The position numbers and the translations under genes were made by a program. DNA of 64,000 bases, taken from Sphingomonas sp. GTDB taxonomy: Bacteria > Pseudomonadota > Alphaproteobacteria > Sphingomonadales > Sphingomonadaceae. This document shows positions 1 through 64,000 of the stretch, in pieces (the stretch's first letter is position 1; each line of letters begins with the position of its first letter). The stretch covers positions 10,096 to 74,095 of the forward strand of contig JAIELC010000011.1 of assembly GCA_019753375.1 (NCBI GenBank), written 5' to 3'. The notes under the pieces are model-generated. The model had not been told where the DNA came from, made no database searches, and saw only the letters and a program-made list of their open reading frames with translations.

Positions 1-10
1 AAGACTGATT

Positions 11-29
11 TCAGACATCGTTGTCATAC
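11..29. promoter_or_regulatory. Putative LacI-family operator (TCAGACATCGTTGTCATAC)
   Basis: Imperfect palindrome GACA-TCGT-TGTC with central CG; 17/19 identical to the site at 4985-5003; LacI gene in the same locus. Confidence 0.7.
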
Positions 30-44
30 ATAGAGGCGAGACCG

Positions 45-1133
45 TTGAAAGAGCAAGTCCGTTATGGGCTGATTGGCACCGGCATGATGGGTGTTGAACA
101 TTTGAACAACCTGGCGATCACGCCGGGCGCCGTTGTGACCGCGCTTGCCGACCCAATGGGCACGTCGCTTGATGGCGCGCGGCGAGCGCTGGGCCAGCGC
201 GCTGAAGGAGTGGAAAGTTTTGAGTCGGCGGCCGCATTGGCCGAGTCCGGCGCGGTTGATGCGGTGATCGTGGCCAGCCCCAACTTCACGCACCGCGAAG
301 TCCTTGAACCGCTGTTCGATGCCGGGCTGAACATCCTGTGCGAAAAGCCGGTTGCCACGACGATCGACCATGCCCGTTGGGTTGTTGAGCGTGCCGCGCA
401 GTCCCCGGGCATTTTCTGGACGGCGATGGAATATCGCTACATGCCCCCGGCCGCCGAATTCATCGCCGCACTGCATGCAGGCAAGGTCGGGCGCCTACAA
501 ATGCTGTCGATCCGGGAACATCGCTTCCCCTTTCTGGTCAAGGTTGGCGACTGGAATCGGTTCGCCCGCAATACCGGCGGCACCATGGTGGAAAAATGCT
601 GCCATTTCTTCGATCTGATGCGCTTGATCGTCCAGTCCGAACCGGTGCGGGTTTATTGTTCGGGCGCGATGGACGTGAACCATCTGGATGAATCCTATGG
701 TGGTGAACGCCCCGACATCATCGACAACAGCTACACTACGGTCGATTTCGCCAATGGCGTGCGCGCGATGCTCGATTTGTCGATGTTTGCCGAAGGCGCG
801 GAAAACCAGGAAGAAATCACCGCAGTTGGCGACAAGGCACGGCTTGACGTGCTGATCCCTGAAGGCGCGATCGTTTATTCGCCGCGGGTTGGCTTTATGA
901 ATCCAAAACAGGTTGAGCGCCGGGTTGTCCATGTCGACGAAGCCGCGCTGAAGGCGGGCAGCCACCATGGATCGACTTTTTACGAGCATCAGAAATTCAT
1001 TGCGGCCGTCCGCGGCGAAGGCGCTGTCGAAGTCACCGCGCATGACGGGATGATGGCGGTCGCAATCGGCGTCGCCGCCGAGCTCAGCGCGCGCGAACAC
1101 CGTGTTGTGACGATGGCCGAATTGGGAGTGTAA
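45..1133 (+). CDS. sqgA: Gfo/Idh/MocA-fold protein, probable GH188 NAD+-dependent sulfoquinovosidase
   Basis: GTGMMG Rossmann motif, CEKP, EYRYMPP, HRFPFLVK (R-x3-L-x-K), EKCCHFFD and HHG motifs resemble GH188 as recalled; start placed at TTG 45 after GAGG RBS (ORF is open from 21). Confidence 0.75.
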   Translation: MKEQVRYGLIGTGMMGVEHLNNLAITPGAVVTALADPMGTSLDGARRALGQRAEGVESFESAAALAESGAVDAVIVASPNFTHREVLEPLFDAGLNILCEKPVATTIDHARWVVERAAQSPGIFWTAMEYRYMPPAAEFIAALHAGKVGRLQMLSIREHRFPFLVKVGDWNRFARNTGGTMVEKCCHFFDLMRLIVQSEPVRVYCSGAMDVNHLDESYGGERPDIIDNSYTTVDFANGVRAMLDLSMFAEGAENQEEITAVGDKARLDVLIPEGAIVYSPRVGFMNPKQVERRVVHVDEAALKAGSHHGSTFYEHQKFIAAVRGEGAVEVTAHDGMMAVAIGVAAELSAREHRVVTMAELGV

Positions 1134-1227
1134 TCGACAAAGCAATTCTTGATGCGGTCCAAGAACGTACCCGGTGCCGCCAACGAAAAAACCATATCAA
1201 TCTAGTGGGACTTTAGGAGGGATGACG

Positions 1228-3636
1228 ATGAAGAGACAGATTTTGCTGGGCGGGACCGCCCTTGTTGCGCTGATGCTGGCCTTGCCGGCAGCCGCCCAAA
1301 CGGCGCCGGCCGATGCAGCCCAAGCGGCCGCTGACACAGAAGATAATTCGGCACAGCCCGGCGATATCATCGTGACGGCGCAGAAGCGGTCAGAACGCTT
1401 GCAGGATGTGCCGGTCGCGGTGTCGGTCGTCGGCGGAGATTTGTTGGCGCAACAGGGCAATGCGAGCCTTGAAGGCGCGGTCAATCTGGTGCCCAGCTTT
1501 AATTTTCTGAAGTCGGGGACCACCCTCAACCAGTCGCTGTTCTTGCGTGGCGTCGGGACTGCAACCTTCTCCATCGCTGGCGAGCCGTCGGTTTCGACCG
1601 TCGTCGATGGGGTCGTCTACAGCCGATCGGGCGAGGCGTTTAGCGAGCTTGTCGATGTCGACCGGATCGAAGTCCTTCGCGGGCCGCAGGGAACGCTGTT
1701 CGGCAAGAACGCCTCCGCAGGCGTTATCAACATTGTGTCGAAACAACCGACCAGGGAATTTGGCGGTTATGTAGACCTCAGCTATCTCACCAATGCCGAG
1801 TATCGGGGCCGCGCCGCCATCAACATTCCGCTGAGCGACTCCATTCGGACTCGCGTTACCGGATTTTACGACAATTATGATGGCAACATTCGCAATATCG
1901 CGGTCAATCGGGTCGTCAATGGTTGGGAACATTATGGCGCGCGCTTGCAGATCGCGGCCGATGTTTCGCCCAGCCTTACGCTGAATTTTACGGCCGACTG
2001 GCACCATAACAGCGACGATTGCTGCGCAGAAATCATTGCAACGCCGCCGATCGTTGGTGCAACGGGCCTGCCGACAACCAACGCGTCGAGCGCAGCGCTG
2101 CCTACCCCGCGCGGCGCCGATACGCGATCGATCAATCAGAACCTGATCACCGCAACCAAGGAAACCGGCTATGGCTTTTCGCTGCAGGGGGATCTGGCGC
2201 TGGGCGGTCATACGCTGACCTCGATCACGGCGTATCGCGATTGGCGAAACACCGAAATCCGTGACGGGGACTGGCTCGATCAAGCCTATATCGGTTTTAA
2301 TCAGCTGCATGATTTCGGGCCGCAGACCGGCCATACCGTTACCCAGGAATTGCGCCTGACGTCACCGGCCAACAAGCCCCTGACCTATGTGCTGGGACTT
2401 TTTTATTCCAACGCGGTCTCTGAACGTATCTTCTCACGCTTTGTGACCCGGTGCGCGGCCGCGACGCCACCAGCCCCAACAACGCTGACGCCGTGTTCCA
2501 GCCCGCTGGCCGCGCCATCAACCTTCCCGACCGGCACTGCCGACTTTGGATCGACTTTCGACAATTTTGCTTTGTTCGGACAGGGCACGCTGAAATTGAC
2601 CGACTGGTTGAAGTTCATCGGCGGCGCGCGGTTCACGTCGGACCATCTGAATGTGTTCCACAGCCGGGTATCGCAGAATCTGGATGTTTCAGGCGGCGTC
2701 CCGGTTGGAACGGCGGGCATTCAGCCCAATTTTGACCAGGGCGTATTTGATTCGGCGGGCGTGAACGGGACCCCGCTGGCCAGCAACGGCGTGCCATGGC
2801 GCGGCCGGACGAGCGCGACCAATTTTTCGGGTAAAGCCGGACTGCAGGCATCGATCACGCGCAACAACACCGCGTACTTCACCTATTCGCGGGGTTATAA
2901 AGGGCCGGCGTTCAACGTCTTCTTCAACCTGAACAAGAACGGGACAAACCCGATCGCGCCGGAAACATCGAATGCATTTGAACTTGGCTTGAAGAATACG
3001 CTGCTCGATGGCCGTCTGGTCTTCAACGTGGCCGCTTTCTACGCCAAATATGATAACTTCCAGGCCAATAATCCCGATCTGGTGGCCGGTGTGGTGGTGA
3101 CGCGCTTTACCAACGCCGGAAAGGTCTCGACCCGTGGCGTCGAAATCGATGCGAGCTTCCGGCCGGTGCCGAGCCTCGTCTTTTCGGGTGGGCTTGCCTA
3201 CACTGATGCGCATGTCGATCAGTTCAGGGTGGCCCCTGGCGCAGCGCCTACCGCAATCATCCCCGCCGGAACGCCGCTGGGGTTTGCACCAAAGTGGAAG
3301 GGAAATGTGCAGGTCGATTATACGATCAAGAGCCTCGACGCCTTCAACATCCAGCTTGGCGCGTCGGGGTCTTACCAGAGTTCGCAGCTCGCCCTGTTCG
3401 CGCCCGATGCCGTCCAGCGGCGGCTCGGCACGATCGGCAGCTATGGCTTGATGAACCTGAGCGCTGGCGTCAGCACCAAAGACGACAAATACCGGCTGAC
3501 GCTCGCGGTTCGTAACCTGCTCGACCAAAGCTTTGCCGCCGCCATCGCCAATGGTGGGCCCGGCGGCGCCTATCGCTATCAGATTCCGCGCGAAGCAGAC
3601 CGGTATTTCTCGGCGACCCTTCACATCGGTTTCTGA
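1228..3636 (+). CDS. TonB-dependent receptor
   Basis: Signal peptide, DIIVTAQKR TonB box, EVLRGPQGTLFGKNASAG plug motif, C-terminal Phe; GGAGG RBS at 1216-1220. Confidence 0.95.
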   Translation: MKRQILLGGTALVALMLALPAAAQTAPADAAQAAADTEDNSAQPGDIIVTAQKRSERLQDVPVAVSVVGGDLLAQQGNASLEGAVNLVPSFNFLKSGTTLNQSLFLRGVGTATFSIAGEPSVSTVVDGVVYSRSGEAFSELVDVDRIEVLRGPQGTLFGKNASAGVINIVSKQPTREFGGYVDLSYLTNAEYRGRAAINIPLSDSIRTRVTGFYDNYDGNIRNIAVNRVVNGWEHYGARLQIAADVSPSLTLNFTADWHHNSDDCCAEIIATPPIVGATGLPTTNASSAALPTPRGADTRSINQNLITATKETGYGFSLQGDLALGGHTLTSITAYRDWRNTEIRDGDWLDQAYIGFNQLHDFGPQTGHTVTQELRLTSPANKPLTYVLGLFYSNAVSERIFSRFVTRCAAATPPAPTTLTPCSSPLAAPSTFPTGTADFGSTFDNFALFGQGTLKLTDWLKFIGGARFTSDHLNVFHSRVSQNLDVSGGVPVGTAGIQPNFDQGVFDSAGVNGTPLASNGVPWRGRTSATNFSGKAGLQASITRNNTAYFTYSRGYKGPAFNVFFNLNKNGTNPIAPETSNAFELGLKNTLLDGRLVFNVAAFYAKYDNFQANNPDLVAGVVVTRFTNAGKVSTRGVEIDASFRPVPSLVFSGGLAYTDAHVDQFRVAPGAAPTAIIPAGTPLGFAPKWKGNVQVDYTIKSLDAFNIQLGASGSYQSSQLALFAPDAVQRRLGTIGSYGLMNLSAGVSTKDDKYRLTLAVRNLLDQSFAAAIANGGPGGAYRYQIPREADRYFSATLHIGF

Positions 3637-3656
3637 TCGGTCCTACACCTCGATTG

Positions 3657-3694
3657 AGGCCCGGCGGAGAATCCCTCCGCCGGGCCTTTTCTTT
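3657..3694 (+). terminator. Rho-independent terminator
   Basis: AGGCCCGGCGGAG/CTCCGCCGGGCCT stem followed by T-rich tail. Confidence 0.85.
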
Positions 3695-3703
3695 GGTCTT
3701 TCA

Positions 3704-4957
3704 TCAATGGCCGAAGACGTGGCCACGCTCGCTTTCGTCGACGGGCTCGATCACGGGTACGAGCAGCTGGATGAACCCTAGCGCCAGCAGGTAACTGCCC
3801 GAACAAATCGCCAGCAGCGGTCCATATCCCCAGCCATGCGACAGCGAAAAAGCGGCCAGCTGGATCAGCCCGATCGACCACATATTGCCGCAGAAGGCTG
3901 CGATCCCGACCGCCGACCCAACCGCCTGGGCGGGAAACACGTCGGTGGCAAAACCGAACAAATTGGTTGAAAATCCCTGATGGGCGAACAGGCCAAGGCC
4001 CAGCAGCAACGCAGCGCTCCAGGGGCTGGACACGAACAACACGCCGGATACCGGCAGAATCAGCAGCGCGTAGATCAACAATGTTGTCTTGCGCGCGCGG
4101 TTGGTGCTCCACCCGACTGCCATCAGCCGGGTAGGTAACCATCCGCCCGTCAACGCCCCACCCGCCGCCATCACATAAACCAGCGCCACCGGCAGACCAA
4201 CGGTACCCTGCGGCAACCCGAACAGCCGGTGAAACAGATCGGGCAGCCACGACAGCATGAAAAACCACACCTGATCCGACAATAGCTTGGCAATCGCCAG
4301 CGCGAGTGTCTTACGATCACGTAGCAAAGCAGACCAGGCAATCGGCGCGGGGACTGCGCCGCTATGTGCCACTGGCTGGACCCGGATCAAGAACCAAACC
4401 ACCACCCACACCAGGCCCAATCCGCCGGCGACCAAAAAGGCAGCGCGCCAGCCGAACATAACCGCCAAAGCCGGGATGGCCAGCGGCGTCACAATCGCCC
4501 CGATGTTCGGCGCGGTATTGCCCACCCCAAGCGCCACCGACCGCTCGCTTTGGGTGAAGTAGGTTGCCGCTGATTTGACTGCAGCCGGGGTTCCGATCGA
4601 CTCTGCGGCTCCAAGCACTACCCGCGCGAGGATGAAGCCGGTCACCCCCGCTGCCACAGCATGCGCCATGCCGGCGAGGCTCCAGACCGCCACGCCGATC
4701 GCAAACCCCAGCTTCAGACCAACCCGGTCGATGAACCAGCCGGTGCCCAGAAACGCCACCGCTGCCGAAAATTGAAAGGCAGAGACCATGTTGGCATAAT
4801 CCTGGTCTGACCAGTTGAATTCGGTCTCGAGTGACGGTTTCAACAGCGCCAGGATCTGACGGTCGACGTAATTGAGCATGATCGCAACGAAGACCATTGC
4901 GACGATAACCCACCGCGCCGCGCCACCCGTACGGGTCGCCGTGCCGCCTGCATTCAT
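3704..4957 (-). CDS. MFS transporter, anion:cation symporter (ExuT/hexuronate-like)
   Basis: LNYVDRQ motif, about 12 TM segments, GWFIDRVG motif A. Confidence 0.9.
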   Translation of the reverse strand: MNAGGTATRTGGAARWVIVAMVFVAIMLNYVDRQILALLKPSLETEFNWSDQDYANMVSAFQFSAAVAFLGTGWFIDRVGLKLGFAIGVAVWSLAGMAHAVAAGVTGFILARVVLGAAESIGTPAAVKSAATYFTQSERSVALGVGNTAPNIGAIVTPLAIPALAVMFGWRAAFLVAGGLGLVWVVVWFLIRVQPVAHSGAVPAPIAWSALLRDRKTLALAIAKLLSDQVWFFMLSWLPDLFHRLFGLPQGTVGLPVALVYVMAAGGALTGGWLPTRLMAVGWSTNRARKTTLLIYALLILPVSGVLFVSSPWSAALLLGLGLFAHQGFSTNLFGFATDVFPAQAVGSAVGIAAFCGNMWSIGLIQLAAFSLSHGWGYGPLLAICSGSYLLALGFIQLLVPVIEPVDESERGHVFGH

Positions 4958-4984
4958 CCGCTCTCTCCGCTCACTAATCTTTTA

Positions 4985-5003
4985 TCAGATAACGTTGTCA
5001 TAC
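4985..5003. promoter_or_regulatory. Putative LacI-family operator (TCAGATAACGTTGTCATAC)
   Basis: Lies in the divergent MFS/YeiH intergenic region; near-duplicate of 11-29. Confidence 0.7.
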
Positions 5004-5054
5004 CCTGTCATGTTCGGCTAGTCCTTTTGATCTGACTCGGTAAAAAGGGCCGCC

Positions 5055-6116
5055 ATGGCGACGTCTAACAGGGGAATGGCACAACGGCGACCGTTGCCGA
5101 TGGCGGCCGATCTTTATGGCGATATCGAGCCATCGCCAAAGGCGGGATGGCGTGACCATGTACCAGGCCTCTTAATTGTCGCAGCAGGAACGCTCTCGGC
5201 AGGGTTCATTTCAGACCATTACGGTGCACCATTAACACTGATGGCCTTGTTGATCGGGCTCGCGCTGAATTTTCTAAGCGCCGATCCTCGGCTCAATCCC
5301 GGCCTGTCCTTTGCCTCGCGGTCGCTTTTGCGCTGGGGGATCGTCCTCGTCGGTGCGCGGGTTACGTTCAGCCAGATCATGGCGCTTGGACCAGTGGCGT
5401 TAATGGCGGTGCTTATCATCGTCATGCTGGTGATCGGTACCGGCATCCTTGCAGCGCGCCGTTTTGGATTTAGCGATGCGTTCGGCACTTTGGCGGGCGG
5501 CGCAGTCGCTATTTGCGGCGCATCCGCGGCGCTGGCGCTGGCAACGACGCTGGGTGAGCGCCGCGCCAGCCAGGCGCAGTTGACGCTGGTTCTGGTCGGC
5601 ATTTCGGCAATGAGCGCGGCCGCTATGGTGCTTTATCCGATCCTTGCGCACCTGCTGCGACTAAGCGATCTGAAGGCAGGCTTCATGCTGGGCGCATCGA
5701 TCCACGACGTCGCGCAGACGTTGGGGGCAGGCTACAGCTATTCCGACGGGGCCGGGCAAATCGCAGCGATTGTCAAACTTACGCGCGTCGCCCTGCTCGC
5801 GCCGCTATTGGCGGTTGTTGCGATGTTTCTCCCCAAGGACGGTCACCGCGCAAAAGGACCGGGCATACCGTGGTTTGTGGTTGGCTTTTTCGTTCTCGCC
5901 GGGCTCAATTCACTGGGCGTCGTTCCCGTGCTTGTTGCGACTGGAGCCGAAAAAACCGCAGGTGCGCTGCTTGCTGCTGCGGTGACCGCGACCGCAATCC
6001 GATCCCCCATGGCGCAATTGCTGGAAGCCGGGCCAAAGCCATTGTTGGTGATCGCATCGGCAACACTGGTCGCGCTGGTACTGTCGCTCGCCACGGCGCT
6101 GTTCCTGATCGGCTAG
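5055..6116 (+). CDS. YeiH/TauZ family putative sulfite/sulfate exporter
   Basis: AICGASAA, GASIHDVAQ and VKLTRV motifs; multi-TM; start could be 5076 or 5100. Confidence 0.88.
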   Translation: MATSNRGMAQRRPLPMAADLYGDIEPSPKAGWRDHVPGLLIVAAGTLSAGFISDHYGAPLTLMALLIGLALNFLSADPRLNPGLSFASRSLLRWGIVLVGARVTFSQIMALGPVALMAVLIIVMLVIGTGILAARRFGFSDAFGTLAGGAVAICGASAALALATTLGERRASQAQLTLVLVGISAMSAAAMVLYPILAHLLRLSDLKAGFMLGASIHDVAQTLGAGYSYSDGAGQIAAIVKLTRVALLAPLLAVVAMFLPKDGHRAKGPGIPWFVVGFFVLAGLNSLGVVPVLVATGAEKTAGALLAAAVTATAIRSPMAQLLEAGPKPLLVIASATLVALVLSLATALFLIG

Positions 6117-6122
6117 GCATAT

Positions 6123-7124
6123 CTAGCGGACCGCCGCCGTCGACCCGCGAATGATCAGTTCGAACGGTACTTCACGGCGTTCGATCGGGCTGTCCGCATC
6201 CGCCAGCAACAAATCGGCAGCAGCATGCGCCATATCGCGCGTCGGCTGGCGGATCGTGGTCAATGGCGGCCAGACATAGCCCGCCAGCGCGGTATCGTCG
6301 AACCCGGCGACCGACAAATCATCGGGAACGTGAACACCGCGCCGATGCGCTGCGGTCAATACGCCGGCGGCCATGTCGTCGCTGGAGGCGAATATCGCGG
6401 TTGGTGGTCTGGCGAGTGACAACAGCGCATCACCCTGCGCCGAGCCACTGGCGAAGTCGTAATTCCCCTGGCGCACCAGCCCCAGATCAAGGTTGATCCC
6501 GGCGTCGCGCAGCGCATTGATGTAGCCGCTCATCCGCTGCGCACTGGTCGCATAGCTTTTATGCCCGGCGATGAAGCCGATCCGGCGATGGCCAAGCGCG
6601 ATCAGATGGCGCGTCATCGCCGCCGCCGCGGCTTCATTGTCGATAAAGGTCGACGAGGTCAGCGTGACATCGGTCCCCGGCGAGACCCGCACGAACCGCA
6701 CCTTGCGGCGCTTGAGCAGGTCGAGCACCGCCGGATAATCGGTCACCGGCGGCGTCAGGATCAGCCCGTCGACGCTGGTGGCTTCGACCAGACTTTCAAT
6801 TTCGTCGATCAGATTGGGCGATTCGCGATCATAAGGCTGGGCAATCATGCGCACCCCGTCGATTTCGCAGCGATCGCGAATACCCGACTGCATTTCATAG
6901 ACATAATAAGGGCTGGGATTGTCGCAGATCAGCGCAATCTGGAACGACCGTTTGCCGGCCAGCGCCCGCGCCGCCACGCTCGGCCGGAAATTGAGCCGCG
7001 CGACCACCGCCGCAACCCGCGCGCGCGTTTCCGGCCCGACATATTTTTCGTTGTTGAGGACGCGCGAGACGGTCTTGATCGAGACCCCGGCTTCGCGCGA
7101 CACATCCTTGATCGTAACTCGCAA
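6123..7124 (-). CDS. LacI family transcriptional regulator
   Basis: TIKDVSREAGVSIKTVSRVLN HTH; SVAGFDD and PPLTTIRQP motifs. Confidence 0.95.
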   Translation of the reverse strand: MRVTIKDVSREAGVSIKTVSRVLNNEKYVGPETRARVAAVVARLNFRPSVAARALAGKRSFQIALICDNPSPYYVYEMQSGIRDRCEIDGVRMIAQPYDRESPNLIDEIESLVEATSVDGLILTPPVTDYPAVLDLLKRRKVRFVRVSPGTDVTLTSSTFIDNEAAAAAMTRHLIALGHRRIGFIAGHKSYATSAQRMSGYINALRDAGINLDLGLVRQGNYDFASGSAQGDALLSLARPPTAIFASSDDMAAGVLTAAHRRGVHVPDDLSVAGFDDTALAGYVWPPLTTIRQPTRDMAHAAADLLLADADSPIERREVPFELIIRGSTAAVR

Positions 7125-7281
7125 TCGCGCCCCCGTTCCGCTAGCGCGCCAGAAATGCTACCGCCGCGCCGCATGAGCGTTACCCGCCCGTCCATCCTGC
7201 AAACCAGCCCCGCTTGCGGCATCTGTGTTATTGGTGTAACACGCAAGGCCGGTCGCGGCGCGGACGAGGTAGAATAACAGC

Positions 7282-9399
7282 ATGCGTCCAGGCCCGTTCG
7301 ATCGTCAACCGCTGAACGCGACGGAAAAGCTTGCCCCGCCCGGCCATGTCCCGCCCGGCCATATCCCACCCGGCGATACCCCGCCCGGCGATCATGCCGA
7401 CTATCCCGACTATCCAGACTATGTCGCCAGCACGCCGCGCCCCCGGCCGAGCCGCTTCCGCTGGATCGTGCGCGGGTTGGCGGGCGCCGCCATGCTGTTT
7501 TTCCTGCTGATCGGCTGGCTGGTGCTGACGGCACCGCTGTCAAAATCGCTGGAACCGCCCGCCCCCCCCAGCATCACCTTGCTGGCCGCCGATGGCACCC
7601 CGATCGCACGGCACGGCGCGATGATCGGCAAGCCGGTCGACGCCGCCACACTGCCCGATCACGTCACCAATGCCTTTATCGCGATCGAGGACCGACGCTT
7701 CCGGTCGCATTGGGGGGTCGATCCCTGGGGGATCACCCGGGCGATGTTCCACAATGTCGCGGCGGGTGGTCTGCGCGAGGGCGGATCGACGATCACGCAA
7801 CAATTGGCGAAAAACGCGTTTCTCGATTCAGACAGGACCGCCGCACGCAAGATCCGCGAAGTGATGATCGCCTTTTGGCTGGAAGCGTGGCTGTCAAAGG
7901 ACGATATTCTGTCGCGTTACCTGTCGAACGTCTATTTCGGGGATAATGTCTACGGCCTGTCGGCGGCGGCAAAGCATTATTTCAGCACCACGCCCGAGCG
8001 GTTGTCGATTGGCCAGGCCGCGATGCTCGCCGGGCTGGTCAAGGCACCGTCCCGGCTGGCGCCGACGGGCAATCTGAAGGGTGCCCAGGCGCGGCAGGCC
8101 TTGGTGGTGGGCGCGATGCAACGCGGCGGCTTTATCAGCGCGGTCGCCGCCAGAGCGGCAGGGCCGGCACAGCTGCGCCCCGACCGGGTCAAGCAATTGC
8201 CCGATGGCACCTATTTTGCCGACTGGGTGCTGCCCGCGGCGCGCGACCAGGCGGGGGCGATCAGCGCCGCCGCCACGGTTACCACCACGCTGGATACCAG
8301 ATTGCAGCGCGCCGCCGAACGGACGGTTCGCCGCGCCGGCCTGAACAGAGCGCAGGTGGCCATGGTGATCATGCGCCCCGATGGCCGCGTGGTCGCGATG
8401 GTGGGCGGGCGCAATTATGCGACCAGCGCGTTCAACCGCGCGACGCAAGCCCGCCGTCAGCCGGGATCGACGTTCAAGCTGTTCGTCTATTTTGCGGCAT
8501 TGCGCAGTGGGTTGACGCCCGATTCAATGGTCGATGACAGCCCGGTCACGATTGGCACATGGTCGCCAAAGAATAATAGCGGCCATTACCGCGGTCCGAT
8601 CACGCTGCGCCAGGCCTTCGCGATTTCCAGCAATGTCGCCGCCGCGCGGCTGACCCAGCAGGTCGGCGTGAAAAATGTGATCCGCGCCGCGCGCGACCTG
8701 GGCATTTCAACCCCTATTCCCGATGAGGCGACGATTGCGCTGGGCACCGCCAATGTATCGCTGCTCGAACTGACCGCAGCCTTTGCCGCGATCGAGCAGG
8801 GCACCTATCCGGTCGAAACGCGCGGGCTGGAGGATGTCGGCGACAAAAGCTGGATTCAGCAACTGACGTCGGCGCCGCGCCGCATGGACGAAGGCCTGCG
8901 GGAACAGATGATGGACTTGCTGGCGGCGTCGATCGCGACCGGGACCGGCCGCCAGGCCGCGCTGTCCATACCGAGCTATGGCAAGACGGGGACCAGCCAG
9001 GACAATCGCGATGCGCTGTTTGTGGGTTTTGCCAATGGCCTCGTCACCGGTGTCTGGGTGGGCAATGACGACAATTCGCCCAATGCCGGCTTGTCGGGCG
9101 GCGGCATCCCGGCGCGCATCTGGCGCGATTTCATGCAGAGCGCGCTGGGCGTCGGCCCGCGCCCGGTCCAGCCCGACGTCCTGCCCGAAATCGATGACGA
9201 AGACGCGATCCCTGATGGCAATAGCGCTGAGCCGGCGCTGGGCGTCGAAGGATCGATCAGCGGATTTGGCCTTAATCTGAACATCAACCATGACGGAACG
9301 ATCGAGGTGCAGCGTGCGCCGGGACGCGATGAATTGCCACCGCCATCGCGACCGGCCGATCGTAATCGCCCGCCTGAACCACCCCCGGGCAATCAATAG
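7282..9399 (+). CDS. Class A penicillin-binding protein (transglycosylase/transpeptidase)
   Basis: EDRRF, GGSTITQQL, RKIRE glycosyltransferase motifs; STFK, SSN, KTG transpeptidase motifs. Confidence 0.95.
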   Translation: MRPGPFDRQPLNATEKLAPPGHVPPGHIPPGDTPPGDHADYPDYPDYVASTPRPRPSRFRWIVRGLAGAAMLFFLLIGWLVLTAPLSKSLEPPAPPSITLLAADGTPIARHGAMIGKPVDAATLPDHVTNAFIAIEDRRFRSHWGVDPWGITRAMFHNVAAGGLREGGSTITQQLAKNAFLDSDRTAARKIREVMIAFWLEAWLSKDDILSRYLSNVYFGDNVYGLSAAAKHYFSTTPERLSIGQAAMLAGLVKAPSRLAPTGNLKGAQARQALVVGAMQRGGFISAVAARAAGPAQLRPDRVKQLPDGTYFADWVLPAARDQAGAISAAATVTTTLDTRLQRAAERTVRRAGLNRAQVAMVIMRPDGRVVAMVGGRNYATSAFNRATQARRQPGSTFKLFVYFAALRSGLTPDSMVDDSPVTIGTWSPKNNSGHYRGPITLRQAFAISSNVAAARLTQQVGVKNVIRAARDLGISTPIPDEATIALGTANVSLLELTAAFAAIEQGTYPVETRGLEDVGDKSWIQQLTSAPRRMDEGLREQMMDLLAASIATGTGRQAALSIPSYGKTGTSQDNRDALFVGFANGLVTGVWVGNDDNSPNAGLSGGGIPARIWRDFMQSALGVGPRPVQPDVLPEIDDEDAIPDGNSAEPALGVEGSISGFGLNLNINHDGTIEVQRAPGRDELPPPSRPADRNRPPEPPPGNQ
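7336..7422 (+). repeat. In-frame tandem repeats in PBP cytoplasmic tail
   Basis: 4 x 15 bp (PPGHV/PPGHI/PPGDT/PPGDH) then 9 bp GACTATCCn units (DYPDYPDY). Confidence 0.85.
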
Positions 9400-9455
9400 C
9401 AATTACGCCCTAATGCGCGGTTGACGGGCTGGCACGTGCGCCGCATGGGCATTTT

Positions 9456-10457
9456 ATGCGGTTCTTTTCAGACAATGCTGCGCCCGCCTGCCCGCAAGTG
9501 ATTGCGGCGATGACCGCCGCCAATATACTCGACTCTGCCTATGATGGTGATGCGTGGTCGGCGCAGCTGGATATGCGCTTGTCGGCATTGTTTGAAACGC
9601 CGGTGCGCGCGCTGTGGGTACCGTCGGGCACGGCTGCCAATTGCCTGGCGCTGGCCGCTCTGTGTCCCCCGCATGGTGCCATTATCTGCCACCGGGATGC
9701 GCACATCCAGAATGACGAAGCGGGCGCCCCCGAATTCTATACCCACGGCGCCAAATTGCTGCTGGCCGAAGGCGACGGCGCAAAGCTGACGCCGGAAACG
9801 ATCAGCGCGGTCCTCGCGGCCACGCGCAACGATGTCCACCAGGTGCAGCCCCATGCGATATCGATTACCAATGCGACCGAATATGGCCGCGTCTATACGC
9901 CCGCCGAGGTTGCCGCGATCGGCGATCTGTGCCGCGCGCGCGGGCTGGCGCTGCACATGGACGGCGCGCGCTTTGCCAATGCGGTCGCGCATATCGGCTG
10001 CAGCCCCGCCGATGTGACGTGGCGCGCGGGCGTTGATGCGCTGAGTTTCGGTTTCATCAAAAATGGCGGGATGACCGCCGAGCTGCTGATCTTTTTCCGC
10101 ACCGAACTGGCCGCAGCCACGCTGTATCGGCGCAAGCGGGCGGGACTGTTGCTGTCCAAGGGTCGGTATCTGGCAGCGCAGGTGTTGGCGATGCTGGACG
10201 ATGACATCTGGCTGGCCAATGCGCGCGCCGCCAATGCCGGGGCCGCCCTGCTTGCCAGGGCGGCGGGCGACCGGCTGATCCATCCGGTCGAAGCCAATGA
10301 AGTGTTCCTGAAGGTAACGCCGCAGGAAGCAGCGGCGCTGCGCGCGCAGGGCTTTGATTTTTACGATTGGGGGCCGGGCGAGGCGCGGCTGGTGACATCG
10401 TGGCACCACCGGGACGCTGATATTCGCCCGCTTGCTGACGCGATCGCCCGGTTGTGA
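9456..10457 (+). CDS. ltaE: Low-specificity L-threonine aldolase
   Basis: FFSDN, GTAAN, LHMDGARFAN, SFGFIKNG (PLP Lys). Confidence 0.9.
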   Translation: MRFFSDNAAPACPQVIAAMTAANILDSAYDGDAWSAQLDMRLSALFETPVRALWVPSGTAANCLALAALCPPHGAIICHRDAHIQNDEAGAPEFYTHGAKLLLAEGDGAKLTPETISAVLAATRNDVHQVQPHAISITNATEYGRVYTPAEVAAIGDLCRARGLALHMDGARFANAVAHIGCSPADVTWRAGVDALSFGFIKNGGMTAELLIFFRTELAAATLYRRKRAGLLLSKGRYLAAQVLAMLDDDIWLANARAANAGAALLARAAGDRLIHPVEANEVFLKVTPQEAAALRAQGFDFYDWGPGEARLVTSWHHRDADIRPLADAIARL

Positions 10458-11383
10458 CGATATCGGCCGACGCATCAGCGCCGGTCCAGTCGGCACGCGC
10501 CGCGATCCTTGTTCCCTTTGCCATTGTGACGCTGATCTGGGGATCAACCTGGATTGTCATCCGCGACCAGATCGGGCTGGTGCCGCCCAGCTGGTCGGTA
10601 TCCTATCGCTTCCTGGTCGCGGGCATTGCGTTGCTCGCTTATGCCGCGGTCAAGCGCGAACGGCTGCCGCACGACGCGCGCGGGCTGGCCTTTGCCGCGA
10701 TCCTTGGCGTGTTGCAGTTCACGCTCAACTTCAATTTTGTCTACCGGGCGGAAGCGCACATCACCTCGGGTCTGGTTGCGGTGGTGTTTGCCCTGTTGCT
10801 GGTGCCCAACGCCATTTTGGGGCGCATCTTCCTGGGTCAGCAGCTTGGGCGGCAATTGCTGGCCGGATCGGCGCTGGCGATTGGCGGAATCGCCCTGTTG
10901 TTCATCCATGAAGCGCGGGTAGCCCCGCTGGGCCCGCGCGAAGCCCTGCTGGGATGTGGGTTGACGTTGTGTGGCGTGATGGCCGCATCGATCGCCAATA
11001 TCATGCAGGGTACCCAGACCGCGCGCGCCTATCCGATGTCGTCGACGCTGGGCGTCGCGATGCTGATCGGGGCCAGCGTCGATGCCGGCTTTGCCTGGAT
11101 CACCAGCGGCCCGCCGGTGATCGAAATGCGCGCAGGGTATCTGCTTGGCATTGCCTATCTGGGGATCATGGCATCGGCGGTCACGTTTACGCTGTATTTT
11201 GGCATTTTGCGGGTCATCGGCGCCGCCAAGGCCGCCTATTCGAGCGTCATCATCCCGGTGATCGCCATGCTGCTGTCAACGGTATTCGAAGGCTATCGCT
11301 GGTCGCCGCTGGCGATGATGGGCGCAGGGCTGGCGATGGCCGGGCTGGTTATTGCGCTCAGGGCGCGCAGGCCGACGCGGTAG
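10454..11383 (+). CDS. EamA/DMT family transporter
   Basis: IWGSTW motif, 10 TM segments, GTGA overlap with upstream gene. Confidence 0.9.
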   Translation: MTISADASAPVQSARAAILVPFAIVTLIWGSTWIVIRDQIGLVPPSWSVSYRFLVAGIALLAYAAVKRERLPHDARGLAFAAILGVLQFTLNFNFVYRAEAHITSGLVAVVFALLLVPNAILGRIFLGQQLGRQLLAGSALAIGGIALLFIHEARVAPLGPREALLGCGLTLCGVMAASIANIMQGTQTARAYPMSSTLGVAMLIGASVDAGFAWITSGPPVIEMRAGYLLGIAYLGIMASAVTFTLYFGILRVIGAAKAAYSSVIIPVIAMLLSTVFEGYRWSPLAMMGAGLAMAGLVIALRARRPTR

Positions 11384-12132
11384 TCGGGATAGGCCGGCCG
11401 CCAGCCCAATAGCCGCTTTGCCTTGCCATTGGCGACCCGGCGATTTTCGGCGTAAAAGCCACGCGCCATCGGGGACAGCGTTTCGATCCCGACCAGCGGC
11501 GGTGGTTCGCAGCCCAGCAGGCGGGCCGCAAAATCAACCACGTCATTCTGGCTGCACGGATCATCATCCGCCAGATTATACGCCCCCGCCGAGGCATCGA
11601 ACGCGGCGATCACGCCCGCAACAATGTCATCGACATGCACCCGGCTGAACACCTGACCCGCCAGATTGACGCGGTGCGCCTGCCCGCTCGCCACCCGGTC
11701 AAGCGCCGAACGGCCGGGGCCGTAAATGCCCGGCAGGCGAAACACCCGCGCGCCGCGCGCCAGCCATGCGGCATCGGCCGCGTTGCGCGCGCCGCGCCTG
11801 CCGCCATTGGCGGCCATGCTTTCATCGACCCAGCTACCGGCGGCATCGCCGTAGACGCCGGTTGATGACAGATAGCCGGTCCAGGCGGACGATCCGACAA
11901 GCGCGGCGCCATAGGCCGTCAGCACCGGGTCGCCCGCGTCACCGGGCGGGATCGACGACAGGATATGGGTGGCCTGGCCGATGGCGGCACCAACCCGCGC
12001 GGCATCATCAAAGGCGATGCTGCCCGCGCGTCCATCGCGACTGGTGCCGCAAACCTGCCAGCCTTCGCCTTGCAGCCGGGCCGCCAGTCTTGCGGCGGTA
12101 TAGCCAAGTCCGAAGATCAGCAGATTGGGCAT
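11293..12132 (-). CDS. Atypical SDR / NAD-dependent epimerase-dehydratase family protein
   Basis: FGLGY, YLSSTGVYGD, RLPGIYGPGR, SRVHVDD. Confidence 0.88.
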   Translation of the reverse strand: MPNLLIFGLGYTAARLAARLQGEGWQVCGTSRDGRAGSIAFDDAARVGAAIGQATHILSSIPPGDAGDPVLTAYGAALVGSSAWTGYLSSTGVYGDAAGSWVDESMAANGGRRGARNAADAAWLARGARVFRLPGIYGPGRSALDRVASGQAHRVNLAGQVFSRVHVDDIVAGVIAAFDASAGAYNLADDDPCSQNDVVDFAARLLGCEPPPLVGIETLSPMARGFYAENRRVANGKAKRLLGWRPAYPDYRVGLRALSAITSPAIASPAPIIASGDQR

Positions 12133-12138
12133 GGCCGG

Positions 12139-13842
12139 CTATTGGGCCCCCAGGCCGTGATACAGCGTGCCGAAAAAGTCGCCCTTGTTCCAGCGGGGCC
12201 GATCGGGGGCATCGGCGATGGCGCGCGATATCCGGTAATTGGCGTCCACAAAGCGAACGCCCTGCGACCAGTCGATCGGCAGGCTGAGATCATCCGATGG
12301 CCGGTGATAATGGCGCGCCAGAAAATCTTCGGTCGCCGCCTTGCCCGGCCCCATTTGCCCGGGCCACAGAAAAACCGCGGGCACACCCTGCTGGACGAAG
12401 CGGTAATGATCGGACCGCACGAAAATGGCTTCATCGGGGATCGGATCGGGGGACACCACCAGCCCCATGCCGGCAACCGCGCGGCGCACGATGGGGCCAA
12501 GCGTCGACCGGTCCGCGCCAAAAGCAATCACGTCTTCGAACGGATAGGTCAGGATCGGCATGTCAAGATCGACATTGGCGACGATATGATCGCGCGGGAC
12601 GGTGGGATTTCGCGCATAGAAATCCGATCCGACCAGACCTTTTTCCTCGGCGGTCACCGCCAGGAACATGATGGTGCGCCTGGGCGGGGTGCCCGATGCG
12701 GCAAAGCGCTTTGCTTCCTCGATCAGCGAGGCAATGCCGACCGCATTATCCTCTGCGCCATTGTTGATCTGATCCCCGGTGGTGCCTTTGCCCACCCCGA
12801 TATGATCGAGATGCGCCGACAGGACGACGATTTCCTTGCCCACCACCGGATCGCTGCCGGGGATGACGCCGATGATATTGCTGCTGCTGGTCGCCACGAA
12901 ACTGGTGCGGGTGACCGCCTTCAGCGTGACGGCCAGCGGTTTGGCCCGGAACACCGCATTATCGTCGGCGGAACGGCGCGCGATCTTTGCCCAGGTCTGG
13001 CCGGTGCCCGCAAATAATTTCGCGGCGCCCGCCAGGCTGAACGTGGCGAGCACCGGCGCACTGTCGAGCGCGGGTGCGCCTGTCCCGTCGCTGGTTTCCC
13101 ACGTCGTGCGCTCGCGCGCTGCGCCGGCTTTTGCCAGTGCAAAGCTGAACGTGCCGCGCGCCGGGCGCGCCATCGATTCGAGCTGGATGACGCCGACCGC
13201 GCCGTGCTGGGCCGCGGTGGCGGCTTTGGTCGCGGGGTTCAGGAAATGCGCGCGCACCTCGCTGTTAAAGCCTTTGGGCGCGCCGCCGAAAAAAGCGACA
13301 ATCTTGCCGCGGACATCAACCCCGGCATAATCGTTGCGTCCATAGTCGGGCGCGACAATGCCGTGGCCGACAAACACGATCGGGGCGTCAACGCGGGTCT
13401 CTTTGGCCGCCGGGTTGGCCGACGGGACATAGTCGACGCCGTAGTCAAGCGCGACCGCGGGCTTGCCCGGCGCCGTCAGGGCAAAGCTGCCATTATCCGC
13501 CGGCTTATAGGCAACCAGCGGCACGCGCTGCAGATAGCCGCCATCATCGCCGGCCGGCTTGAGCCCGGCGGCATAGAATTGCGCGGCGACATATTGCGCG
13601 GCGATGGCATATTCCGGGCTCGACGCGTCGCGCCCTTTAAGCGCATCGGCCGCCAGAAACATCACATGCGCCTTCATCGCGGCCTGATCAGCGGGCAGCG
13701 GCGCGGTGACGATCGCGTTGATCTCCGCGGGCGACAGAACGGCGCCAGTGGGGGCCGGATCGGCCGCGCGCGCCAGCCCCGGCGCGGTCGCAAGCATCAG
13801 CGCGGCAGCCGTGGTCAGCGCCCTGTTTCGATGGGATAGCAT
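12139..13842 (-). CDS. Secreted M28 family metallopeptidase with PA domain
   Basis: Signal peptide; SAHLDH, GAEDNA, AEEKGL, RSDH, YHRPSD. Confidence 0.92.
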   Translation of the reverse strand: MLSHRNRALTTAAALMLATAPGLARAADPAPTGAVLSPAEINAIVTAPLPADQAAMKAHVMFLAADALKGRDASSPEYAIAAQYVAAQFYAAGLKPAGDDGGYLQRVPLVAYKPADNGSFALTAPGKPAVALDYGVDYVPSANPAAKETRVDAPIVFVGHGIVAPDYGRNDYAGVDVRGKIVAFFGGAPKGFNSEVRAHFLNPATKAATAAQHGAVGVIQLESMARPARGTFSFALAKAGAARERTTWETSDGTGAPALDSAPVLATFSLAGAAKLFAGTGQTWAKIARRSADDNAVFRAKPLAVTLKAVTRTSFVATSSSNIIGVIPGSDPVVGKEIVVLSAHLDHIGVGKGTTGDQINNGAEDNAVGIASLIEEAKRFAASGTPPRRTIMFLAVTAEEKGLVGSDFYARNPTVPRDHIVANVDLDMPILTYPFEDVIAFGADRSTLGPIVRRAVAGMGLVVSPDPIPDEAIFVRSDHYRFVQQGVPAVFLWPGQMGPGKAATEDFLARHYHRPSDDLSLPIDWSQGVRFVDANYRISRAIADAPDRPRWNKGDFFGTLYHGLGAQ

Positions 13843-13953
13843 TGCAGCTCCTTTAGTCAGCCTGGCTGCTGGCCTAGCATCCGCATCGGCTTGTGCAAGC
13901 AGCGGTGTGCGATTTCAGTGGCACACCGCAAGCGGGACTCCTATTTGGCGCTG

Positions 13954-16554
13954 ATGATCGATTTGACCAGCTCGCTCGCCCGTCCGCCCGTTACCTGGCG
14001 CAACGCGTATCAGCCGCCCGAATGGCTGGTGCCTGACATCGCGCTTTCTTTCGAGCTGGGCGCCGACAAGACCCGCGTCCGCGCGGTGCTCGATGTGGTC
14101 CGCAACGCAGCCGATTCGCCGGCGATCCGCCTCGACGGCGCGGGGCAGCGGCCGGTGACGGTCAAGGTCGATGGCGTCGATCCCGGCACCTGGTCGTTCG
14201 AAGGCGACACGCTGGTCGTGCCGCTGACCGGAGACCGCCACCGGATCGAAACCGAACTGGACATTGCGCCCGAACGCAACACCCAGTTGATGGGGCTATA
14301 CGCGTCGGGCGGCTTGCTGTGCACCCAGTGCGAAGCCGAAGGGTTTCGGCGGATTACCTATTTCCCCGACCGGCCCGACATTTTGTCGCGCTACAAAGTC
14401 CACATGACGGCCGACAAGGCGCGCTATCCGGTGTTGCTGGCCAATGGCGATCCGGTGGCAGCGGGCGATCTGGCGGACGGGCGCCACTGGGCCGAATGGC
14501 ATGATCCGTTCCCCAAACCGAGCTATTTGTTTGCGATGGTTGCCGGCGATCTGGTCGCCAACCGCGCGACCTTTACGACGATGCACGGACGCCAGGTCGA
14601 GCTGGCCATCTGGGTGCGCGCGGCTGATCTTGCCAAGACCGACCACGCCCTGCACGCCCTGCAAACCGCGATGAAGTGGGACGAGGATGTCTATGGTCGC
14701 GAATATGACCTGGATGTTTTCAACATCGTGGCGGTCGACGATTTCAACTTTGGTGCCATGGAGAATAAGGGGCTGAATGTCTTTAACAGCCGCTATATCC
14801 TGGCGGACGCCGATACCGCGACCGATTACGACTATGATGCGATCGCCGCGGTGGTGGCGCATGAATATTTCCACAATTGGTCGGGCAACCGGGTGACCTG
14901 CCGTGACTGGTTCCAGCTGTCGCTGAAGGAAGGCTTTACCGTCTTTCGCGACCAGAGCTTTTCCGCCGATCAGGGATCGGCCGCGGTCAAACGGATCGAG
15001 GATGTTCGCGCCTTGCGCGCCGCCCAGTTTCCCGAAGATGCAGGGCCACTCGCCCATCCGGTGCGCCCCGAAAGCTATCTGGAAATCGCCAATTTCTACA
15101 CCGCAACCATCTATAACAAGGGCGCCGAAGTCATCCGGATGCTGGCGACGATCCTGGGTCCTGAAAAATTTCGCGCGGCAACCGATCTGTATTTCGACCG
15201 GTTCGACGGCACAGCGGCGACCTGCGAAGACTTTGTCGCGTGCATGGAGGAAGCCAGCGGCATCGACCTGGGCCAATTCCGGCTTTGGTACAGCCAGGCG
15301 GGAACCCCGCGCGTTTCTGCCGCGCTGTCGCATGATGCGGCCGGCCGGACGGTGACCGTGACAATCGCGCAGTCAGTGCCGCCAACACCCGGTCAACCCG
15401 AAAAAGCCGCCATGCTGCTGCCGCTGCGGATCAAGCTGTTCGGGGCCGATAGCGGCAAGCCACTGTGCGACGAACAGTTGCTGCTCGCCGATCAGGCCAG
15501 CCAGCAATTGACCATCGCCGACATCGCCGAAGCACCAATATTGTCGATCAATCGCCAGTTTTCTGCCCCGGTGATCGTCGAAAGCGACCGGAGCGCGGCA
15601 CAGCTGGCTTTTCTGTCGGCGCATGATGACGACCCCTTTGCCCGGTATGAAGCGATGCAGCAGCTGATGCTCGACACGCTGGTGGCCGGGGTTCGGCATG
15701 GTCGCGCCGACCACGCACCGGTGATCGACGCGATTGCCAACACGCTTGATGATCCGGCGCTCGACCCGTCGTTCATCGCCGAGGCCGTCTTGTTACCGTC
15801 GGAAAGTTTTATCGGCGATCAGATGGAGGTCGTTGACCCGGAAGCAATATTCCGTGCCCGTGAAGCGTTGCGCAAGGATATCGGGCGGGCGCTCGAGCCG
15901 CGCTGGAGATCGGCCTATGATCAGGGCAAGGGTGCCGGTCCGTATCGCTATGATCCCGCCGCCAAGGGCTTGCGCCGGCTGAAAGGCGTGGCGCTGGGCT
16001 ATATCGCCGCCAGCGGCGCCGGCGATGCGTATGAACTTGCGTTCCAGCAATTCGAAGCGGCGGACAATATGACCGACCGCCAGGGCGCGTTGACGACGCT
16101 CGTCAACAGCAATTCAAACACGCGGGTCGCCGCGCTCGATATTTTTTATCACCGCTATTCGGACAACCAGCTGGTCCTCGACAAATGGTTTTCGACCCAG
16201 GCCCTGTCCAATCGCAACGACACAGCCGATATTGTGCTGGACCTGTCGCACCACCGCGATTTTTCGCTCGCCAATCCCAATCGCGCGCGCGCGCTGGTCG
16301 GCGCGTTCAGCGTCAATCAACGCGCCTTCCATGCGCTGGATGGGCGCGGGTACCGCTTTGTGGCGGACCAGCTGATCGCGCTCGACAAGCTCAACCCGCA
16401 GACCGCCGCCAAACTGATTCCGCCGCTTGGCCGCTGGAAACGATTTGGCCCGGACCGGGCAACGTTGATGCGTGCCGAACTCGACCGCATCCTGAAGACG
16501 CCCGGCCTGTCCAAAGACATGTTCGAACAGGCGTCGCGCAGCCTGGACGGGTAA
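13954..16554 (+). CDS. pepN: Aminopeptidase N
   Basis: TQCEAEGFR, GAMEN, HEYFH-x18-E; start placed at ATG 13954. Confidence 0.96.
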   Translation: MIDLTSSLARPPVTWRNAYQPPEWLVPDIALSFELGADKTRVRAVLDVVRNAADSPAIRLDGAGQRPVTVKVDGVDPGTWSFEGDTLVVPLTGDRHRIETELDIAPERNTQLMGLYASGGLLCTQCEAEGFRRITYFPDRPDILSRYKVHMTADKARYPVLLANGDPVAAGDLADGRHWAEWHDPFPKPSYLFAMVAGDLVANRATFTTMHGRQVELAIWVRAADLAKTDHALHALQTAMKWDEDVYGREYDLDVFNIVAVDDFNFGAMENKGLNVFNSRYILADADTATDYDYDAIAAVVAHEYFHNWSGNRVTCRDWFQLSLKEGFTVFRDQSFSADQGSAAVKRIEDVRALRAAQFPEDAGPLAHPVRPESYLEIANFYTATIYNKGAEVIRMLATILGPEKFRAATDLYFDRFDGTAATCEDFVACMEEASGIDLGQFRLWYSQAGTPRVSAALSHDAAGRTVTVTIAQSVPPTPGQPEKAAMLLPLRIKLFGADSGKPLCDEQLLLADQASQQLTIADIAEAPILSINRQFSAPVIVESDRSAAQLAFLSAHDDDPFARYEAMQQLMLDTLVAGVRHGRADHAPVIDAIANTLDDPALDPSFIAEAVLLPSESFIGDQMEVVDPEAIFRAREALRKDIGRALEPRWRSAYDQGKGAGPYRYDPAAKGLRRLKGVALGYIAASGAGDAYELAFQQFEAADNMTDRQGALTTLVNSNSNTRVAALDIFYHRYSDNQLVLDKWFSTQALSNRNDTADIVLDLSHHRDFSLANPNRARALVGAFSVNQRAFHALDGRGYRFVADQLIALDKLNPQTAAKLIPPLGRWKRFGPDRATLMRAELDRILKTPGLSKDMFEQASRSLDG

Positions 16555-16569
16555 AGTTTGCCCCAGCCG

Positions 16570-16941
16570 CTAGAAAAGCCGGCCGCCATCGGGAACGCGA
16601 TGCGACGGGCGGACCAGCACGACCTTGCCGTCGGCATCGGGAAAGCCGAGCGTCAGGACTTCCGACATGAACGGGCCGATCTGGCGCGGCGGGAAATTGA
16701 CGACCGCTGCGACTTGCGTGCCGGGTAAATCTTCCGGCCGATAATGTTCGGTGATCTGAGCCGAGCTTTTCTTGCGGCCGATCACCGGCCCGAAATCGAT
16801 CAACAGACGATAGGCGGGCTTGCGCGCCTCGGGAAACAGATCCGCCGAAATGATCGTGCCGATGCGCACATCAACGGCCAGAAAATCATCAAACCCGATA
16901 CGCCGGGCCGGTGCCGCCAACGGGTCGGGTTGCGCATGCAT
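16570..16941 (-). CDS. csaA: CsaA-like tRNA-binding/secretion chaperone
   Basis: KKSSAQIT, VVNFPPRQIG, SEVLTLG. Confidence 0.9.
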   Translation of the reverse strand: MHAQPDPLAAPARRIGFDDFLAVDVRIGTIISADLFPEARKPAYRLLIDFGPVIGRKKSSAQITEHYRPEDLPGTQVAAVVNFPPRQIGPFMSEVLTLGFPDADGKVVLVRPSHRVPDGGRLF

Positions 16942-17618
16942 CAGTAATCGAAATCCACATCATCATAATGCGCCGGGGGCGAAATGCTTTCCATCCGTTC
17001 GGACAAAAGCGGCCGAAAGCTGGGGCGGCTTTTGAAGCCGCGATACCAGCGGGCGCTTTGTTCATGCCCCTTCCAGTCGATCCCGCCCAGATAATCAGCA
17101 ACCGAAATCTGCGCGGCGGCGGCCAGATCGGCGAGCCCCATGGTGGCGCCGCCGATCCAGGTGCGGTGATCGAGCAGATAGTCGATATAATCGAGATGAC
17201 CGACCGCCGCCTTCATGGCTTCGCGCAGCAATTTGGCGTCGGGCGCGGCGCGGTCCACCAGCCGTTTGATCATGCGTTCGTGCAGCAGCGGCGCGGTGAT
17301 ATCGCGGTAGAAATGATTGTCGAACCACGCGACCAGCCGCCGTGTTTCGGCGCGATTGGCAGCGGTACCATTGATCATCGCCGCCTTGTCGACGGTCTCT
17401 TCAAAATATTCGCAAATTGCCGTTGAATCGATCAGCAACAGCGCTTTTTCCGGGTCCGCCATCACGGGCGTTTGCACCGCCGGGTTCATGTCGACGAACT
17501 CATCGCGCCGGAGCCAGGGCGATTCGCGCACCAGATCATAGCCGATGCCTTTTTCGCCCAGCAGCAGGCGGACCTTGCGCGAAAACGGACAGAGCGGAAA
17601 TTGATAGAGTTGCCACAT
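16941..17618 (-). CDS. fzlA: GST-family protein, FtsZ-binding FzlA type
   Basis: LCPFSRKVR N-terminus, KSRPSFRPLL, C-terminal PPAHYDDVDF. Confidence 0.75.
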   Translation of the reverse strand: MWQLYQFPLCPFSRKVRLLLGEKGIGYDLVRESPWLRRDEFVDMNPAVQTPVMADPEKALLLIDSTAICEYFEETVDKAAMINGTAANRAETRRLVAWFDNHFYRDITAPLLHERMIKRLVDRAAPDAKLLREAMKAAVGHLDYIDYLLDHRTWIGGATMGLADLAAAAQISVADYLGGIDWKGHEQSARWYRGFKSRPSFRPLLSERMESISPPAHYDDVDFDY

Positions 17619-17679
17619 GCCGCCAACCTTTACCCGTCCGCGATCCCGGGTAAAGCGCCCAGCCCATGGCAGGGATCAA

Positions 17680-20600
17680 TTATTCCGCCGCAACCGCGCT
17701 TTCCTGATCATCGAGCGGATAGGCGAGCCGCCCCAGCATTTCCTTGGGTACCACCTGCCAGAAATGCTGCGCCACGCGATCCCATTCGTCGAGCAGCGTG
17801 CCCGACCATTTGCTGTCGGTTGCATCGTGATGCGCCCGTACCAGCCCGAGCAGTACCGATTCCCAGTGCCGCGACGCCAGCCGTTGCCAGACAATGGTTT
17901 CCGGGTTGGCGCGGCGCGCAAAACTGCCGTCGCGATCATAGACAAAGGCCATCCCGCCCGACATGCCCGCGCCGAAATTCTGCCCCACCGGGCCGAGCAC
18001 CACCGCCGTCCCGCCGGTCATATATTCGCAGCCATTGGCGCCGCAGCCTTCGACCACGACATTGGCCCCCGAATTGCGGACCGCGAACCGCTCGCCCGCC
18101 TGCCCGGCCGCATACAGGCTGCCCGAGGTCGCGCCGTACAGCACCGTGTTGCCGATGATCGTATTTTCGTTCGACACCAGCGGCGAACTGACCACCGGGC
18201 GGACCGCGATGATCCCGCCCGACAGCCCCTTGCCGACATAGTCATTGGCGTCGCCAAAAACTTCGAGCGTCACGCCTTTGCACAGGAATGCCCCCAGCGA
18301 TTGCCCGGCCGAACCGCGCAACCGCACATGGACATGGCCATCGGCCAGCTTTGACATGCCGATCGTGCGCGTAATCTCACTCGACAAGCGGGTACCGACC
18401 GCGCGGTGGGTATTGCGCACCGAATAGGTCAGCTGCATTTTTTCCCCGCGCGAAAAAACCGCCGCCGCGTCGCGGATCATTTGCGCGTCGAGACTGTCGG
18501 GTACTTCATTGCGCCAGGTCGTCAGGCTGAAGCGCCGCTGATCATCATCGGCATCGACCTTGGCCAGAATGGGGTTGAGATCGAGATCATCGAGATGTTC
18601 GGCGCCGCGGCTTACCTGCCGCAACAATTCGGTCCGTCCAATCACCTCGTCCAGGCTGCGCACCCCCAGCCGGGCCAGAATGTCGCGCACTTCTTCGGCA
18701 ATGAAGGTCATCAGGTTGATGACCTTTTCGGGGCTGCCGCTGAATTTTTCGCGCAGTTTTTCGTCCTGTGTGCAGACCCCGACCGGGCAGGTATTCGAAT
18801 GGCATTGCCGCACCATGATGCACCCCATCGCCACCAGGCTGAGCGTGCCGATGCCAAATTCCTCTGCCCCCAGAATGGCGGCAATCACGATATCGCGGCC
18901 AGTCTTTAACCCGCCATCGGTGCGCAGCCTTACCCGCCCGCGCAGCCCGTTCAGCGTCAGCGTCTGATTGACTTCGCTCAGCCCCATTTCCCACGGGGTG
19001 CCGGCATATTTGATGCTGGTCTGGGGTGACGCGCCCGTTCCGCCGACATGGCCCGCCACCAGAATGACGTCGGCATGCGCCTTGGCCACGCCGGCCGCCA
19101 CGGTACCGATGCCCGCCGAACTGACCAGTTTGACGCAGACGCGTGCGCGCGGATTAATCTGCTTCAGATCATAGATCAGCTGCGCCAGATCTTCGATCGA
19201 ATAGATATCATGGTGCGGCGGCGGCGAAATCAGCGAGACGCCGGGGGTTGCGTGGCGCAGCCTGGCGATGAATTCGGTGACCTTGAAGCCCGGCAACTGA
19301 CCGCCTTCGCCGGGTTTGGCGCCCTGCGCGACCTTGATCTCGATTTCATCGCAGGCGTTCAGATATTCCGCGGTCACGCCGAACCGGCCCGACGCGATCT
19401 GCTTGATCACCGAATTGGCGTTGTCGCCATTATCATAGGGTTGATAGCGCGCCGAATCCTCGCCGCCTTCGCCCGACACCGCCTTGGCGCCGATCCGGTT
19501 CATTGCGATCGCCAGTGTTTCATGCGCTTCGGGGCTGAGCGCGCCCAGCGACATGCCCGGGGTCACGAAGCGCTTGCGGATCTCGGTAATCGCCTCGACC
19601 TGCTCGACCGGCACGCCGTCGCGCGGATAATTGAACTGGAGCAGATCGCGCAGATAGACCGGCGGCAAATCCGCGACGCCGCGCGAAAACTGGAGATAGG
19701 TCGAATAGCTGTCGGTCGCGACGGCGGTTTGCAGCAAATGCATCAGCGGCGCCGAATAGGCGTGTGCCTCCCCCGTTGCGCGCTGGCGATAAAATCCGCC
19801 AATGGGCAGCGTCGCGACGCTGGCATCGAACGCTGCTTCGTGGCGTTCGGTGGCGTTGACATAAAGCGATGCATAGCCCTCGCCCGAAATCTTGGCGGGC
19901 ATTCCGGGAAACAGATCATTGACCAGCGCGCGGCTCAGCCCGACCGCTTCGAAATTATAGCCGCCGCGATAGCTGGAGATGACCGCGATCCCCATCTTCG
20001 ACATGATCTTGAGCAGACCTTCGTTGATCGCGGTCTTGTGCCGCGCGAGGCATTGATCAAGCGACTGATCGCCAAACAGGCCGCGCGCATGCCGGTCCGC
20101 AATGGCGGCTTCGGCCAGATAGGCGTTGACCGTGGTTGCGCCGACCCCGATCAGCACGGCATAATAATGCGTGTCGAGGCATTCGGCAGTGCGCACGTTG
20201 ACGCTGGCATAGGACCGCAGGCCGCGACGCACCAGATGGGTGTGGACCGCCGCGGCGGCCAGCACGCCGGCGATGCCGACCCGGTCCGGGCCAATGGTTT
20301 CGTCGGTCAGGAATAATTCGGTGCAGCCTTCGCGGACCGCCTGTTCGGCCTGTTCGCGAATGTGCTGGATCGCCGCGCGCAGCGATTCCGGGCCGCCGCC
20401 GGGCGCAAAGGTGCAATCAATCTCGGCAACCTGCGCGCCGAAATGGGCCTTGAGCCGCAACCAGTCAGCCGTGGTCAGCACGGGTGAATCGAGCACCAGC
20501 ACGCCGCCGCGCTCGCCGTCGGTGTCGAGAATATTGGCCAGGTTGGAAAAGCGCGTCTTCAGGCTCATCACATGGCGTTCGCGCAGCGGATCGATCGGCG

Positions 20601-22197
20601 GGTTGGTGACCTGGCTGAAATTCTGGCGGAAGAACTGGCTGATCAGGCGCGGCTTATCGGAAATCACCGCGAGCGGCGTGTCATCGCCCATCGACCCGAT
20701 CGCTTCCTTGCCGGTTTCGACCATCGGGCTCAGGATCAGCTCCATGTCCTCGATGGTCTGGCCGGCGGCCACCTGGCGTCGGGTCAGGTCGGCACGGTCA
20801 AAGCGACAGACGGGATCCCCCGATGGCATGGGGAGATCGTCGATCGTCAGGAAATCGGCGACCATCGCGGCATAATCGGCTTCGGCCGCGATCCGGTCCT
20901 TCACCGCGCGATCGCCCAGCACCATGCCCGAATCGAGATCGACCGCGATCATCTGGCCCGGGCCCAGCCGGCCTTTTTCGATGATCGTCGTTTCCGGCAC
21001 CACCACCATGCCGGCTTCCGATCCGACGATCAGCAGCCCGTCATTGGTGCGGGTATAGCGCAACGGCCGCAGCGCATTACGGTCCATGCCCGCCACCGCC
21101 CAGCGGCCATCGGTCATCGCCAGCGCCGCGGGGCCGTCCCACGGCTCCATCACGCTCGCCAGATACTGGTACATGGCGAGATGCGCGGCCGGCATTTCCT
21201 CCTGATCGGCCCAGGCTTCGGGGACCAGCATCAATTTCGCGGTCGGCGCATCGCGGCCCGATCGGCAGATTGCTTCGAACACCGCGTCGAGCGCGGCGGT
21301 ATCGCTGGCGCCTGCCGGAATCACTGGTTTGATGTCTTCGCTATGCTCGCCAAACGCGGTGGCCGCCATCTTGATTTCGTGGCTCAGCATCCAGTTCTTG
21401 TTGCCGCGGATGGTGTTGATTTCGCCATTATGCGCGAGACACCGAAAGGGCTGCGCCAGCCACCATTGCGGGAAGGTGTTGGTCGAATAACGCTGGTGGA
21501 AAATCGCGACGCGGCTTTCGAAGCGCGGATCGAGCAGGTCGGGATAGAAAACCGACAGGCTCTGGGCGAGAAACAACCCCTTGTAGATGATCGACCGACA
21601 GCTGAGCGAACAGATGTAAAAACCCTGGATCTGCGCCGCGATGATCCGCTTTTCGATCCGCCTGCGGACGAGATAGAGCTCCTTTTCGAACTCGGCGGTG
21701 TCGGCGGCATCGGCATGCGGCCCGGCGATCATGATCTGTTCGATCTCGGGGCGGGTTTCCTGCGCCTTGCGGCCGATCACCGACACATCGACCGGCACCT
21801 GCCGCCAGCCATAAATGGTGTAGCCCGCTTCGATGATCGCGCTTTCGACGATCGTCCGGCACGTCTCCTGCGCGCCCAGATCGGTACGCGGCAGAAAGAT
21901 CATCCCGACCGCCAGCTGGTTCGGCATCGGCCGGTGACCCGATAGCTGGATCGCCTCTTCAAAAAATGCGGTCGGCAAATCGACATGCAGTCCCGCGCCG
22001 TCGCCCGTCATGCCATCGGCATCCACCGCGCCGCGGTGCCAGACGGCCTTCAGCGCATCGATCGCCGATTGCACCACGCGGCGATTGGCCTTGCCATCGG
22101 TCGCGGCGACAAGCCCGACGCCGCACGCATCCGATTCGAACTCGGGGCGGTACATGCCCTCGGCGGCAAGGCGGGCGCGTTCGCTGTCCTGGCTCAT
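17680..22197 (-). CDS. gltB: Glutamate synthase large subunit
   Basis: DACGVG, HQRYSTNT, GAKPGEGGQLPG, CIMVRQCHSNTC. Confidence 0.98.
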   Translation of the reverse strand: MSQDSERARLAAEGMYRPEFESDACGVGLVAATDGKANRRVVQSAIDALKAVWHRGAVDADGMTGDGAGLHVDLPTAFFEEAIQLSGHRPMPNQLAVGMIFLPRTDLGAQETCRTIVESAIIEAGYTIYGWRQVPVDVSVIGRKAQETRPEIEQIMIAGPHADAADTAEFEKELYLVRRRIEKRIIAAQIQGFYICSLSCRSIIYKGLFLAQSLSVFYPDLLDPRFESRVAIFHQRYSTNTFPQWWLAQPFRCLAHNGEINTIRGNKNWMLSHEIKMAATAFGEHSEDIKPVIPAGASDTAALDAVFEAICRSGRDAPTAKLMLVPEAWADQEEMPAAHLAMYQYLASVMEPWDGPAALAMTDGRWAVAGMDRNALRPLRYTRTNDGLLIVGSEAGMVVVPETTIIEKGRLGPGQMIAVDLDSGMVLGDRAVKDRIAAEADYAAMVADFLTIDDLPMPSGDPVCRFDRADLTRRQVAAGQTIEDMELILSPMVETGKEAIGSMGDDTPLAVISDKPRLISQFFRQNFSQVTNPPIDPLRERHVMSLKTRFSNLANILDTDGERGGVLVLDSPVLTTADWLRLKAHFGAQVAEIDCTFAPGGGPESLRAAIQHIREQAEQAVREGCTELFLTDETIGPDRVGIAGVLAAAAVHTHLVRRGLRSYASVNVRTAECLDTHYYAVLIGVGATTVNAYLAEAAIADRHARGLFGDQSLDQCLARHKTAINEGLLKIMSKMGIAVISSYRGGYNFEAVGLSRALVNDLFPGMPAKISGEGYASLYVNATERHEAAFDASVATLPIGGFYRQRATGEAHAYSAPLMHLLQTAVATDSYSTYLQFSRGVADLPPVYLRDLLQFNYPRDGVPVEQVEAITEIRKRFVTPGMSLGALSPEAHETLAIAMNRIGAKAVSGEGGEDSARYQPYDNGDNANSVIKQIASGRFGVTAEYLNACDEIEIKVAQGAKPGEGGQLPGFKVTEFIARLRHATPGVSLISPPPHHDIYSIEDLAQLIYDLKQINPRARVCVKLVSSAGIGTVAAGVAKAHADVILVAGHVGGTGASPQTSIKYAGTPWEMGLSEVNQTLTLNGLRGRVRLRTDGGLKTGRDIVIAAILGAEEFGIGTLSLVAMGCIMVRQCHSNTCPVGVCTQDEKLREKFSGSPEKVINLMTFIAEEVRDILARLGVRSLDEVIGRTELLRQVSRGAEHLDDLDLNPILAKVDADDDQRRFSLTTWRNEVPDSLDAQMIRDAAAVFSRGEKMQLTYSVRNTHRAVGTRLSSEITRTIGMSKLADGHVHVRLRGSAGQSLGAFLCKGVTLEVFGDANDYVGKGLSGGIIAVRPVVSSPLVSNENTIIGNTVLYGATSGSLYAAGQAGERFAVRNSGANVVVEGCGANGCEYMTGGTAVVLGPVGQNFGAGMSGGMAFVYDRDGSFARRANPETIVWQRLASRHWESVLLGLVRAHHDATDSKWSGTLLDEWDRVAQHFWQVVPKEMLGRLAYPLDDQESAVAAE

Positions 22198-23636
22198 GCG
22201 GCAACCTTCTCGCTCATCGCTTTGGCTTTCAGATAGCGGTGCATGGTCGCGGCCACGTCACGCCCGTCGCGAATTGCCCACACCACCAGGCTCGCACCGC
22301 GGACGATGTCGCCGGCGGCGAACACGCCGTCGATGCTGGTCATCATGGTCTGCGCATTGGTCAGCACCGTACCCCAGCGCGACACGCCAAGACCCGATGC
22401 GCCGAACAATCTGGGCAAGTCTTCGGCATCAAAACCCAATGCCTTGATCACCAGATCGGCGGGCAGCGTCAGGTCGCCGCCCGGATCGACTTCCGGCGCG
22501 CGGCGGCCGCTGGCATCGGGCGCGCCGAGCCGCATCCGCGCGGCGCGGACCGCCGTGACGCGGTCGTCCGCCTCAAACGCTTGCGGAGAGGACAGCCAGA
22601 CGAATTCCACCCCTTCTTCTTCGGCGTTGGCGACTTCGCGCTGACTGCCGGGCATGTTCGCCCGGTCGCGCCGATACAGGCATCGCACCGATGTCGCGCC
22701 TTGGCGAACCGCGGTGCGGACGCAGTCCATCGCCGTATCACCCCCACCGATGACCACCACATTCTTGCCCTGCGCATTCAGCGCGCCGCTATCGAATTCG
22801 GGCACGCTGTCGCCAAAGCCCTTGCGGTTTGACGCGACCAGAAAATCGAGCGCCGCCACCACCCCGTCGCTGCCAACGCCGGGCGCCTTGATCTCGCGCG
22901 GCTTGTAGACGCCGGTGGCGATCAGCACCGCGTCATGGCGCGCCCGCAGATCATCAAAGCTCAGGTCGCGGCCAATATCGACATTCTGGTGAAAGACGAT
23001 GCCGCCCGCCGCCAGCCGGTCGACGCGGCGGATGACGATGTCCTTTTCCAGCTTGAAGCCAGGGATGCCATAGGTCATCAGCCCTCCGGCCCGGTCATAC
23101 CGGTCATAGACATGGACGTCATAACCCAGCACCCGCAGATATTCCGCCGTGGTCAGCCCGGCGGGACCCGCGCCGATAATGCCGACCGACTGGCCGCGCG
23201 CCGGGGCGGCCACCAGCGGTTCAACCCAGCCATTGTCCCACGCCGTATCGGTGATGTATTTTTCCACCGCGCCAATCGTAACCGCGCCGTGCCCCGAAAA
23301 TTCGATGACGCAATTGCCCTCGCACAACCGGTCCTGCGGGCAGATGCGACCGCAAATTTCCGGCATGGTCGAGGTGCTGTTCGACAGCTCATACGCCTCG
23401 CGCAGCCGCCCTTCGGCCGTCAGCCGCAGCCAATCGGGGATGTGGTTGTGGAGCGGGCAATGCACCGAACAATAGGGGACACCGCATTGCGAACAGCGCG
23501 CGGCCTGTTCCGCGCCCTTGTCGGGCGCATAACGGTCGGCGATTTCCTGAAAATCCTCGGCACGCAGCACGGGCGCGCGCTTGACGGGATAGGCCTGCGC
23601 CGTCCCGACAAATTTCAGCATGCCATCCTGTGCCAT
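22194..23636 (-). CDS. gltD: Glutamate synthase small subunit
   Basis: CSQCGVPYC, GAGPAG, GGGDTAMD; coupled to gltB. Confidence 0.97.
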   Translation of the reverse strand: MAQDGMLKFVGTAQAYPVKRAPVLRAEDFQEIADRYAPDKGAEQAARCSQCGVPYCSVHCPLHNHIPDWLRLTAEGRLREAYELSNSTSTMPEICGRICPQDRLCEGNCVIEFSGHGAVTIGAVEKYITDTAWDNGWVEPLVAAPARGQSVGIIGAGPAGLTTAEYLRVLGYDVHVYDRYDRAGGLMTYGIPGFKLEKDIVIRRVDRLAAGGIVFHQNVDIGRDLSFDDLRARHDAVLIATGVYKPREIKAPGVGSDGVVAALDFLVASNRKGFGDSVPEFDSGALNAQGKNVVVIGGGDTAMDCVRTAVRQGATSVRCLYRRDRANMPGSQREVANAEEEGVEFVWLSSPQAFEADDRVTAVRAARMRLGAPDASGRRAPEVDPGGDLTLPADLVIKALGFDAEDLPRLFGASGLGVSRWGTVLTNAQTMMTSIDGVFAAGDIVRGASLVVWAIRDGRDVAATMHRYLKAKAMSEKVAA

Positions 23637-23810
23637 CGCGCCCCACCAGTGTGTCGGAAGACGTTGCCATAGCCCGTCATCCGGCCAGAGTCACGCGGAT
23701 TCGACATATAAAGACAGTAATACTGTCCTATAATCCCGATTTACCCACCGACAGGCGGCATGAGAGGCGTGTCAGCGCCTCATGCCCAGTACATTAGGCC
23801 CGAATCGGTA

Positions 23811-24620
23811 TCATCTCGCGAAATACCATGCCAGCGCCCCCGCCCCCACAATAATGCGATACCATGCAAAGGGCGCGAAGCCGTGGCGCGATACCATCCC
23901 GATGAACCAGCGGACCACCACCACCGCCACGACAAAGGAAACGGCAAAGCCAATCGCGATGGCGGAGAGTTGCGCGCTGCCCAGATCATGGCGGCCCTTC
24001 CACAACGCCAGCGTGGTTGCGCCCATCATCGTCGGCACCGCCAGGAAGAAGCTATATTCGGCCGCTGTCTTCTGATCGATTCCCAGCGTGCGCGCGCCCA
24101 TGATCGTCGCGCCGGACCGGCTGATTCCGGGAATCATCGACAGGCACTGGACGATACCAATGCCCAGCGCGGTGCGCCATCGCATGGCCTCTACGCTATG
24201 GGTCCGCGCCAGCGGCGCTGTCCGTTCGATCAGCAGGATCAGGACACCCCCGACGACCAGCGCCACCGCAACCACCACCACGGCGATTCCGGGTGCCTCG
24301 AGCACCGACCGGATCGCCCCATAGGCGACCGCGCCGATGATGCCGGCGGGCAGAAACCCCAGCAGCACGTTGCGCGTGAACGATACGGCGCCCGGATCAC
24401 GGCGCAACAGGCCGATCAGCACGCCCAGAAAACGCTGCCAGTACAGCACCACGATCGCCAGGATGGCGCCCAACTGGATGACAATGTCAAAGGTGGCGTC
24501 GGCTTCCGGTAGGCCCAGAAAATAGCCGGCCAGAATCAAATGGCCGGTCGATGACACGGGCAGGAATTCGGTGACGCCTTCAACAATGCCCAGGATGATG
24601 ATGATCAGCAGATCGGTCAT
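23811..24620 (-). CDS. uppP: Undecaprenyl-diphosphate phosphatase
   Basis: EGVTEFLPVSSTGH and PGISRSG motifs. Confidence 0.96.
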   Translation of the reverse strand: MTDLLIIIILGIVEGVTEFLPVSSTGHLILAGYFLGLPEADATFDIVIQLGAILAIVVLYWQRFLGVLIGLLRRDPGAVSFTRNVLLGFLPAGIIGAVAYGAIRSVLEAPGIAVVVVAVALVVGGVLILLIERTAPLARTHSVEAMRWRTALGIGIVQCLSMIPGISRSGATIMGARTLGIDQKTAAEYSFFLAVPTMMGATTLALWKGRHDLGSAQLSAIAIGFAVSFVVAVVVVRWFIGMVSRHGFAPFAWYRIIVGAGALAWYFAR

Positions 24621-24682
24621 GCAGTGCTTTCTGGCGGCGCCGGCCGCGCGATTGAGTCAGAAAAGGAAAGCGCGCCGCGCGC

Positions 24683-25621
24683 CTATGCTGAAGCAGCGGC
24701 CCCGAAACGGCCATGCTTGCGATATTGCACCAGCCAGCCCGGCGCGATCGCCGCCAGCGGCGTCGGTGCGATCCCCAGCGCCGCAAGGCCGTCCGCGCCG
24801 GGTGCGACCACATTGTCGCTCTGGAGCATCAGCCACTGATCCCAGGTGATGGGCGCCCCGGGCAGAAACCCCATCCGCGCGATCATCGCCGATACCGCAT
24901 CGGGCAGGTCGATGATCGTTGGTGCCCGCCCGGTCGCCGCCGCGATCCAGCGGACCAGCGCGCCCATCGACAGGATATCGGGTCCGCCAAGATCATAAAT
25001 GTGGCCGGCATAGCGGTCGGGCGCGGCCAGGACGGCCGCCGTTGCCGCCGCCACATCGCCGACGAAAACCGGCTGAAACCGCGCCGTTGGCCGCACGACG
25101 GGCACAATCGGGGCCGCGGCAATCATCCCGGCAAAACGATTGACGAACTGATCCTCGCGCCCGAACACGATCGACGGGCGCAGGATTGTTGCGTCCGCAA
25201 ATGCCGCCCGGACGGCGGCCTCGCCCTCGCCCTTGGATCGGCCATAGGCCGACGCTGATGCCGGATCGGCGCCAATGGCCGAAATATGCACCAAGGCGGC
25301 GGCGCCCGCCTGCGCCGCGGCCGCCGCGACGTGGCGCGCGCCATCGACGTGAAACGCCGCAAAATCGCCCTTCAGGATGCCGACCAGATTGACGACCGCG
25401 TCCGACCCGCTGATCGCGCGCGCCACCGAATCGGGCTTGCGGACATCGACGGCAACAAATTGCGTCTGACCCAGGCCGCCAAGCGGCTTGATAAACAGCG
25501 CCGCCTGCGGATCGCGCTGCGCGATGCGCACACGCGCGCCCGCCTGCAACAAGGCCTGCGCCATATAACGGCCCAGAAATCCGCCGCCGCCGATCAGGGT
25601 AACCAGCTTGTTCTTCATCAT
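24683..25621 (-). CDS. NDUFA9-like atypical SDR (complex I-associated family)
   Basis: GGGGFLGR, VVNLVGIL, YGRSK, FQPVFVGDVA; start moved to MMKNK. Confidence 0.88.
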   Translation of the reverse strand: MMKNKLVTLIGGGGFLGRYMAQALLQAGARVRIAQRDPQAALFIKPLGGLGQTQFVAVDVRKPDSVARAISGSDAVVNLVGILKGDFAAFHVDGARHVAAAAAQAGAAALVHISAIGADPASASAYGRSKGEGEAAVRAAFADATILRPSIVFGREDQFVNRFAGMIAAAPIVPVVRPTARFQPVFVGDVAAATAAVLAAPDRYAGHIYDLGGPDILSMGALVRWIAAATGRAPTIIDLPDAVSAMIARMGFLPGAPITWDQWLMLQSDNVVAPGADGLAALGIAPTPLAAIAPGWLVQYRKHGRFGAAASA

Positions 25622-25701
25622 CGCCTCGCCCGCATGGTCCCCTCCCCATGCCCACCCGGACATGAATCGGCAAGGGCCGCGATGCCTCGTCATCTCGATT
25701 G

Positions 25702-25731
25702 TTGACAAGCCCTCACCCGCTCCCCTAGAGC
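25702..25731 (+). promoter_or_regulatory. Probable sigma70 promoter of tRNA-Leu
   Basis: TTGACA at 25702-25707, TAGAGC 18 nt downstream. Confidence 0.55.
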
Positions 25732-25763
25732 GCGCGGCCTACCTGATAGACAAGTCTTCTGGG

Positions 25764-25850
25764 GCCCAGATGGCGGAATTGGTAGACGCACCAGCTTCAG
25801 GTGCTGGCGGTCGCAAGGCCGTGGAGGTTCGAGTCCTCTTCTGGGCACCA
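25764..25850 (+). tRNA. tRNA-Leu (anticodon CAG)
   Basis: GCCCAGA/TCTGGGC acceptor stem, CCAGC-TTCAGGT-GCTGG anticodon arm, long variable arm, GTTCGAG T-loop, encoded CCA. Confidence 0.97.
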
Positions 25851-25871
25851 TTTCCCTGTTCGCGGATATCC

Positions 25872-26138
25872 GCAATCACCGGTACCGCCGCATTCGGCGC
25901 GCTGTTGGGGTCTGTCGGCGCTTATTCGGGCCAGCCGATCACGCAGATGGCCGTGCTAGTCAGCGCGCATGTTTTCCAGCGCCCGGGCGAAATTGAACGG
26001 GTCGAATGGGACGAGATTGGTTTCAACGGTGCCGCCTGGGGGATTCCCGCCGCCCGGTTGGAACAGCGCCAGGCGCACCGCGTGCCGTTGCCACAGCGAG
26101 CGATCGGCTTGATTCGCCGAAGGACGGTGCGGCGATGA
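25872..26138 (+). pseudogene. P4-like tyrosine integrase remnant
   Basis: AIT..AFGALL...YSGQPIT...AHVFQRPGEI..VEWDEI...WGIPAARL...HRVPL matches the integrase box I region; no start codon, no N-terminal domains, no C-terminal HxxR/Y; begins about 20 bp after the tRNA. Confidence 0.8.
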
Positions 26139-26456
26139 CCGAGTTGCGGCAAGCCAAAAGGGCCTGAAAATAGCCGGTGCTGGCGATATTGCGGCGCGTC
26201 GGGTTCAACCATGTGCCCCGAATTTCAGGTGGTCAATCATGGTAAGCTCATCTACCCGCCCGGGTTTGATGACCGGCGCCGATGTCGGCAACCGGTGGTT
26301 AGCGGCCAACGCCCAATAGGCTCCACGATCCCCGCCTTTTTAGTCGACTATCAGTCTTGGCGTTGCTCGGCGTAAAATGACAGTTATATTACTCATCCAC
26401 CTGCCGAGGAGGGATTCACGCCTTTCCGGGAGGGCGAACTGGGGGAATGGTTCAAG

Positions 26457-27509
26457 GTGGGGCGTTTCGAACTGATGACGGTCCGCGGGCTCGCCTGCGT
26501 GGCGCTAGTTGCATATCACGTGGTTGGCCCAACCCAGGACAACGGCATGCATTTGCCGCTCAATTCATCCTGGCATCTGGCTATGAACAGCCTCGACTTT
26601 CTGCGGATGCCGATGTTCACTGTTCTGTCGGGGTTTTTATATGCTTCCCAACGGGCCGATAGTCACTCCCTGCCACAATTTTACCGCAAGAAGGTGAATC
26701 GGTTGGTCCTGCCACTCGTTTTCGTCACGACCATCATTTTTATTCTGAGGATGAGAGTTTACCACGACAGCACGACCTACATTGAAGCGCTGTTTTTCCA
26801 TTATGAACACCTATGGTTTGTTCAGGCGCTTATTCTTATTTTTGCCGGCATGGGGGCGTGGGATGCCTTTCGGAGACCCTCCTGGGTTGAACTCTGCGTG
26901 GCCGGTTTTGCAGCCGTGATGATTTCTCGTACCTTTCAGATCACCACGTTCTTCAGTTTGAATGGCGCCTGTTATCTTCTGCCCTTCTTCGTAGCGGGCA
27001 TGATCCTGCGCATGTATCGCGCGCAATTGAAAACTGCAGATCTGACCACGATCGCAATCGCCGTGGTCGCGATCGTAATCCTGATGCAACAGGCCTCAAA
27101 CGCCTTCGGTGGCAACGAGATCAGTCGGACGTCAGTTCCTGCCGCGCTGTGCGGCATTTGCGGCACTTACCTGATGCTCGTTCATTGCCCCCGGATGCGG
27201 CTCGCCGAGTTTGTGGGTCGGTACAGCTACTCCATATTCCTTTGGCATTCAGTTGCGGCCTCTGGAGCGCGCCACCTCCTTCGAGCGCACACTCAGCTGC
27301 CCAACGCCGTTGAGTTCTCGCTCCTTCTTGCCGTGGGGCTTTACGGTCCGATTTTGCTACATCGACTTGTCGGTCCGGTCCCTATTCTGTCCCTTTTGGC
27401 ACTTGGCGTGCGGGCATCGGGGAGGAAGCCGCACCATGTAGCCGCAGCAAATGCGACGACACATCCCGCCCCTGCGCAAATATCCGATGTCGGTCGAGGG
27501 AGGCGTTAG
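26457..27509 (+). CDS. Acyltransferase-3 (OafA/YrhL-like) membrane O-acyltransferase
   Basis: RGLAC..LV..YH, RMPMFTVLSGF, HLWFV, GRYSYSIFLWH; visibly lower GC than flanks; start uncertain. Confidence 0.88.
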   Translation: MGRFELMTVRGLACVALVAYHVVGPTQDNGMHLPLNSSWHLAMNSLDFLRMPMFTVLSGFLYASQRADSHSLPQFYRKKVNRLVLPLVFVTTIIFILRMRVYHDSTTYIEALFFHYEHLWFVQALILIFAGMGAWDAFRRPSWVELCVAGFAAVMISRTFQITTFFSLNGACYLLPFFVAGMILRMYRAQLKTADLTTIAIAVVAIVILMQQASNAFGGNEISRTSVPAALCGICGTYLMLVHCPRMRLAEFVGRYSYSIFLWHSVAASGARHLLRAHTQLPNAVEFSLLLAVGLYGPILLHRLVGPVPILSLLALGVRASGRKPHHVAAANATTHPAPAQISDVGRGRR

Positions 27510-27733
27510 CGCTGGCTGACAAAGATGTTCTGAAATGACCGAATTTTGCGCTGCCCGCGACGCATGTCGACGACATGTTCACGAGCTCCTATTGCTATGG
27601 TCCGCGCGCCAGTAGGACGTGGAGACAAAGCCGCTGGCGGAGTCGCAGACTGTCCGACCCTTTGCGAAGGAGCCGGCAGGCGGCGGGTCGCTAGTGAAAG
27701 CGGGGGCCAACCGGTAAAAACATTGCCGACAGC

Positions 27734-27768
27734 AAAACGCCGCATGGCGGGGGTTCCACCATGCGGCG
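27734..27768 (-). terminator. Rho-independent terminator downstream of ccdA
   Basis: CGCCGCATGG/CCATGCGGCG stem followed by TTTT on the minus strand. Confidence 0.7.
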
Positions 27769-27806
27769 CCTTGGGTACGCCTACTGGGCTGGTCGGCCGG
27801 ACGCCG

Positions 27807-28535
27807 TCAGATCGACGTCGTCAGATCCGCCAGCCAATCGGGGGTGATGGTGACCAGCACGCCCTCGATCAGATGATCACCACCGGTGATGATGAGCACA
27901 CCGACAACCGCCAGCAGCGTGCCCAGCACCCGCTTGCCGCCGCTGCCCGCCGTCATCAGCTTGCCCCGCCACTGGGCGAGCAGGGATTTGGTCGCCATGG
28001 CAAGGACCACCAGCACGGTTGCGATACCAAGGCCAAAAGCCGCCATGGTCATCGCAACCGCACCCAGATTCTGGCCCTGCGCGGCAAGCACCGTGGCCGC
28101 GCCCAGCGTTGGGCCCACGCACGGGCTCCAGACCAGGCCGAGCAGCGCGCCAATGCCGAACTGGCCGGCCAGGCCGAACCGTTCAAGACCCGATTGGCGT
28201 TCGCTGGCCCAGGCCGACAAGGGCGCCGCCGCGCCTTGCAGCCAATATTGCAGCTTGGGTACCAGCAGCGCGATCCCGGCGAGCAGCAGCAGCGCCGCGC
28301 CAAAATAGCGGACCCAGTCGCCGTCAAACCCACTTGCTGCGCCGACCGTCGCCAGCGCAAAGCCGACGCCGGTAAAGGACAGCACCAGCCCCGCCGCGAG
28401 CGCGAGCGGGCCGTAGCGATGGCTTTGGCCCGCGCTGCCCAGCACGATCGGCACCAGCGGCAGGACGCAGGGGCTGAGGATGGTCAGCGCGCCCGCGGCA
28501 TAGGCCAGCACCGGGTTGAGGGTTTCGGCCGCCAT
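27807..28535 (-). CDS. ccdA: CcdA/DsbD-type transmembrane disulfide reductase
   Basis: LSPCVLP and WSPCVGP motifs, 6 TM segments. Confidence 0.92.
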   Translation of the reverse strand: MAAETLNPVLAYAAGALTILSPCVLPLVPIVLGSAGQSHRYGPLALAAGLVLSFTGVGFALATVGAASGFDGDWVRYFGAALLLLAGIALLVPKLQYWLQGAAAPLSAWASERQSGLERFGLAGQFGIGALLGLVWSPCVGPTLGAATVLAAQGQNLGAVAMTMAAFGLGIATVLVVLAMATKSLLAQWRGKLMTAGSGGKRVLGTLLAVVGVLIITGGDHLIEGVLVTITPDWLADLTTSI

Positions 28536-28538
28536 GGC

Positions 28539-28934
28539 TTATCTGACCACGCTCTGCAGCAGGCCGTTGATCACCGCCTTATCGGTCTTGAATTCGACGC
28601 GGCCGACCTCGGTCTTGCCCTTATAGCCGATCAGCGTGCCTTGCTTGTGCACGCCCAGCGCCTGCCATTCGGGCTTTTGCGAATCATAGTTGATCTCGAA
28701 GATCACCAGCTTGGTGTAGGCCGGATCGGCAATGGCGGCCTTGATGGTCCGATTTTGCGAGCCGCAAATCGGGCACCACCACGCCTTGACATCAACCAGG
28801 ATCGGGCGCCCCGCCGCCTTGGCGGCTTCGAAACTGACACGATCAAATTTCTTGACTTCAGCGGCCTGTGCAGGCGCGGCAAGCAGCGTCAGCGCAGCCA
28901 GCGCAACGGGCATCAAACGAAAGGGCGACATCAT
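28539..28934 (-). CDS. Periplasmic thioredoxin-like protein
   Basis: Signal peptide, WCPIC motif; GGAG RBS; start 28934 or 28931. Confidence 0.9.
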   Translation of the reverse strand: MMSPFRLMPVALAALTLLAAPAQAAEVKKFDRVSFEAAKAAGRPILVDVKAWWCPICGSQNRTIKAAIADPAYTKLVIFEINYDSQKPEWQALGVHKQGTLIGYKGKTEVGRVEFKTDKAVINGLLQSVVR

Positions 28935-28989
28935 ATATCTCCAAGCAGGATGGCCGATCGCGCGATCGCGGGCAGCCTGTAGTTGGAGG

Positions 28990-29016
28990 TTCGCGGCCAC
29001 GCCGGATTTGGTTACA
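28990..29016 (-). promoter_or_regulatory. ECF16/SigF-type promoter TGTAACC-N16-CGAA
   Basis: Minus strand reads TGTAACC aaatccggcgtggccg CGAA, about 55 bp upstream of the thioredoxin start. Confidence 0.75.
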
Positions 29017-29028
29017 GGCGCATCGCCT

Positions 29029-30132
29029 TCAATCGAGGCGGCGCGTCTGGAGCGCGAGCGCCGCCATCAGGGCAACCGCCAGAAACGCGACGATCGGCAC
29101 GCCGTGGCCCAGGACCTGGGCGGCATTATCGCCGCGCAACAAGGCGCCCCGCGCGGCGCGGATGAAATGGGTAAGGGGAAACAGATTGCCGATTGCCCGC
29201 GCCCAGCCGGGCAATGTTTCGAACGGATAGAGAAACCCCGACAGCAACATGGCCGGCAGATAAAAAGCGACGGCGCCCTGCAGCGCGGCCAATTGGGTCG
29301 TCGCCCGCGCGGAAATGGCATAGCCCAAAACCAGATGCGCGGCCGCAAACACGGGCAGTAACGCCAGCAGCGCGCCCGCGGCACCGCGCACCGGCAGGCC
29401 AAACAGCCATATTGCGGCGACAAAGACCAATATCCCCTGCACCGTGCCGATCACGACATAGGGCAGTAATTTGCCGATCAGCGCTTCGATTGGCTCAATC
29501 GGCAGGGCGAGCAGCGCTTCCCAGGTGCCGCCCTCGCGTTCGCGCGCGAGGCTGAGGGTGCCCAGCATGATCATGCCGATCATGACGGTCACGCCGATCA
29601 GCGCCGGCAAGAATGTCCAGTCGGCGCGGGCATCGGGATTGTACAGCCGTTCGATCACATAGCCCGGGCCGGTGTCGACAATATCGGCGCGATCGGCCAG
29701 TCCGTGCCAATAGGCGGCCTCGATCGCCGGCACCGCCGCTGCCACCAGCGCGGCATTACTGGCATCGACGATGATCCGCACCGGGCGGATTTTCGCGGTC
29801 GGGTTGGCAAAGGAAGGCTGCTCGGCCAGTTCGATGCCGATCAGGGCATCGCCGCGACGAACCGCCGCAGCGGCGCCCCCCGGCTTGAGCGCGCTGGTGG
29901 TGACGCGCAGCCCCGCCTGACGCCCGAGCGAGCGAGCTACCGTATCGGCATCGGCGCGCACTTCGGCGGCAACCGCGACGCCTGTCAATTCCCCGCTGGG
30001 CCGGATGGCATAGCCGAAAAGCAGCACCTGCGTTGCCGGCACCAGCAGCAACAGCGTGAGCGCGATCCATGATCGTGTCAGCCGGATGCCCTCGATCCAC
30101 GCGACCGCGCCGATCCGGTGCCACCCGGTCAC
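29029..30132 (-). CDS. ABC-2 exporter permease (YbhR/YbhS-like)
   Basis: ARERE.GT.E.L, LLSGF.YP, PLTHF motifs. Confidence 0.9.
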   Translation of the reverse strand: MTGWHRIGAVAWIEGIRLTRSWIALTLLLLVPATQVLLFGYAIRPSGELTGVAVAAEVRADADTVARSLGRQAGLRVTTSALKPGGAAAAVRRGDALIGIELAEQPSFANPTAKIRPVRIIVDASNAALVAAAVPAIEAAYWHGLADRADIVDTGPGYVIERLYNPDARADWTFLPALIGVTVMIGMIMLGTLSLAREREGGTWEALLALPIEPIEALIGKLLPYVVIGTVQGILVFVAAIWLFGLPVRGAAGALLALLPVFAAAHLVLGYAISARATTQLAALQGAVAFYLPAMLLSGFLYPFETLPGWARAIGNLFPLTHFIRAARGALLRGDNAAQVLGHGVPIVAFLAVALMAALALQTRRLD

Positions 30133-30863
30133 CGTCGCGCCCGATCAGCCAGCGCCAGCACGGCCGCTTCGAGCGTGGGCGCCGCTTCGGCTTGAATCAG
30201 GGCGGCGGGGCTGGTCTGCGTGTGCGCCACGCCGCCATCGTAAAGCAGGATCGACGGGCATTGTTCGGCCTCGATCAGATCATGCGTGCTGATGATGACG
30301 CCGTGGCCGGCAGCCGCAAAATCGCCGATCCATGACCAGATATCGCGCCGGGTGGCGACATCCAGACCGGCGGTGGGTTCATCAAGCAGCAGCAACGCCG
30401 GCGCGGCCAGCACCGTTGCCGCAAACTGCACGCGCCGAGCCCAGCCGCCCGACAACGTCCCGCAACGCTGCCCGACAATATTCCCGATCCCATAATGGTC
30501 GATGGCATGCGCAATCGCGACACGCGGCTGGGGTAAGCCATGGACCGTGGCATGAAAGCGCAATGTCTCCAGCACCGTCAGATCCGGATACAGGGCGAGC
30601 TTTTGCCCCATATAGCCAATCCGGCGGCGGCGATTGTCGTTGGACGCGCCAATCGGGCTGCCCAGCACGCGCCCATCGCCCTGGTCGGGCCTGATCAGGC
30701 CCGCGATCATCCGCAGCGTCGTTGTCTTGCCGCCGCCATTGGCACCGACCAGCCCGACAATCTGCCCGGCATCGAGCGTCATGCTCACCTGGCTGACGAC
30801 CATTCGCCCGTCATAGGCCTTGGCCAGTCCCGTCACGTCGACCATCCGGTCAGGCATGGACAT
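30129..30863 (-). CDS. ABC exporter ATP-binding subunit
   Basis: GANGGGKTT, LSGGW, LLLLDEPT; start 30863 or 30857, overlapping the upstream stop. Confidence 0.92.
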   Translation of the reverse strand: MSMPDRMVDVTGLAKAYDGRMVVSQVSMTLDAGQIVGLVGANGGGKTTTLRMIAGLIRPDQGDGRVLGSPIGASNDNRRRRIGYMGQKLALYPDLTVLETLRFHATVHGLPQPRVAIAHAIDHYGIGNIVGQRCGTLSGGWARRVQFAATVLAAPALLLLDEPTAGLDVATRRDIWSWIGDFAAAGHGVIISTHDLIEAEQCPSILLYDGGVAHTQTSPAALIQAEAAPTLEAAVLALADRARR

Positions 30864-31887
30864 AGGCAAGCCCGCCATACATATATTTGGAAGCCTCGGC
30901 GCCCAATACGACCGCGCGCTCGCCCGCCCGGATGGCCGTGTGGCGCAAATCATCCAGCGCAAGCCAGATCGCCGCCGATCCGGTATTGCCCAGCCGGTCG
31001 GCGTTGACGAAGGCCCGTTTTCGGTCGATGCCGAAATGGTCGGCAAGCTGATCACCGATCCGCCCACTGACCTGATGCGGAATTATCCAATCCGCATCCT
31101 CAATGGGATTGTCCAACGTCGCGGCCATGGCGCGCCCCGCCTCGAACAAGGTGTGGCCCGACGCCCGGATACCGGCAAAGTCATGCTCGAAATGCTGAAC
31201 CCCCTGGTCGAGCCTGATCCCCGGTGCCCGGTTGCGCCCAATGGCCCCATACCAGGCGGCGTCGATCGATGCCGCGCCGCGGCGGGCGCCCGACAGCACG
31301 ATCGCGCCCGCCCCGTCCCCCATCTGCAGCATGTTGACGATCTGGCCATTGTCGCTGGCAAGGCTGATGGGATCAAAGAACAGCGACCCGGTTTCGGAAC
31401 CGACAATCACGATCGGCCGGTCGGGCGCGGCCGCGATCAACCCGCTGGCAATCATCAGCCCGTTGGCAAAGCCGGTACAGGCCTGGCGAAGCTCGACATG
31501 CGGGCCATCATAGCCGATCAGATCGGCGACCGTCGCAACATTGCCGGGGAGCAATTGCTGAGGCGTGGTGGTATGCGCAATCAGATAGCCGATATCCCCG
31601 ACCGCAAGGCCAGCGTCGCGCAGCGCCGCCGTGATTGCCTGCGCGGCAAGATCGGGATTGGCGCGCCCCGGGATCGCGCATTCGCGGCCAGCGTCGAACG
31701 CACGGCAAATATGCCGCGAGCTGATCCCCATCCGCGCCGCCACCGCCGCCGCCCCGCGCACTCCGGAGAAACTGAACCGTTCGGCCAGCAAGGCCAGCAA
31801 GGCGTCGGTCGATACCGCATCGCCAGGGAGAGCGGCGCCGGTACCCAGAACCGCCATTGGTGCGATACTGTGCCAGGCACCGGTCAC
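30850..31887 (-). CDS. KAS III (FabH-like) ketosynthase
   Basis: Cys-His-Asn triad in ELRQACTGF, IPHQ, GNTGSA; MGDGAGA; GTG start overlaps the upstream TGA (GTGA). Confidence 0.88.
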   Translation of the reverse strand: MTGAWHSIAPMAVLGTGAALPGDAVSTDALLALLAERFSFSGVRGAAAVAARMGISSRHICRAFDAGRECAIPGRANPDLAAQAITAALRDAGLAVGDIGYLIAHTTTPQQLLPGNVATVADLIGYDGPHVELRQACTGFANGLMIASGLIAAAPDRPIVIVGSETGSLFFDPISLASDNGQIVNMLQMGDGAGAIVLSGARRGAASIDAAWYGAIGRNRAPGIRLDQGVQHFEHDFAGIRASGHTLFEAGRAMAATLDNPIEDADWIIPHQVSGRIGDQLADHFGIDRKRAFVNADRLGNTGSAAIWLALDDLRHTAIRAGERAVVLGAEASKYMYGGLAYVHA

Positions 31888-32594
31888 GCCGCGAACAGCC
31901 CATCGGGCAATCGCGCCACTTCCGCCAGCAGCGGATCCGGATCCAGCCCCAGCGCCTCGATCGAATCGCCGGCCAATCCCAATATCGCCGCCAGCGCGGT
32001 GCGCGACGCGGCAGCAATGTCGTTCAGTTCGGAGCGCGACATTGACGCGAGCGCAAGCGTCCGCGACACGCGGACGTGTCGCGCCTCGTCCTTGTGGATG
32101 CGCACAAAAATAGCCGCGATCGCCGGATCGGCCCGCAACGCGCCCCCCGGCCGCAGCAAGCGGCCCAGGACCGTACACACGGCGGCGTCAATGGCAGCAA
32201 TGCGGCCAAGATGCGCGGTTGCACCACCGCGACCAAGTTGAATGTGAAACCGCCGCGCCGCCCGCATCAACCCGACGCGACGCTCCGCGCCCGGCAAGCG
32301 ATTGGTGAGCTGCGCCAGCAGCCGGTCATGAACCCGCTCTTCGGCGGCGATCGTCGCCAGCGCGTGCGATGCCACCGGATCGGCCGATGTGCTGGCCAGA
32401 CCATCAAAGGCCAGCGCGGCCGCCTCTTCACCACAGCCAAGCAGCGGAATAAGCGTCCCAAGCCCCAGCGCGGCGCGATCGGACAGCAGAACCGGTGGCG
32501 AAACCGGCGTCAGCGGCACCAGCGGCACTGGCGGCGGCGATGCCCGGGCGAAACAAAAGGCTCGATCAACGCCGCCCTTGAAACCCCCTGTCAT
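31884..32594 (-). CDS. Ferritin-like diiron-carboxylate protein of unknown function
   Basis: GEE..., EERVH, D, DEARH ligand pattern in helical repeats; AGGAG RBS at 32601-32605. Confidence 0.75.
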   Translation of the reverse strand: MTGGFKGGVDRAFCFARASPPPVPLVPLTPVSPPVLLSDRAALGLGTLIPLLGCGEEAAALAFDGLASTSADPVASHALATIAAEERVHDRLLAQLTNRLPGAERRVGLMRAARRFHIQLGRGGATAHLGRIAAIDAAVCTVLGRLLRPGGALRADPAIAAIFVRIHKDEARHVRVSRTLALASMSRSELNDIAAASRTALAAILGLAGDSIEALGLDPDPLLAEVARLPDGLFAA

Positions 32595-32634
32595 CAAATA
32601 CTCCTGCTCGTCGCCGTGGCTGCCGCAGCCTACT

Positions 32635-32661
32635 TTCGCAAAACAGCACCGGAAAGTTACA
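32635..32661 (-). promoter_or_regulatory. ECF16/SigF-type promoter TGTAACT-N16-CGAA
   Basis: Minus strand reads TGTAACT ttccggtgctgttttg CGAA, about 40 bp upstream of the ferritin-like start. Confidence 0.7.
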
Positions 32662-32871
32662 AAAAGGCACCAATTGATCATGGCCGACCCGTAGTTCTTG
32701 CTACGGATTCGAACAATATCAACGTTCTGTCTCGTCCATCGCGTCCAATCAACGTAGAATTTCAGGCTCGATCGTCCCTTTGAAATTGGCTAATAGACCG
32801 ACAGCCAAGGAGCGATAAAACTATCAACCAACCAGGTCGGCTAGTCGAGCCCAAGCGGAGAACGAAGTCTA

Positions 32872-33801
32872 GTGGCCATGGCAGACCAAATGGCAGATTG
32901 GTTCCATACCACCACTGGACTGACCCCTTATGATGCGATCGGCTGGACGACCCGGCCCGATGCGTTTGTCATGCCAACGCAGGACCTGCCGGTTCGGGCG
33001 GTCCGGCGATTTGCCAATGAGGGTCGGGAGCCGGTTGTCGCCCGGTCGGTCCAGGAGATCGATCCGTGGGACGCGTTGCTCGTCAACCGCGGCGGTTCGG
33101 GGTTACTGGAACTCACCTTTTGCGGCAAACTTGGCAAAAGCCAGATTTGTCACGATCAGGTCGCGCTGATACCCGCAGGCGCAGATTCGTCGTTTGAATT
33201 TCCACCCGCCGCTGGGTCTTTCACGCTATATTTTCCGACCGGCCAGTTACAGGCTTTGGCAGGTCCGGAAGCGTCGCCCGCCGTACGGCCGATTTTGGGC
33301 GAACGGCACGCCAACATGGCATTGGCGATGGTGAAGGTGGAACGTGAGCTCCTGAACCCGGGCTTTGGATCGGAATTGCTGATCCAAAGTTTGCTGCGAT
33401 CGATCGCGATGATGGTCTATCGGCATGATCCGGCGACGATGCAGGAGACCGCCGAACGCATCCATCTATCCCCGGCCCGGTTGCGCCGGGTGATCGATTA
33501 TGTCGACGCGTGTATCAGCGACCAGATCAGCCTGGATGATATGGCGCAGGTTGCGGGTTTGTCGTCGTTCCATTTTTCCCGGGTCTTCAAGCTGGCGACG
33601 GGGGAAACACCCTATCAATATCTGAGCATGCGCCGCCTGAACCTGGCGCGGCGGCTGCTCGCCCGGGGAGACGCATCGCTGGTTGACGTGGCATTGCACT
33701 GTGGCTTTGCCAATCAGTCACATTTTACCGCCGCCTTTACCCGCGAGGCGGGCATGTCGCCCGGAAAATTCCGGAAGTGCTTCTGGGCAGGGGCGCGCTA
33801 G
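32872..33801 (+). CDS. AraC family transcriptional regulator
   Basis: C-terminal double HTH (LSSFHFSRVFK; GFANQSHFT...GMSPGKFR). Confidence 0.93.
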   Translation: MAMADQMADWFHTTTGLTPYDAIGWTTRPDAFVMPTQDLPVRAVRRFANEGREPVVARSVQEIDPWDALLVNRGGSGLLELTFCGKLGKSQICHDQVALIPAGADSSFEFPPAAGSFTLYFPTGQLQALAGPEASPAVRPILGERHANMALAMVKVERELLNPGFGSELLIQSLLRSIAMMVYRHDPATMQETAERIHLSPARLRRVIDYVDACISDQISLDDMAQVAGLSSFHFSRVFKLATGETPYQYLSMRRLNLARRLLARGDASLVDVALHCGFANQSHFTAAFTREAGMSPGKFRKCFWAGAR

Positions 33802-33895
33802 CGCGTTTTCAGGTCGGGTGAAAACACCCGACGATTTGGAAAACGCGGCAAACCAACAGCCCGGCGCGCAGCAAAGCTGCCGCCCGGCGCGTTTG

Positions 33896-34801
33896 CTAAA
33901 GTCCGAAACGTGCGTGGCGATAAAGCAGGGTGATCGCAACGCGGCGGTTGCGCGGATCAGCCGGATTGTCGCCAACCATCGGCTCGCGGTCGGCGACGCC
34001 TTCGATCCGGTCAAAACGGACTTCACCCAGGCCGCCCTGAGACAAGCGGCGGCGCGTTGCTTCGGCGCGTCCGCTCGACAGCAGCCAGTTGTTCATGCCC
34101 GCCGGGTTGTTGAAGGCAAGGCTGTCGGTATGGCCACGGACCATGATCGTATTGCCAAGGTCTTTCACCGATTCCGCGATCAGCCCGATCAGCTTGTCCG
34201 CCTCGGGCTCCAAGACGGTCGTGCCGAGCGCGAACATCGAATAATCGGCGTTATCGACCAGATCGATCCGCAACCCATCGCGCGTCGGGATAAAACGGAC
34301 ATGGCTGGTTAGCTTGTTCAGCTTCGGATTCGACGCCAGCGCCGCGGCAAGCTGGCGCCGGATCTTTTCAAAATTCTTGCGATCCTCGGCCGCGAGCGCC
34401 CGGTTCTTGAGCGACCCTTCCTGGCCCGAACCCACTTGCGACCCGCCTGCCGCATCGACAGGAATGGTCATCGAGCGGGTGCCGGTCTGCGATGCCTTGT
34501 GCGGATAATTGTCACGGTCGGTCAGCGATGATCCGCCGAACAGCCCGTTCGAACCCGCGCTGTTCTGCTTGAACTCGATCAGGGTGGGAGAGAAATAATC
34601 GGCGATTGATTTGCGCTGTTTTTCCGTCGTCGCGCCCAGCAGCCACATCAGCAGGAAGAAGGCCATCATTGCGGTCACAAAATCGGCATAGGCGACCTTC
34701 CAGGCGCCGCCATGGTGGCCGCCATGTCCTTCGATATAGATCTTCTTGACGATGATCTTGGGCGGTTGATTGGCACCGTGCGGCGCGCGCGCGGTCGCCA
34801 T
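33896..34801 (-). CDS. motB: Flagellar stator protein MotB
   Basis: WKVAYADFVTAMMAFF; GHTD, NWLLS..RA, NRR OmpA-like domain. Confidence 0.95.
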   Translation of the reverse strand: MATARAPHGANQPPKIIVKKIYIEGHGGHHGGAWKVAYADFVTAMMAFFLLMWLLGATTEKQRKSIADYFSPTLIEFKQNSAGSNGLFGGSSLTDRDNYPHKASQTGTRSMTIPVDAAGGSQVGSGQEGSLKNRALAAEDRKNFEKIRRQLAAALASNPKLNKLTSHVRFIPTRDGLRIDLVDNADYSMFALGTTVLEPEADKLIGLIAESVKDLGNTIMVRGHTDSLAFNNPAGMNNWLLSSGRAEATRRRLSQGGLGEVRFDRIEGVADREPMVGDNPADPRNRRVAITLLYRHARFGL

Positions 34802-34841
34802 TAGCTATACCACCGGCCCGAATGGAGACGCCGCACCCCCA

Positions 34842-35705
34842 TTACCGGCCCCGTAAACCGTCAAACACTTCCGCAAACCCTGGCTGATTTGAATGCGCGA
34901 TGCCCGAACGGGCGGCCTCGATGACCAGCGGCTGCGGATGGCCATGCAAAGACGCGATGATAATCTGCTTCACGACGTGATAGATCGCGGCGTCAGCCTC
35001 GATGACCTGTTTCATCCGGTTGGCGAGCGGGGCGACCATACCATAAGCCAGCAGCACCCCCATGAAGGTGCCGACCAGCGCCGAACCGATCATGGCCCCC
35101 AGAATGGCGGGCGGCTTGTCGATCGAGCCCATTGTCTTGACCACGCCAAGCACGGCGGCAACGATGCCAAGCGCCGGCAGCGCATCGGCGAGCGATGCCA
35201 TCGTCCCGGCCGGGCCTTCGGTTTCATGGTGATGGGTCTTGATCATGTTATCCATGACATCTTCAACCGCATGCACATCCAGCGTCCCCGACGACACCAC
35301 CACCAGGCGGAGCGTATCGGCGATCAGGTTGATCAGTGTATGGTCGGCGAGCAGGCGCGGATATTCGGCGAAAATGGCGCTCGATTTGGGGTCCTCGACA
35401 TGCGGCTCAAGCGCGATCGGGCCTTCGGTGCGCAGCATTTTCATCAGCTTCGACACCAGGAAAATGGTGTCGAGATAATCCTGTTTCTTGTATTTGGGAC
35501 CCTTGAAGACTTTCATGAAGCCGCCACCCAGCGCCTTCAGTTCCTTCATCGAATTGCCGATGATCAGCGCGCCCGCGGCCGCCCCGCCGATGATGAGCAT
35601 TTCATGGGGGATCGCTTCCATGACCGGGCCAAGCGCCCCGCCTGTGAACGCAAAGCCACCAAAGACCATGGCGAGCAGGACGACGAGACCGATAATCGGA
35701 AACAT
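34842..35705 (-). CDS. motA: Flagellar stator protein MotA (H+ type)
   Basis: LPALGIVAAVLG and ALVGTFMG motifs. Confidence 0.95.
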   Translation of the reverse strand: MFPIIGLVVLLAMVFGGFAFTGGALGPVMEAIPHEMLIIGGAAAGALIIGNSMKELKALGGGFMKVFKGPKYKKQDYLDTIFLVSKLMKMLRTEGPIALEPHVEDPKSSAIFAEYPRLLADHTLINLIADTLRLVVVSSGTLDVHAVEDVMDNMIKTHHHETEGPAGTMASLADALPALGIVAAVLGVVKTMGSIDKPPAILGAMIGSALVGTFMGVLLAYGMVAPLANRMKQVIEADAAIYHVVKQIIIASLHGHPQPLVIEAARSGIAHSNQPGFAEVFDGLRGR

Positions 35706-35814
35706 GTACCTGCCAACTCCAGTTCGGTTAGGTCGGCCCCCCGACTGGGAACCAACGACGTCTGATGATAGCTATGGACCTGATTTCGTCTTTATTTGGT
35801 TACCAAGACCCAAA

Positions 35815-36717
35815 TTATCGCAAATAATCGAACAAAGAGAGCTGGCTAAACTTGGCAAAGCTCGCCTGGGTCGCCTGCAACACTGTCGACGTCTTCTGCA
35901 ATTCGATGAGCGCGGCGGTCACATCGGTATCTTCGATCGACGATCGATCGGTCGCCCGCGCCAGTTCGCCATCCTGCAGACGGCTGGCTTCAAGATCGAG
36001 CCGCGCACTGCGCGCGCCGACGACGCCGCGCACGCTGGCGACCTGCGTTACTGCACTGTTCAAGCTGTCCAGCACATCGGTTGAAACGGGGCCACCCGAT
36101 TCGAGCGCGGCGGCAAAATTGTTCAGCAGCGCAAACACATCGGTGGTGCCGGTGGCGGTCGGAATGCCGTCAAACACCCGGGCTGCCGCCTGGGTCGGCT
36201 GGATCCCCACCCCATCCCCAATCGGAATTTCGGCCGGATCGCCAACGCCTGTAAACGTCACATTGCCCGCGGCATCGCGCGTCACGGCGGTGTCGCCGGT
36301 CGCCGCGCCGAACAGCGGCTGGCCGCGAACATCCTTGGTATTGGCCAGACCGATCAGATCGTCGAGCACCGCCCGGACTTCGCCGGCGATAATCTGGCGA
36401 TCACCAGCCGATAACGTGCCGTTGGTTGCCTGAATGGCAAGTTCCTGAACGCGTTGCAGCCGGTCGCTGATGCTGCCAAGCGCGGTGTCCGACTGCTGCA
36501 GCAGCGTCTGCGACAAGGTGATGTTGCTGGCCCAGGCAGCATCGTCCGCGGTGCCGCGATTCAGACCCTGCAGCCGCTGATAACCAACCGCGTCATCCGA
36601 TGGCGCAATCAGTTTCTTGCCCGTCGAAATCTGCGTCTGCAGCTTGTCGACCGTCGCTTGCAGCGACGAAAGCTGGGCGTTGGTGCGGTCATAATAGCGG
36701 TTGGTGCTGATCTGCAT
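35815..36717 (-). CDS. flgL: Hook-associated protein 3
   Basis: ISTGKK..PSDD N-terminus, LSLFDYL C-terminus. Confidence 0.93.
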   Translation of the reverse strand: MQISTNRYYDRTNAQLSSLQATVDKLQTQISTGKKLIAPSDDAVGYQRLQGLNRGTADDAAWASNITLSQTLLQQSDTALGSISDRLQRVQELAIQATNGTLSAGDRQIIAGEVRAVLDDLIGLANTKDVRGQPLFGAATGDTAVTRDAAGNVTFTGVGDPAEIPIGDGVGIQPTQAAARVFDGIPTATGTTDVFALLNNFAAALESGGPVSTDVLDSLNSAVTQVASVRGVVGARSARLDLEASRLQDGELARATDRSSIEDTDVTAALIELQKTSTVLQATQASFAKFSQLSLFDYLR

Positions 36718-36725
36718 GGTCGCCC

Positions 36726-38069
36726 TCAGCGGATGTTGAGAATGGTTTGAAACGTGTCCTGCGCCGCCTGGATTACCCGGCTGGACGCCTGATAGGCTTG
36801 CTGAAACCGCAGCAAATCGACCGCTTCGGCATCAAGATTGACGCCCGAGGTCGAATCGCGCGCGGCGATGGCGCCGTCACGAATGGTCGACTGCGCGGCC
36901 GCAACCTGCTGCCGGGCGGTCAGCGTCGACGCATTGGTCGCGACCAGCGCGGTCAACCGGTCTTCAAAGCCGCCCGCGAGCCGCCCCTGCTGCAACACCG
37001 TCAGATTGCTGTTGTCACGCGGCCCGCCACCGACCGACGCCGCGGCAATCGCCCGCGGACTGCTGATCGCGACGCTGATGTCCGTCGGCGTCGCGCCAAT
37101 CGTGAAGAGCGGCGTGCCGGCATTACCGTCAAGATCGCGCCCCTGCGCCTGAAAATCGTTGACCGTGGTCGTGAAATCGCTGGCGATCTGGTTCAGATCG
37201 GTGCGGGCGGCGGCCACGCGCAACGCGCCTTCGGCGACCCCCGCCAGCACGCCACCGGTCGGATTAACCGCCGACGTCACTCCATTGCGGTTGACCGAAA
37301 AGCTGACCGAACCAGCAGCGCTGCGCGCATAATAAACCGTGCCGCTGGTGTCGCCCGACAGAAACACCGGCCCGCTGGCATCGCCCAGCCGCACCGTCAC
37401 GCGGCCGATATCATCGGTGCTGACGCTGACATTGCTGAGCGCGCTTAATTGTTCGAGCAACTGATCGCGCTGATCGAGCAGCTGCGCCTGCGCCCCGCTG
37501 CCGGGCTGCGACCGAGCCAAGCCATTATTGACCTGGCCCAGCGCGGTGCCGATGCCATTGATTTGGGCAACCGAGGTGCTGGCGGTCGTGTCGATCGTAA
37601 CGTTGACCGCGTCGAGCGCCCTGCCGGTCACGCCAAAGGCGCTGGCTGCGGTTGTCGCGGCCTCGATAAAGGCGGTGCGCGGCGTGCTCGCGGTCGGATC
37701 AGCGGCAATCGCCTTTGCGCTATTGAAGAAATCGGTGAGGCTGGTCGACAGCGTGTTGCCGCTAAGCGCGGTCTCGATCCCGCTCAGAAAGGTAACGCTG
37801 CTTTCGGTGCGGGCGAGATCGCTGCTCGACGATCGGACAGCGGATGATTTCAGCTCGTCCGAAAAGCGCCTGATGCCGGTTGTCGTGACGCCATTGCCCG
37901 CCTGTGCGCGCGACGACGCGACCCCCGAAACCGACGTGATTTCCTTCAGCGTTGTTTCGCGCCGCGAATAGCCCGGCGTCGCGGCATTGGCGATATTGTC
38001 CGATACCGTGGTCAGCGCGCTTTGATACGCAAGAACGCCGGTCGCGCCGACGGAGAGCAGATCACTCAT
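36726..38069 (-). CDS. flgK: Hook-associated protein 1
   Basis: NIANAATPGYSR; GVNLDAE...FQQAYQAS. Confidence 0.95.
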   Translation of the reverse strand: MSDLLSVGATGVLAYQSALTTVSDNIANAATPGYSRRETTLKEITSVSGVASSRAQAGNGVTTTGIRRFSDELKSSAVRSSSSDLARTESSVTFLSGIETALSGNTLSTSLTDFFNSAKAIAADPTASTPRTAFIEAATTAASAFGVTGRALDAVNVTIDTTASTSVAQINGIGTALGQVNNGLARSQPGSGAQAQLLDQRDQLLEQLSALSNVSVSTDDIGRVTVRLGDASGPVFLSGDTSGTVYYARSAAGSVSFSVNRNGVTSAVNPTGGVLAGVAEGALRVAAARTDLNQIASDFTTTVNDFQAQGRDLDGNAGTPLFTIGATPTDISVAISSPRAIAAASVGGGPRDNSNLTVLQQGRLAGGFEDRLTALVATNASTLTARQQVAAAQSTIRDGAIAARDSTSGVNLDAEAVDLLRFQQAYQASSRVIQAAQDTFQTILNIR

Positions 38070-38416
38070 GGGGTTGCTCCGTCACTGGCTGCCGGGGCCC
38101 GCAAATCGGGCTGTGACCGGGCAAGGAACGCGACCATTGCCTTGCCAATGCCCAGCGGCTGGTGTTCTGCCATGCTCTGCGCCAGCTTTTGATCCTGCAT
38201 ATCGCGGAACGTATCCGCCGTCTTGGAACCAAAGATGTCGTCGGCAAGATGCGTGCTGCGCATCGCCTTCATCATCATCTGGGTGAACACGGCTTCAAAC
38301 TGCGCACCCGCCTTTTCAAGGTTGGCGCGCGTCGCCAAGCGACTGGTGTCGCTGGTGACGCTCGATACATTGAGCGGGTTTGCGGCGGACGCGATCGGGG
38401 TGATCGGGCTACTCAC
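38066..38416 (-). CDS. flgJ: FlgJ, rod-binding domain only
   Basis: QFEAVF..MMKAMR; no muramidase domain. Confidence 0.85.
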   Translation of the reverse strand: MSSPITPIASAANPLNVSSVTSDTSRLATRANLEKAGAQFEAVFTQMMMKAMRSTHLADDIFGSKTADTFRDMQDQKLAQSMAEHQPLGIGKAMVAFLARSQPDLRAPAASDGATP

Positions 38417-39507
38417 AGAATGATCAAGTCGGCTTTGAGCGCGCCGGCTTCCTTCAATGCTTCGAGGATCGCGACCAGATCGGCCGGTGAGGCGCCAATC
38501 GCGTTCATTGCCTTGACGACATCGGCCAGACGCGGACCTGATTCGATCAGGAAAATCGGTTTCACTTCTTCCGACACGGTTGCCGTGCTGCGCTGTTCAA
38601 CCGCCGTCTGGCCCTGACTGAACGGCGCCGGCTGGCTGATCCGCTGCGATTCATCGACCCGCACTGTCAGCTTGCCCTGCGTCACCGCCGCCGTGCCGAG
38701 CCGGACCGCCGAGTTGATCACAACCGTACCCGTGCGGGCATTGACGACGACCCGCGCGGGCGGTTCCGCCGCCGTCACCGTCAGATTCTCGATCTGGCTC
38801 ATCAGCGCTGCGCGCAGATCGGCGCCTTCGGGCGCGATCACCGCAACCGATACACCATCGATGGCCTGTGCCCGGCCGGGGCCGATGCTGGCATTGATGG
38901 CAGCTGCCACATTCTGCGCGGTCGTGAAGTCGGAGCGCGCCAGATTATAGATCAGCGTCGGGCTCGACGCGAAGCCGGTGTCGACCGCGCGTTCAACCGT
39001 CGCCCCTTCCGGGATGCGCCCCGTCGAGGGAACGTTGATCACGATTTTTGAACCATCGGCGCCGTCAGCGCCCAGACCGCCCACCGCGAGCGAGCCCTGT
39101 GCCATGGCATAGACCTGGCCATCGGCGCCGATCAGCGGCGTCAGCACCAGCGATCCACCGCGCAGGCTTTTGGATTTGCCCAGCGCCGCCACGGTAATAT
39201 CGATGCGCTGGCCGGGCTTGGCGAAGGCCGGCAGTTCCGCAGTAATCAGCACCGCCGCCGAATTCTTCAGGCCCGGGTTGACGTTGGCGGGCAATTGCAG
39301 CCCAAAGCGCGATGCCACGCCCTTCAGCGACTGGACGGTATATTCCAGATTATCATCGCCGGTGCCGGGCAGGCCAACGACGATGCCGTATCCGGTCAAT
39401 TGGTTTGAACGGATGCCCTGAAAGCTGCCGAGATCCTTGACCCGGTCGGCAAGGGCTGGCTGCGCGACAAGCATCGCGGCCAATAGCGCAAGGATCAGGC
39501 GGATCAT
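38413..39507 (-). CDS. flgI: Flagellar P-ring protein
   Basis: NQLTGYGIVVGLPGTGD; ALKEAGAL; start 39507 or 39522. Confidence 0.95.
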   Translation of the reverse strand: MIRLILALLAAMLVAQPALADRVKDLGSFQGIRSNQLTGYGIVVGLPGTGDDNLEYTVQSLKGVASRFGLQLPANVNPGLKNSAAVLITAELPAFAKPGQRIDITVAALGKSKSLRGGSLVLTPLIGADGQVYAMAQGSLAVGGLGADGADGSKIVINVPSTGRIPEGATVERAVDTGFASSPTLIYNLARSDFTTAQNVAAAINASIGPGRAQAIDGVSVAVIAPEGADLRAALMSQIENLTVTAAEPPARVVVNARTGTVVINSAVRLGTAAVTQGKLTVRVDESQRISQPAPFSQGQTAVEQRSTATVSEEVKPIFLIESGPRLADVVKAMNAIGASPADLVAILEALKEAGALKADLIIL

Positions 39508-39521
39508 GGGGAGCGTCCGCA

Positions 39522-40250
39522 TCAGAACGGACTCAGCATGCCAAAGAAATGGCCGAGCCATCCCTGGCGGGCGGCTCGAGCGATATCGCCCTTGCCGTTG
39601 TAAACGATCTGGGCGTCGGCGACGCGGGTCGACGGCACGCGGTTTTCGGTATCGACATCGGCCATCCGCACGACGCCGCGTATCTGCACAAATTCATCGC
39701 CCTTGTTCAGCGTGATGCGCTTGGTCCCCTGCACCAGCATGGTGCCATTGGGGTAGACAGCGGCCACGGTCACACTGACCTGGCCCGACAACCGGTTGGA
39801 TTGATCGGCCGTGCCGGTGCCATTGAACCCGCGTGCGCCGCTGGCTGACGCGGCGTTCGGATCGAACGCAAACGGGCCGGTGCGCGGCGGGGTGATGCTG
39901 GCATTGCCGCTGCTGTCGAGCTTTGAGCTCGCCGATTTCGACGCAAAGGTGTTTTCGACCAGCAGGATGGTCAGCGGATCGCCGACCCGCTTGGCACGCC
40001 AGCCTTCGTACAGCGGGGCGTAACCCGTCGATGCCTGATAGATCGACCCCGTTGCCACCGGAGCCGGCGCCGGATCCGCCGGTGGCGGCGACGGTGGCAT
40101 CATGGTCGTGAAATCGGTCTTTGGCTTTTTGCTGCCGAACAGCCGCGCATCGGCCTGACCCGGCGCGCACAGCGCCGCGAGCAAGCCGGTTGCGGCAGCC
40201 GCCGATGCGAAACGCGCCCCTGCGCGGCGATCAGATGTTCTGATTGACAT
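39522..40250 (-). CDS. flgH: Flagellar L-ring protein
   Basis: VGDPLTI, PNG, STRVADA, GWL..FF...PF. Confidence 0.93.
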   Translation of the reverse strand: MSIRTSDRRAGARFASAAAATGLLAALCAPGQADARLFGSKKPKTDFTTMMPPSPPPADPAPAPVATGSIYQASTGYAPLYEGWRAKRVGDPLTILLVENTFASKSASSKLDSSGNASITPPRTGPFAFDPNAASASGARGFNGTGTADQSNRLSGQVSVTVAAVYPNGTMLVQGTKRITLNKGDEFVQIRGVVRMADVDTENRVPSTRVADAQIVYNGKGDIARAARQGWLGHFFGMLSPF

Positions 40251-41019
40251 ATTTCAGCATTTCATCGGTCGCGGTGATCATCTTTGAATTGACCTCGTAG
40301 GCGCGCTGCGTCTCAATCATGTCCACAAGCTCTTCAACGACATTTACGTTGGAACCTTCAAGCATTCCTTGCCGAATATTCCCGCGACCGTCCTGACCAG
40401 CGATGCCCAGGTTGACCGCGCCGCTTGCGGCGGTCTCGATGAGATAGTTGTCGCCCTTGGCCTGCAGGCCTGCGGCATTGGGAAAGATCGCGACCTGGAT
40501 CTGGCCGATTTGGCTCGGCTCGGTCTGGTTCGCGATCGTCGCCGACACGGTACCGTCGTTGCCGATTGTGATCGATGTCGCCCCTTCGGGCACCGTGATG
40601 CCCGGCTGGACCTGATAGCCTTCCGACGTCACCAGCAGGCCTTCGGCCGACCGCGAGAAATTGCCCGCCCGGGTATAGCCCAGCTGGCCACCCGGCAGCG
40701 TGACCTGAAAATAGCCATCGCCATCAAGCGCCAGGTCTAGCGAGTTACCCGTGGTCGCGAGCGATCCTTGCGTATCAATCCGCGCGGTGCCCTGAATCCG
40801 CACCCCGGTGCCGAGGTTGAGGCCAGTGGCATATTTGGTTTCGGACGTGCTGGCAGCCCCGGCCGCGGTAACCGTTTGATAGGCAAGCGTTTCAAACGCC
40901 GCCCGATCGCGTTTGTACCCGGTTGTATTAACGTTGGCGAGGTTGTTCGAAATGACGCGCATGCGCATGTCCTGGGCATCGAGCCCAGTCCGCGCGATGT
41001 GCATGGCGGCGTTACCCAT
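40231..41019 (-). CDS. flgG: Distal rod protein
   Basis: SNNLANVNTTGYK; LEGSNVNVVEELV. Confidence 0.96.
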   Translation of the reverse strand: MGNAAMHIARTGLDAQDMRMRVISNNLANVNTTGYKRDRAAFETLAYQTVTAAGAASTSETKYATGLNLGTGVRIQGTARIDTQGSLATTGNSLDLALDGDGYFQVTLPGGQLGYTRAGNFSRSAEGLLVTSEGYQVQPGITVPEGATSITIGNDGTVSATIANQTEPSQIGQIQVAIFPNAAGLQAKGDNYLIETAASGAVNLGIAGQDGRGNIRQGMLEGSNVNVVEELVDMIETQRAYEVNSKMITATDEMLKYVNQNI

Positions 41020-41031
41020 CGGTTAGCTCCC

Positions 41032-41775
41032 TCAACCCGGCAGCCGCATCAGCGATGCGGTGCTTTCATCCATTTGCTTGGCCTCTTTCACCAGATTGGC
41101 CTGCACTTCATATTCCCGCTGGTTCTGGATCATGTCGATCAACGACTGCGCCATATTGACGTTTGATGTTTCCAGCGCGCCGCTCTGCACCCGCGCATCG
41201 GCATCGGCCGGGAGGATCCCGTCCCCACGAACGTGGAGCAGGTTATCGAGGCCCTTGACGGTGTCCGACCCCTTGGTCGATGCCAGCTTCAACTGATCGA
41301 TCTGCTGGGGAACATTGGGATCGCCGCCAATCGGCACGATCGACAGCTGACCTTCCGCCGTGATGAACACTTTTTGCGCCGGCGGGACGGTGATCGGGCC
41401 GCTCTGGCCGATCACCGGATAGCCGTCGCCCGTCTGGAGCACCCCCGATGCGGTGATTTCCAGATCGCCGCGCCGGGTATAGGCTTCGGTGCCATCGGTC
41501 GCCTGCACCGCCAGCCAGGCATCGCCATCGATGGCAATGTCGAGCGGGCGGCCGGTGTGGTTGGTGATCCCGGGCGACCGATCGGCGTCGATGACTTCTT
41601 CCGATGTCGGCTGGCGCGTGTCGAAGCCTGGACCGGTGACGGCAAGCCGGTCGAACACGGCCCGGTCAGCCCGAAAGCCGGTTGTCGAGACGTTGGCCAT
41701 ATTGTTGGCGATCGCAGCCTGCGATGCCATATGGCCCTTCATCCCCGATGCCGCCGTATAGATCAGCTTATCCAT
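41032..41775 (-). CDS. flgF: Proximal rod protein
   Basis: MDKLIYTA..ANNMANVSTTGF; LETSNV. Confidence 0.94.
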   Translation of the reverse strand: MDKLIYTAASGMKGHMASQAAIANNMANVSTTGFRADRAVFDRLAVTGPGFDTRQPTSEEVIDADRSPGITNHTGRPLDIAIDGDAWLAVQATDGTEAYTRRGDLEITASGVLQTGDGYPVIGQSGPITVPPAQKVFITAEGQLSIVPIGGDPNVPQQIDQLKLASTKGSDTVKGLDNLLHVRGDGILPADADARVQSGALETSNVNMAQSLIDMIQNQREYEVQANLVKEAKQMDESTASLMRLPG

Positions 41776-41804
41776 TCACCCAGTCCTGTTCCTGCGTGCG
41801 TTAA

Positions 41805-43061
41805 TTAATTGATCTGGAAAATGGTTTGCGAGATCTGGCTGGCGGTATCGAGCGCCTTGGCGTTCGCCTGAAACGCGCGCTGCGCTGCAATCAGGCCGAC
41901 CAGTTCTTCGGTAATGTCGACATTCGACCGTTCGATCGTGCCCGACAGCAAGCCACCAAAGCCATTCTGGTTGGCTTCGCCGAGGATGGCGTCGCCCGAA
42001 ATGCCGGTCGATGACCAATAGCTGTTGCCCAGCTGGCGCAAGCCGGTGGGGTTGGCGAAGTTAGCGAGGACGACCTTGCCCAGCACTTGCGAATCGCCGT
42101 TCGAGAAGCTGGCGCGGACAAAGCCTTCGGTATCGACGGTCACGCCCTGCAGCAGGCCCACGGCAATCCCGTCCTGCGTCTTGGCGGTCACTTCGAACGA
42201 TCCCGATCCCTGCTTGGTCAGGGTACCGAAATTGAGCGACACCGGCTGCGGCGCGGCACCGTTGGTCGGGGTGAACGCGTCATAACTGGTCGCACCGACC
42301 GGCGAGGTGATCGCGCCGGTGGCATCAAAGCTGAGCGTAACCGGGGCGGTGGAACCGCCGACGGTCAGCTGCTGGTCGCCGACAAAGCTATACACACCCC
42401 AGGTGCTGGGGGTGCCGGTGCCGGTCCGGACGAAATAATTGGTCAGCGTCTGGGCATTGCCCGTCGAGTCATAAATGGTCGTCGAGGTGGCCGCGCTGTA
42501 GCTGCTGGGATCAAAGCGATCAAAGGTTGCGGTGGTCGGGATCGGCGCGGTCGCCGGCAGGCTGGCGGTGATCGAAACGTTGCCGGTCGGGACCGGATTG
42601 CCGCTGGTTGCCGGCAGTTTCAGCGCCACCGCGGAATCGAGCGTCGACGACACGACAGTGCCGTTGCCATCGACCGGATAGCCGAGCAGATGCCCGCCCT
42701 GCGCGTCGACGATGTAGCGATCGGCATCGACCAGAAAGGCGCCGTTGCGCGTGTAATTGACACCGACCTGATCGAGCTTGGGCTTGATCGCAAAAAAGCC
42801 ATCGCCCGAAATTGCGAGATCGATCGACGATTGCGACTGCACCAGATTGCCCTGGCTGAACTGCTGGCGATTGGCCTTGACGACCACGCCCGAGCCGATC
42901 TGCGAGGTCGGGTTTTGCGATACCGATGACGCGATCACGTCGGCGAATTCACTGCGGCTTTTTTTGAAGCCGTTGGTCGAGACGTTGGCAAGGTTATGCG
43001 AAATGACCGAGAGGTCGGTCTGGGCTGCCTGCAGGCCGCTGAGTGATGTGTAGAAAGACAT
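41805..43061 (-). CDS. flgE: Flagellar hook protein
   Basis: LSGL...HNLANVSTNGFK; SNVDITEELV. Confidence 0.95.
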   Translation of the reverse strand: MSFYTSLSGLQAAQTDLSVISHNLANVSTNGFKKSRSEFADVIASSVSQNPTSQIGSGVVVKANRQQFSQGNLVQSQSSIDLAISGDGFFAIKPKLDQVGVNYTRNGAFLVDADRYIVDAQGGHLLGYPVDGNGTVVSSTLDSAVALKLPATSGNPVPTGNVSITASLPATAPIPTTATFDRFDPSSYSAATSTTIYDSTGNAQTLTNYFVRTGTGTPSTWGVYSFVGDQQLTVGGSTAPVTLSFDATGAITSPVGATSYDAFTPTNGAAPQPVSLNFGTLTKQGSGSFEVTAKTQDGIAVGLLQGVTVDTEGFVRASFSNGDSQVLGKVVLANFANPTGLRQLGNSYWSSTGISGDAILGEANQNGFGGLLSGTIERSNVDITEELVGLIAAQRAFQANAKALDTASQISQTIFQIN

Positions 43062-43110
43062 GGTCGAAACTCCTGATCAAGACGGTCAATTGCGGTTATT
43101 CTGAACGGCC

Positions 43111-43806
43111 TCAGCCCACTTCGCGGACATCGGCTGCGGAAATCCGGCCAAGACCGGGGAGCGAAAGGATGGGCGACCCCGTGGCCGGGATCGATACCGA
43201 GGTGACCGGCGCCCACACCAGCGACTGGGCGGCAACCGCCTTGCCGGCATTGTTGGCGGCAACAACGACCTTGTACGGACCTGGACCGGCATCGGCGCCG
43301 CCATCGGTGATCCCGTCCCAGTCGAAGCTGGCGGTGCCCCTGGCCTGCGCGCCCAGCGAAATGGATTTCAGGATCGTCCCGTCGGGTGACTGGATCGACA
43401 GGCGAACATCGGTCGCGTCGCTGCCCAGCTCGACCGATCCGGCGATGCCGCCGGTCGTGCGCGGATAGGCAGTGTCGCCCGCGACAAGCACATTATGACC
43501 GACATAGCTGAGCGCATCGGCGGTGCCGGTGGCACTGCCCTTGGCGTTCAGCTGATCCTGGATCGCCTTCAGCGTGGTGTTGATATCGTTCAGCCCCGAA
43601 ACCTGCGAGAATTGCGCCAGCTGGGTAAGCTGCGCTGTCGCATCGACCGGATCGGTCGGATCCTGATTCTGGAGCTGTGCGGTCAGCAATTTGATGAAAT
43701 CTGACGAGGTCAGCGTATCGAGCTTGCTGGCTGTCTGAACCTGCGGCCCCGCATTGCTGCGATTAATGCCCAGGCTAGCCAGCGTCGAATCAAAGGAAGT
43801 CTGCAT
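43111..43806 (-). CDS. flgD: Hook capping protein
   Basis: FIKLLTAQLQNQDP; QLAQFS. Confidence 0.94.
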   Translation of the reverse strand: MQTSFDSTLASLGINRSNAGPQVQTASKLDTLTSSDFIKLLTAQLQNQDPTDPVDATAQLTQLAQFSQVSGLNDINTTLKAIQDQLNAKGSATGTADALSYVGHNVLVAGDTAYPRTTGGIAGSVELGSDATDVRLSIQSPDGTILKSISLGAQARGTASFDWDGITDGGADAGPGPYKVVVAANNAGKAVAAQSLVWAPVTSVSIPATGSPILSLPGLGRISAADVREVG

Positions 43807-43808
43807 GA

Positions 43809-44225
43809 TCAGCGTCCCAGTTTGAGGGTGTCGAGGATCAGCGTTTTTGCTGTCTGCATCACTTCGACATTGTTTTGGTAACTGCGCGCGGTCTCCATCA
43901 TGTCGACGAATTCGCGCGTTTCATCGACAGCGGCGTCAAAGACATTGCCGTCCTTGTCCGCGAGCGGGTTGGAAGGATCATAACGCTTGGTCGGTTCCTC
44001 GCCGGCGGTGACGATGCGTTCGACGTTGACGGTGGCGAGGCCCGATGCCTGATCGAATTGCGTGCGGAACACCGGCTTGAGCGAGCGATAGGCGCTGTCA
44101 GGGCTGCTTGCGACGACGCCGGCATTGGCCAGATTTGACGCCGTGGTGTTGAGCCGCACCAGCTGCGCAGACATTGCGCGCCCGGCCACATCAAAGATTG
44201 TCAGCGGGTGATCAGCCATGGTCAT
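43809..44225 (-). CDS. flgC: Proximal rod protein
   Basis: ASNLANA; YDPSNPLAD; RSYQNN. Confidence 0.94.
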   Translation of the reverse strand: MTMADHPLTIFDVAGRAMSAQLVRLNTTASNLANAGVVASSPDSAYRSLKPVFRTQFDQASGLATVNVERIVTAGEEPTKRYDPSNPLADKDGNVFDAAVDETREFVDMMETARSYQNNVEVMQTAKTLILDTLKLGR

Positions 44226-44575
44226 TCACCTCTCAGCGCGCGCGTGATCTGATTGATGCGCCCGTTCAGGAACGACAGCGTCGTCTGATACTGGACAGCA
44301 TTTTCGGCGAAGGCGGTCTGTTCGGTGGCCAGTTCGACCGTGTTGCCATCGAGCGATGGCTGGAGCGGGTTGCGAAACAGCGTCGCGGCCTGAATGGCGC
44401 TATCGCTCATCTCGCCCTGGGCTGACACGGCGTTCAGCGCCTTGGAAAAATCAATGTCCTTCGCCTTGAACCCGGGGGTCGATGCGTTGGCGATGTTCGA
44501 GGCAAGCACACCCATACGCTGCGAACGCACTTCGAGCGCCGCGCCGTGAATGCCAAAAAGAAGGTCGTTTGCCAC
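44222..44575 (-). CDS. flgB: Proximal rod protein
   Basis: NIANASTPGFKAKD; DGNTVE; GTG start after GGAG RBS. Confidence 0.93.
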   Translation of the reverse strand: MANDLLFGIHGAALEVRSQRMGVLASNIANASTPGFKAKDIDFSKALNAVSAQGEMSDSAIQAATLFRNPLQPSLDGNTVELATEQTAFAENAVQYQTTLSFLNGRINQITRALRGE

Positions 44576-44614
44576 CGTGGCAATCTCCACACCTATATGC
44601 CTGCGCGAATACCC

Positions 44615-44631
44615 AGCAATCTCCGTGCCAA
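44615..44631 (-). promoter_or_regulatory. Sigma54 promoter of the flgB operon
   Basis: Minus strand TTGGCACGGAGATTGCT (GG-N10-GC). Confidence 0.85.
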
Positions 44632-44683
44632 TTGTTGGCCGGGGATAAAAAAGCGGCGTAAATCGCGGATCGGTCAGACAAGG

Positions 44684-44730
44684 CGGCAAGAAATTGCCGG
44701 GCGGCGGCAAGGCTTGCCGGGCAATTGCCG
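44684..44730. promoter_or_regulatory. Tandem GGCAA/TTGCC palindromes, candidate enhancer sites
   Basis: CGGCAA-N4-TTGCCG, CGGCAA-N3-TTGCCG and GGCAATTGCC between two divergent sigma54 promoters. Confidence 0.55.
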
Positions 44731-44794
44731 GGCAGCGCCCCGCTGGGCCGTTACAATCACCGCTTTGCCCGGCAATCGCGCGGCCTGACGGCGG

Positions 44795-44811
44795 TTGGCC
44801 CGGCTTTTGCT
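44795..44811 (+). promoter_or_regulatory. Sigma54 promoter of the stator-like/flgA operon
   Basis: TTGGCCCGGCTTTTGCT (GG-N10-GC). Confidence 0.7.
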
Positions 44812-44820
44812 ACGCGGGCA

Positions 44821-45492
44821 ATGATGCAGACCGCGATCTCTTTTGCCATGCTGGCGCCCTTTGTCGATGCGACGGCAGTGACCATTGTCGTCGGCGGCAC
44901 CGCATTGGGCACGTTGCTGCGCAACCAGCTGGGCGATCTTGCCCGGTCGCTGGCGGCCCTGCGCGTGCTGCCCCGGCGCCAGTTTCGCGCCGACCCCCTG
45001 ATCGATCAGATCGCCGCATTTGGCCGCATCGCCAAACGCCACGGCGTGGTTGCGCTGGATCGATCGGTCATCAAGGACGCCGATCTTGCCGCGGTTGTTG
45101 CCGCCATTGTCGATGGATTCGATGCCGATGCGATCGCCGCCATCATGCGCGACCGGCGGCGGGCGCGCATCGAACGGCACAGCGCGGCAGCCGATGTCTG
45201 GGCGGGCGCCGCCGAACTGGCGCCTGCGATGGGCATGGTCGGCACGCTGATCGGCCTGGTGAAAATGTTCGCGGCGATGGATGATCCCGCCACCATTGGC
45301 GGCGCCATGGCGATTGCCCTGCTGGCCACGCTTTATGGCGCGCTGATCGGCAATCTGGTCGCGATGCCGATCGCCGCGCGCCTGCGTCGGCTCGCACGGC
45401 ACGAAGCCGTCGAGCGCCAGCGCCTCGAAGCGCCGTTAATTACCCTTGCGACCCGCGAGGCGCCCAAAATGCCTGCTCAGGTCGCGGCATGA
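44821..45492 (+). CDS. PomA/MotA-like stator A subunit (short)
   Basis: APAMGMVGTLIGLV..MDDP..IG.AMAIALLATLYG closely resembles PomA TM3-TM4. Confidence 0.85.
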   Translation: MMQTAISFAMLAPFVDATAVTIVVGGTALGTLLRNQLGDLARSLAALRVLPRRQFRADPLIDQIAAFGRIAKRHGVVALDRSVIKDADLAAVVAAIVDGFDADAIAAIMRDRRRARIERHSAAADVWAGAAELAPAMGMVGTLIGLVKMFAAMDDPATIGGAMAIALLATLYGALIGNLVAMPIAARLRRLARHEAVERQRLEAPLITLATREAPKMPAQVAA

Positions 45493-46073
45493 TGATCGCC
45501 GATCCGCACGATCTGGATGATTTCCCCGATGCGGCCGCCGCCCGGCCGCTCTGGTTGATCACGCTTGCCGACCTTGCCTTGTTGCTGGTCGGGTTTTTCG
45601 TGCTGATGCAGGCGCACCAATCAACCGATCGCCATGCCATTGCGGATGCCCTGCGCGTTACATTCGGCGGCAAACCACCCTCCCAGGCCCCCGCGCCTTT
45701 GCCGCTGGCGGCCGCCATGGTGACAGGCTTTGCGCCCGGTTCGAGCAGCTTGCCCGCCGCCGCACCGCAGATTTTGCCGTGGGTGAATGATGTTTCGCGC
45801 GATCCCCGTGTTATGCTGACGATAACCGGTGGTGTTGATGGCGGGACCGACGATGTCGACGCCGAAACCGGCAGCAGCACCTTGCTCGCCGCCGATCGCG
45901 CGCGCGCCGTGGCGGCAATGATCGCGCGGGAACGGCCCGGCGTGCGCATCGCCATTGCCGCTTCTGAAACCGATGGCCAGCACCGGCGCGCGGTGCTGGT
46001 GAGCCTTGGCTTTGCCGGCGACCGGCAGCCGATTGCCGGCCGGCAATCCCCTGCCGCTGCGCCACAACCCTGA
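45489..46073 (+). CDS. PomB/MotB-like stator B subunit with degenerate OmpA-like domain
   Basis: WLITLADLALLLVGFFVLM TM with conserved Asp; ATGA coupling to the upstream gene. Confidence 0.8.
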   Translation: MMIADPHDLDDFPDAAAARPLWLITLADLALLLVGFFVLMQAHQSTDRHAIADALRVTFGGKPPSQAPAPLPLAAAMVTGFAPGSSSLPAAAPQILPWVNDVSRDPRVMLTITGGVDGGTDDVDAETGSSTLLAADRARAVAAMIARERPGVRIAIAASETDGQHRRAVLVSLGFAGDRQPIAGRQSPAAAPQP

Positions 46074-46075
46074 TC

Positions 46076-46681
46076 ATGGAGACTATCATGCTTCGCCGCG
46101 TACCAGCGCCCCCAACATCGCCTAAACCCGCGCCGACCAGACTGGGCTCGATTGCCTTTTTATCGGCGCTCGCGCTGGCTTTGCCTGCCGCCGCGCAGAC
46201 GCGATTTCAGGACACAACGGCGATCGACACGGTCGTCGAGGGGTTTACCGGCCATCCAATCGGCGTTGAGGGTGGCGCCCGATCGGCCGTCGACAAGCGA
46301 TTGAAGCTGGCCGCGTGCCCAACGGTGGCGCTTGCCTGGCACGGCGCCAATCATGAGGCAGTGCTGGTCAGCTGCGGCAACCCCGGCTGGCGGCTGTTCG
46401 TTCCGCTCATCGCCTCCACCGCGCCCACGGCTCCGGCGCCAGCCCAAGCGGCTGCGGCGATCGCCGCTGCGCCCGCAAAGCGTGAGATCGTGATCAAACG
46501 CGGCGATCCCGTGACCATCGAAGTCAACGCGCAGGGATTTTCGATCGCGCGCGACGGTGTGGCGATGACCGATGCCGCCGCCGGCGCGCGGCTGCTGGTC
46601 AACGTTGATGGCCCCAGGAAGCCGGTTCAGGCGATTGCGCTGGAATCGGGCCGGGCAACACTGCCCGGCTGGGCACAATAA
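46076..46681 (+). CDS. flgA: P-ring formation chaperone FlgA
   Basis: DKRLKLAAC, WRLFVP, VIKRGDPV; position upstream of flgM. Confidence 0.85.
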   Translation: METIMLRRVPAPPTSPKPAPTRLGSIAFLSALALALPAAAQTRFQDTTAIDTVVEGFTGHPIGVEGGARSAVDKRLKLAACPTVALAWHGANHEAVLVSCGNPGWRLFVPLIASTAPTAPAPAQAAAAIAAAPAKREIVIKRGDPVTIEVNAQGFSIARDGVAMTDAAAGARLLVNVDGPRKPVQAIALESGRATLPGWAQ

Positions 46682-46688
46682 TTTTTTC

Positions 46689-46715
46689 TAAAGATTTTGC
46701 GCGGGCGGCCGTTTG
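46689..46715 (+). promoter_or_regulatory. Sigma28 promoter of flgM
   Basis: TAAA-N15-GCCGTTTG with canonical spacing. Confidence 0.65.
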
Positions 46716-46749
46716 TTCAACATGAGGGCATAAACCCAAGGGTGGATAC

Positions 46750-47040
46750 ATGGTCGAAGCAGTTGGTGCAAAGCCAGTAACGACGGTGGATCGGCGCGTT
46801 GCGCCGGTTGCGCCGAGCGTTGCCGTGGCGCCTGCACCAAAGCCGGTGCCGGAAGAAACATCGGGTGCAACCGCGTCGGCGATTGCCCGCGATCTGGCCG
46901 CTCAGGCGCCCGTCAATGCCGAGCGCGTGGCGCGGATCCGCAAGGCGATTGCCGAAGGGCGTTATCCAATCGCCCCCGAAACCGTGGCGGATCGGCTGAT
47001 CGCGCTCAAGCTGGAATGGAGCCCGCATGACCCGTCGTGA
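46750..47040 (+). CDS. flgM: Anti-sigma28 factor
   Basis: ERVARIRKAIAEGRYPI...ADRLI. Confidence 0.9.
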   Translation: MVEAVGAKPVTTVDRRVAPVAPSVAVAPAPKPVPEETSGATASAIARDLAAQAPVNAERVARIRKAIAEGRYPIAPETVADRLIALKLEWSPHDPS

Positions 47041-47341
47041 CGCCCTGATTCGCGTGATTGAGGCGCTCCACGCCGAGATCAACGCGCTCAAATCCAACGA
47101 CATTGCCGGGCTGGAGCGCGCAACCCAGACCAAGCTGGCCTGCATCGACGCCGTGGCGAGCGCGCCCGACAATGGGCCCTTGTCGTCCGAGGCGCGCCAG
47201 CTGGCCGAAGAAGCGCAGCGGCTGAACGAAACCTGCCGCATCTATGTGAACCTCATGGCGGCAAATGTTCGCCGCCGCCTGAACCAAATTGCCGGTCTGG
47301 ACGGCGCAGGCTACCGTCCGTCGATCACCGCTGTCGCGTAA
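47027..47341 (+). CDS. flgN: Flagellar export chaperone FlgN-like
   Basis: Small helical protein coupled to flgM; AQRLNE motif. Confidence 0.7.
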   Translation: MTRRDALIRVIEALHAEINALKSNDIAGLERATQTKLACIDAVASAPDNGPLSSEARQLAEEAQRLNETCRIYVNLMAANVRRRLNQIAGLDGAGYRPSITAVA

Positions 47342-47370
47342 ACGCCCGGTGCGCGGTCGTTAAGGTTAAT

Positions 47371-47387
47371 TTGGCATGATCTTTGCT
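47371..47387 (+). promoter_or_regulatory. Sigma54 promoter of the transglycosylase-flhA-fliA operon
   Basis: TTGGCATGATCTTTGCT (GG-N10-GC). Confidence 0.85.
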
Positions 47388-47424
47388 ATTCTGCCCCCTG
47401 TTAGGGGTAAAACAGTTGGGATCG

Positions 47425-48327
47425 ATGACCGTAAATCCGATCACGAATGGACAAATAGCGCCGCTGGGATCGATCCAGTCGGCGATCGCGCTGGCGAGCC
47501 AGAAGACCGGCATCAACTTCAATTACCTGCTCGGGCAGGCGCAGGTTGAAAGCGGTTTTCGCGCCAATGCCCGCGCCGCGACGTCGAGTGCATCGGGCCT
47601 GTACCAATTCATCGAACAAAGCTGGCTGTCGGTTGTCCGCAAGCACGGTGCCGAGCACGGGCTGGGTTGGGCAGCCGATTCGATCAAATTCGGCGCCAAT
47701 GGCCGGCTGACGGTCGACAATCCTCAGGTCCGGCAAGCAATTTTGGACCTGCGCAACGATCCGCAGACCGCGTCGCTGATGGCGGCCGAACATGCTGCCG
47801 ACAACAAGGTGGCAATCGAAGGGTCGCTGGGACGCAGCGCAACCGGCACCGATTTGTACATGGCGCATTTTCTGGGCCTTGGTGGTGCACGATCCTTTCT
47901 GAAGACATTATCGGCGAGCCCGGACCGGATCGGCGCATCCTTGTTCCCGGCTGCCGCGCGCGCCAACCGCAACATCTTTTACAACAGCGACGGCCAGCCC
48001 CGAACGGTGGCGGAAATCTATGACCGGTTCGCCGCCAAGCTTGATCGCGGGGCGGCAACCGCCGGCGCCACCGGGCTGGCCTCTGCCGATATCGGGGCAG
48101 CGCCGGCGCTGGCAGCGCTCACCGATACACCGTCACCGGGGTTTGATGATGCGCTGACGGTGATCCCCGGCAATGGCGAAGTGTCTGCGGCCAGCGCAAC
48201 CCGATGGGCGCAAACCACGCTCAACCAGATCAATGCCAGTCCCCGGTCACTCACCGATAGCGTTTTGCGCCCCGCGCCATCCATGGCCCGGCTTGCGTAC
48301 ATGATGCTCGCAAGCCTGGGTGCCTGA
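47425..48327 (+). CDS. Flagellum-associated lytic transglycosylase
   Basis: QVES catalytic Glu, SASGLYQFI, LYMAHFLG. Confidence 0.85.
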   Translation: MTVNPITNGQIAPLGSIQSAIALASQKTGINFNYLLGQAQVESGFRANARAATSSASGLYQFIEQSWLSVVRKHGAEHGLGWAADSIKFGANGRLTVDNPQVRQAILDLRNDPQTASLMAAEHAADNKVAIEGSLGRSATGTDLYMAHFLGLGGARSFLKTLSASPDRIGASLFPAAARANRNIFYNSDGQPRTVAEIYDRFAAKLDRGAATAGATGLASADIGAAPALAALTDTPSPGFDDALTVIPGNGEVSAASATRWAQTTLNQINASPRSLTDSVLRPAPSMARLAYMMLASLGA

Positions 48328-48330
48328 TCG

Positions 48331-50415
48331 ATGAACCTTGCCTTTTTGAATGGTCTTGGTCTGGCGGGCATCGTGCGCGGCGCGGCTTTGCCGGTGGCGA
48401 TCCTGTTGCTGGTTGTCTTGATGGTCGTGCCGATTCCGGCGGCGATGCTCGATTTCTTCTTCATCCTGAACATTACCATCAGCCTTGCGGTGCTGATGGT
48501 CGCGCTCAATGCGCAAAAACCGCTCGATTTTTCTGCCTTTCCCACCGTGCTGCTGTTCGCGACGCTGTTCCGGCTTTCGCTCAACGTGGCATCGACCCGG
48601 GTTGTGCTGGTGCATGGCCATGAAGGCGAGAGCGCGGCGGGCCGGGTGATTGAAGCGTTCGGCACCTTCCTGATCGGTGGTGATTATGTCGTTGGTCTGT
48701 TTGTCTTTTCGATCCTGGTCATCATCAATCTGATCGTTGTTACCAAAGGCGCCGGTCGCGTTTCCGAAGTGTCAGCGCGTTTCACGCTGGATGCCTTGCC
48801 GGGCAAGCAGATGGCGATCGACGCCGATCTGAATGCCGGCCTGATCACCCCCGACGAAGCCAAGGCGCGCCGCATCGAAGTATCGACCGAAGCCGATTTT
48901 TATGGCTCGATGGACGGTTCGTCGAAGTTCGTGAAGGGCGACGCCATCGCCGGGCTGCTGATCCTGGCCGCCAATATTATCGGCGGCCTGATCCTGGGGC
49001 CGGTCAGCCACGGCATGACCATTGGCGATGCCGCGCATAATTATGTCCTGCTCGCGATCGGCGATGCGCTCGTCGCGCAGATCCCCAGCCTGATGCTGTC
49101 AATTGCCGCGGCGGCCATTGTGACACGCGTTACCTCGTCGCTCGATCTGGCGGGCCAGATTGGCGGGCAATTTGCCTCGGCGCGCACCTGGACCCCGGTT
49201 GCCTGTATCTTGTTCCTGCTGGGTGTGATGCCCGGGATGCCGCACGCGGTCATTCTGCCGGCCGCGGCGATTGCCGGCTATGCCGCATGGCGCCTGCGCG
49301 AAAGTGCCCGCCGTGTTCCGCCGCCGCCGGTCGAACCTGCCGCGCCCGTCGATCTGTCCAAGATCAGCTGGGATGAAGTGGCGGACACGATTCAAGTCAA
49401 TATCGATATCGGCTATGGGCTGGTGCCGCTGGTCGATGAACGCCGCGGCAGCCCGTTGACGGGCCGGATCACCGGGGTGCGCCGCCAATTGTCCAAGGAG
49501 CTGGGCTTTGTCGTGCCGCAGGTGCGTGTGCGCGACGACATCAACCTGGCGCCCTATAGTTACCGGATCGTCGTTGGTGGCGTGGTGCTGGGCGAAGATA
49601 CGGTCTCGCCCGATGAAATGCTCGCGCTCAACACCGGCCAGGCCTTTGGCAAGCTGAACGGCAAGGCGGCCAAGGACCCGACCTTTGGTCTCGATGCAAT
49701 CTGGATCACGCCGGGGGACGCCGATGCCGCCACCGGGGCGGGCTATCTGGTGGTCGATCCGGGAACCGTGATCGCCACCCATCTGAACCATATTCTCAGC
49801 CAGAACTCGGCCGACCTGCTGGGGCCGGACGAGGTCCAGAACCTGCTGGACGGGCTGAAGGAACGCGCCGCCAATCTGGTGGCATCGCTATCGCCTGCGC
49901 CGCTGCCGCTGACCACCCTGACCCAGGTTTTGAAGGGCCTGCTGGCCGAAGGGATCGCGCTGAAGGAATTCCGCCGGATTGCCGCCGCGATCGCCGTCGC
50001 CGCGCAGCGGACGCTCGATGCCGAAGAGTTGATCGAAGCGATCCGTCCGGAGCTGGGCGCGCTGATTATTCAACGGCTGTGCGGCGTGCGCGAACCGCTC
50101 CGCGTGATGACGCTGGAAGGCCAGCTGGAAGGCTTGCTGGGCCAGGCCGTCCGGTCCGATCCGTCGCGGCGCCATACCATCGAACCCGATCTGGGGCGCC
50201 GCATCGTCGATGCGCTGCAACAGGCCGCCCAGCCGCTGATCAACGAAGCCAAGCCGTTTGCGCTGGTCGTTCAGCCCGCGATCCGGCTGGCGATCCGCAA
50301 GCTGGTCAAGAGCTGTCTGCCGGACACCCCGGTGATGAGCTTTTTCGAAGTCCCCGAAGACAAGTCGGTCGAAGTTGTCGCGGTGATCGGCGCGCCTGGA
50401 GCATTGGCGGCATGA
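48331..50415 (+). CDS. flhA: Flagellar export protein FlhA
   Basis: RVSEVSARFTLDALPGKQMAIDADL; FYGSMDG. Confidence 0.97.
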   Translation: MNLAFLNGLGLAGIVRGAALPVAILLLVVLMVVPIPAAMLDFFFILNITISLAVLMVALNAQKPLDFSAFPTVLLFATLFRLSLNVASTRVVLVHGHEGESAAGRVIEAFGTFLIGGDYVVGLFVFSILVIINLIVVTKGAGRVSEVSARFTLDALPGKQMAIDADLNAGLITPDEAKARRIEVSTEADFYGSMDGSSKFVKGDAIAGLLILAANIIGGLILGPVSHGMTIGDAAHNYVLLAIGDALVAQIPSLMLSIAAAAIVTRVTSSLDLAGQIGGQFASARTWTPVACILFLLGVMPGMPHAVILPAAAIAGYAAWRLRESARRVPPPPVEPAAPVDLSKISWDEVADTIQVNIDIGYGLVPLVDERRGSPLTGRITGVRRQLSKELGFVVPQVRVRDDINLAPYSYRIVVGGVVLGEDTVSPDEMLALNTGQAFGKLNGKAAKDPTFGLDAIWITPGDADAATGAGYLVVDPGTVIATHLNHILSQNSADLLGPDEVQNLLDGLKERAANLVASLSPAPLPLTTLTQVLKGLLAEGIALKEFRRIAAAIAVAAQRTLDAEELIEAIRPELGALIIQRLCGVREPLRVMTLEGQLEGLLGQAVRSDPSRRHTIEPDLGRRIVDALQQAAQPLINEAKPFALVVQPAIRLAIRKLVKSCLPDTPVMSFFEVPEDKSVEVVAVIGAPGALAA

Positions 50416-51182
50416 GCGTCCATCCCGATCAGAAGCATTTCCAAAACGCCGCGCCGCTGACGGGTAGCACGCCGCTGGTCTATGCGCGCGATGGCAAGGG
50501 CCCGGGCAGCCTGGAGGCCCTTGCCGCCAAGCATCTGCCGCTGGTGCGCCGCGCGGCATGGCATATCCACGGCACGATGAGCAGCATGATCGAGGTCGAA
50601 GATCTGATCCAGATCGGCCTGGTCGCTCTGGTCGAGGCAGCGAGCAGTTTCGAGGATCGCGGCCAGGTGACCTTTGACCAATATCTGACAACACGCGTGC
50701 GCGGCGCCATGATCGATGAGCTCCGCCGCCAGGCAACGCTGACGCGCGGCGCCATGCGCCGCCGCCGCGCCTATCACGACGCCATCACGGCGCTGACCAA
50801 CGAAACCGGTTCGCGCCCCGATGACCACGCCATCGCCGATCGACTGGGGGTTACACTGGAAAAGCTGCGCACCGACTATTCATCCGCCGAGGCGCTTCGG
50901 TTTGAACCGATCGACGATGTCTATTCAGATGACCTGCCCTGGTTCGCCAGCGACGAGCCCAATGCCTTTGACCAGCTGGCCGAGGCCGATCAGCGCACGG
51001 CGCTGATCGATGCGATCCGCGCCTTGCCCGAACGCGAAGCGCAAGTGATCCAGCTTTATTATGTCGAGGAACTCAACCTTGAAGAAATCGGCCAGGTGAT
51101 CGGCGTTGGCGCCGCGCGGATCTGCCAGATCAAAGCATCGGCGCATGCCCGGCTGAAACGAGCACTTGCCCGCGCCGTATAG
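50412..51182 (+). CDS. fliA: Flagellar sigma factor sigma28
   Basis: DLIQIG, RVRGAMIDELR, LYYVEELNLEEIG; ATGA overlap with flhA. Confidence 0.93.
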   Translation: MSVHPDQKHFQNAAPLTGSTPLVYARDGKGPGSLEALAAKHLPLVRRAAWHIHGTMSSMIEVEDLIQIGLVALVEAASSFEDRGQVTFDQYLTTRVRGAMIDELRRQATLTRGAMRRRRAYHDAITALTNETGSRPDDHAIADRLGVTLEKLRTDYSSAEALRFEPIDDVYSDDLPWFASDEPNAFDQLAEADQRTALIDAIRALPEREAQVIQLYYVEELNLEEIGQVIGVGAARICQIKASAHARLKRALARAV

Positions 51183-51197
51183 TTGATCCCCGGGCCG

Positions 51198-51617
51198 CTA
51201 TGCGGGATAGGCGGCAAGGTTGTTTGCCAATGATTGCCGGACCACTTGGTCCAGCACGTGCCGGTCAATGTCGGCAAGCCGTTTGATATACAAACAGCCC
51301 TTGCCCGTCCTGTGTTTGCCGATACCGGTCAGCAGCGCGGCAATATTTGCGTTGCCGGCGCCCACGTAAAGAACCAGTTCTGCCTTGCGCGGCGAAAAGG
51401 CAATCCGGGGCATATCGCCTTCGCGGCCGCTGTCATAGCAATAGTGATAGCGGCCGAAACCGATGATCGACGGGCCCCACATCACCGCCCTTTCGCCGGA
51501 AATTGCTCCGTACAAATCGATCAGCACATTAGCATCGGCGCGGCGCTCGGCCGGCTGGACACTGGCGAGGAAATCCTCAAGCCCTATCTGATCCGGCGTC
51601 GTCTTGTTCGCGGCCAT
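51198..51617 (-). CDS. DUF1801 (YdhG-like) protein
   Basis: MWGPSIIGFG.YHY, FSPRK, GKGCLYIK. Confidence 0.85.
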   Translation of the reverse strand: MAANKTTPDQIGLEDFLASVQPAERRADANVLIDLYGAISGERAVMWGPSIIGFGRYHYCYDSGREGDMPRIAFSPRKAELVLYVGAGNANIAALLTGIGKHRTGKGCLYIKRLADIDRHVLDQVVRQSLANNLAAYPA

Positions 51618-51782
51618 GCAGCCCGTCCCCGGTGCAGCTTTTCGGATTGGTCATGTTAGGCGCATCCGCCGGTCGGTACCAGATCGGATGTGGCGTCAAC
51701 GCTTCAGGCGCAGCGATGGAAACCCCGCGGCGCGAAGGGCGGGCGGCGGGTTTCGCGTACAGCAGCGTTTACAGCCACCGCA

Positions 51783-52049
51783 ATGGCGCTTGCACCCCTC
51801 ACCCACCGGCCGATCCTTGCCCAGGCATGGACGATCATGATCGGTCGGTTGACGGTCGCCATGGTCGGTGTCGTCGATACGATCCTCATCGGGCGCGCCG
51901 GCGAAGCGACGTCTTTGGCGGCGGTGGCACCGGGGACGACCATCGTCAATTTCCTGCTCTGGGCGTTCGGCTTTTTGCGGATGGGCATGACCGGCCTTGC
52001 CGCACAGGCCGACGGCGAAGCGCTTGCGCCAATCGCGGCTGCACCATAG
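51783..52049 (+). pseudogene. Truncated DinF/MATE efflux transporter (N-terminal about 88 aa)
   Basis: VGVVDT..IG...LAAVA.G...[20 protein letters not shown] then stop; argG starts 35 bp later. Confidence 0.8.
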
Positions 52050-52083
52050 AGCGCGGGCGCCCTTTGCTGCTGGAGCTGCCGCG

Positions 52084-53316
52084 ATGTCCCCTACCACGCC
52101 CGATAAGATCAACCGCGTTGTCCTCGCCTATTCGGGCGGGCTGGATACCAGTGTGATCCTGAAATGGCTGCAGCAGACCTATGGCTGCGAGGTCGTCACC
52201 TTCACCGCCGATCTGGGTCAGGGCGAAGAGCTCGAACCCGCGCGCAAAAAAGCCGAAATGGCGGGCGTGAAGCCCGAGCATATCTTCATCGACGATCTGC
52301 GCGAGGAATTCGTTGGCAATTACGTCTACCCGATGATGCGCGCCAATGCCCTGTATGAGGGATTATATCTGCTGGGCACCAGCATCGCCCGCCCGCTGAT
52401 TGCCAAGCGCCAGATCGAGATCGCCCGCCAGGTGAATGCCGATGCCGTCAGCCACGGGGCAACCGGCAAAGGCAATGATCAGGTCCGCTTTGAACTGGGC
52501 TATTACGCGCTGGCACCCGACATCAAGGTGATTGCACCGTGGCGCGAATGGGACCTGACCAGCCGGACCAAATTGATCGAATTTGCTGAAAAGCACCAGA
52601 TTCAGGTGGCGAAGGACAAGCGCGGCGAAGCGCCCTTTTCAACCGACGCCAACATCCTGCACACCTCATCCGAGGGCAAGGTGCTGGAGGATCCCTGGCA
52701 GGGAGTGCCCGATTACGTCTATTCGCGCACCGTCAATCCCGAAGACGCACCCGATGCGCCCGAATTCATCACGATCGATTTTGAACGCGGAGACGGGGTT
52801 GCCTTGAACGGCGACGCCATGTCGCCTGCCACGCTGCTCGCCGCGCTCAATGATCTGGGGCGCACCCACGGCATTGGGCGGCTCGATCTGGTCGAGAACC
52901 GCTTTGTCGGCATGAAGTCACGCGGCATGTATGAAACGCCGGGTGGCACCATTTATCACCTCGCCCACCGCGGTATCGAACAGCTCACGCTTGATCGCGG
53001 CGCCGCGCATCTGAAGGATGAACTGGCCCCGCGCTACGCCGAATTGGTCTATAATGGCTTCTGGTTCTCGCCCGAGCGCGAGATGCTGCAGGCCGCGATC
53101 GACCATAGTCAGGCAAAGGTCACCGGCACGGTACGGCTGAAGCTGTACAAGGGCGGCGTCCATGTCGTTGGCCGCAAGTCGCCCTATTCGCTTTATTCCG
53201 AGAAAGTCGTTACATTCGAGGATGATCAGGGCGCCTATGACCAGCGCGATGCGGCCGGCTTCATCAAGCTCAACGCGCTACGCCTGCGGCTGTTGGGACG
53301 ACGCGACCAGGCGTAA
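52084..53316 (+). CDS. argG: Argininosuccinate synthase
   Basis: [34 protein letters not shown]. Confidence 0.98.
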
Positions 53317-53364
53317 CGGCGGGTCCGTTCACGCGATCATGATGTCGCGGTCCGCCACCGCGTC

Positions 53365-53380
53365 CTAACGCGCGCTTAAC
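53365..53380 (+). promoter_or_regulatory. Putative CtrA box
   Basis: CTAA-N7-TTAAC, one mismatch to TTAA-N7-TTAAC, just upstream of the 53404 CDS. Confidence 0.5.
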
Positions 53381-53403
53381 CACGCGCGTTCTATGCAGGA
53401 CGG

Positions 53404-55197
53404 ATGCACATGCGCGCACCATCTGGGCCATGGGCCCGCGACGCCGCGCTGGCGATCGCGATGGCGTGCCTGATGAGTGCGGTGTGGACGCTGCGCGGGT
53501 GGCCGATGCTGGCAACGCTCCATTTGCCCGACACCGATGATGTGATGCGCCTGCAGCAGATTCGCGACTGGCTGAACGGCCAGCGTTTTGCCGATCTGAC
53601 CCAGCACCGGCTTGGCGCACCGCCGGGCCTGCCGATGCATTGGTCGCGGCTGGCCGATCTGGTGCCCGCGGCAATCATCGTCGCCTTGGCACCGCTGATC
53701 GGCCAGCATCAGGCCGAAATCGCCGCCGTCATCCTGTGGCCAGCCCTGCTGCTGGCCAGCGCGCTCATCCTGATTGCAACGATTGCACGCCGCATCGATC
53801 CCCACGGCGAGCCTGCCACGGCGGTGATCATTGCGGCCATCGCCTATCCGGCAACGACCATTTTTGTTCCCGGCAGGATTGACCATCATGGTTTTCAGAT
53901 CGTTTTGCTGCTGGGGGTGGTGCGCGCGCTGATCGGCGGCCAGACATTTTGGGCCGGGGCGATCGCCGGCGCCCTGACCGCGGCAAGCATTGTCATCGGC
54001 CTGGAAACCGCGCCGTTGCTGCTGGTAACCGCCATCTGGCTTTGGCTCGATTGGGTGCGGCACCCGCGCGCGAATGATCAGCGTCTGCTGGGCTATGCTG
54101 TGTCGCTGGGCCTGGCGCTGGCATTGGCGGCGGTCGTGTTTGGCGGCACGGGCTGGCGCTATCCCGCCTGCGATGGCTTTACCAGTCAGGCGTGGCGCCT
54201 TGCCCAGGCGGGCAGCTTTGCCGCTGTCTTCCTGGCGATTGCCGGACGCAGCCTGGGCAACACCGGCGCGCGACTGGTGGTCAGCGCGGCGACCGGTGCG
54301 GTCGTTGTTGCGGCCCTGTTCCCGTCACTTCGGACCTGCGTTAATCCTTATGGTGCGGTTGATCCGCTGGTCGCCCGCCTGTGGCTGGATAATGTCGGCG
54401 AGGCACAGGGATTATTTACGGCAAACCCCGTGATCGCCCTTGGCTATGTTGGCCTGATGGTGATGGGTATTGGTGCAAGCATCTGGTGCTGGCTGCGGAC
54501 GCACGGATCGGGCTGGGCGGCGATTGCGGCGGTGCAGACGGCAGCGCTGGCTATTTCATGTCTGCAGCTGCGCGGTGCTTATGCCGGCGCCATCCTTGCC
54601 GCCCCCGCGCTGGCGATGGTGATTGGCGAAGCCCGCCGTCGCGGCAATATCTGGCTGGCTGCCGCCTGGATCATGTCGGCAGGCATGCTGTATCCGCTCG
54701 CGGCCCAGGCACTTGCGCCGCACGCACCGGCACCGCAACCAGATGGGGGCGCAACCGGGGGGGGCGCGGCCGGGGAGCGCGCAAGGGGGGCGGGCGGATG
54801 CAACAGCCCGGAGACGATTGCCCGGTTGGCAGCCCTGCCCAAAGGAACGCTGATGGCGCCGATCGACGTCGGACCCTATGCCATCGCCGGCACACATCAC
54901 CGATTGGTTGCAGCACCGTATCACCGCAACAATGCCGCGAACGCCGCGCTGTACCGTTTTTTTACCGCCCGCGCCGATACCGCGCGACGGATCGCCGCTG
55001 CATGGCAGGTCGATTATGTGCTTTATTGCCCGGCAATGCTGGGTGAACTGGGCGAGCTGGGCGGGTCTGCACGCCGGGATCATAACAGCCTGATCGACCT
55101 GCTCGACAGCGGACATCCCCCGCCATGGCTGCTGCCGGTTGGCGATCAGCGCCCCGGCCCCGTCATTTTCCGGATCGAACGCCGCTTGCCGCGCTAG
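53404..55197 (+). CDS. Polytopic membrane protein, probable GT-C fold glycosyltransferase (STT3/AglB-like N-terminus)
   Basis: DTDD..R in first periplasmic loop, HWSRL.D, IDHH; more than 12 TM segments plus C-terminal soluble domain. Confidence 0.6.
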   Translation: MHMRAPSGPWARDAALAIAMACLMSAVWTLRGWPMLATLHLPDTDDVMRLQQIRDWLNGQRFADLTQHRLGAPPGLPMHWSRLADLVPAAIIVALAPLIGQHQAEIAAVILWPALLLASALILIATIARRIDPHGEPATAVIIAAIAYPATTIFVPGRIDHHGFQIVLLLGVVRALIGGQTFWAGAIAGALTAASIVIGLETAPLLLVTAIWLWLDWVRHPRANDQRLLGYAVSLGLALALAAVVFGGTGWRYPACDGFTSQAWRLAQAGSFAAVFLAIAGRSLGNTGARLVVSAATGAVVVAALFPSLRTCVNPYGAVDPLVARLWLDNVGEAQGLFTANPVIALGYVGLMVMGIGASIWCWLRTHGSGWAAIAAVQTAALAISCLQLRGAYAGAILAAPALAMVIGEARRRGNIWLAAAWIMSAGMLYPLAAQALAPHAPAPQPDGGATGGGAAGERARGAGGCNSPETIARLAALPKGTLMAPIDVGPYAIAGTHHRLVAAPYHRNNAANAALYRFFTARADTARRIAAAWQVDYVLYCPAMLGELGELGGSARRDHNSLIDLLDSGHPPPWLLPVGDQRPGPVIFRIERRLPR

Positions 55198-55221
55198 GCC
55201 AAGGCGATCTAGAGCGGTCGG

Positions 55222-56883
55222 ATGCAAGCGAATTCTGACCAGCGCCTCCATTGGTGGCAAACGCGCACGTTCGTCGTGGCGGCTGCGCTTGCATCGATGA
55301 TCCCGCTGCTCTGGCCCGATATCCCGCCAATGGTCGATCTGCCCGGCCATATGGGCCGCTACCGGGTCCAGCTCGATTATGATCATTATCCCTGGCTGGC
55401 TGACTGGTACAAATTTCAATGGTCGCTGATCGGCAATCTCGGCGTCGATCTGCTGGTGATCCCGCTGTCCAAGATTTTCGGGCTGGAGCTGGCGGTCAAA
55501 CTGATTGTGCTCAGTATGCCGGTGCTGACGGTGACCGGCCTGTTGTGGATTGCCCGCGAAGTGCATGGCCGCATCCCCGCCAGCGCGCTGTTCGCGCTGC
55601 CACTGGCGTATAACTTCGCGTTCCATTTCGGTTTCGTCAATTTTGTCCTGTCGATGGCGCTGGCGCTGAATGCCTTTGCGCTGTGGCTTCGCATGGCACG
55701 GCTTGGCCATCTGCGGACACGCGCGATTATCTTTGTCCCGCTGTCGGGGCTGTTGTGGCTGTGCCATACCTTTGGCTGGGGCGTGCTGGGCGTGCTGGCC
55801 TTTTCGGCGGAAATGGTCCGGCAGCACGACCTGGGACACCGCTGGGACAAGGCATGGTTGCGCGCCTGCCTTGGCGTGCTGCCGATCGCGCCGCCGGTCA
55901 CATTGATGGTGCTCTGGCGCAGCGGCGAGCATGTCACCGGTCTGACGGGGGACTGGTTCAACTGGCGCGCCAAGATCGACTGGATGACGATGATGCTGCG
56001 CGATCGCTGGCAAGCGGTCGACATTGCCTCGGTCGCGGTTCTGTATTTCATTCTGCTGCGCGGCCTGCGCGACCGAAGCATCGAATATTCGCGCAATCTG
56101 GGATTGTCGGCGCTGTTTCTGCTCGCCGTCTATCTGCTGTTGCCCCGCATCGTCTTTGGATCGGCCTATGCCGATATGCGGCTGGTGCCCTATATGGTGG
56201 CCATCGCGGTGATCGCGATCCGGCCACGCCGCGGGCTTTCGCCCCGCGGTGCCAGCGCGCTGGCGGCTTTGGGACTGGTGTTCTGCCTGATCCGGCTAGG
56301 CACCAATACTGCCAGCGCATGGCTTTATGACCAGTCCTACGACCGGGAGCTGAAAGCGCTGGATCACGTTCCGGTTGGCGCGCGGCTGGTAAGCTTTGTG
56401 GGTGAGACATGCTACAGCGAATGGACGATGTCGCGGCTCGAACATGTGCCGGCGCTCGCGCTCGAACGGCGGCTTGCCTATACCAATGACCAATGGTCGA
56501 TGGCCGGGGCCCAGCTGATGACGACCCGCTACAAGGCGGGCGGCCTTTATGCGCACGACCCGTCGGAAATCGTCACGCCGCCGACCTGTCCGCGCCGCTG
56601 GTGGCGGCCGATTTCGCGGTCGCTCGCGCATTTTCCGCGCGATGCCTATGATTATGTCTGGCTGATTATCCCCCCGCCTTTTGACAAAAGGTTCGAACAA
56701 GGCCTGATTCCGGTCTGGTCGAATGGCCACAGCGCCGTTTTCAAGGTTGATCACACGGTGCCGCCGCCGCGGCTGACCCGCGACGAACTTACGCCTCCGC
56801 CGCCTTCCGAAACGGGGTCATCGTCCCAAGAAAAGCCTGGTCCGCTGCCACCGCGTGCCGCTCGCGCGCCAGAAAATCACTGA
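55222..56883 (+). CDS. Polytopic membrane protein, probable GT-C fold glycosyltransferase
   Basis: PPMVDLPGH after TM1, FGFVNF, CH, ADMR; C-terminal periplasmic domain. Confidence 0.55.
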   Translation: MQANSDQRLHWWQTRTFVVAAALASMIPLLWPDIPPMVDLPGHMGRYRVQLDYDHYPWLADWYKFQWSLIGNLGVDLLVIPLSKIFGLELAVKLIVLSMPVLTVTGLLWIAREVHGRIPASALFALPLAYNFAFHFGFVNFVLSMALALNAFALWLRMARLGHLRTRAIIFVPLSGLLWLCHTFGWGVLGVLAFSAEMVRQHDLGHRWDKAWLRACLGVLPIAPPVTLMVLWRSGEHVTGLTGDWFNWRAKIDWMTMMLRDRWQAVDIASVAVLYFILLRGLRDRSIEYSRNLGLSALFLLAVYLLLPRIVFGSAYADMRLVPYMVAIAVIAIRPRRGLSPRGASALAALGLVFCLIRLGTNTASAWLYDQSYDRELKALDHVPVGARLVSFVGETCYSEWTMSRLEHVPALALERRLAYTNDQWSMAGAQLMTTRYKAGGLYAHDPSEIVTPPTCPRRWWRPISRSLAHFPRDAYDYVWLIIPPPFDKRFEQGLIPVWSNGHSAVFKVDHTVPPPRLTRDELTPPPPSETGSSSQEKPGPLPPRAARAPENH

Positions 56884-57934
56884 CCGCACGGCGAAAGCCG
56901 GGATCGGGAATATAATGCGCCGACCATGTTGCGACGGGCGCATAGCCGCGCGCCAGCTTGTGCTCGCCCTGCGCGCCGGCCTCCACAAAGGCGAGGCCAC
57001 GGGCGATGGCGGCATCGATGGCCTGATAATAGCAAAGTTCGAAATGGAGGAAGGGCACATCCTCCACGCATCCCCAATAGCGGCCATATAAAGTATTGCC
57101 GCCAATCAGGTTTAGCGCCGCCGCAATCGGCCGGCCTGCGCGTTCGGCCAGTATCACCAGAACCTTGTCCGCCATGCGTTCGCCCAACAGCGAAAAGAAC
57201 GCGCGCGTCAGATAGGGCCGTCCCCATTTCCGGCTGCCCGTGTCCTGATAAAACACCCAGAAAGCATCCCAGACGGCCTCGGTCAGGTCACGCCCCGTCA
57301 GGTGCCGGACGCTAAGCCCATCGACCGCGGCGGCGCGTTCCTTGCGGATCGCCTTGCGTTTCCGGCTGGCAAGCGCGCCCAGAAAATCATCAAACGCGCC
57401 ATAACCGTCGTTGCGCCAGTGAAATTGCGTCCCTTGCCGGATCAGCCAGTCAGCCGCTTCAAAATCGCTCAGCTGATCGGGCGCGACGAAGGTGGCATGC
57501 GCCGAGGACAGGCGGTTCTGATCAACCACCGCCTCAATCGCGCCAATCAGCGCCGGCGCGAGCGCCGGGTCGCGCAGCAACAGCCGCGGGCCGGGTGCGG
57601 GCGTGAAGGGTACGGCGATCTGCAGCTTGGGATAATAACGTCCGCCCGCACTTTGCCACGCATCGGCCCAGCCATGATCGAACACATATTCGCCCTGGCT
57701 GTGGCTTTTGGCATAGACCGGCGCGATCGCCGCGGGACATCCATGGGCATCATCGATCACGATGGGCGAGGGTTGCCATCCGCTGCGCCCGCCGACACTG
57801 GCCGACTCTTCGAGGATGCGCAGGAATGCATGGCTCAAAAAAGGGTTATCCGCCCCGGCGCAGGCGTCCCAAGCGGCGGCATCGATGCTGCTGACCGACG
57901 AGGCGATTCGCGCAGTAATGGATTGGCTGGTCAC
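56789..57934 (-). CDS. FemAB-like GNAT family protein
   Basis: HSQGEYVFD, LYGRYWG, LHFELCYYQ, GAQGEHK. Confidence 0.9.
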   Translation of the reverse strand: MTSQSITARIASSVSSIDAAAWDACAGADNPFLSHAFLRILEESASVGGRSGWQPSPIVIDDAHGCPAAIAPVYAKSHSQGEYVFDHGWADAWQSAGGRYYPKLQIAVPFTPAPGPRLLLRDPALAPALIGAIEAVVDQNRLSSAHATFVAPDQLSDFEAADWLIRQGTQFHWRNDGYGAFDDFLGALASRKRKAIRKERAAAVDGLSVRHLTGRDLTEAVWDAFWVFYQDTGSRKWGRPYLTRAFFSLLGERMADKVLVILAERAGRPIAAALNLIGGNTLYGRYWGCVEDVPFLHFELCYYQAIDAAIARGLAFVEAGAQGEHKLARGYAPVATWSAHYIPDPGFRRAVSDFLARERHAVAADQAFLGTMTPFRKAAEA

Positions 57935-57990
57935 GATGCCGTTAAATTAGGCGGTCGGCGCGCAAGGGCAATCCCGCCGAAAGGCGCAGC

Positions 57991-58458
57991 CTAGGAAACG
58001 ATTTTGACGATGGCGTCGATTTCGACCGCAACCCCCATGGGCAGGCTTGGCACACCAACCGCGCTGCGTGCATGCTTGCCGGCGTCGCCGAACAGCGCGA
58101 CCATCAGATCGGATGCGCCATTGGCGACCTTGGGCTGATCGGTGAAATCGGCGGTGCAATTGACGAACACGCCCAGTTTGACGATTCGTTCGACCCGGTG
58201 CAGCCCGCCCAGCGCCGCCTTCATTTGCGCCACCAGCATCAGGCCGCAGTGCTGCGCCGCTTCAACGCCATAGGCAAGGTCACGGTCTTCGCCAAGGCGC
58301 CCGACCATCAACGCGCCATCGGCGGCAAAGGAAATCTGCCCCGAGATGTACAACATCCCGTCGGCTTCGACGGTTGGGACATAACTGGCCACGGGGGCTG
58401 CCGCCAATGGCAATGCCAGGCCCAGTTCAGCGAGTTTGCGGTCGATTCGATCGGTCAT
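57991..58458 (-). CDS. RidA/YjgF family protein
   Basis: ISGQ, ANGAS, HARSAVG, VEID. Confidence 0.92.
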   Translation of the reverse strand: MTDRIDRKLAELGLALPLAAAPVASYVPTVEADGMLYISGQISFAADGALMVGRLGEDRDLAYGVEAAQHCGLMLVAQMKAALGGLHRVERIVKLGVFVNCTADFTDQPKVANGASDLMVALFGDAGKHARSAVGVPSLPMGVAVEIDAIVKIVS

Positions 58459-58491
58459 GCCACGGTCAGAACCATGCGCAGGGTCAACCGG

Positions 58492-59118
58492 TCAAGCCCC
58501 GGCATGCGCACCCGCGGCAAAGCGATCGGCAATCCAAGCCTGCGCGGCGGGCCAGTCATCGATCCGGACATGCGCGGCGGGCGCCGGGGGCACATGCGGC
58601 GCGAGTTCAGGCTCTGCCACCATATGCAGCCGGTGAACCTGGGGCGCATGCCGTGACACCGAATCATGGTGGACCGCCAGATCATCGACAAAGACGGTGA
58701 CGGGATTGCCATGTTCGGCCACCAGACGGGCCACCGGATCCCCCTTGCCCCCCTGATTCCATTCCACCCGCGTGACGATGCCAAAACGCGCCAGCTGTTC
58801 GCTGCGCGGGCCGACATTATGTTCGGCGAGATTGGTCAGGATGACGATGTCGGCGATCGCCCCCAGTGCCTGCATCGCTTCGTCAGCGCCCGGTACCAGC
58901 GTCTGCCGGTGCATTTCGGCAGGGAAAAACCCGTCCAGATAGCCGCGCATGTCATCGATCGTCAGGTCAGGGCCGCCGCCACGGCGGGTCATGCTTTTAA
59001 GCATGTCACCCGCGCCCAGTTGCACATCGATATCATGCACATCGCCCAGCCAGGTGCCGAAATGACGGATCATGTGCAGCAGCACTTCGTCGCAATCGCA
59101 GATCAATAAAGGCTTCAT
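58492..59118 (-). CDS. HAD-like hydrolase
   Basis: DCDEVL, ILTN, K, FVDD motifs. Confidence 0.85.
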   Translation of the reverse strand: MKPLLICDCDEVLLHMIRHFGTWLGDVHDIDVQLGAGDMLKSMTRRGGGPDLTIDDMRGYLDGFFPAEMHRQTLVPGADEAMQALGAIADIVILTNLAEHNVGPRSEQLARFGIVTRVEWNQGGKGDPVARLVAEHGNPVTVFVDDLAVHHDSVSRHAPQVHRLHMVAEPELAPHVPPAPAAHVRIDDWPAAQAWIADRFAAGAHAGA

Positions 59119-59387
59119 GAATTCTCCAGCCGATCACGGATCGCGATCAATATTTGGGGTTGGGTACCGATAGCGGCGGCACAGGCGATCAGGTCAGGTT
59201 CATGCGCGCTGAGGAAATCCAGCACGGCGACCAATGTCGATGGCGTATCGATGGCGGCGCGCAACGCCTGCGGATCAAGTCCCGTCAAGGCCAGCAACCG
59301 TTCGGCGCGCGCGGGATCGGCAAGCGTCCAGGCCAGTGCCCCGAGCGCCAGGACGGTTGGGTCTTGATTTGCCGTCGCGTCGCGCAT
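59115..59387 (-). CDS. DUF3572 family protein
   Basis: LALTGL.P..LR, VLDFL..HE; divergent from divK. Confidence 0.8.
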   Translation of the reverse strand: MRDATANQDPTVLALGALAWTLADPARAERLLALTGLDPQALRAAIDTPSTLVAVLDFLSAHEPDLIACAAAIGTQPQILIAIRDRLENS

Positions 59388-59422
59388 TGCCTATTCGGAT
59401 ATGATTGGAAGGAAAAAATCCC

Positions 59423-59794
59423 GTGGCAAAAAGGGTGTTGGTTGTCGAGGACAACGAACTCAATCTGAAACTTTTCTGCGATTTGCTGCGCGCGCACGCC
59501 TTTGTGGCTGAGCCCGTGCGCGACGGGCGCGAGGCGCTGGCCCGCGCGCGTTTTTTCATGCCCGATCTGATCATCATGGATATCCAGATGCCGCACGTAA
59601 CGGGGTATGAATTGATCGCGCAGCTCAAGGCCGACCCAAACCTGCGCACGATACCGATTATGGCGGTCACCGCCTATGCGGGGCGGGACGATGAAGAGCG
59701 AATCCGGGCGGTTGGCGCGGACGCCTATGTCTCAAAGCCGATTGCGCTCGCGCGGTTCATCGATCAGGTCAACACCCTGATCAATCCCGCCTGA
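59423..59794 (+). CDS. divK: Single-domain response regulator DivK
   Basis: VLVVEDNELNLKLF.DLL, MDIQ, AVTA, SKPI; synteny with DUF3572 and rpmG. Confidence 0.85.
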   Translation: MAKRVLVVEDNELNLKLFCDLLRAHAFVAEPVRDGREALARARFFMPDLIIMDIQMPHVTGYELIAQLKADPNLRTIPIMAVTAYAGRDDEERIRAVGADAYVSKPIALARFIDQVNTLINPA

Positions 59795-59832
59795 CATACC
59801 AGCTGCCCGAGTTGGTCGCTGCCCGACATAAC

Positions 59833-59861
59833 AAAAGCCGCGAGGGGCGTCCCCGCGGCTT
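59833..59861 (-). terminator. Rho-independent terminator downstream of rpmG
   Basis: AAGCCGCG/CGCGGCTT stem with T-run on the minus strand. Confidence 0.65.
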
Positions 59862-59902
59862 GCGTCCGGCAGTCCGACCCGCAGGCGGCGGGTCGATGTG
59901 CC

Positions 59903-60070
59903 TTACTTGATCTTGGCTTCCTTGAACTCGACATGCTTGCGCACGACCGGGTCATATTTGCGGAAGGTCAGCTTGTCGGTCTGGGTGCGCGGGTTCTTCT
60001 TGGTGACATAGAAGAAGCCGGTATCAGCCGAGCTCACGAGCTTAATCTTGATAGTGGTCGGCTTTGCCAT
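59903..60070 (-). CDS. rpmG: 50S ribosomal protein L33
   Basis: [26 protein letters not shown]...KYDPV. Confidence 0.97.
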
Positions 60071-60196
60071 GACCTGAATTCCTGCGATTCTGTGTAAAAA
60101 AGACAAAGCGGCGAACGCGAGCCCGCCGCCGATCAGGGCGCGCGATTGGCGCAACTGACGACGAATGTCAAGCCGCCGCCCCAGCATTGGCGCGCG

Positions 60197-60212
60197 TTAA
60201 CCGGCCTTTTAC
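60197..60212 (+). promoter_or_regulatory. Putative CtrA box
   Basis: TTAA-N7-TTTAC upstream of the 60291 CDS. Confidence 0.45.
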
Positions 60213-60290
60213 CATGCCGCGCGCAGTCTTGTCCCAAAGAACCAACGATAACGGATCAGCATCGCACGCAAGCATTGATGGGGGCAGAGG

Positions 60291-60602
60291 ATGAAATCGA
60301 TCGAACAGGCCCGCGCCGACCTTTCGCAGCGGCTCTTCGCAATTGGCAGTCGCACGGCCAGCGCGCCGATCAGCCAGATCGCCACCGAAATCGAATCGAT
60401 CCGGCGCATCGCGCAGGCGCACGGCCTGTATTCGGCGGCAAGCGTGGCGCATGCATTGGAAATGGCATTGGGACGCGGCGAACGCGGTGCCCTGATCGAT
60501 GGCTGGCTTGCAATCCTGCGGGATGCGGTTGGCACCGAACGCAACGATCCGCAGGCCTGTAACGCCTATGCGGCGGCGTGTTCGGTGCGGCTGACGGGCT
60601 GA
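60291..60602 (+). CDS. Small helical hypothetical protein (HPt-like pattern)
   Basis: GAGG RBS; IRRIA..HGL..A..VAHALE pattern. Confidence 0.65.
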   Translation: MKSIEQARADLSQRLFAIGSRTASAPISQIATEIESIRRIAQAHGLYSAASVAHALEMALGRGERGALIDGWLAILRDAVGTERNDPQACNAYAAACSVRLTG

Positions 60603-60614
60603 TCGACCGCTGTC

Positions 60615-61181
60615 ATGGATGCGTTGATGGCCGGGTTTGTTGCCGCGCTGCTGACCCAGGCAAGCGACCGGGCGCCTTGGCTTTCCGCGCGACTTGCTGA
60701 TCAGTTTGCGACGAGGCGCGCCGTTATTATCGCGGTCGCCCTGGCCGTTGCCGCCAGCAATGCGATCGGCGCCGCGGGCGGTGCGTTGGTCGCGCCGCTG
60801 ATGACCCCCAATGCCCGCGCCCTGTTGCTTGGTCTCGCCATGCTATCGGCGGGCATGACCGCGCTTTGGCCAGCCAAACCCCTGCCACAACCGGGCGGCA
60901 GATCGCTGGGTGTTTTTGCCACCGCCGTGATGAGCCTATTGGCCATGAGCATGGGCGATCGCACACAATTGCTGACCGCCGCCATCACGGCCCGCAGTAA
61001 TTTGCCTGCCTTTGCCGCGATCGGCGCAACCATCGGGACGTTGGCGGTGCATATTCCTGCAATTGTGGCAGGCGAGCAGGCAGCTCGACGCTTGCCGACC
61101 CGGGCAGTCAGCGTGGCAATTGCCGCGCTTTTCATCCTGGCCGGGGCCATCGCCCTGCTCAGCGCCCTGCGTCTGATCTAG
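60615..61181 (+). CDS. TMEM165/GDT1 (UPF0016) family membrane protein
   Basis: Two repeats, MGDRTQ and degenerate ASDRAP. Confidence 0.75.
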   Translation: MDALMAGFVAALLTQASDRAPWLSARLADQFATRRAVIIAVALAVAASNAIGAAGGALVAPLMTPNARALLLGLAMLSAGMTALWPAKPLPQPGGRSLGVFATAVMSLLAMSMGDRTQLLTAAITARSNLPAFAAIGATIGTLAVHIPAIVAGEQAARRLPTRAVSVAIAALFILAGAIALLSALRLI

Positions 61182-61204
61182 GAAAGCCCCGCGTCTGATC
61201 TAGG
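61169..61204 (+). repeat. 14 bp direct repeat GCGTCTGATCTAGG
   Basis: Copies at 61169-61182 and 61191-61204. Confidence 0.85.
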
Positions 61205-61303
61205 CAATCTGTCAGCCTGATCGTGAGATTGCATCAAGCCGATTGGGACCCAATCCGCTATTGAAACGTTTGATTCGCGTCCGTTTCAAAAAGGAGAACG
61301 CTG

Positions 61304-61798
61304 ATGGCTGCCGATGCCGCGCTGAACACACCGACAGATATCAAATCAAATGCCGCCAAGACCGTCGCCGAGGCACTGAACGGCATCCTCGCCGACTCCT
61401 ATGCGCTGTACTTCAAGACCAAGAATTTTCACTGGCATGTCTCTGGCCCGCATTTTCGCGACTATCACCTGATGCTGGACGATCAGGCCACGCAGATCCT
61501 TGCCACCACCGACGCGATTGCAGAGCGCGTTCGCAAGACCGGCAACACCACGCTTCGATCGATCGGTGATGTTGCCCGGCACCAGACAATCAAGGACAAT
61601 GATGCCGATTTCGTGGCGCCAGACGCCATGCTGGCCGAGCTGCGCGACGATAATCTGAAGCTGGTGGCCAGCCTGCGCGAAGCCAAGGATATTGTCGATG
61701 CGGCCAGGGATAACGCGACCAGCGGTATTCTGGATGACTGGACCGATCAGGCCGAAGAGCGCGCGTGGTTTTTGTTCGAAGCAAGCCGCAAGGCCTGA
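61304..61798 (+). CDS. dps: DNA starvation/stationary phase protection protein
   Basis: KTKNFHWHVSGPHFRDYHLMLD, DAIAER. Confidence 0.95.
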   Translation: MAADAALNTPTDIKSNAAKTVAEALNGILADSYALYFKTKNFHWHVSGPHFRDYHLMLDDQATQILATTDAIAERVRKTGNTTLRSIGDVARHQTIKDNDADFVAPDAMLAELRDDNLKLVASLREAKDIVDAARDNATSGILDDWTDQAEERAWFLFEASRKA

Positions 61799-61947
61799 CG
61801 CGCGGGCGGGGTTCCGGAATGCCGCTGTGCACGCGGTGACTTGAGCAGCGTCGGCCGGCATGGCCTGCTATGGCGCGCCCGGCTGCTGAACCGTCCTTTC
61901 GGCGGTCTGGCAGCCGAGCCGCGTTTGCGCCATTGATCGAAACCGGC

Positions 61948-63543
61948 ATGCGAGCATTTGCGACTCTGATCGACCGGCTGGTCTATACGCGTTCGCGCAA
62001 CGCCAAGCTCAAACTGATCGCCGATTATGTGATCGCAACGCCCGATCCGGATCGTGGCTGGGCGATGGCGGCATTGACCGGCAGCATCGATATTCCCGCC
62101 ATCAAGGCGGGCGTGATCCGCACCCTGATCGAACAGCGCATCGATCCCGTGCTGTTCCGGATGAGCCGCGACTATGTGGGCGATACCGCAGAAACCGTTG
62201 CCCTGCTCTGGCCCACCCCTTGTTCGCTGCGGGACGATACGACCCCGCTCTCCCTTGGGGCGGTTGTTGACCGTCTGTCGTCGCTGCCAAGAGCACAAGC
62301 GCCCGACGCGCTGGCCGCGATGCTGGACCGGTTGGATGCCGATGAACGGTTCGCGCTGCTAAAACTGGCCACCGGCGCAATGCGGATTGGCGTGTCCGCA
62401 CGGCTCGCCAAGACCGCATTGGCGCAGGCGTTCGCTCTCGACGTAGAGGCGGTGGAGGAAGTCTGGCATGCCATTGCCCCTCCCTATGCGCCGCTATTTG
62501 CGTGGGGAACGGGTACCGCCCCGCAACCAATCGCCGTCGATTTGCCGGTGTTTCGGCCCTTCATGCTGGCGCACCCGCTGGACGATGCCCGGGTTGATCT
62601 GGCCGATTATGCCGCGGAGTGGAAATGGGACGGGATTCGCGTCCAGATTGTCCGGACTGGTGGGGAAACCCGCCTGTTCAGCCGGGCGGGCGACGATATT
62701 ACCCGCAGTTTTCCGGATATTGCGGGCGCCTTTACCGGCACCGGCGTGGTCGACGGTGAATTGATGGTCAAAGGCGATATCCAGGGCGGCACGCTGGAAA
62801 ATGGTGGTGGCGCGGCCAGTTTCAACGCGCTCCAGCAACGGCTGGGTCGCAAGACGGTGTCGGCAAAGATGTTGGCCGACTATCCTGCCTTTGTCCGTCT
62901 TTACGATATCCTGTTCGACGGGACAGAGGATCTGCGTATTCTGCCGTGGTCCGCGCGCCGCGCCCGGCTGGAAACATTTGCCGCCGCCCTCGACGCCGGG
63001 CGTTTTGATGTCAGCCCGCTGATCGCGGCCAATGATTTTGGCGCGCTGGAGCAACTTCGCGCGGGCGCACGCGACGCGGCGATCGAAGGCGTCATGCTGA
63101 AGCGTCGCGACAGCAGCTATATCGGCGGCCGCCGTGTCGGCCTGTGGTACAAATGGAAACGCGATCCGCTGACGGCGGACTGTGTGATGATGTATGCGCA
63201 GCGCGGGTCGGGCAAGCGATCGAGCTTTTATTCCGATTATACCTTTGGCTGCTGGAGCGATGATGGCCAGTTATTGCCGGTCGGCAAAGCCTATTCGGGA
63301 ATCACCGACGACGAGCTGAAATTTCTCGACCGCTTTGTCCGCACCAATACCACCGGTCGCTTCGGTCCGGTCCGCGAAGTCGAAAAGACCCTGGTCCTGG
63401 AAGTCGCTTTTGATTCAATCCATGCCTCGAGCAGGCACAAATCGGGGGTAGCGATGCGGTTTCCGCGAATCGCCCGGATCAGAACCGACAAGCCAGCGAC
63501 AGAGGCGGATACGGTCGCCGGGCTGAAACGTCTGATCAGCTAG
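61948..63543 (+). CDS. ATP-dependent DNA ligase (DNA-damage-response type)
   Basis: EWKWDGIR, EGVMLK, WYKWK, MRFPR; start placed at ATG 61948. Confidence 0.92.
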   Translation: MRAFATLIDRLVYTRSRNAKLKLIADYVIATPDPDRGWAMAALTGSIDIPAIKAGVIRTLIEQRIDPVLFRMSRDYVGDTAETVALLWPTPCSLRDDTTPLSLGAVVDRLSSLPRAQAPDALAAMLDRLDADERFALLKLATGAMRIGVSARLAKTALAQAFALDVEAVEEVWHAIAPPYAPLFAWGTGTAPQPIAVDLPVFRPFMLAHPLDDARVDLADYAAEWKWDGIRVQIVRTGGETRLFSRAGDDITRSFPDIAGAFTGTGVVDGELMVKGDIQGGTLENGGGAASFNALQQRLGRKTVSAKMLADYPAFVRLYDILFDGTEDLRILPWSARRARLETFAAALDAGRFDVSPLIAANDFGALEQLRAGARDAAIEGVMLKRRDSSYIGGRRVGLWYKWKRDPLTADCVMMYAQRGSGKRSSFYSDYTFGCWSDDGQLLPVGKAYSGITDDELKFLDRFVRTNTTGRFGPVREVEKTLVLEVAFDSIHASSRHKSGVAMRFPRIARIRTDKPATEADTVAGLKRLIS

Positions 63544-63553
63544 CGAAAAGGCA

Positions 63554-64000
63554 TCAGGCTGCGGCTTCGACCCACACCGACTGATGGTGCAGCCGGGCAT
63601 CGCCATAGGCCGTCAAAAAGGCGACATCGGCGGCATCGCGCCCGACGCCGATCGTTGCCATCACGCCGTCACGCGCCATGCCCGTCGCATCGATCAGGTG
63701 CCAGGCGCCGCTTAGAAAAATCTCTGCGACCGCGTGAAAGTCCTGCGGTTCGACGCCGAGCGCGTAGACACTGGCGATCCGCGCCGGAACACCAGCCGCG
63801 CGTGCCAGCGTGATCATGACATGGGCGAAATCACGACAAATGCCCTGTCGTCGTACAAAGGTATCAAGCGCCGTGGTGTCTGATGTGCTGACCCCCGGCA
63901 CATAGCTGACATGCGCTTCGATCCAGTCGCGCATCGCGAGGATTTGCGCGCCGCCTTCGAGCTGGCCAAATTCGGACTTCACAAAGGTTTCAAACTGATC
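63554..64000 (-). CDS. Transglutaminase-like protein (5' end outside the window)
   Basis: GICRDFAH, DFHAVAE, W..IDAT catalytic triad. Confidence 0.88.
   Translation of the reverse strand, partial: DQFETFVKSEFGQLEGGAQILAMRDWIEAHVSYVPGVSTSDTTALDTFVRRQGICRDFAHVMITLARAAGVPARIASVYALGVEPQDFHAVAEIFLSGAWHLIDATGMARDGVMATIGVGRDAADVAFLTAYGDARLHHQSVWVEAAA

Follow-up and report, generated by a model that had tools for sequence, protein, structure and literature searches.

Background

ECF16 (SigF-type) sigma factors control regulons that respond to Cr/Cd, Cu, H2O2, or HOCl, and the known regulons include bufferins, earlier revealed by SigF overexpression, and a thioredoxin-CcdA pair, the latter in the Bll1026-like arrangement (bll1026-27; PMC3420878). 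A promoter consensus for these sigma factors has also been described (PMC3511200; PMC8315932). Among enzymes that handle acyl thioesters, PaaA and BoxB are epoxidases acting on CoA thioesters, and MupA carries out the α-hydroxylation of β-keto-acyl-ACP. PaaA and BoxB, like the cyanobacterial ADO, whose carboxylate ligands are all Glu, require a reductase or ferredoxin. Tetronate synthases are linked to FkbH and an ACP for glyceryl-ACP, MMPL proteins are known lipid exporters, and in the control of the Rhodobacter furan fatty acid pathway ChrR is the anti-sigmaE.

Here we analyze a gene cassette from Sphingomonas, of which we found no description in the open-access literature. We give a probability of roughly one half to the reading that it encodes a two-enzyme pathway, induced by SigF, whose oxygenated acyl product would be exported and would protect the envelope from metals or oxidants.

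A four-gene operon and its inheritance as a unit

In the window (the whole 64-kb stretch of DNA analyzed), four minus-strand genes form an operon, as the initial annotation had recognized; at their start and stop codons, consecutive genes overlap by 4, 8, and 4 bases. They code for a ferritin-like protein, predicted to be an orphan dimetal-carboxylate protein (31884..32594; 236 aa), a stand-alone KAS III-type ketosynthase (30850..31887; 345 aa), a DrrA/RbbA-like ABC exporter ATPase (30129..30857; 242 aa), and an ABC-2 type permease (29029..30132; 367 aa). A Shine-Dalgarno-like AGGAG lies on the same strand 6 bases 5′ of the ferritin-like ATG (32601..32605), and the third codon positions of the ferritin-like gene are about twice as divergent as the second ones in comparison with five homologs, as expected of a coding sequence. 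The genes first assigned to 29029..32594 stand, but the limits of the unit do not: functionally it reaches from a predicted promoter at 32635-32660 to a downstream minus-strand pair coding for a likely periplasmic thioredoxin-like protein, whose N-terminus resembles a signal peptide and which has a WCPIC motif (28539..28934), and a Bll1027-like CcdA/DsbD-transmembrane electron transporter (27807..28535). Genes for an ACP, an acyl ligase, or a membrane-fusion protein are absent from the unit, as originally stated, and none recurs beside the ferritin-KAS pairs, the ACP motif scan being a weak one that missed a known ACP in another locus (L072). The GC content of the cassette (0.66) is similar to that of the genome; an island-marking tRNA-end repeat was looked for and not found, and a ferritin-like homolog was absent from the plasmids searched. 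Matches to sigma-70 promoters and terminators stayed at chance level, and an Rfam search returned tRNA-Leu as its sole match.

Judged from gene neighborhoods and sequence comparison, the ferritin-like, KAS III, and ABC genes are a co-inherited cassette of scattered bacteria. The ferritin-like and KAS genes are adjacent in 61/63 related loci with enough flanking sequence (a set containing some near-duplicates), in all 35 dereplicated loci that span 8 kb or more, and in 18/18 loci from distant families, so that the expectation of joint conservation is borne out. Across several families their start and stop codons overlap or nearly abut, and the pairwise distances of the two proteins correlate with an r of 0.94, as would be expected of genes moving as a unit. 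Of the suggested co-occurrence or fusion of the two enzymes only the former was recovered; no fusion was seen among the longer proteins, which is weak evidence, and a 467-aa match (P0220) that might pass for one looks like neighboring genes joined by a frameshifted read-through. Nearly every locus has an exporter, with an ABC ATPase in 35/43 loci and an MMPL protein in 14/18 distant ones; the type of exporter is swappable between ABC-2, MMPL, or none. In the family with an MMPL exporter (f92), the ferritin-like gene occurs in 22/121 genomes. Each enzyme was also found once without the other: one genome (G039) has a YHS-KAS-ABC-ABC locus and no ferritin match, and in another (G298) the ferritin-like gene sits with FAAL, desaturase, and ACP genes but without a KAS III. 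The pairing is hence strongly preferred, not obligate.

Sequencing runs that match the cassette come from freshwater, drinking-water, biofilter, aquatic, and wastewater metagenomes, with no RNA run among those listed; as 12 of the 20 matching runs are flagged as a possible source, habitat was not used as evidence.

The ferritin-like protein is a predicted dimetal enzyme of the ADO/R2lox type

The ligands first noted in the 236-aa helical protein, E56, E86-x-x-H89, D136, and D169-E170-x-x-H173, are near-invariant among its homologs: E56, E86, H89, and D136 are kept in 143/143 and E170 and H173 in 142/143, and the six metal ligands (E/ExxH/D/ExxH) are the sole invariant columns among 130 diverse members. 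The Asp in a place where Glu is usual is thus real and invariant; it is not unprecedented, since PaaA and BoxB also have Asp. The proposed dimetal ferritin-like bundle agrees with a confidently predicted structure, in which a four-helix core bears the two ExxH motifs plus another two carboxylates, and extra helices complete an eight-helix fold of the ADO/R2lox type. Superposition of the model on ADO gives a Z of 20.1 (rmsd 3.1, 196 aligned residues, 15% identity), as against a Z of about 12 for the bare four-helix bundles of rubrerythrin and Dps. A profile search reached an ADO chain only at an e-value of 4.5e-4, a PDB search with the single sequence gave no match, and Foldseek returned nothing at E≤0.001. 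Among the 130 members, none matches the ADO Pfam model PF11266 at E≤0.01, and none matches PF05138, the model used for the PaaA/BoxB comparison. The family, which comprises 383 clusters at 50% identity, lacks a Pfam or NCBIfam model, and neither this protein nor the KAS III reaches a specific family cut-off. The label ‘3-oxoacyl-ACP synthase’ that NCBI attaches to homologs is unsupported, the KAS domain being absent from the protein.

It is possible, if unlikely, that the ferritin-like protein works on its own in detoxification, as a dimetal peroxidase or oxidase recycled by thiols or as a metal sink, with its N-terminal Cys14 arm as redox shuttle, and that the KAS III and exporter make a separate product sharing only the stress role. 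Such a protein would account for an N-terminal arm motif in which C14 is kept in 64/65 and F15 in 61/65 sequences, and which is also present in the G298 protein, whose locus is without KAS III; the arm sits outside the bundle and is modeled at low confidence. This explanation would also fit the want of a partner reductase (no conserved reductase or ferredoxin lies beside the gene among the loci, and a divergent ferredoxin-NADP reductase-like gene occurs in only two related genomes), the rubrerythrin-type, albeit weak, best Pfam matches of 40/130 members, and the G039 locus with its missing ferritin-like gene. Against this stand the overlapping or nearly abutting codons shared with the KAS gene in several families, the ADO/R2lox-type predicted fold in place of a bare rubrerythrin/Dps bundle, and the G298 locus itself, where the ferritin-like gene is again found among acyl-handling genes.

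A tetronate synthase is, by a small margin, the nearest solved relative of the ketosynthase

The Cys-His-Asn triad of the ketosynthase is intact (C137, H271, N301), and its divergence from FabH, also noted at the outset, is seen in 29% identity to the separate housekeeping FabH of the genome and in a score of 102 bits against the cut-off of 292 for TIGR00747 (FabH), which is not reached. The Trp/Arg pair that the FabH of this genome has, and whose role is in adenine binding (adenine stacking), is not kept, for which reason the acyl donor is probably ACP-bound. The ring-closing tetronate synthase AbyA1 is the nearest solved relative, coming top in four comparisons at 26% identity; its structural lead (Z 40.4 vs 38.9 for FabH/PqsD) is a small margin, and the triad His kept here (PHQVSG) is absent from AbyA1 (PPQLSG). 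The DarB and StlD models are not reached (44 vs 550 and 56 vs 450 bits, the latter figures being the cut-offs), and no DarA aromatase neighbor recurs among the loci. A quick tree of the KAS sequences served for description only. A 41%-identical KAS is found on a Streptomyces clavuligerus megaplasmid, with a gene of the desaturase family on one side and, on the other, one for a MupA-family monooxygenase plus KR-ACP.

These relationships bear on two further explanations. The ADO-like fold, the joining of acyl chains by KAS III enzymes like OleA, and the MMPL exporter of the f92 family would suit a pathway of the OleA/ADO kind, whose product, a hydrocarbon, a ketone, or a desaturated membrane lipid, would alter membrane permeability instead of reacting with metals or oxidants. 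We regard this as doubtful, as OleA scores far below AbyA1 and FabH against the cassette KAS III, no OleB/C/D-like genes recur among the loci, and the SigF regulons so far described are scavenging and repair systems. About as doubtful is lipid damage repair, in which an ADO-like enzyme would deformylate or reduce aldehydes or chlorinated or peroxidized acyl fragments left by oxidant stress, the KAS III would re-prime truncated acyl thioesters into fatty-acid synthesis, and the exporter would clear the residue. While ADO is the closest fold, the regulon responds to oxidants, and such a role needs neither an ACP nor a release enzyme, the KAS clade is otherwise known from a biosynthetic cluster that includes KR-ACP, KS, and MMPL genes, and the ferritin-like family departs from ADO in its Asp ligand and in the failure of all its members to match the ADO Pfam model.

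Predicted SigF-type promoters tie the cassette to a probable stress regulon

An ECF16/SigF-type promoter (GTAACT-N16-CGAA; 32635..32660, minus strand), conserved upstream of homologs, is predicted for the operon, and a second (GTAACC-N16-CGAA; 28990..29015, minus strand) lies 14 bases past the permease stop and precedes the thioredoxin-CcdA pair (28934-27807). These are the only two matches to GTAAC-N17-CGAA in the 64 kb, against 0.22 expected. The motif occurs within 250 bp ahead of the ferritin-like gene in 29/50 dereplicated loci, compared with 0/50 for any of six other spacer lengths and a background of 0.014 per interval scanned, and upstream of the thioredoxin gene in 22/23 loci. It is rare upstream of distant homologs (2/24 below 44% identity), and none was found directly upstream of the cassette in three low-GC loci scanned, so that the stress control may be lineage-specific. 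In the genome at hand the same motif precedes a cognate sigF-nrsF pair on contig C72, pointing to putative autoregulation, as well as msrA, DsbD-like, and DUF1223 genes; the NrsF match scores 158 bits and falls short of 300, the NCBIfam equivalog cut-off, but a member of its cluster passes Pfam NrsF. The genome's own bufferin cluster showed no clear SigF motif in the stretch read. A divergent AraC gene was considered as dedicated regulator and rejected, as it is not a conserved neighbor and has one distant homolog, in locus L001.

Genes for NrsF, bufferin, DUF1223, or Msr occur in 19/35 loci, and these or Trx/CcdA in 32/35, counts that omit sigF (whose tally may include other sigma factors) and that rest on markers defined from the same, partly related and hence not independent, loci. 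Of the two roles initially offered for the putative product, this context would favor antioxidant or metal defense over signal. That the cassette acylates or oxidizes the bufferin-type peptides encoded nearby is very improbable: MNIO genes are found in 8/35 and BufA-type genes in 9/35 dereplicated loci, with DoxX or bufA directly upstream and co-oriented in some, but most loci and 18/18 distant ones are without these genes, and bufferins, which have signal peptides, mature without cassette genes in Caulobacter in the parts of that work available to us.

A proposed pathway for an oxygenated acyl product that is exported

On the SigF-induced two-enzyme route, copper, heavy metal, or oxidant stress would free SigF from NrsF and switch on the operon together with the thioredoxin-CcdA pair. 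The KAS III, to judge from its triad, would condense an acyl thioester taken from the primary fatty-acid pathway with a malonyl thioester, and the dimetal enzyme, given its ligands and ADO-like fold, would oxygenate the thioester-bound chain with O2, most likely by α-hydroxylation. Release would then yield an α-hydroxy-β-keto, enediol, or tetronate-like lipid, to be exported from the cytoplasm by the ABC-2 system (MMPL in other lineages) and to chelate Cu or be sacrificially oxidized, while CcdA and thioredoxin would provide periplasmic electrons in parallel. The specific α-hydroxylation/tetronate chemistry is rather doubtful in itself. In keeping with the route are the same ligand set at work on CoA thioesters in PaaA and BoxB, the MupA-family neighbor of the S. 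clavuligerus KAS, and the top rank of a tetronate synthase among solved ketosynthases. Weighing against it are the small margin of AbyA1 and its missing triad His, the want of a recurring FkbH or dedicated ACP, the want of a conserved reductase or ferredoxin such as PaaA, BoxB, and ADO require, the G039 and G298 loci with one enzyme each, the rarity of the SigF motif before distant homologs, and the bufferin cluster of the genome with no clear motif in the stretch read.

On a bolder and decidedly speculative version, the cassette would give the SigF response its first small-molecule arm: an ACP-less two-enzyme route, with the diiron enzyme replacing FkbH/MupA, to an exported reductone or tetronic-acid ‘lipid ascorbate’. 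Here the diiron enzyme might hydroxylate an acyl thioester, perhaps on its own N-terminal Cys arm, the tetronate-synthase-like KAS III might release an amphipathic reductone or tetronic acid, and the exported molecule might chelate copper or quench hypochlorite and be re-reduced by the co-regulated CcdA-thioredoxin relay.

If the SigF-induced route holds, ECF16/SigF defense against metals and chlorine, so far described with peptides and repair enzymes as its effectors, would gain a lipid-like metabolite as a new product class, and a diiron oxygenase family outside the present Pfam and NCBIfam models would be defined. The promoter offers a handle, as SigF overexpression in Sphingomonas psychrolutea, S. 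glacialis, or Novosphingobium piscinae should reveal the product. A two-gene pathway on the primary acyl pool would also be simple to express and of interest for biocatalysis.

Comparison with known systems

Cyanobacterial ADO, which acts with AAR, is the best structural match of the ferritin-like protein, is of similar size, and is also paired with an acyl-handling enzyme; however, that partner is an acyl-ACP reductase in place of a KAS III, the third ligand here is Asp, and the cassette protein has an extra N-terminal Cys arm. PaaA and BoxB share the ligand set Glu, Glu-x-x-His, Asp, Glu-x-x-His with a near-identical first spacing (30 residues), but match the fold less well (Z 13.3 for the PaaC chain, 11.4 for BoxB). 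The PaaA Lys bridge (Lys68, four residues before the first ExxH) is replaced by Ile in the cassette protein, as in 122/143 homologs at the equivalent position 82; BoxB is much larger, and no PaaBCE or BoxA partner gene recurs near the cassette. The tetronate synthases AbyA1 and RkD have the stretches GLGRxPG, QxSGR, and ExSK in common with the cassette KAS III, yet no FkbH, glyceryl-ACP, or PKS gene lies near the cassette, and no FkbH or ACP family recurs. The Rhodobacter furan fatty acid pathway (UfaM/D/O) is alike in concept only, as a small ECF anti-sigma-controlled operon leading to an oxygenated protective lipid; its enzymes are unrelated and act on phospholipid chains in place, without a ketosynthase or exporter. 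In the portions of the ECF16 literature available to us, the targets described are peptides, Met-repair enzymes, and electron-transfer proteins, none of them a ketosynthase/diiron pathway with an exporter. The SigF-NrsF regulons of that group (Caulobacter SigF, Bradyrhizobium EcfF-OsrA, Azospira SigF, and Brucella BcrS) share with the cassette both the promoter consensus and the neighbors, namely NrsF, the bufferin MNIO cluster, MsrA/MsrP, and thioredoxin with CcdA.

Organization and conservation of the cassette

The source genome of the window (2.6 Mb, 88% complete; homologs with names come from Sphingomonas and Novosphingobium) codes on the minus strand for a compact cassette comprising a helical ferritin-like protein of 236 aa (32594-31884), a KAS III ketosynthase of 345 aa (31887-30850), an ABC ATPase (30857-30129) and an ABC-2 permease (30132-29029). 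Next on the same strand come the genes of a thioredoxin whose N-terminus resembles a signal peptide (28934-28539) and of a CcdA/DsbD-membrane protein (28535-27807). The initial annotation had accurately described four genes with overlapping starts and stops; these overlaps are of 4, 8 and 4 bases. An AraC-family regulator (32872-33801), in a lower-GC stretch and divergent from the operon, is not conserved beside the cassette. Elsewhere, tRNA-Leu(CAG) (25764-25850) adjoins a lower-GC (0.58) acyltransferase-3 family gene (26457-27509); this region may be a small insertion site, and a tRNA-end repeat was looked for there and not found.

We propose, with a probability of about one half for the route as a whole, that the stress sigma factor SigF (ECF16) would induce the cassette, that the KAS III would condense substrates from the primary acyl pool, that the dimetal enzyme would oxygenate the thioester-bound chain in an O2-dependent step, and that the product would be exported and would protect by chelation or sacrificial oxidation.

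Gene neighborhoods bear out the pairing of the two enzymes posited in the initial annotation: KAS directly follows the ferritin-like gene in 61/63 loci with enough flank, and the ABC ATPase is present in 35/43 assessable loci (both drawn from 73 loci of genomes and metagenomes, some near-duplicates). Dereplication at 90% identity took 65 loci to 53, and the 35 of at least 8 kb counted for gene content hold KAS in all 35, the ATPase in 31, the permease in 29, the thioredoxin in 22 and CcdA in 20. The ferritin-KAS-ATPase order is kept in 9/10 GTDB loci, the tenth ending within the first gene, and the thioredoxin lies behind the cassette in all seven of sufficient length. In other families of the phylum the two enzyme genes are adjacent in 18/18 loci, 14 of which have an MMPL gene directly upstream in place of the ABC genes; two of the remainder are without an exporter, one has a YHS gene, and the locus of G1123 again carries the permease, thioredoxin and CcdA. 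The distribution is patchy: the cassette was found in 0/60 sampled relatives, 8/400 genomes of the family and 22/121, 2/151 and 2/201 genomes of three other families, with strong matches in 4/400 genomes across the phylum; because the large searches scored a small number of candidates in each genome, some cassettes may have been missed.

There are two exceptions to the pairing. Genome G039 has YHS-KAS-ABC-ABC but lacks any ferritin match. In G298 (L072:6827-15280) the ferritin-like gene lies in another biosynthetic setting, a cluster without KAS III that contains genes for an ABC1 kinase, hydrolase, KS, FabA-like protein, AMP-ligase, desaturase and ACP. YHS-domain (seleno)protein genes lie beside the cassette in 12/35 long loci (L031, L059, L091, L095, L122 and others), even where other SigF markers are absent. 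In loci L074 and L121, from two related genomes, the ferritin-KAS pair is divergent from a gene resembling ferredoxin-NADP reductase, whose product might supply electrons.

The ferritin-like protein

Profile searches recovered 383 ferritin-like clusters at 50% identity (E<=0.001; 168 at 1e-30). Across the 130 best-scoring of these, the sole invariant columns in the alignment are E56, E86, H89, D136, E170 and H173; their Pfam and NCBIfam matches are weak, and no single family covers them, rubrerythrin being commonest (40/130). The Asp in place of the usual Glu, singled out in the initial annotation, is a constant feature of these homologs, but it is not unprecedented: PaaA (E42, E72, H75, D126, E155, H158; PMC4498308) and BoxB (E120, E150, H153, D211, E240, H243; PMC5489048) share Asp as the third carboxylate, and both are described as oxygenating CoA thioesters (PMC4498308, PMC5489048). 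The protein belongs to neither family.

The folds of the cassette proteins are predictions. The AlphaFold2 model (pLDDT 89) has a putative ferritin-like fold, in line with the dimetal enzyme first suspected; the metal pair could be Fe/Fe or Mn/Fe. Its best structural matches are aldehyde-deformylating oxygenases (Z 20.1, rmsd 3.1, 196 residues, 15% identity), with lower scores for RNR R2 and R2lox (Z 16-18), Coq7 (13.7), a PaaAC chain (13.3), AurF (12.2) and BoxB (11.4). An independent detoxifying ferritin is a rival reading that we consider unlikely. The oxygenase match brings to mind a membrane hydrocarbon or lipid route, which appears less probable again.

The N-terminal arm, modelled with low confidence, carries a Cys-Phe motif that is retained in 64/65 sequences covering it; redox shuttle, acyl carrier and lid are candidate roles. 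NCBI labels the homologs P0008, P0023, P0052 and P0081 '3-oxoacyl-ACP synthase' despite no such domain, and this wrong label has hidden the family.

The ketosynthase

As initially annotated, the KAS III retains its Cys-His-Asn triad (C137, H271, N301) and is divergent from the housekeeping FabH of its own genome (29% identity). The Trp and Arg of that FabH, which serve in CoA adenine stacking, are absent at the matching positions. Clade-specific residues comprise H105, E132-x-R134-Q135, Q182, Q188-M189 and H235, and the protein scores under every specific NCBIfam cut-off. Among solved proteins, the tetronate synthase AbyA1 (26% identity) ranks first in phmmer, profile, Foldseek and VIA comparisons, though by a small margin (Z 40.4 vs 38.9 for PqsD). 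RkD-type enzymes are described as condensing carrier-bound substrates with ring closure (PMC5724707).

A homolog on the Streptomyces clavuligerus megaplasmid pCLA1, 41% identical to the cassette KAS III, has a desaturase-family gene before it and a MupA-family monooxygenase gene (402 bits, cut-off 244) after it, with KR-ACP, KS, fatty-acid hydroxylase, PAP2_3 and MMPL genes beyond; the cluster (L090:10799-21064), unannotated in the collection, looks like a lipid pathway. MupA is reported to alpha-hydroxylate ACP-bound beta-keto substrates (PMC10952193), and from this single analogy comes a lead, that the putative diiron enzyme may hydroxylate the KAS substrate or product. Alpha-hydroxy/tetronate chemistry as such is rather doubtful.

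SigF-type promoter motifs

The window holds two matches to GTAAC-N17-CGAA, the SigF/ECF16 consensus as described (PMC3511200, PMC8315932, PMC3420878), against 0.22 expected: one 40 bases before the first ATG of the cassette and one just before the thioredoxin gene. Genome-wide enrichment was not found (14 seen vs 9.7 expected), so it is the position of the motif, not its number, that counts. When one position may be W, 33/68 loci carry the motif no more than 250 bp from the ferritin start (31/44 close homologs, 2/24 distant), and 22/23 carry it as close to the thioredoxin start (0.014 expected). Among dereplicated loci it is this near to the ferritin start in 29/50 and within 1 kb in 34; with altered spacers of 14-16 and 18-20 it occurs in 0/50. 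NrsF, MNIO/bufferin, DUF2063, DUF1223 or Msr genes are present in 19/35 long loci, sigF-nrsF often being divergent from the ferritin gene. The source genome itself has a sigF-nrsF pair preceded by the motif, which is also found ahead of its msrA, DsbD-like and DUF1223 genes. Further SigF-type motifs lie in this genome at C3:51106 (minus) and C2:50063 (plus), the former preceding a small Ala/His/Cys protein (~108 aa) that looks secreted and might be a new SigF regulon peptide.

Within such a stress regulon, lipid damage repair would be a conceivable role for the cassette, one we judge marginally less probable than the hydrocarbon or lipid route; bufferin tailoring, suggested by the MNIO/bufferin neighbors, is very improbable.

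Relationship to known systems

For the proposed SigF-induced route, the inducing signal is not fixed, since described ECF16 systems differ in stimulus. Chromate and cadmium act on one such system; others are described as responding to copper, via bufferins (PMC11626156), to HOCl or chlorite (PMC4436054, PMC8315932), or to H2O2, with a thioredoxin-CcdA pair as top targets (PMC3420878), and the Sinorhizobium system, in the account of PMC6180224, showed no response to the stresses applied. Having its own promoter and being a known EcfF target, the thioredoxin-CcdA pair may adjoin the cassette through shared regulation, not a shared pathway.

A search of the open-access literature, without subscription papers or supplements (the place where tables of SigF regulon members might name these genes), gave no description of the cassette. 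The superfamilies of the parts, the regulon and minimal KAS III biosynthetic clusters as a kind are known already; what has no description in the literature searched is the combination of the two enzymes, the family of ferritin-like proteins and the connection to SigF. The cassette is conserved, and SigF induction would give a direct experimental handle on it. A conceptual precedent is the furan fatty acid pathway, described as an ECF-controlled route to a protective lipid (PMC7380195).
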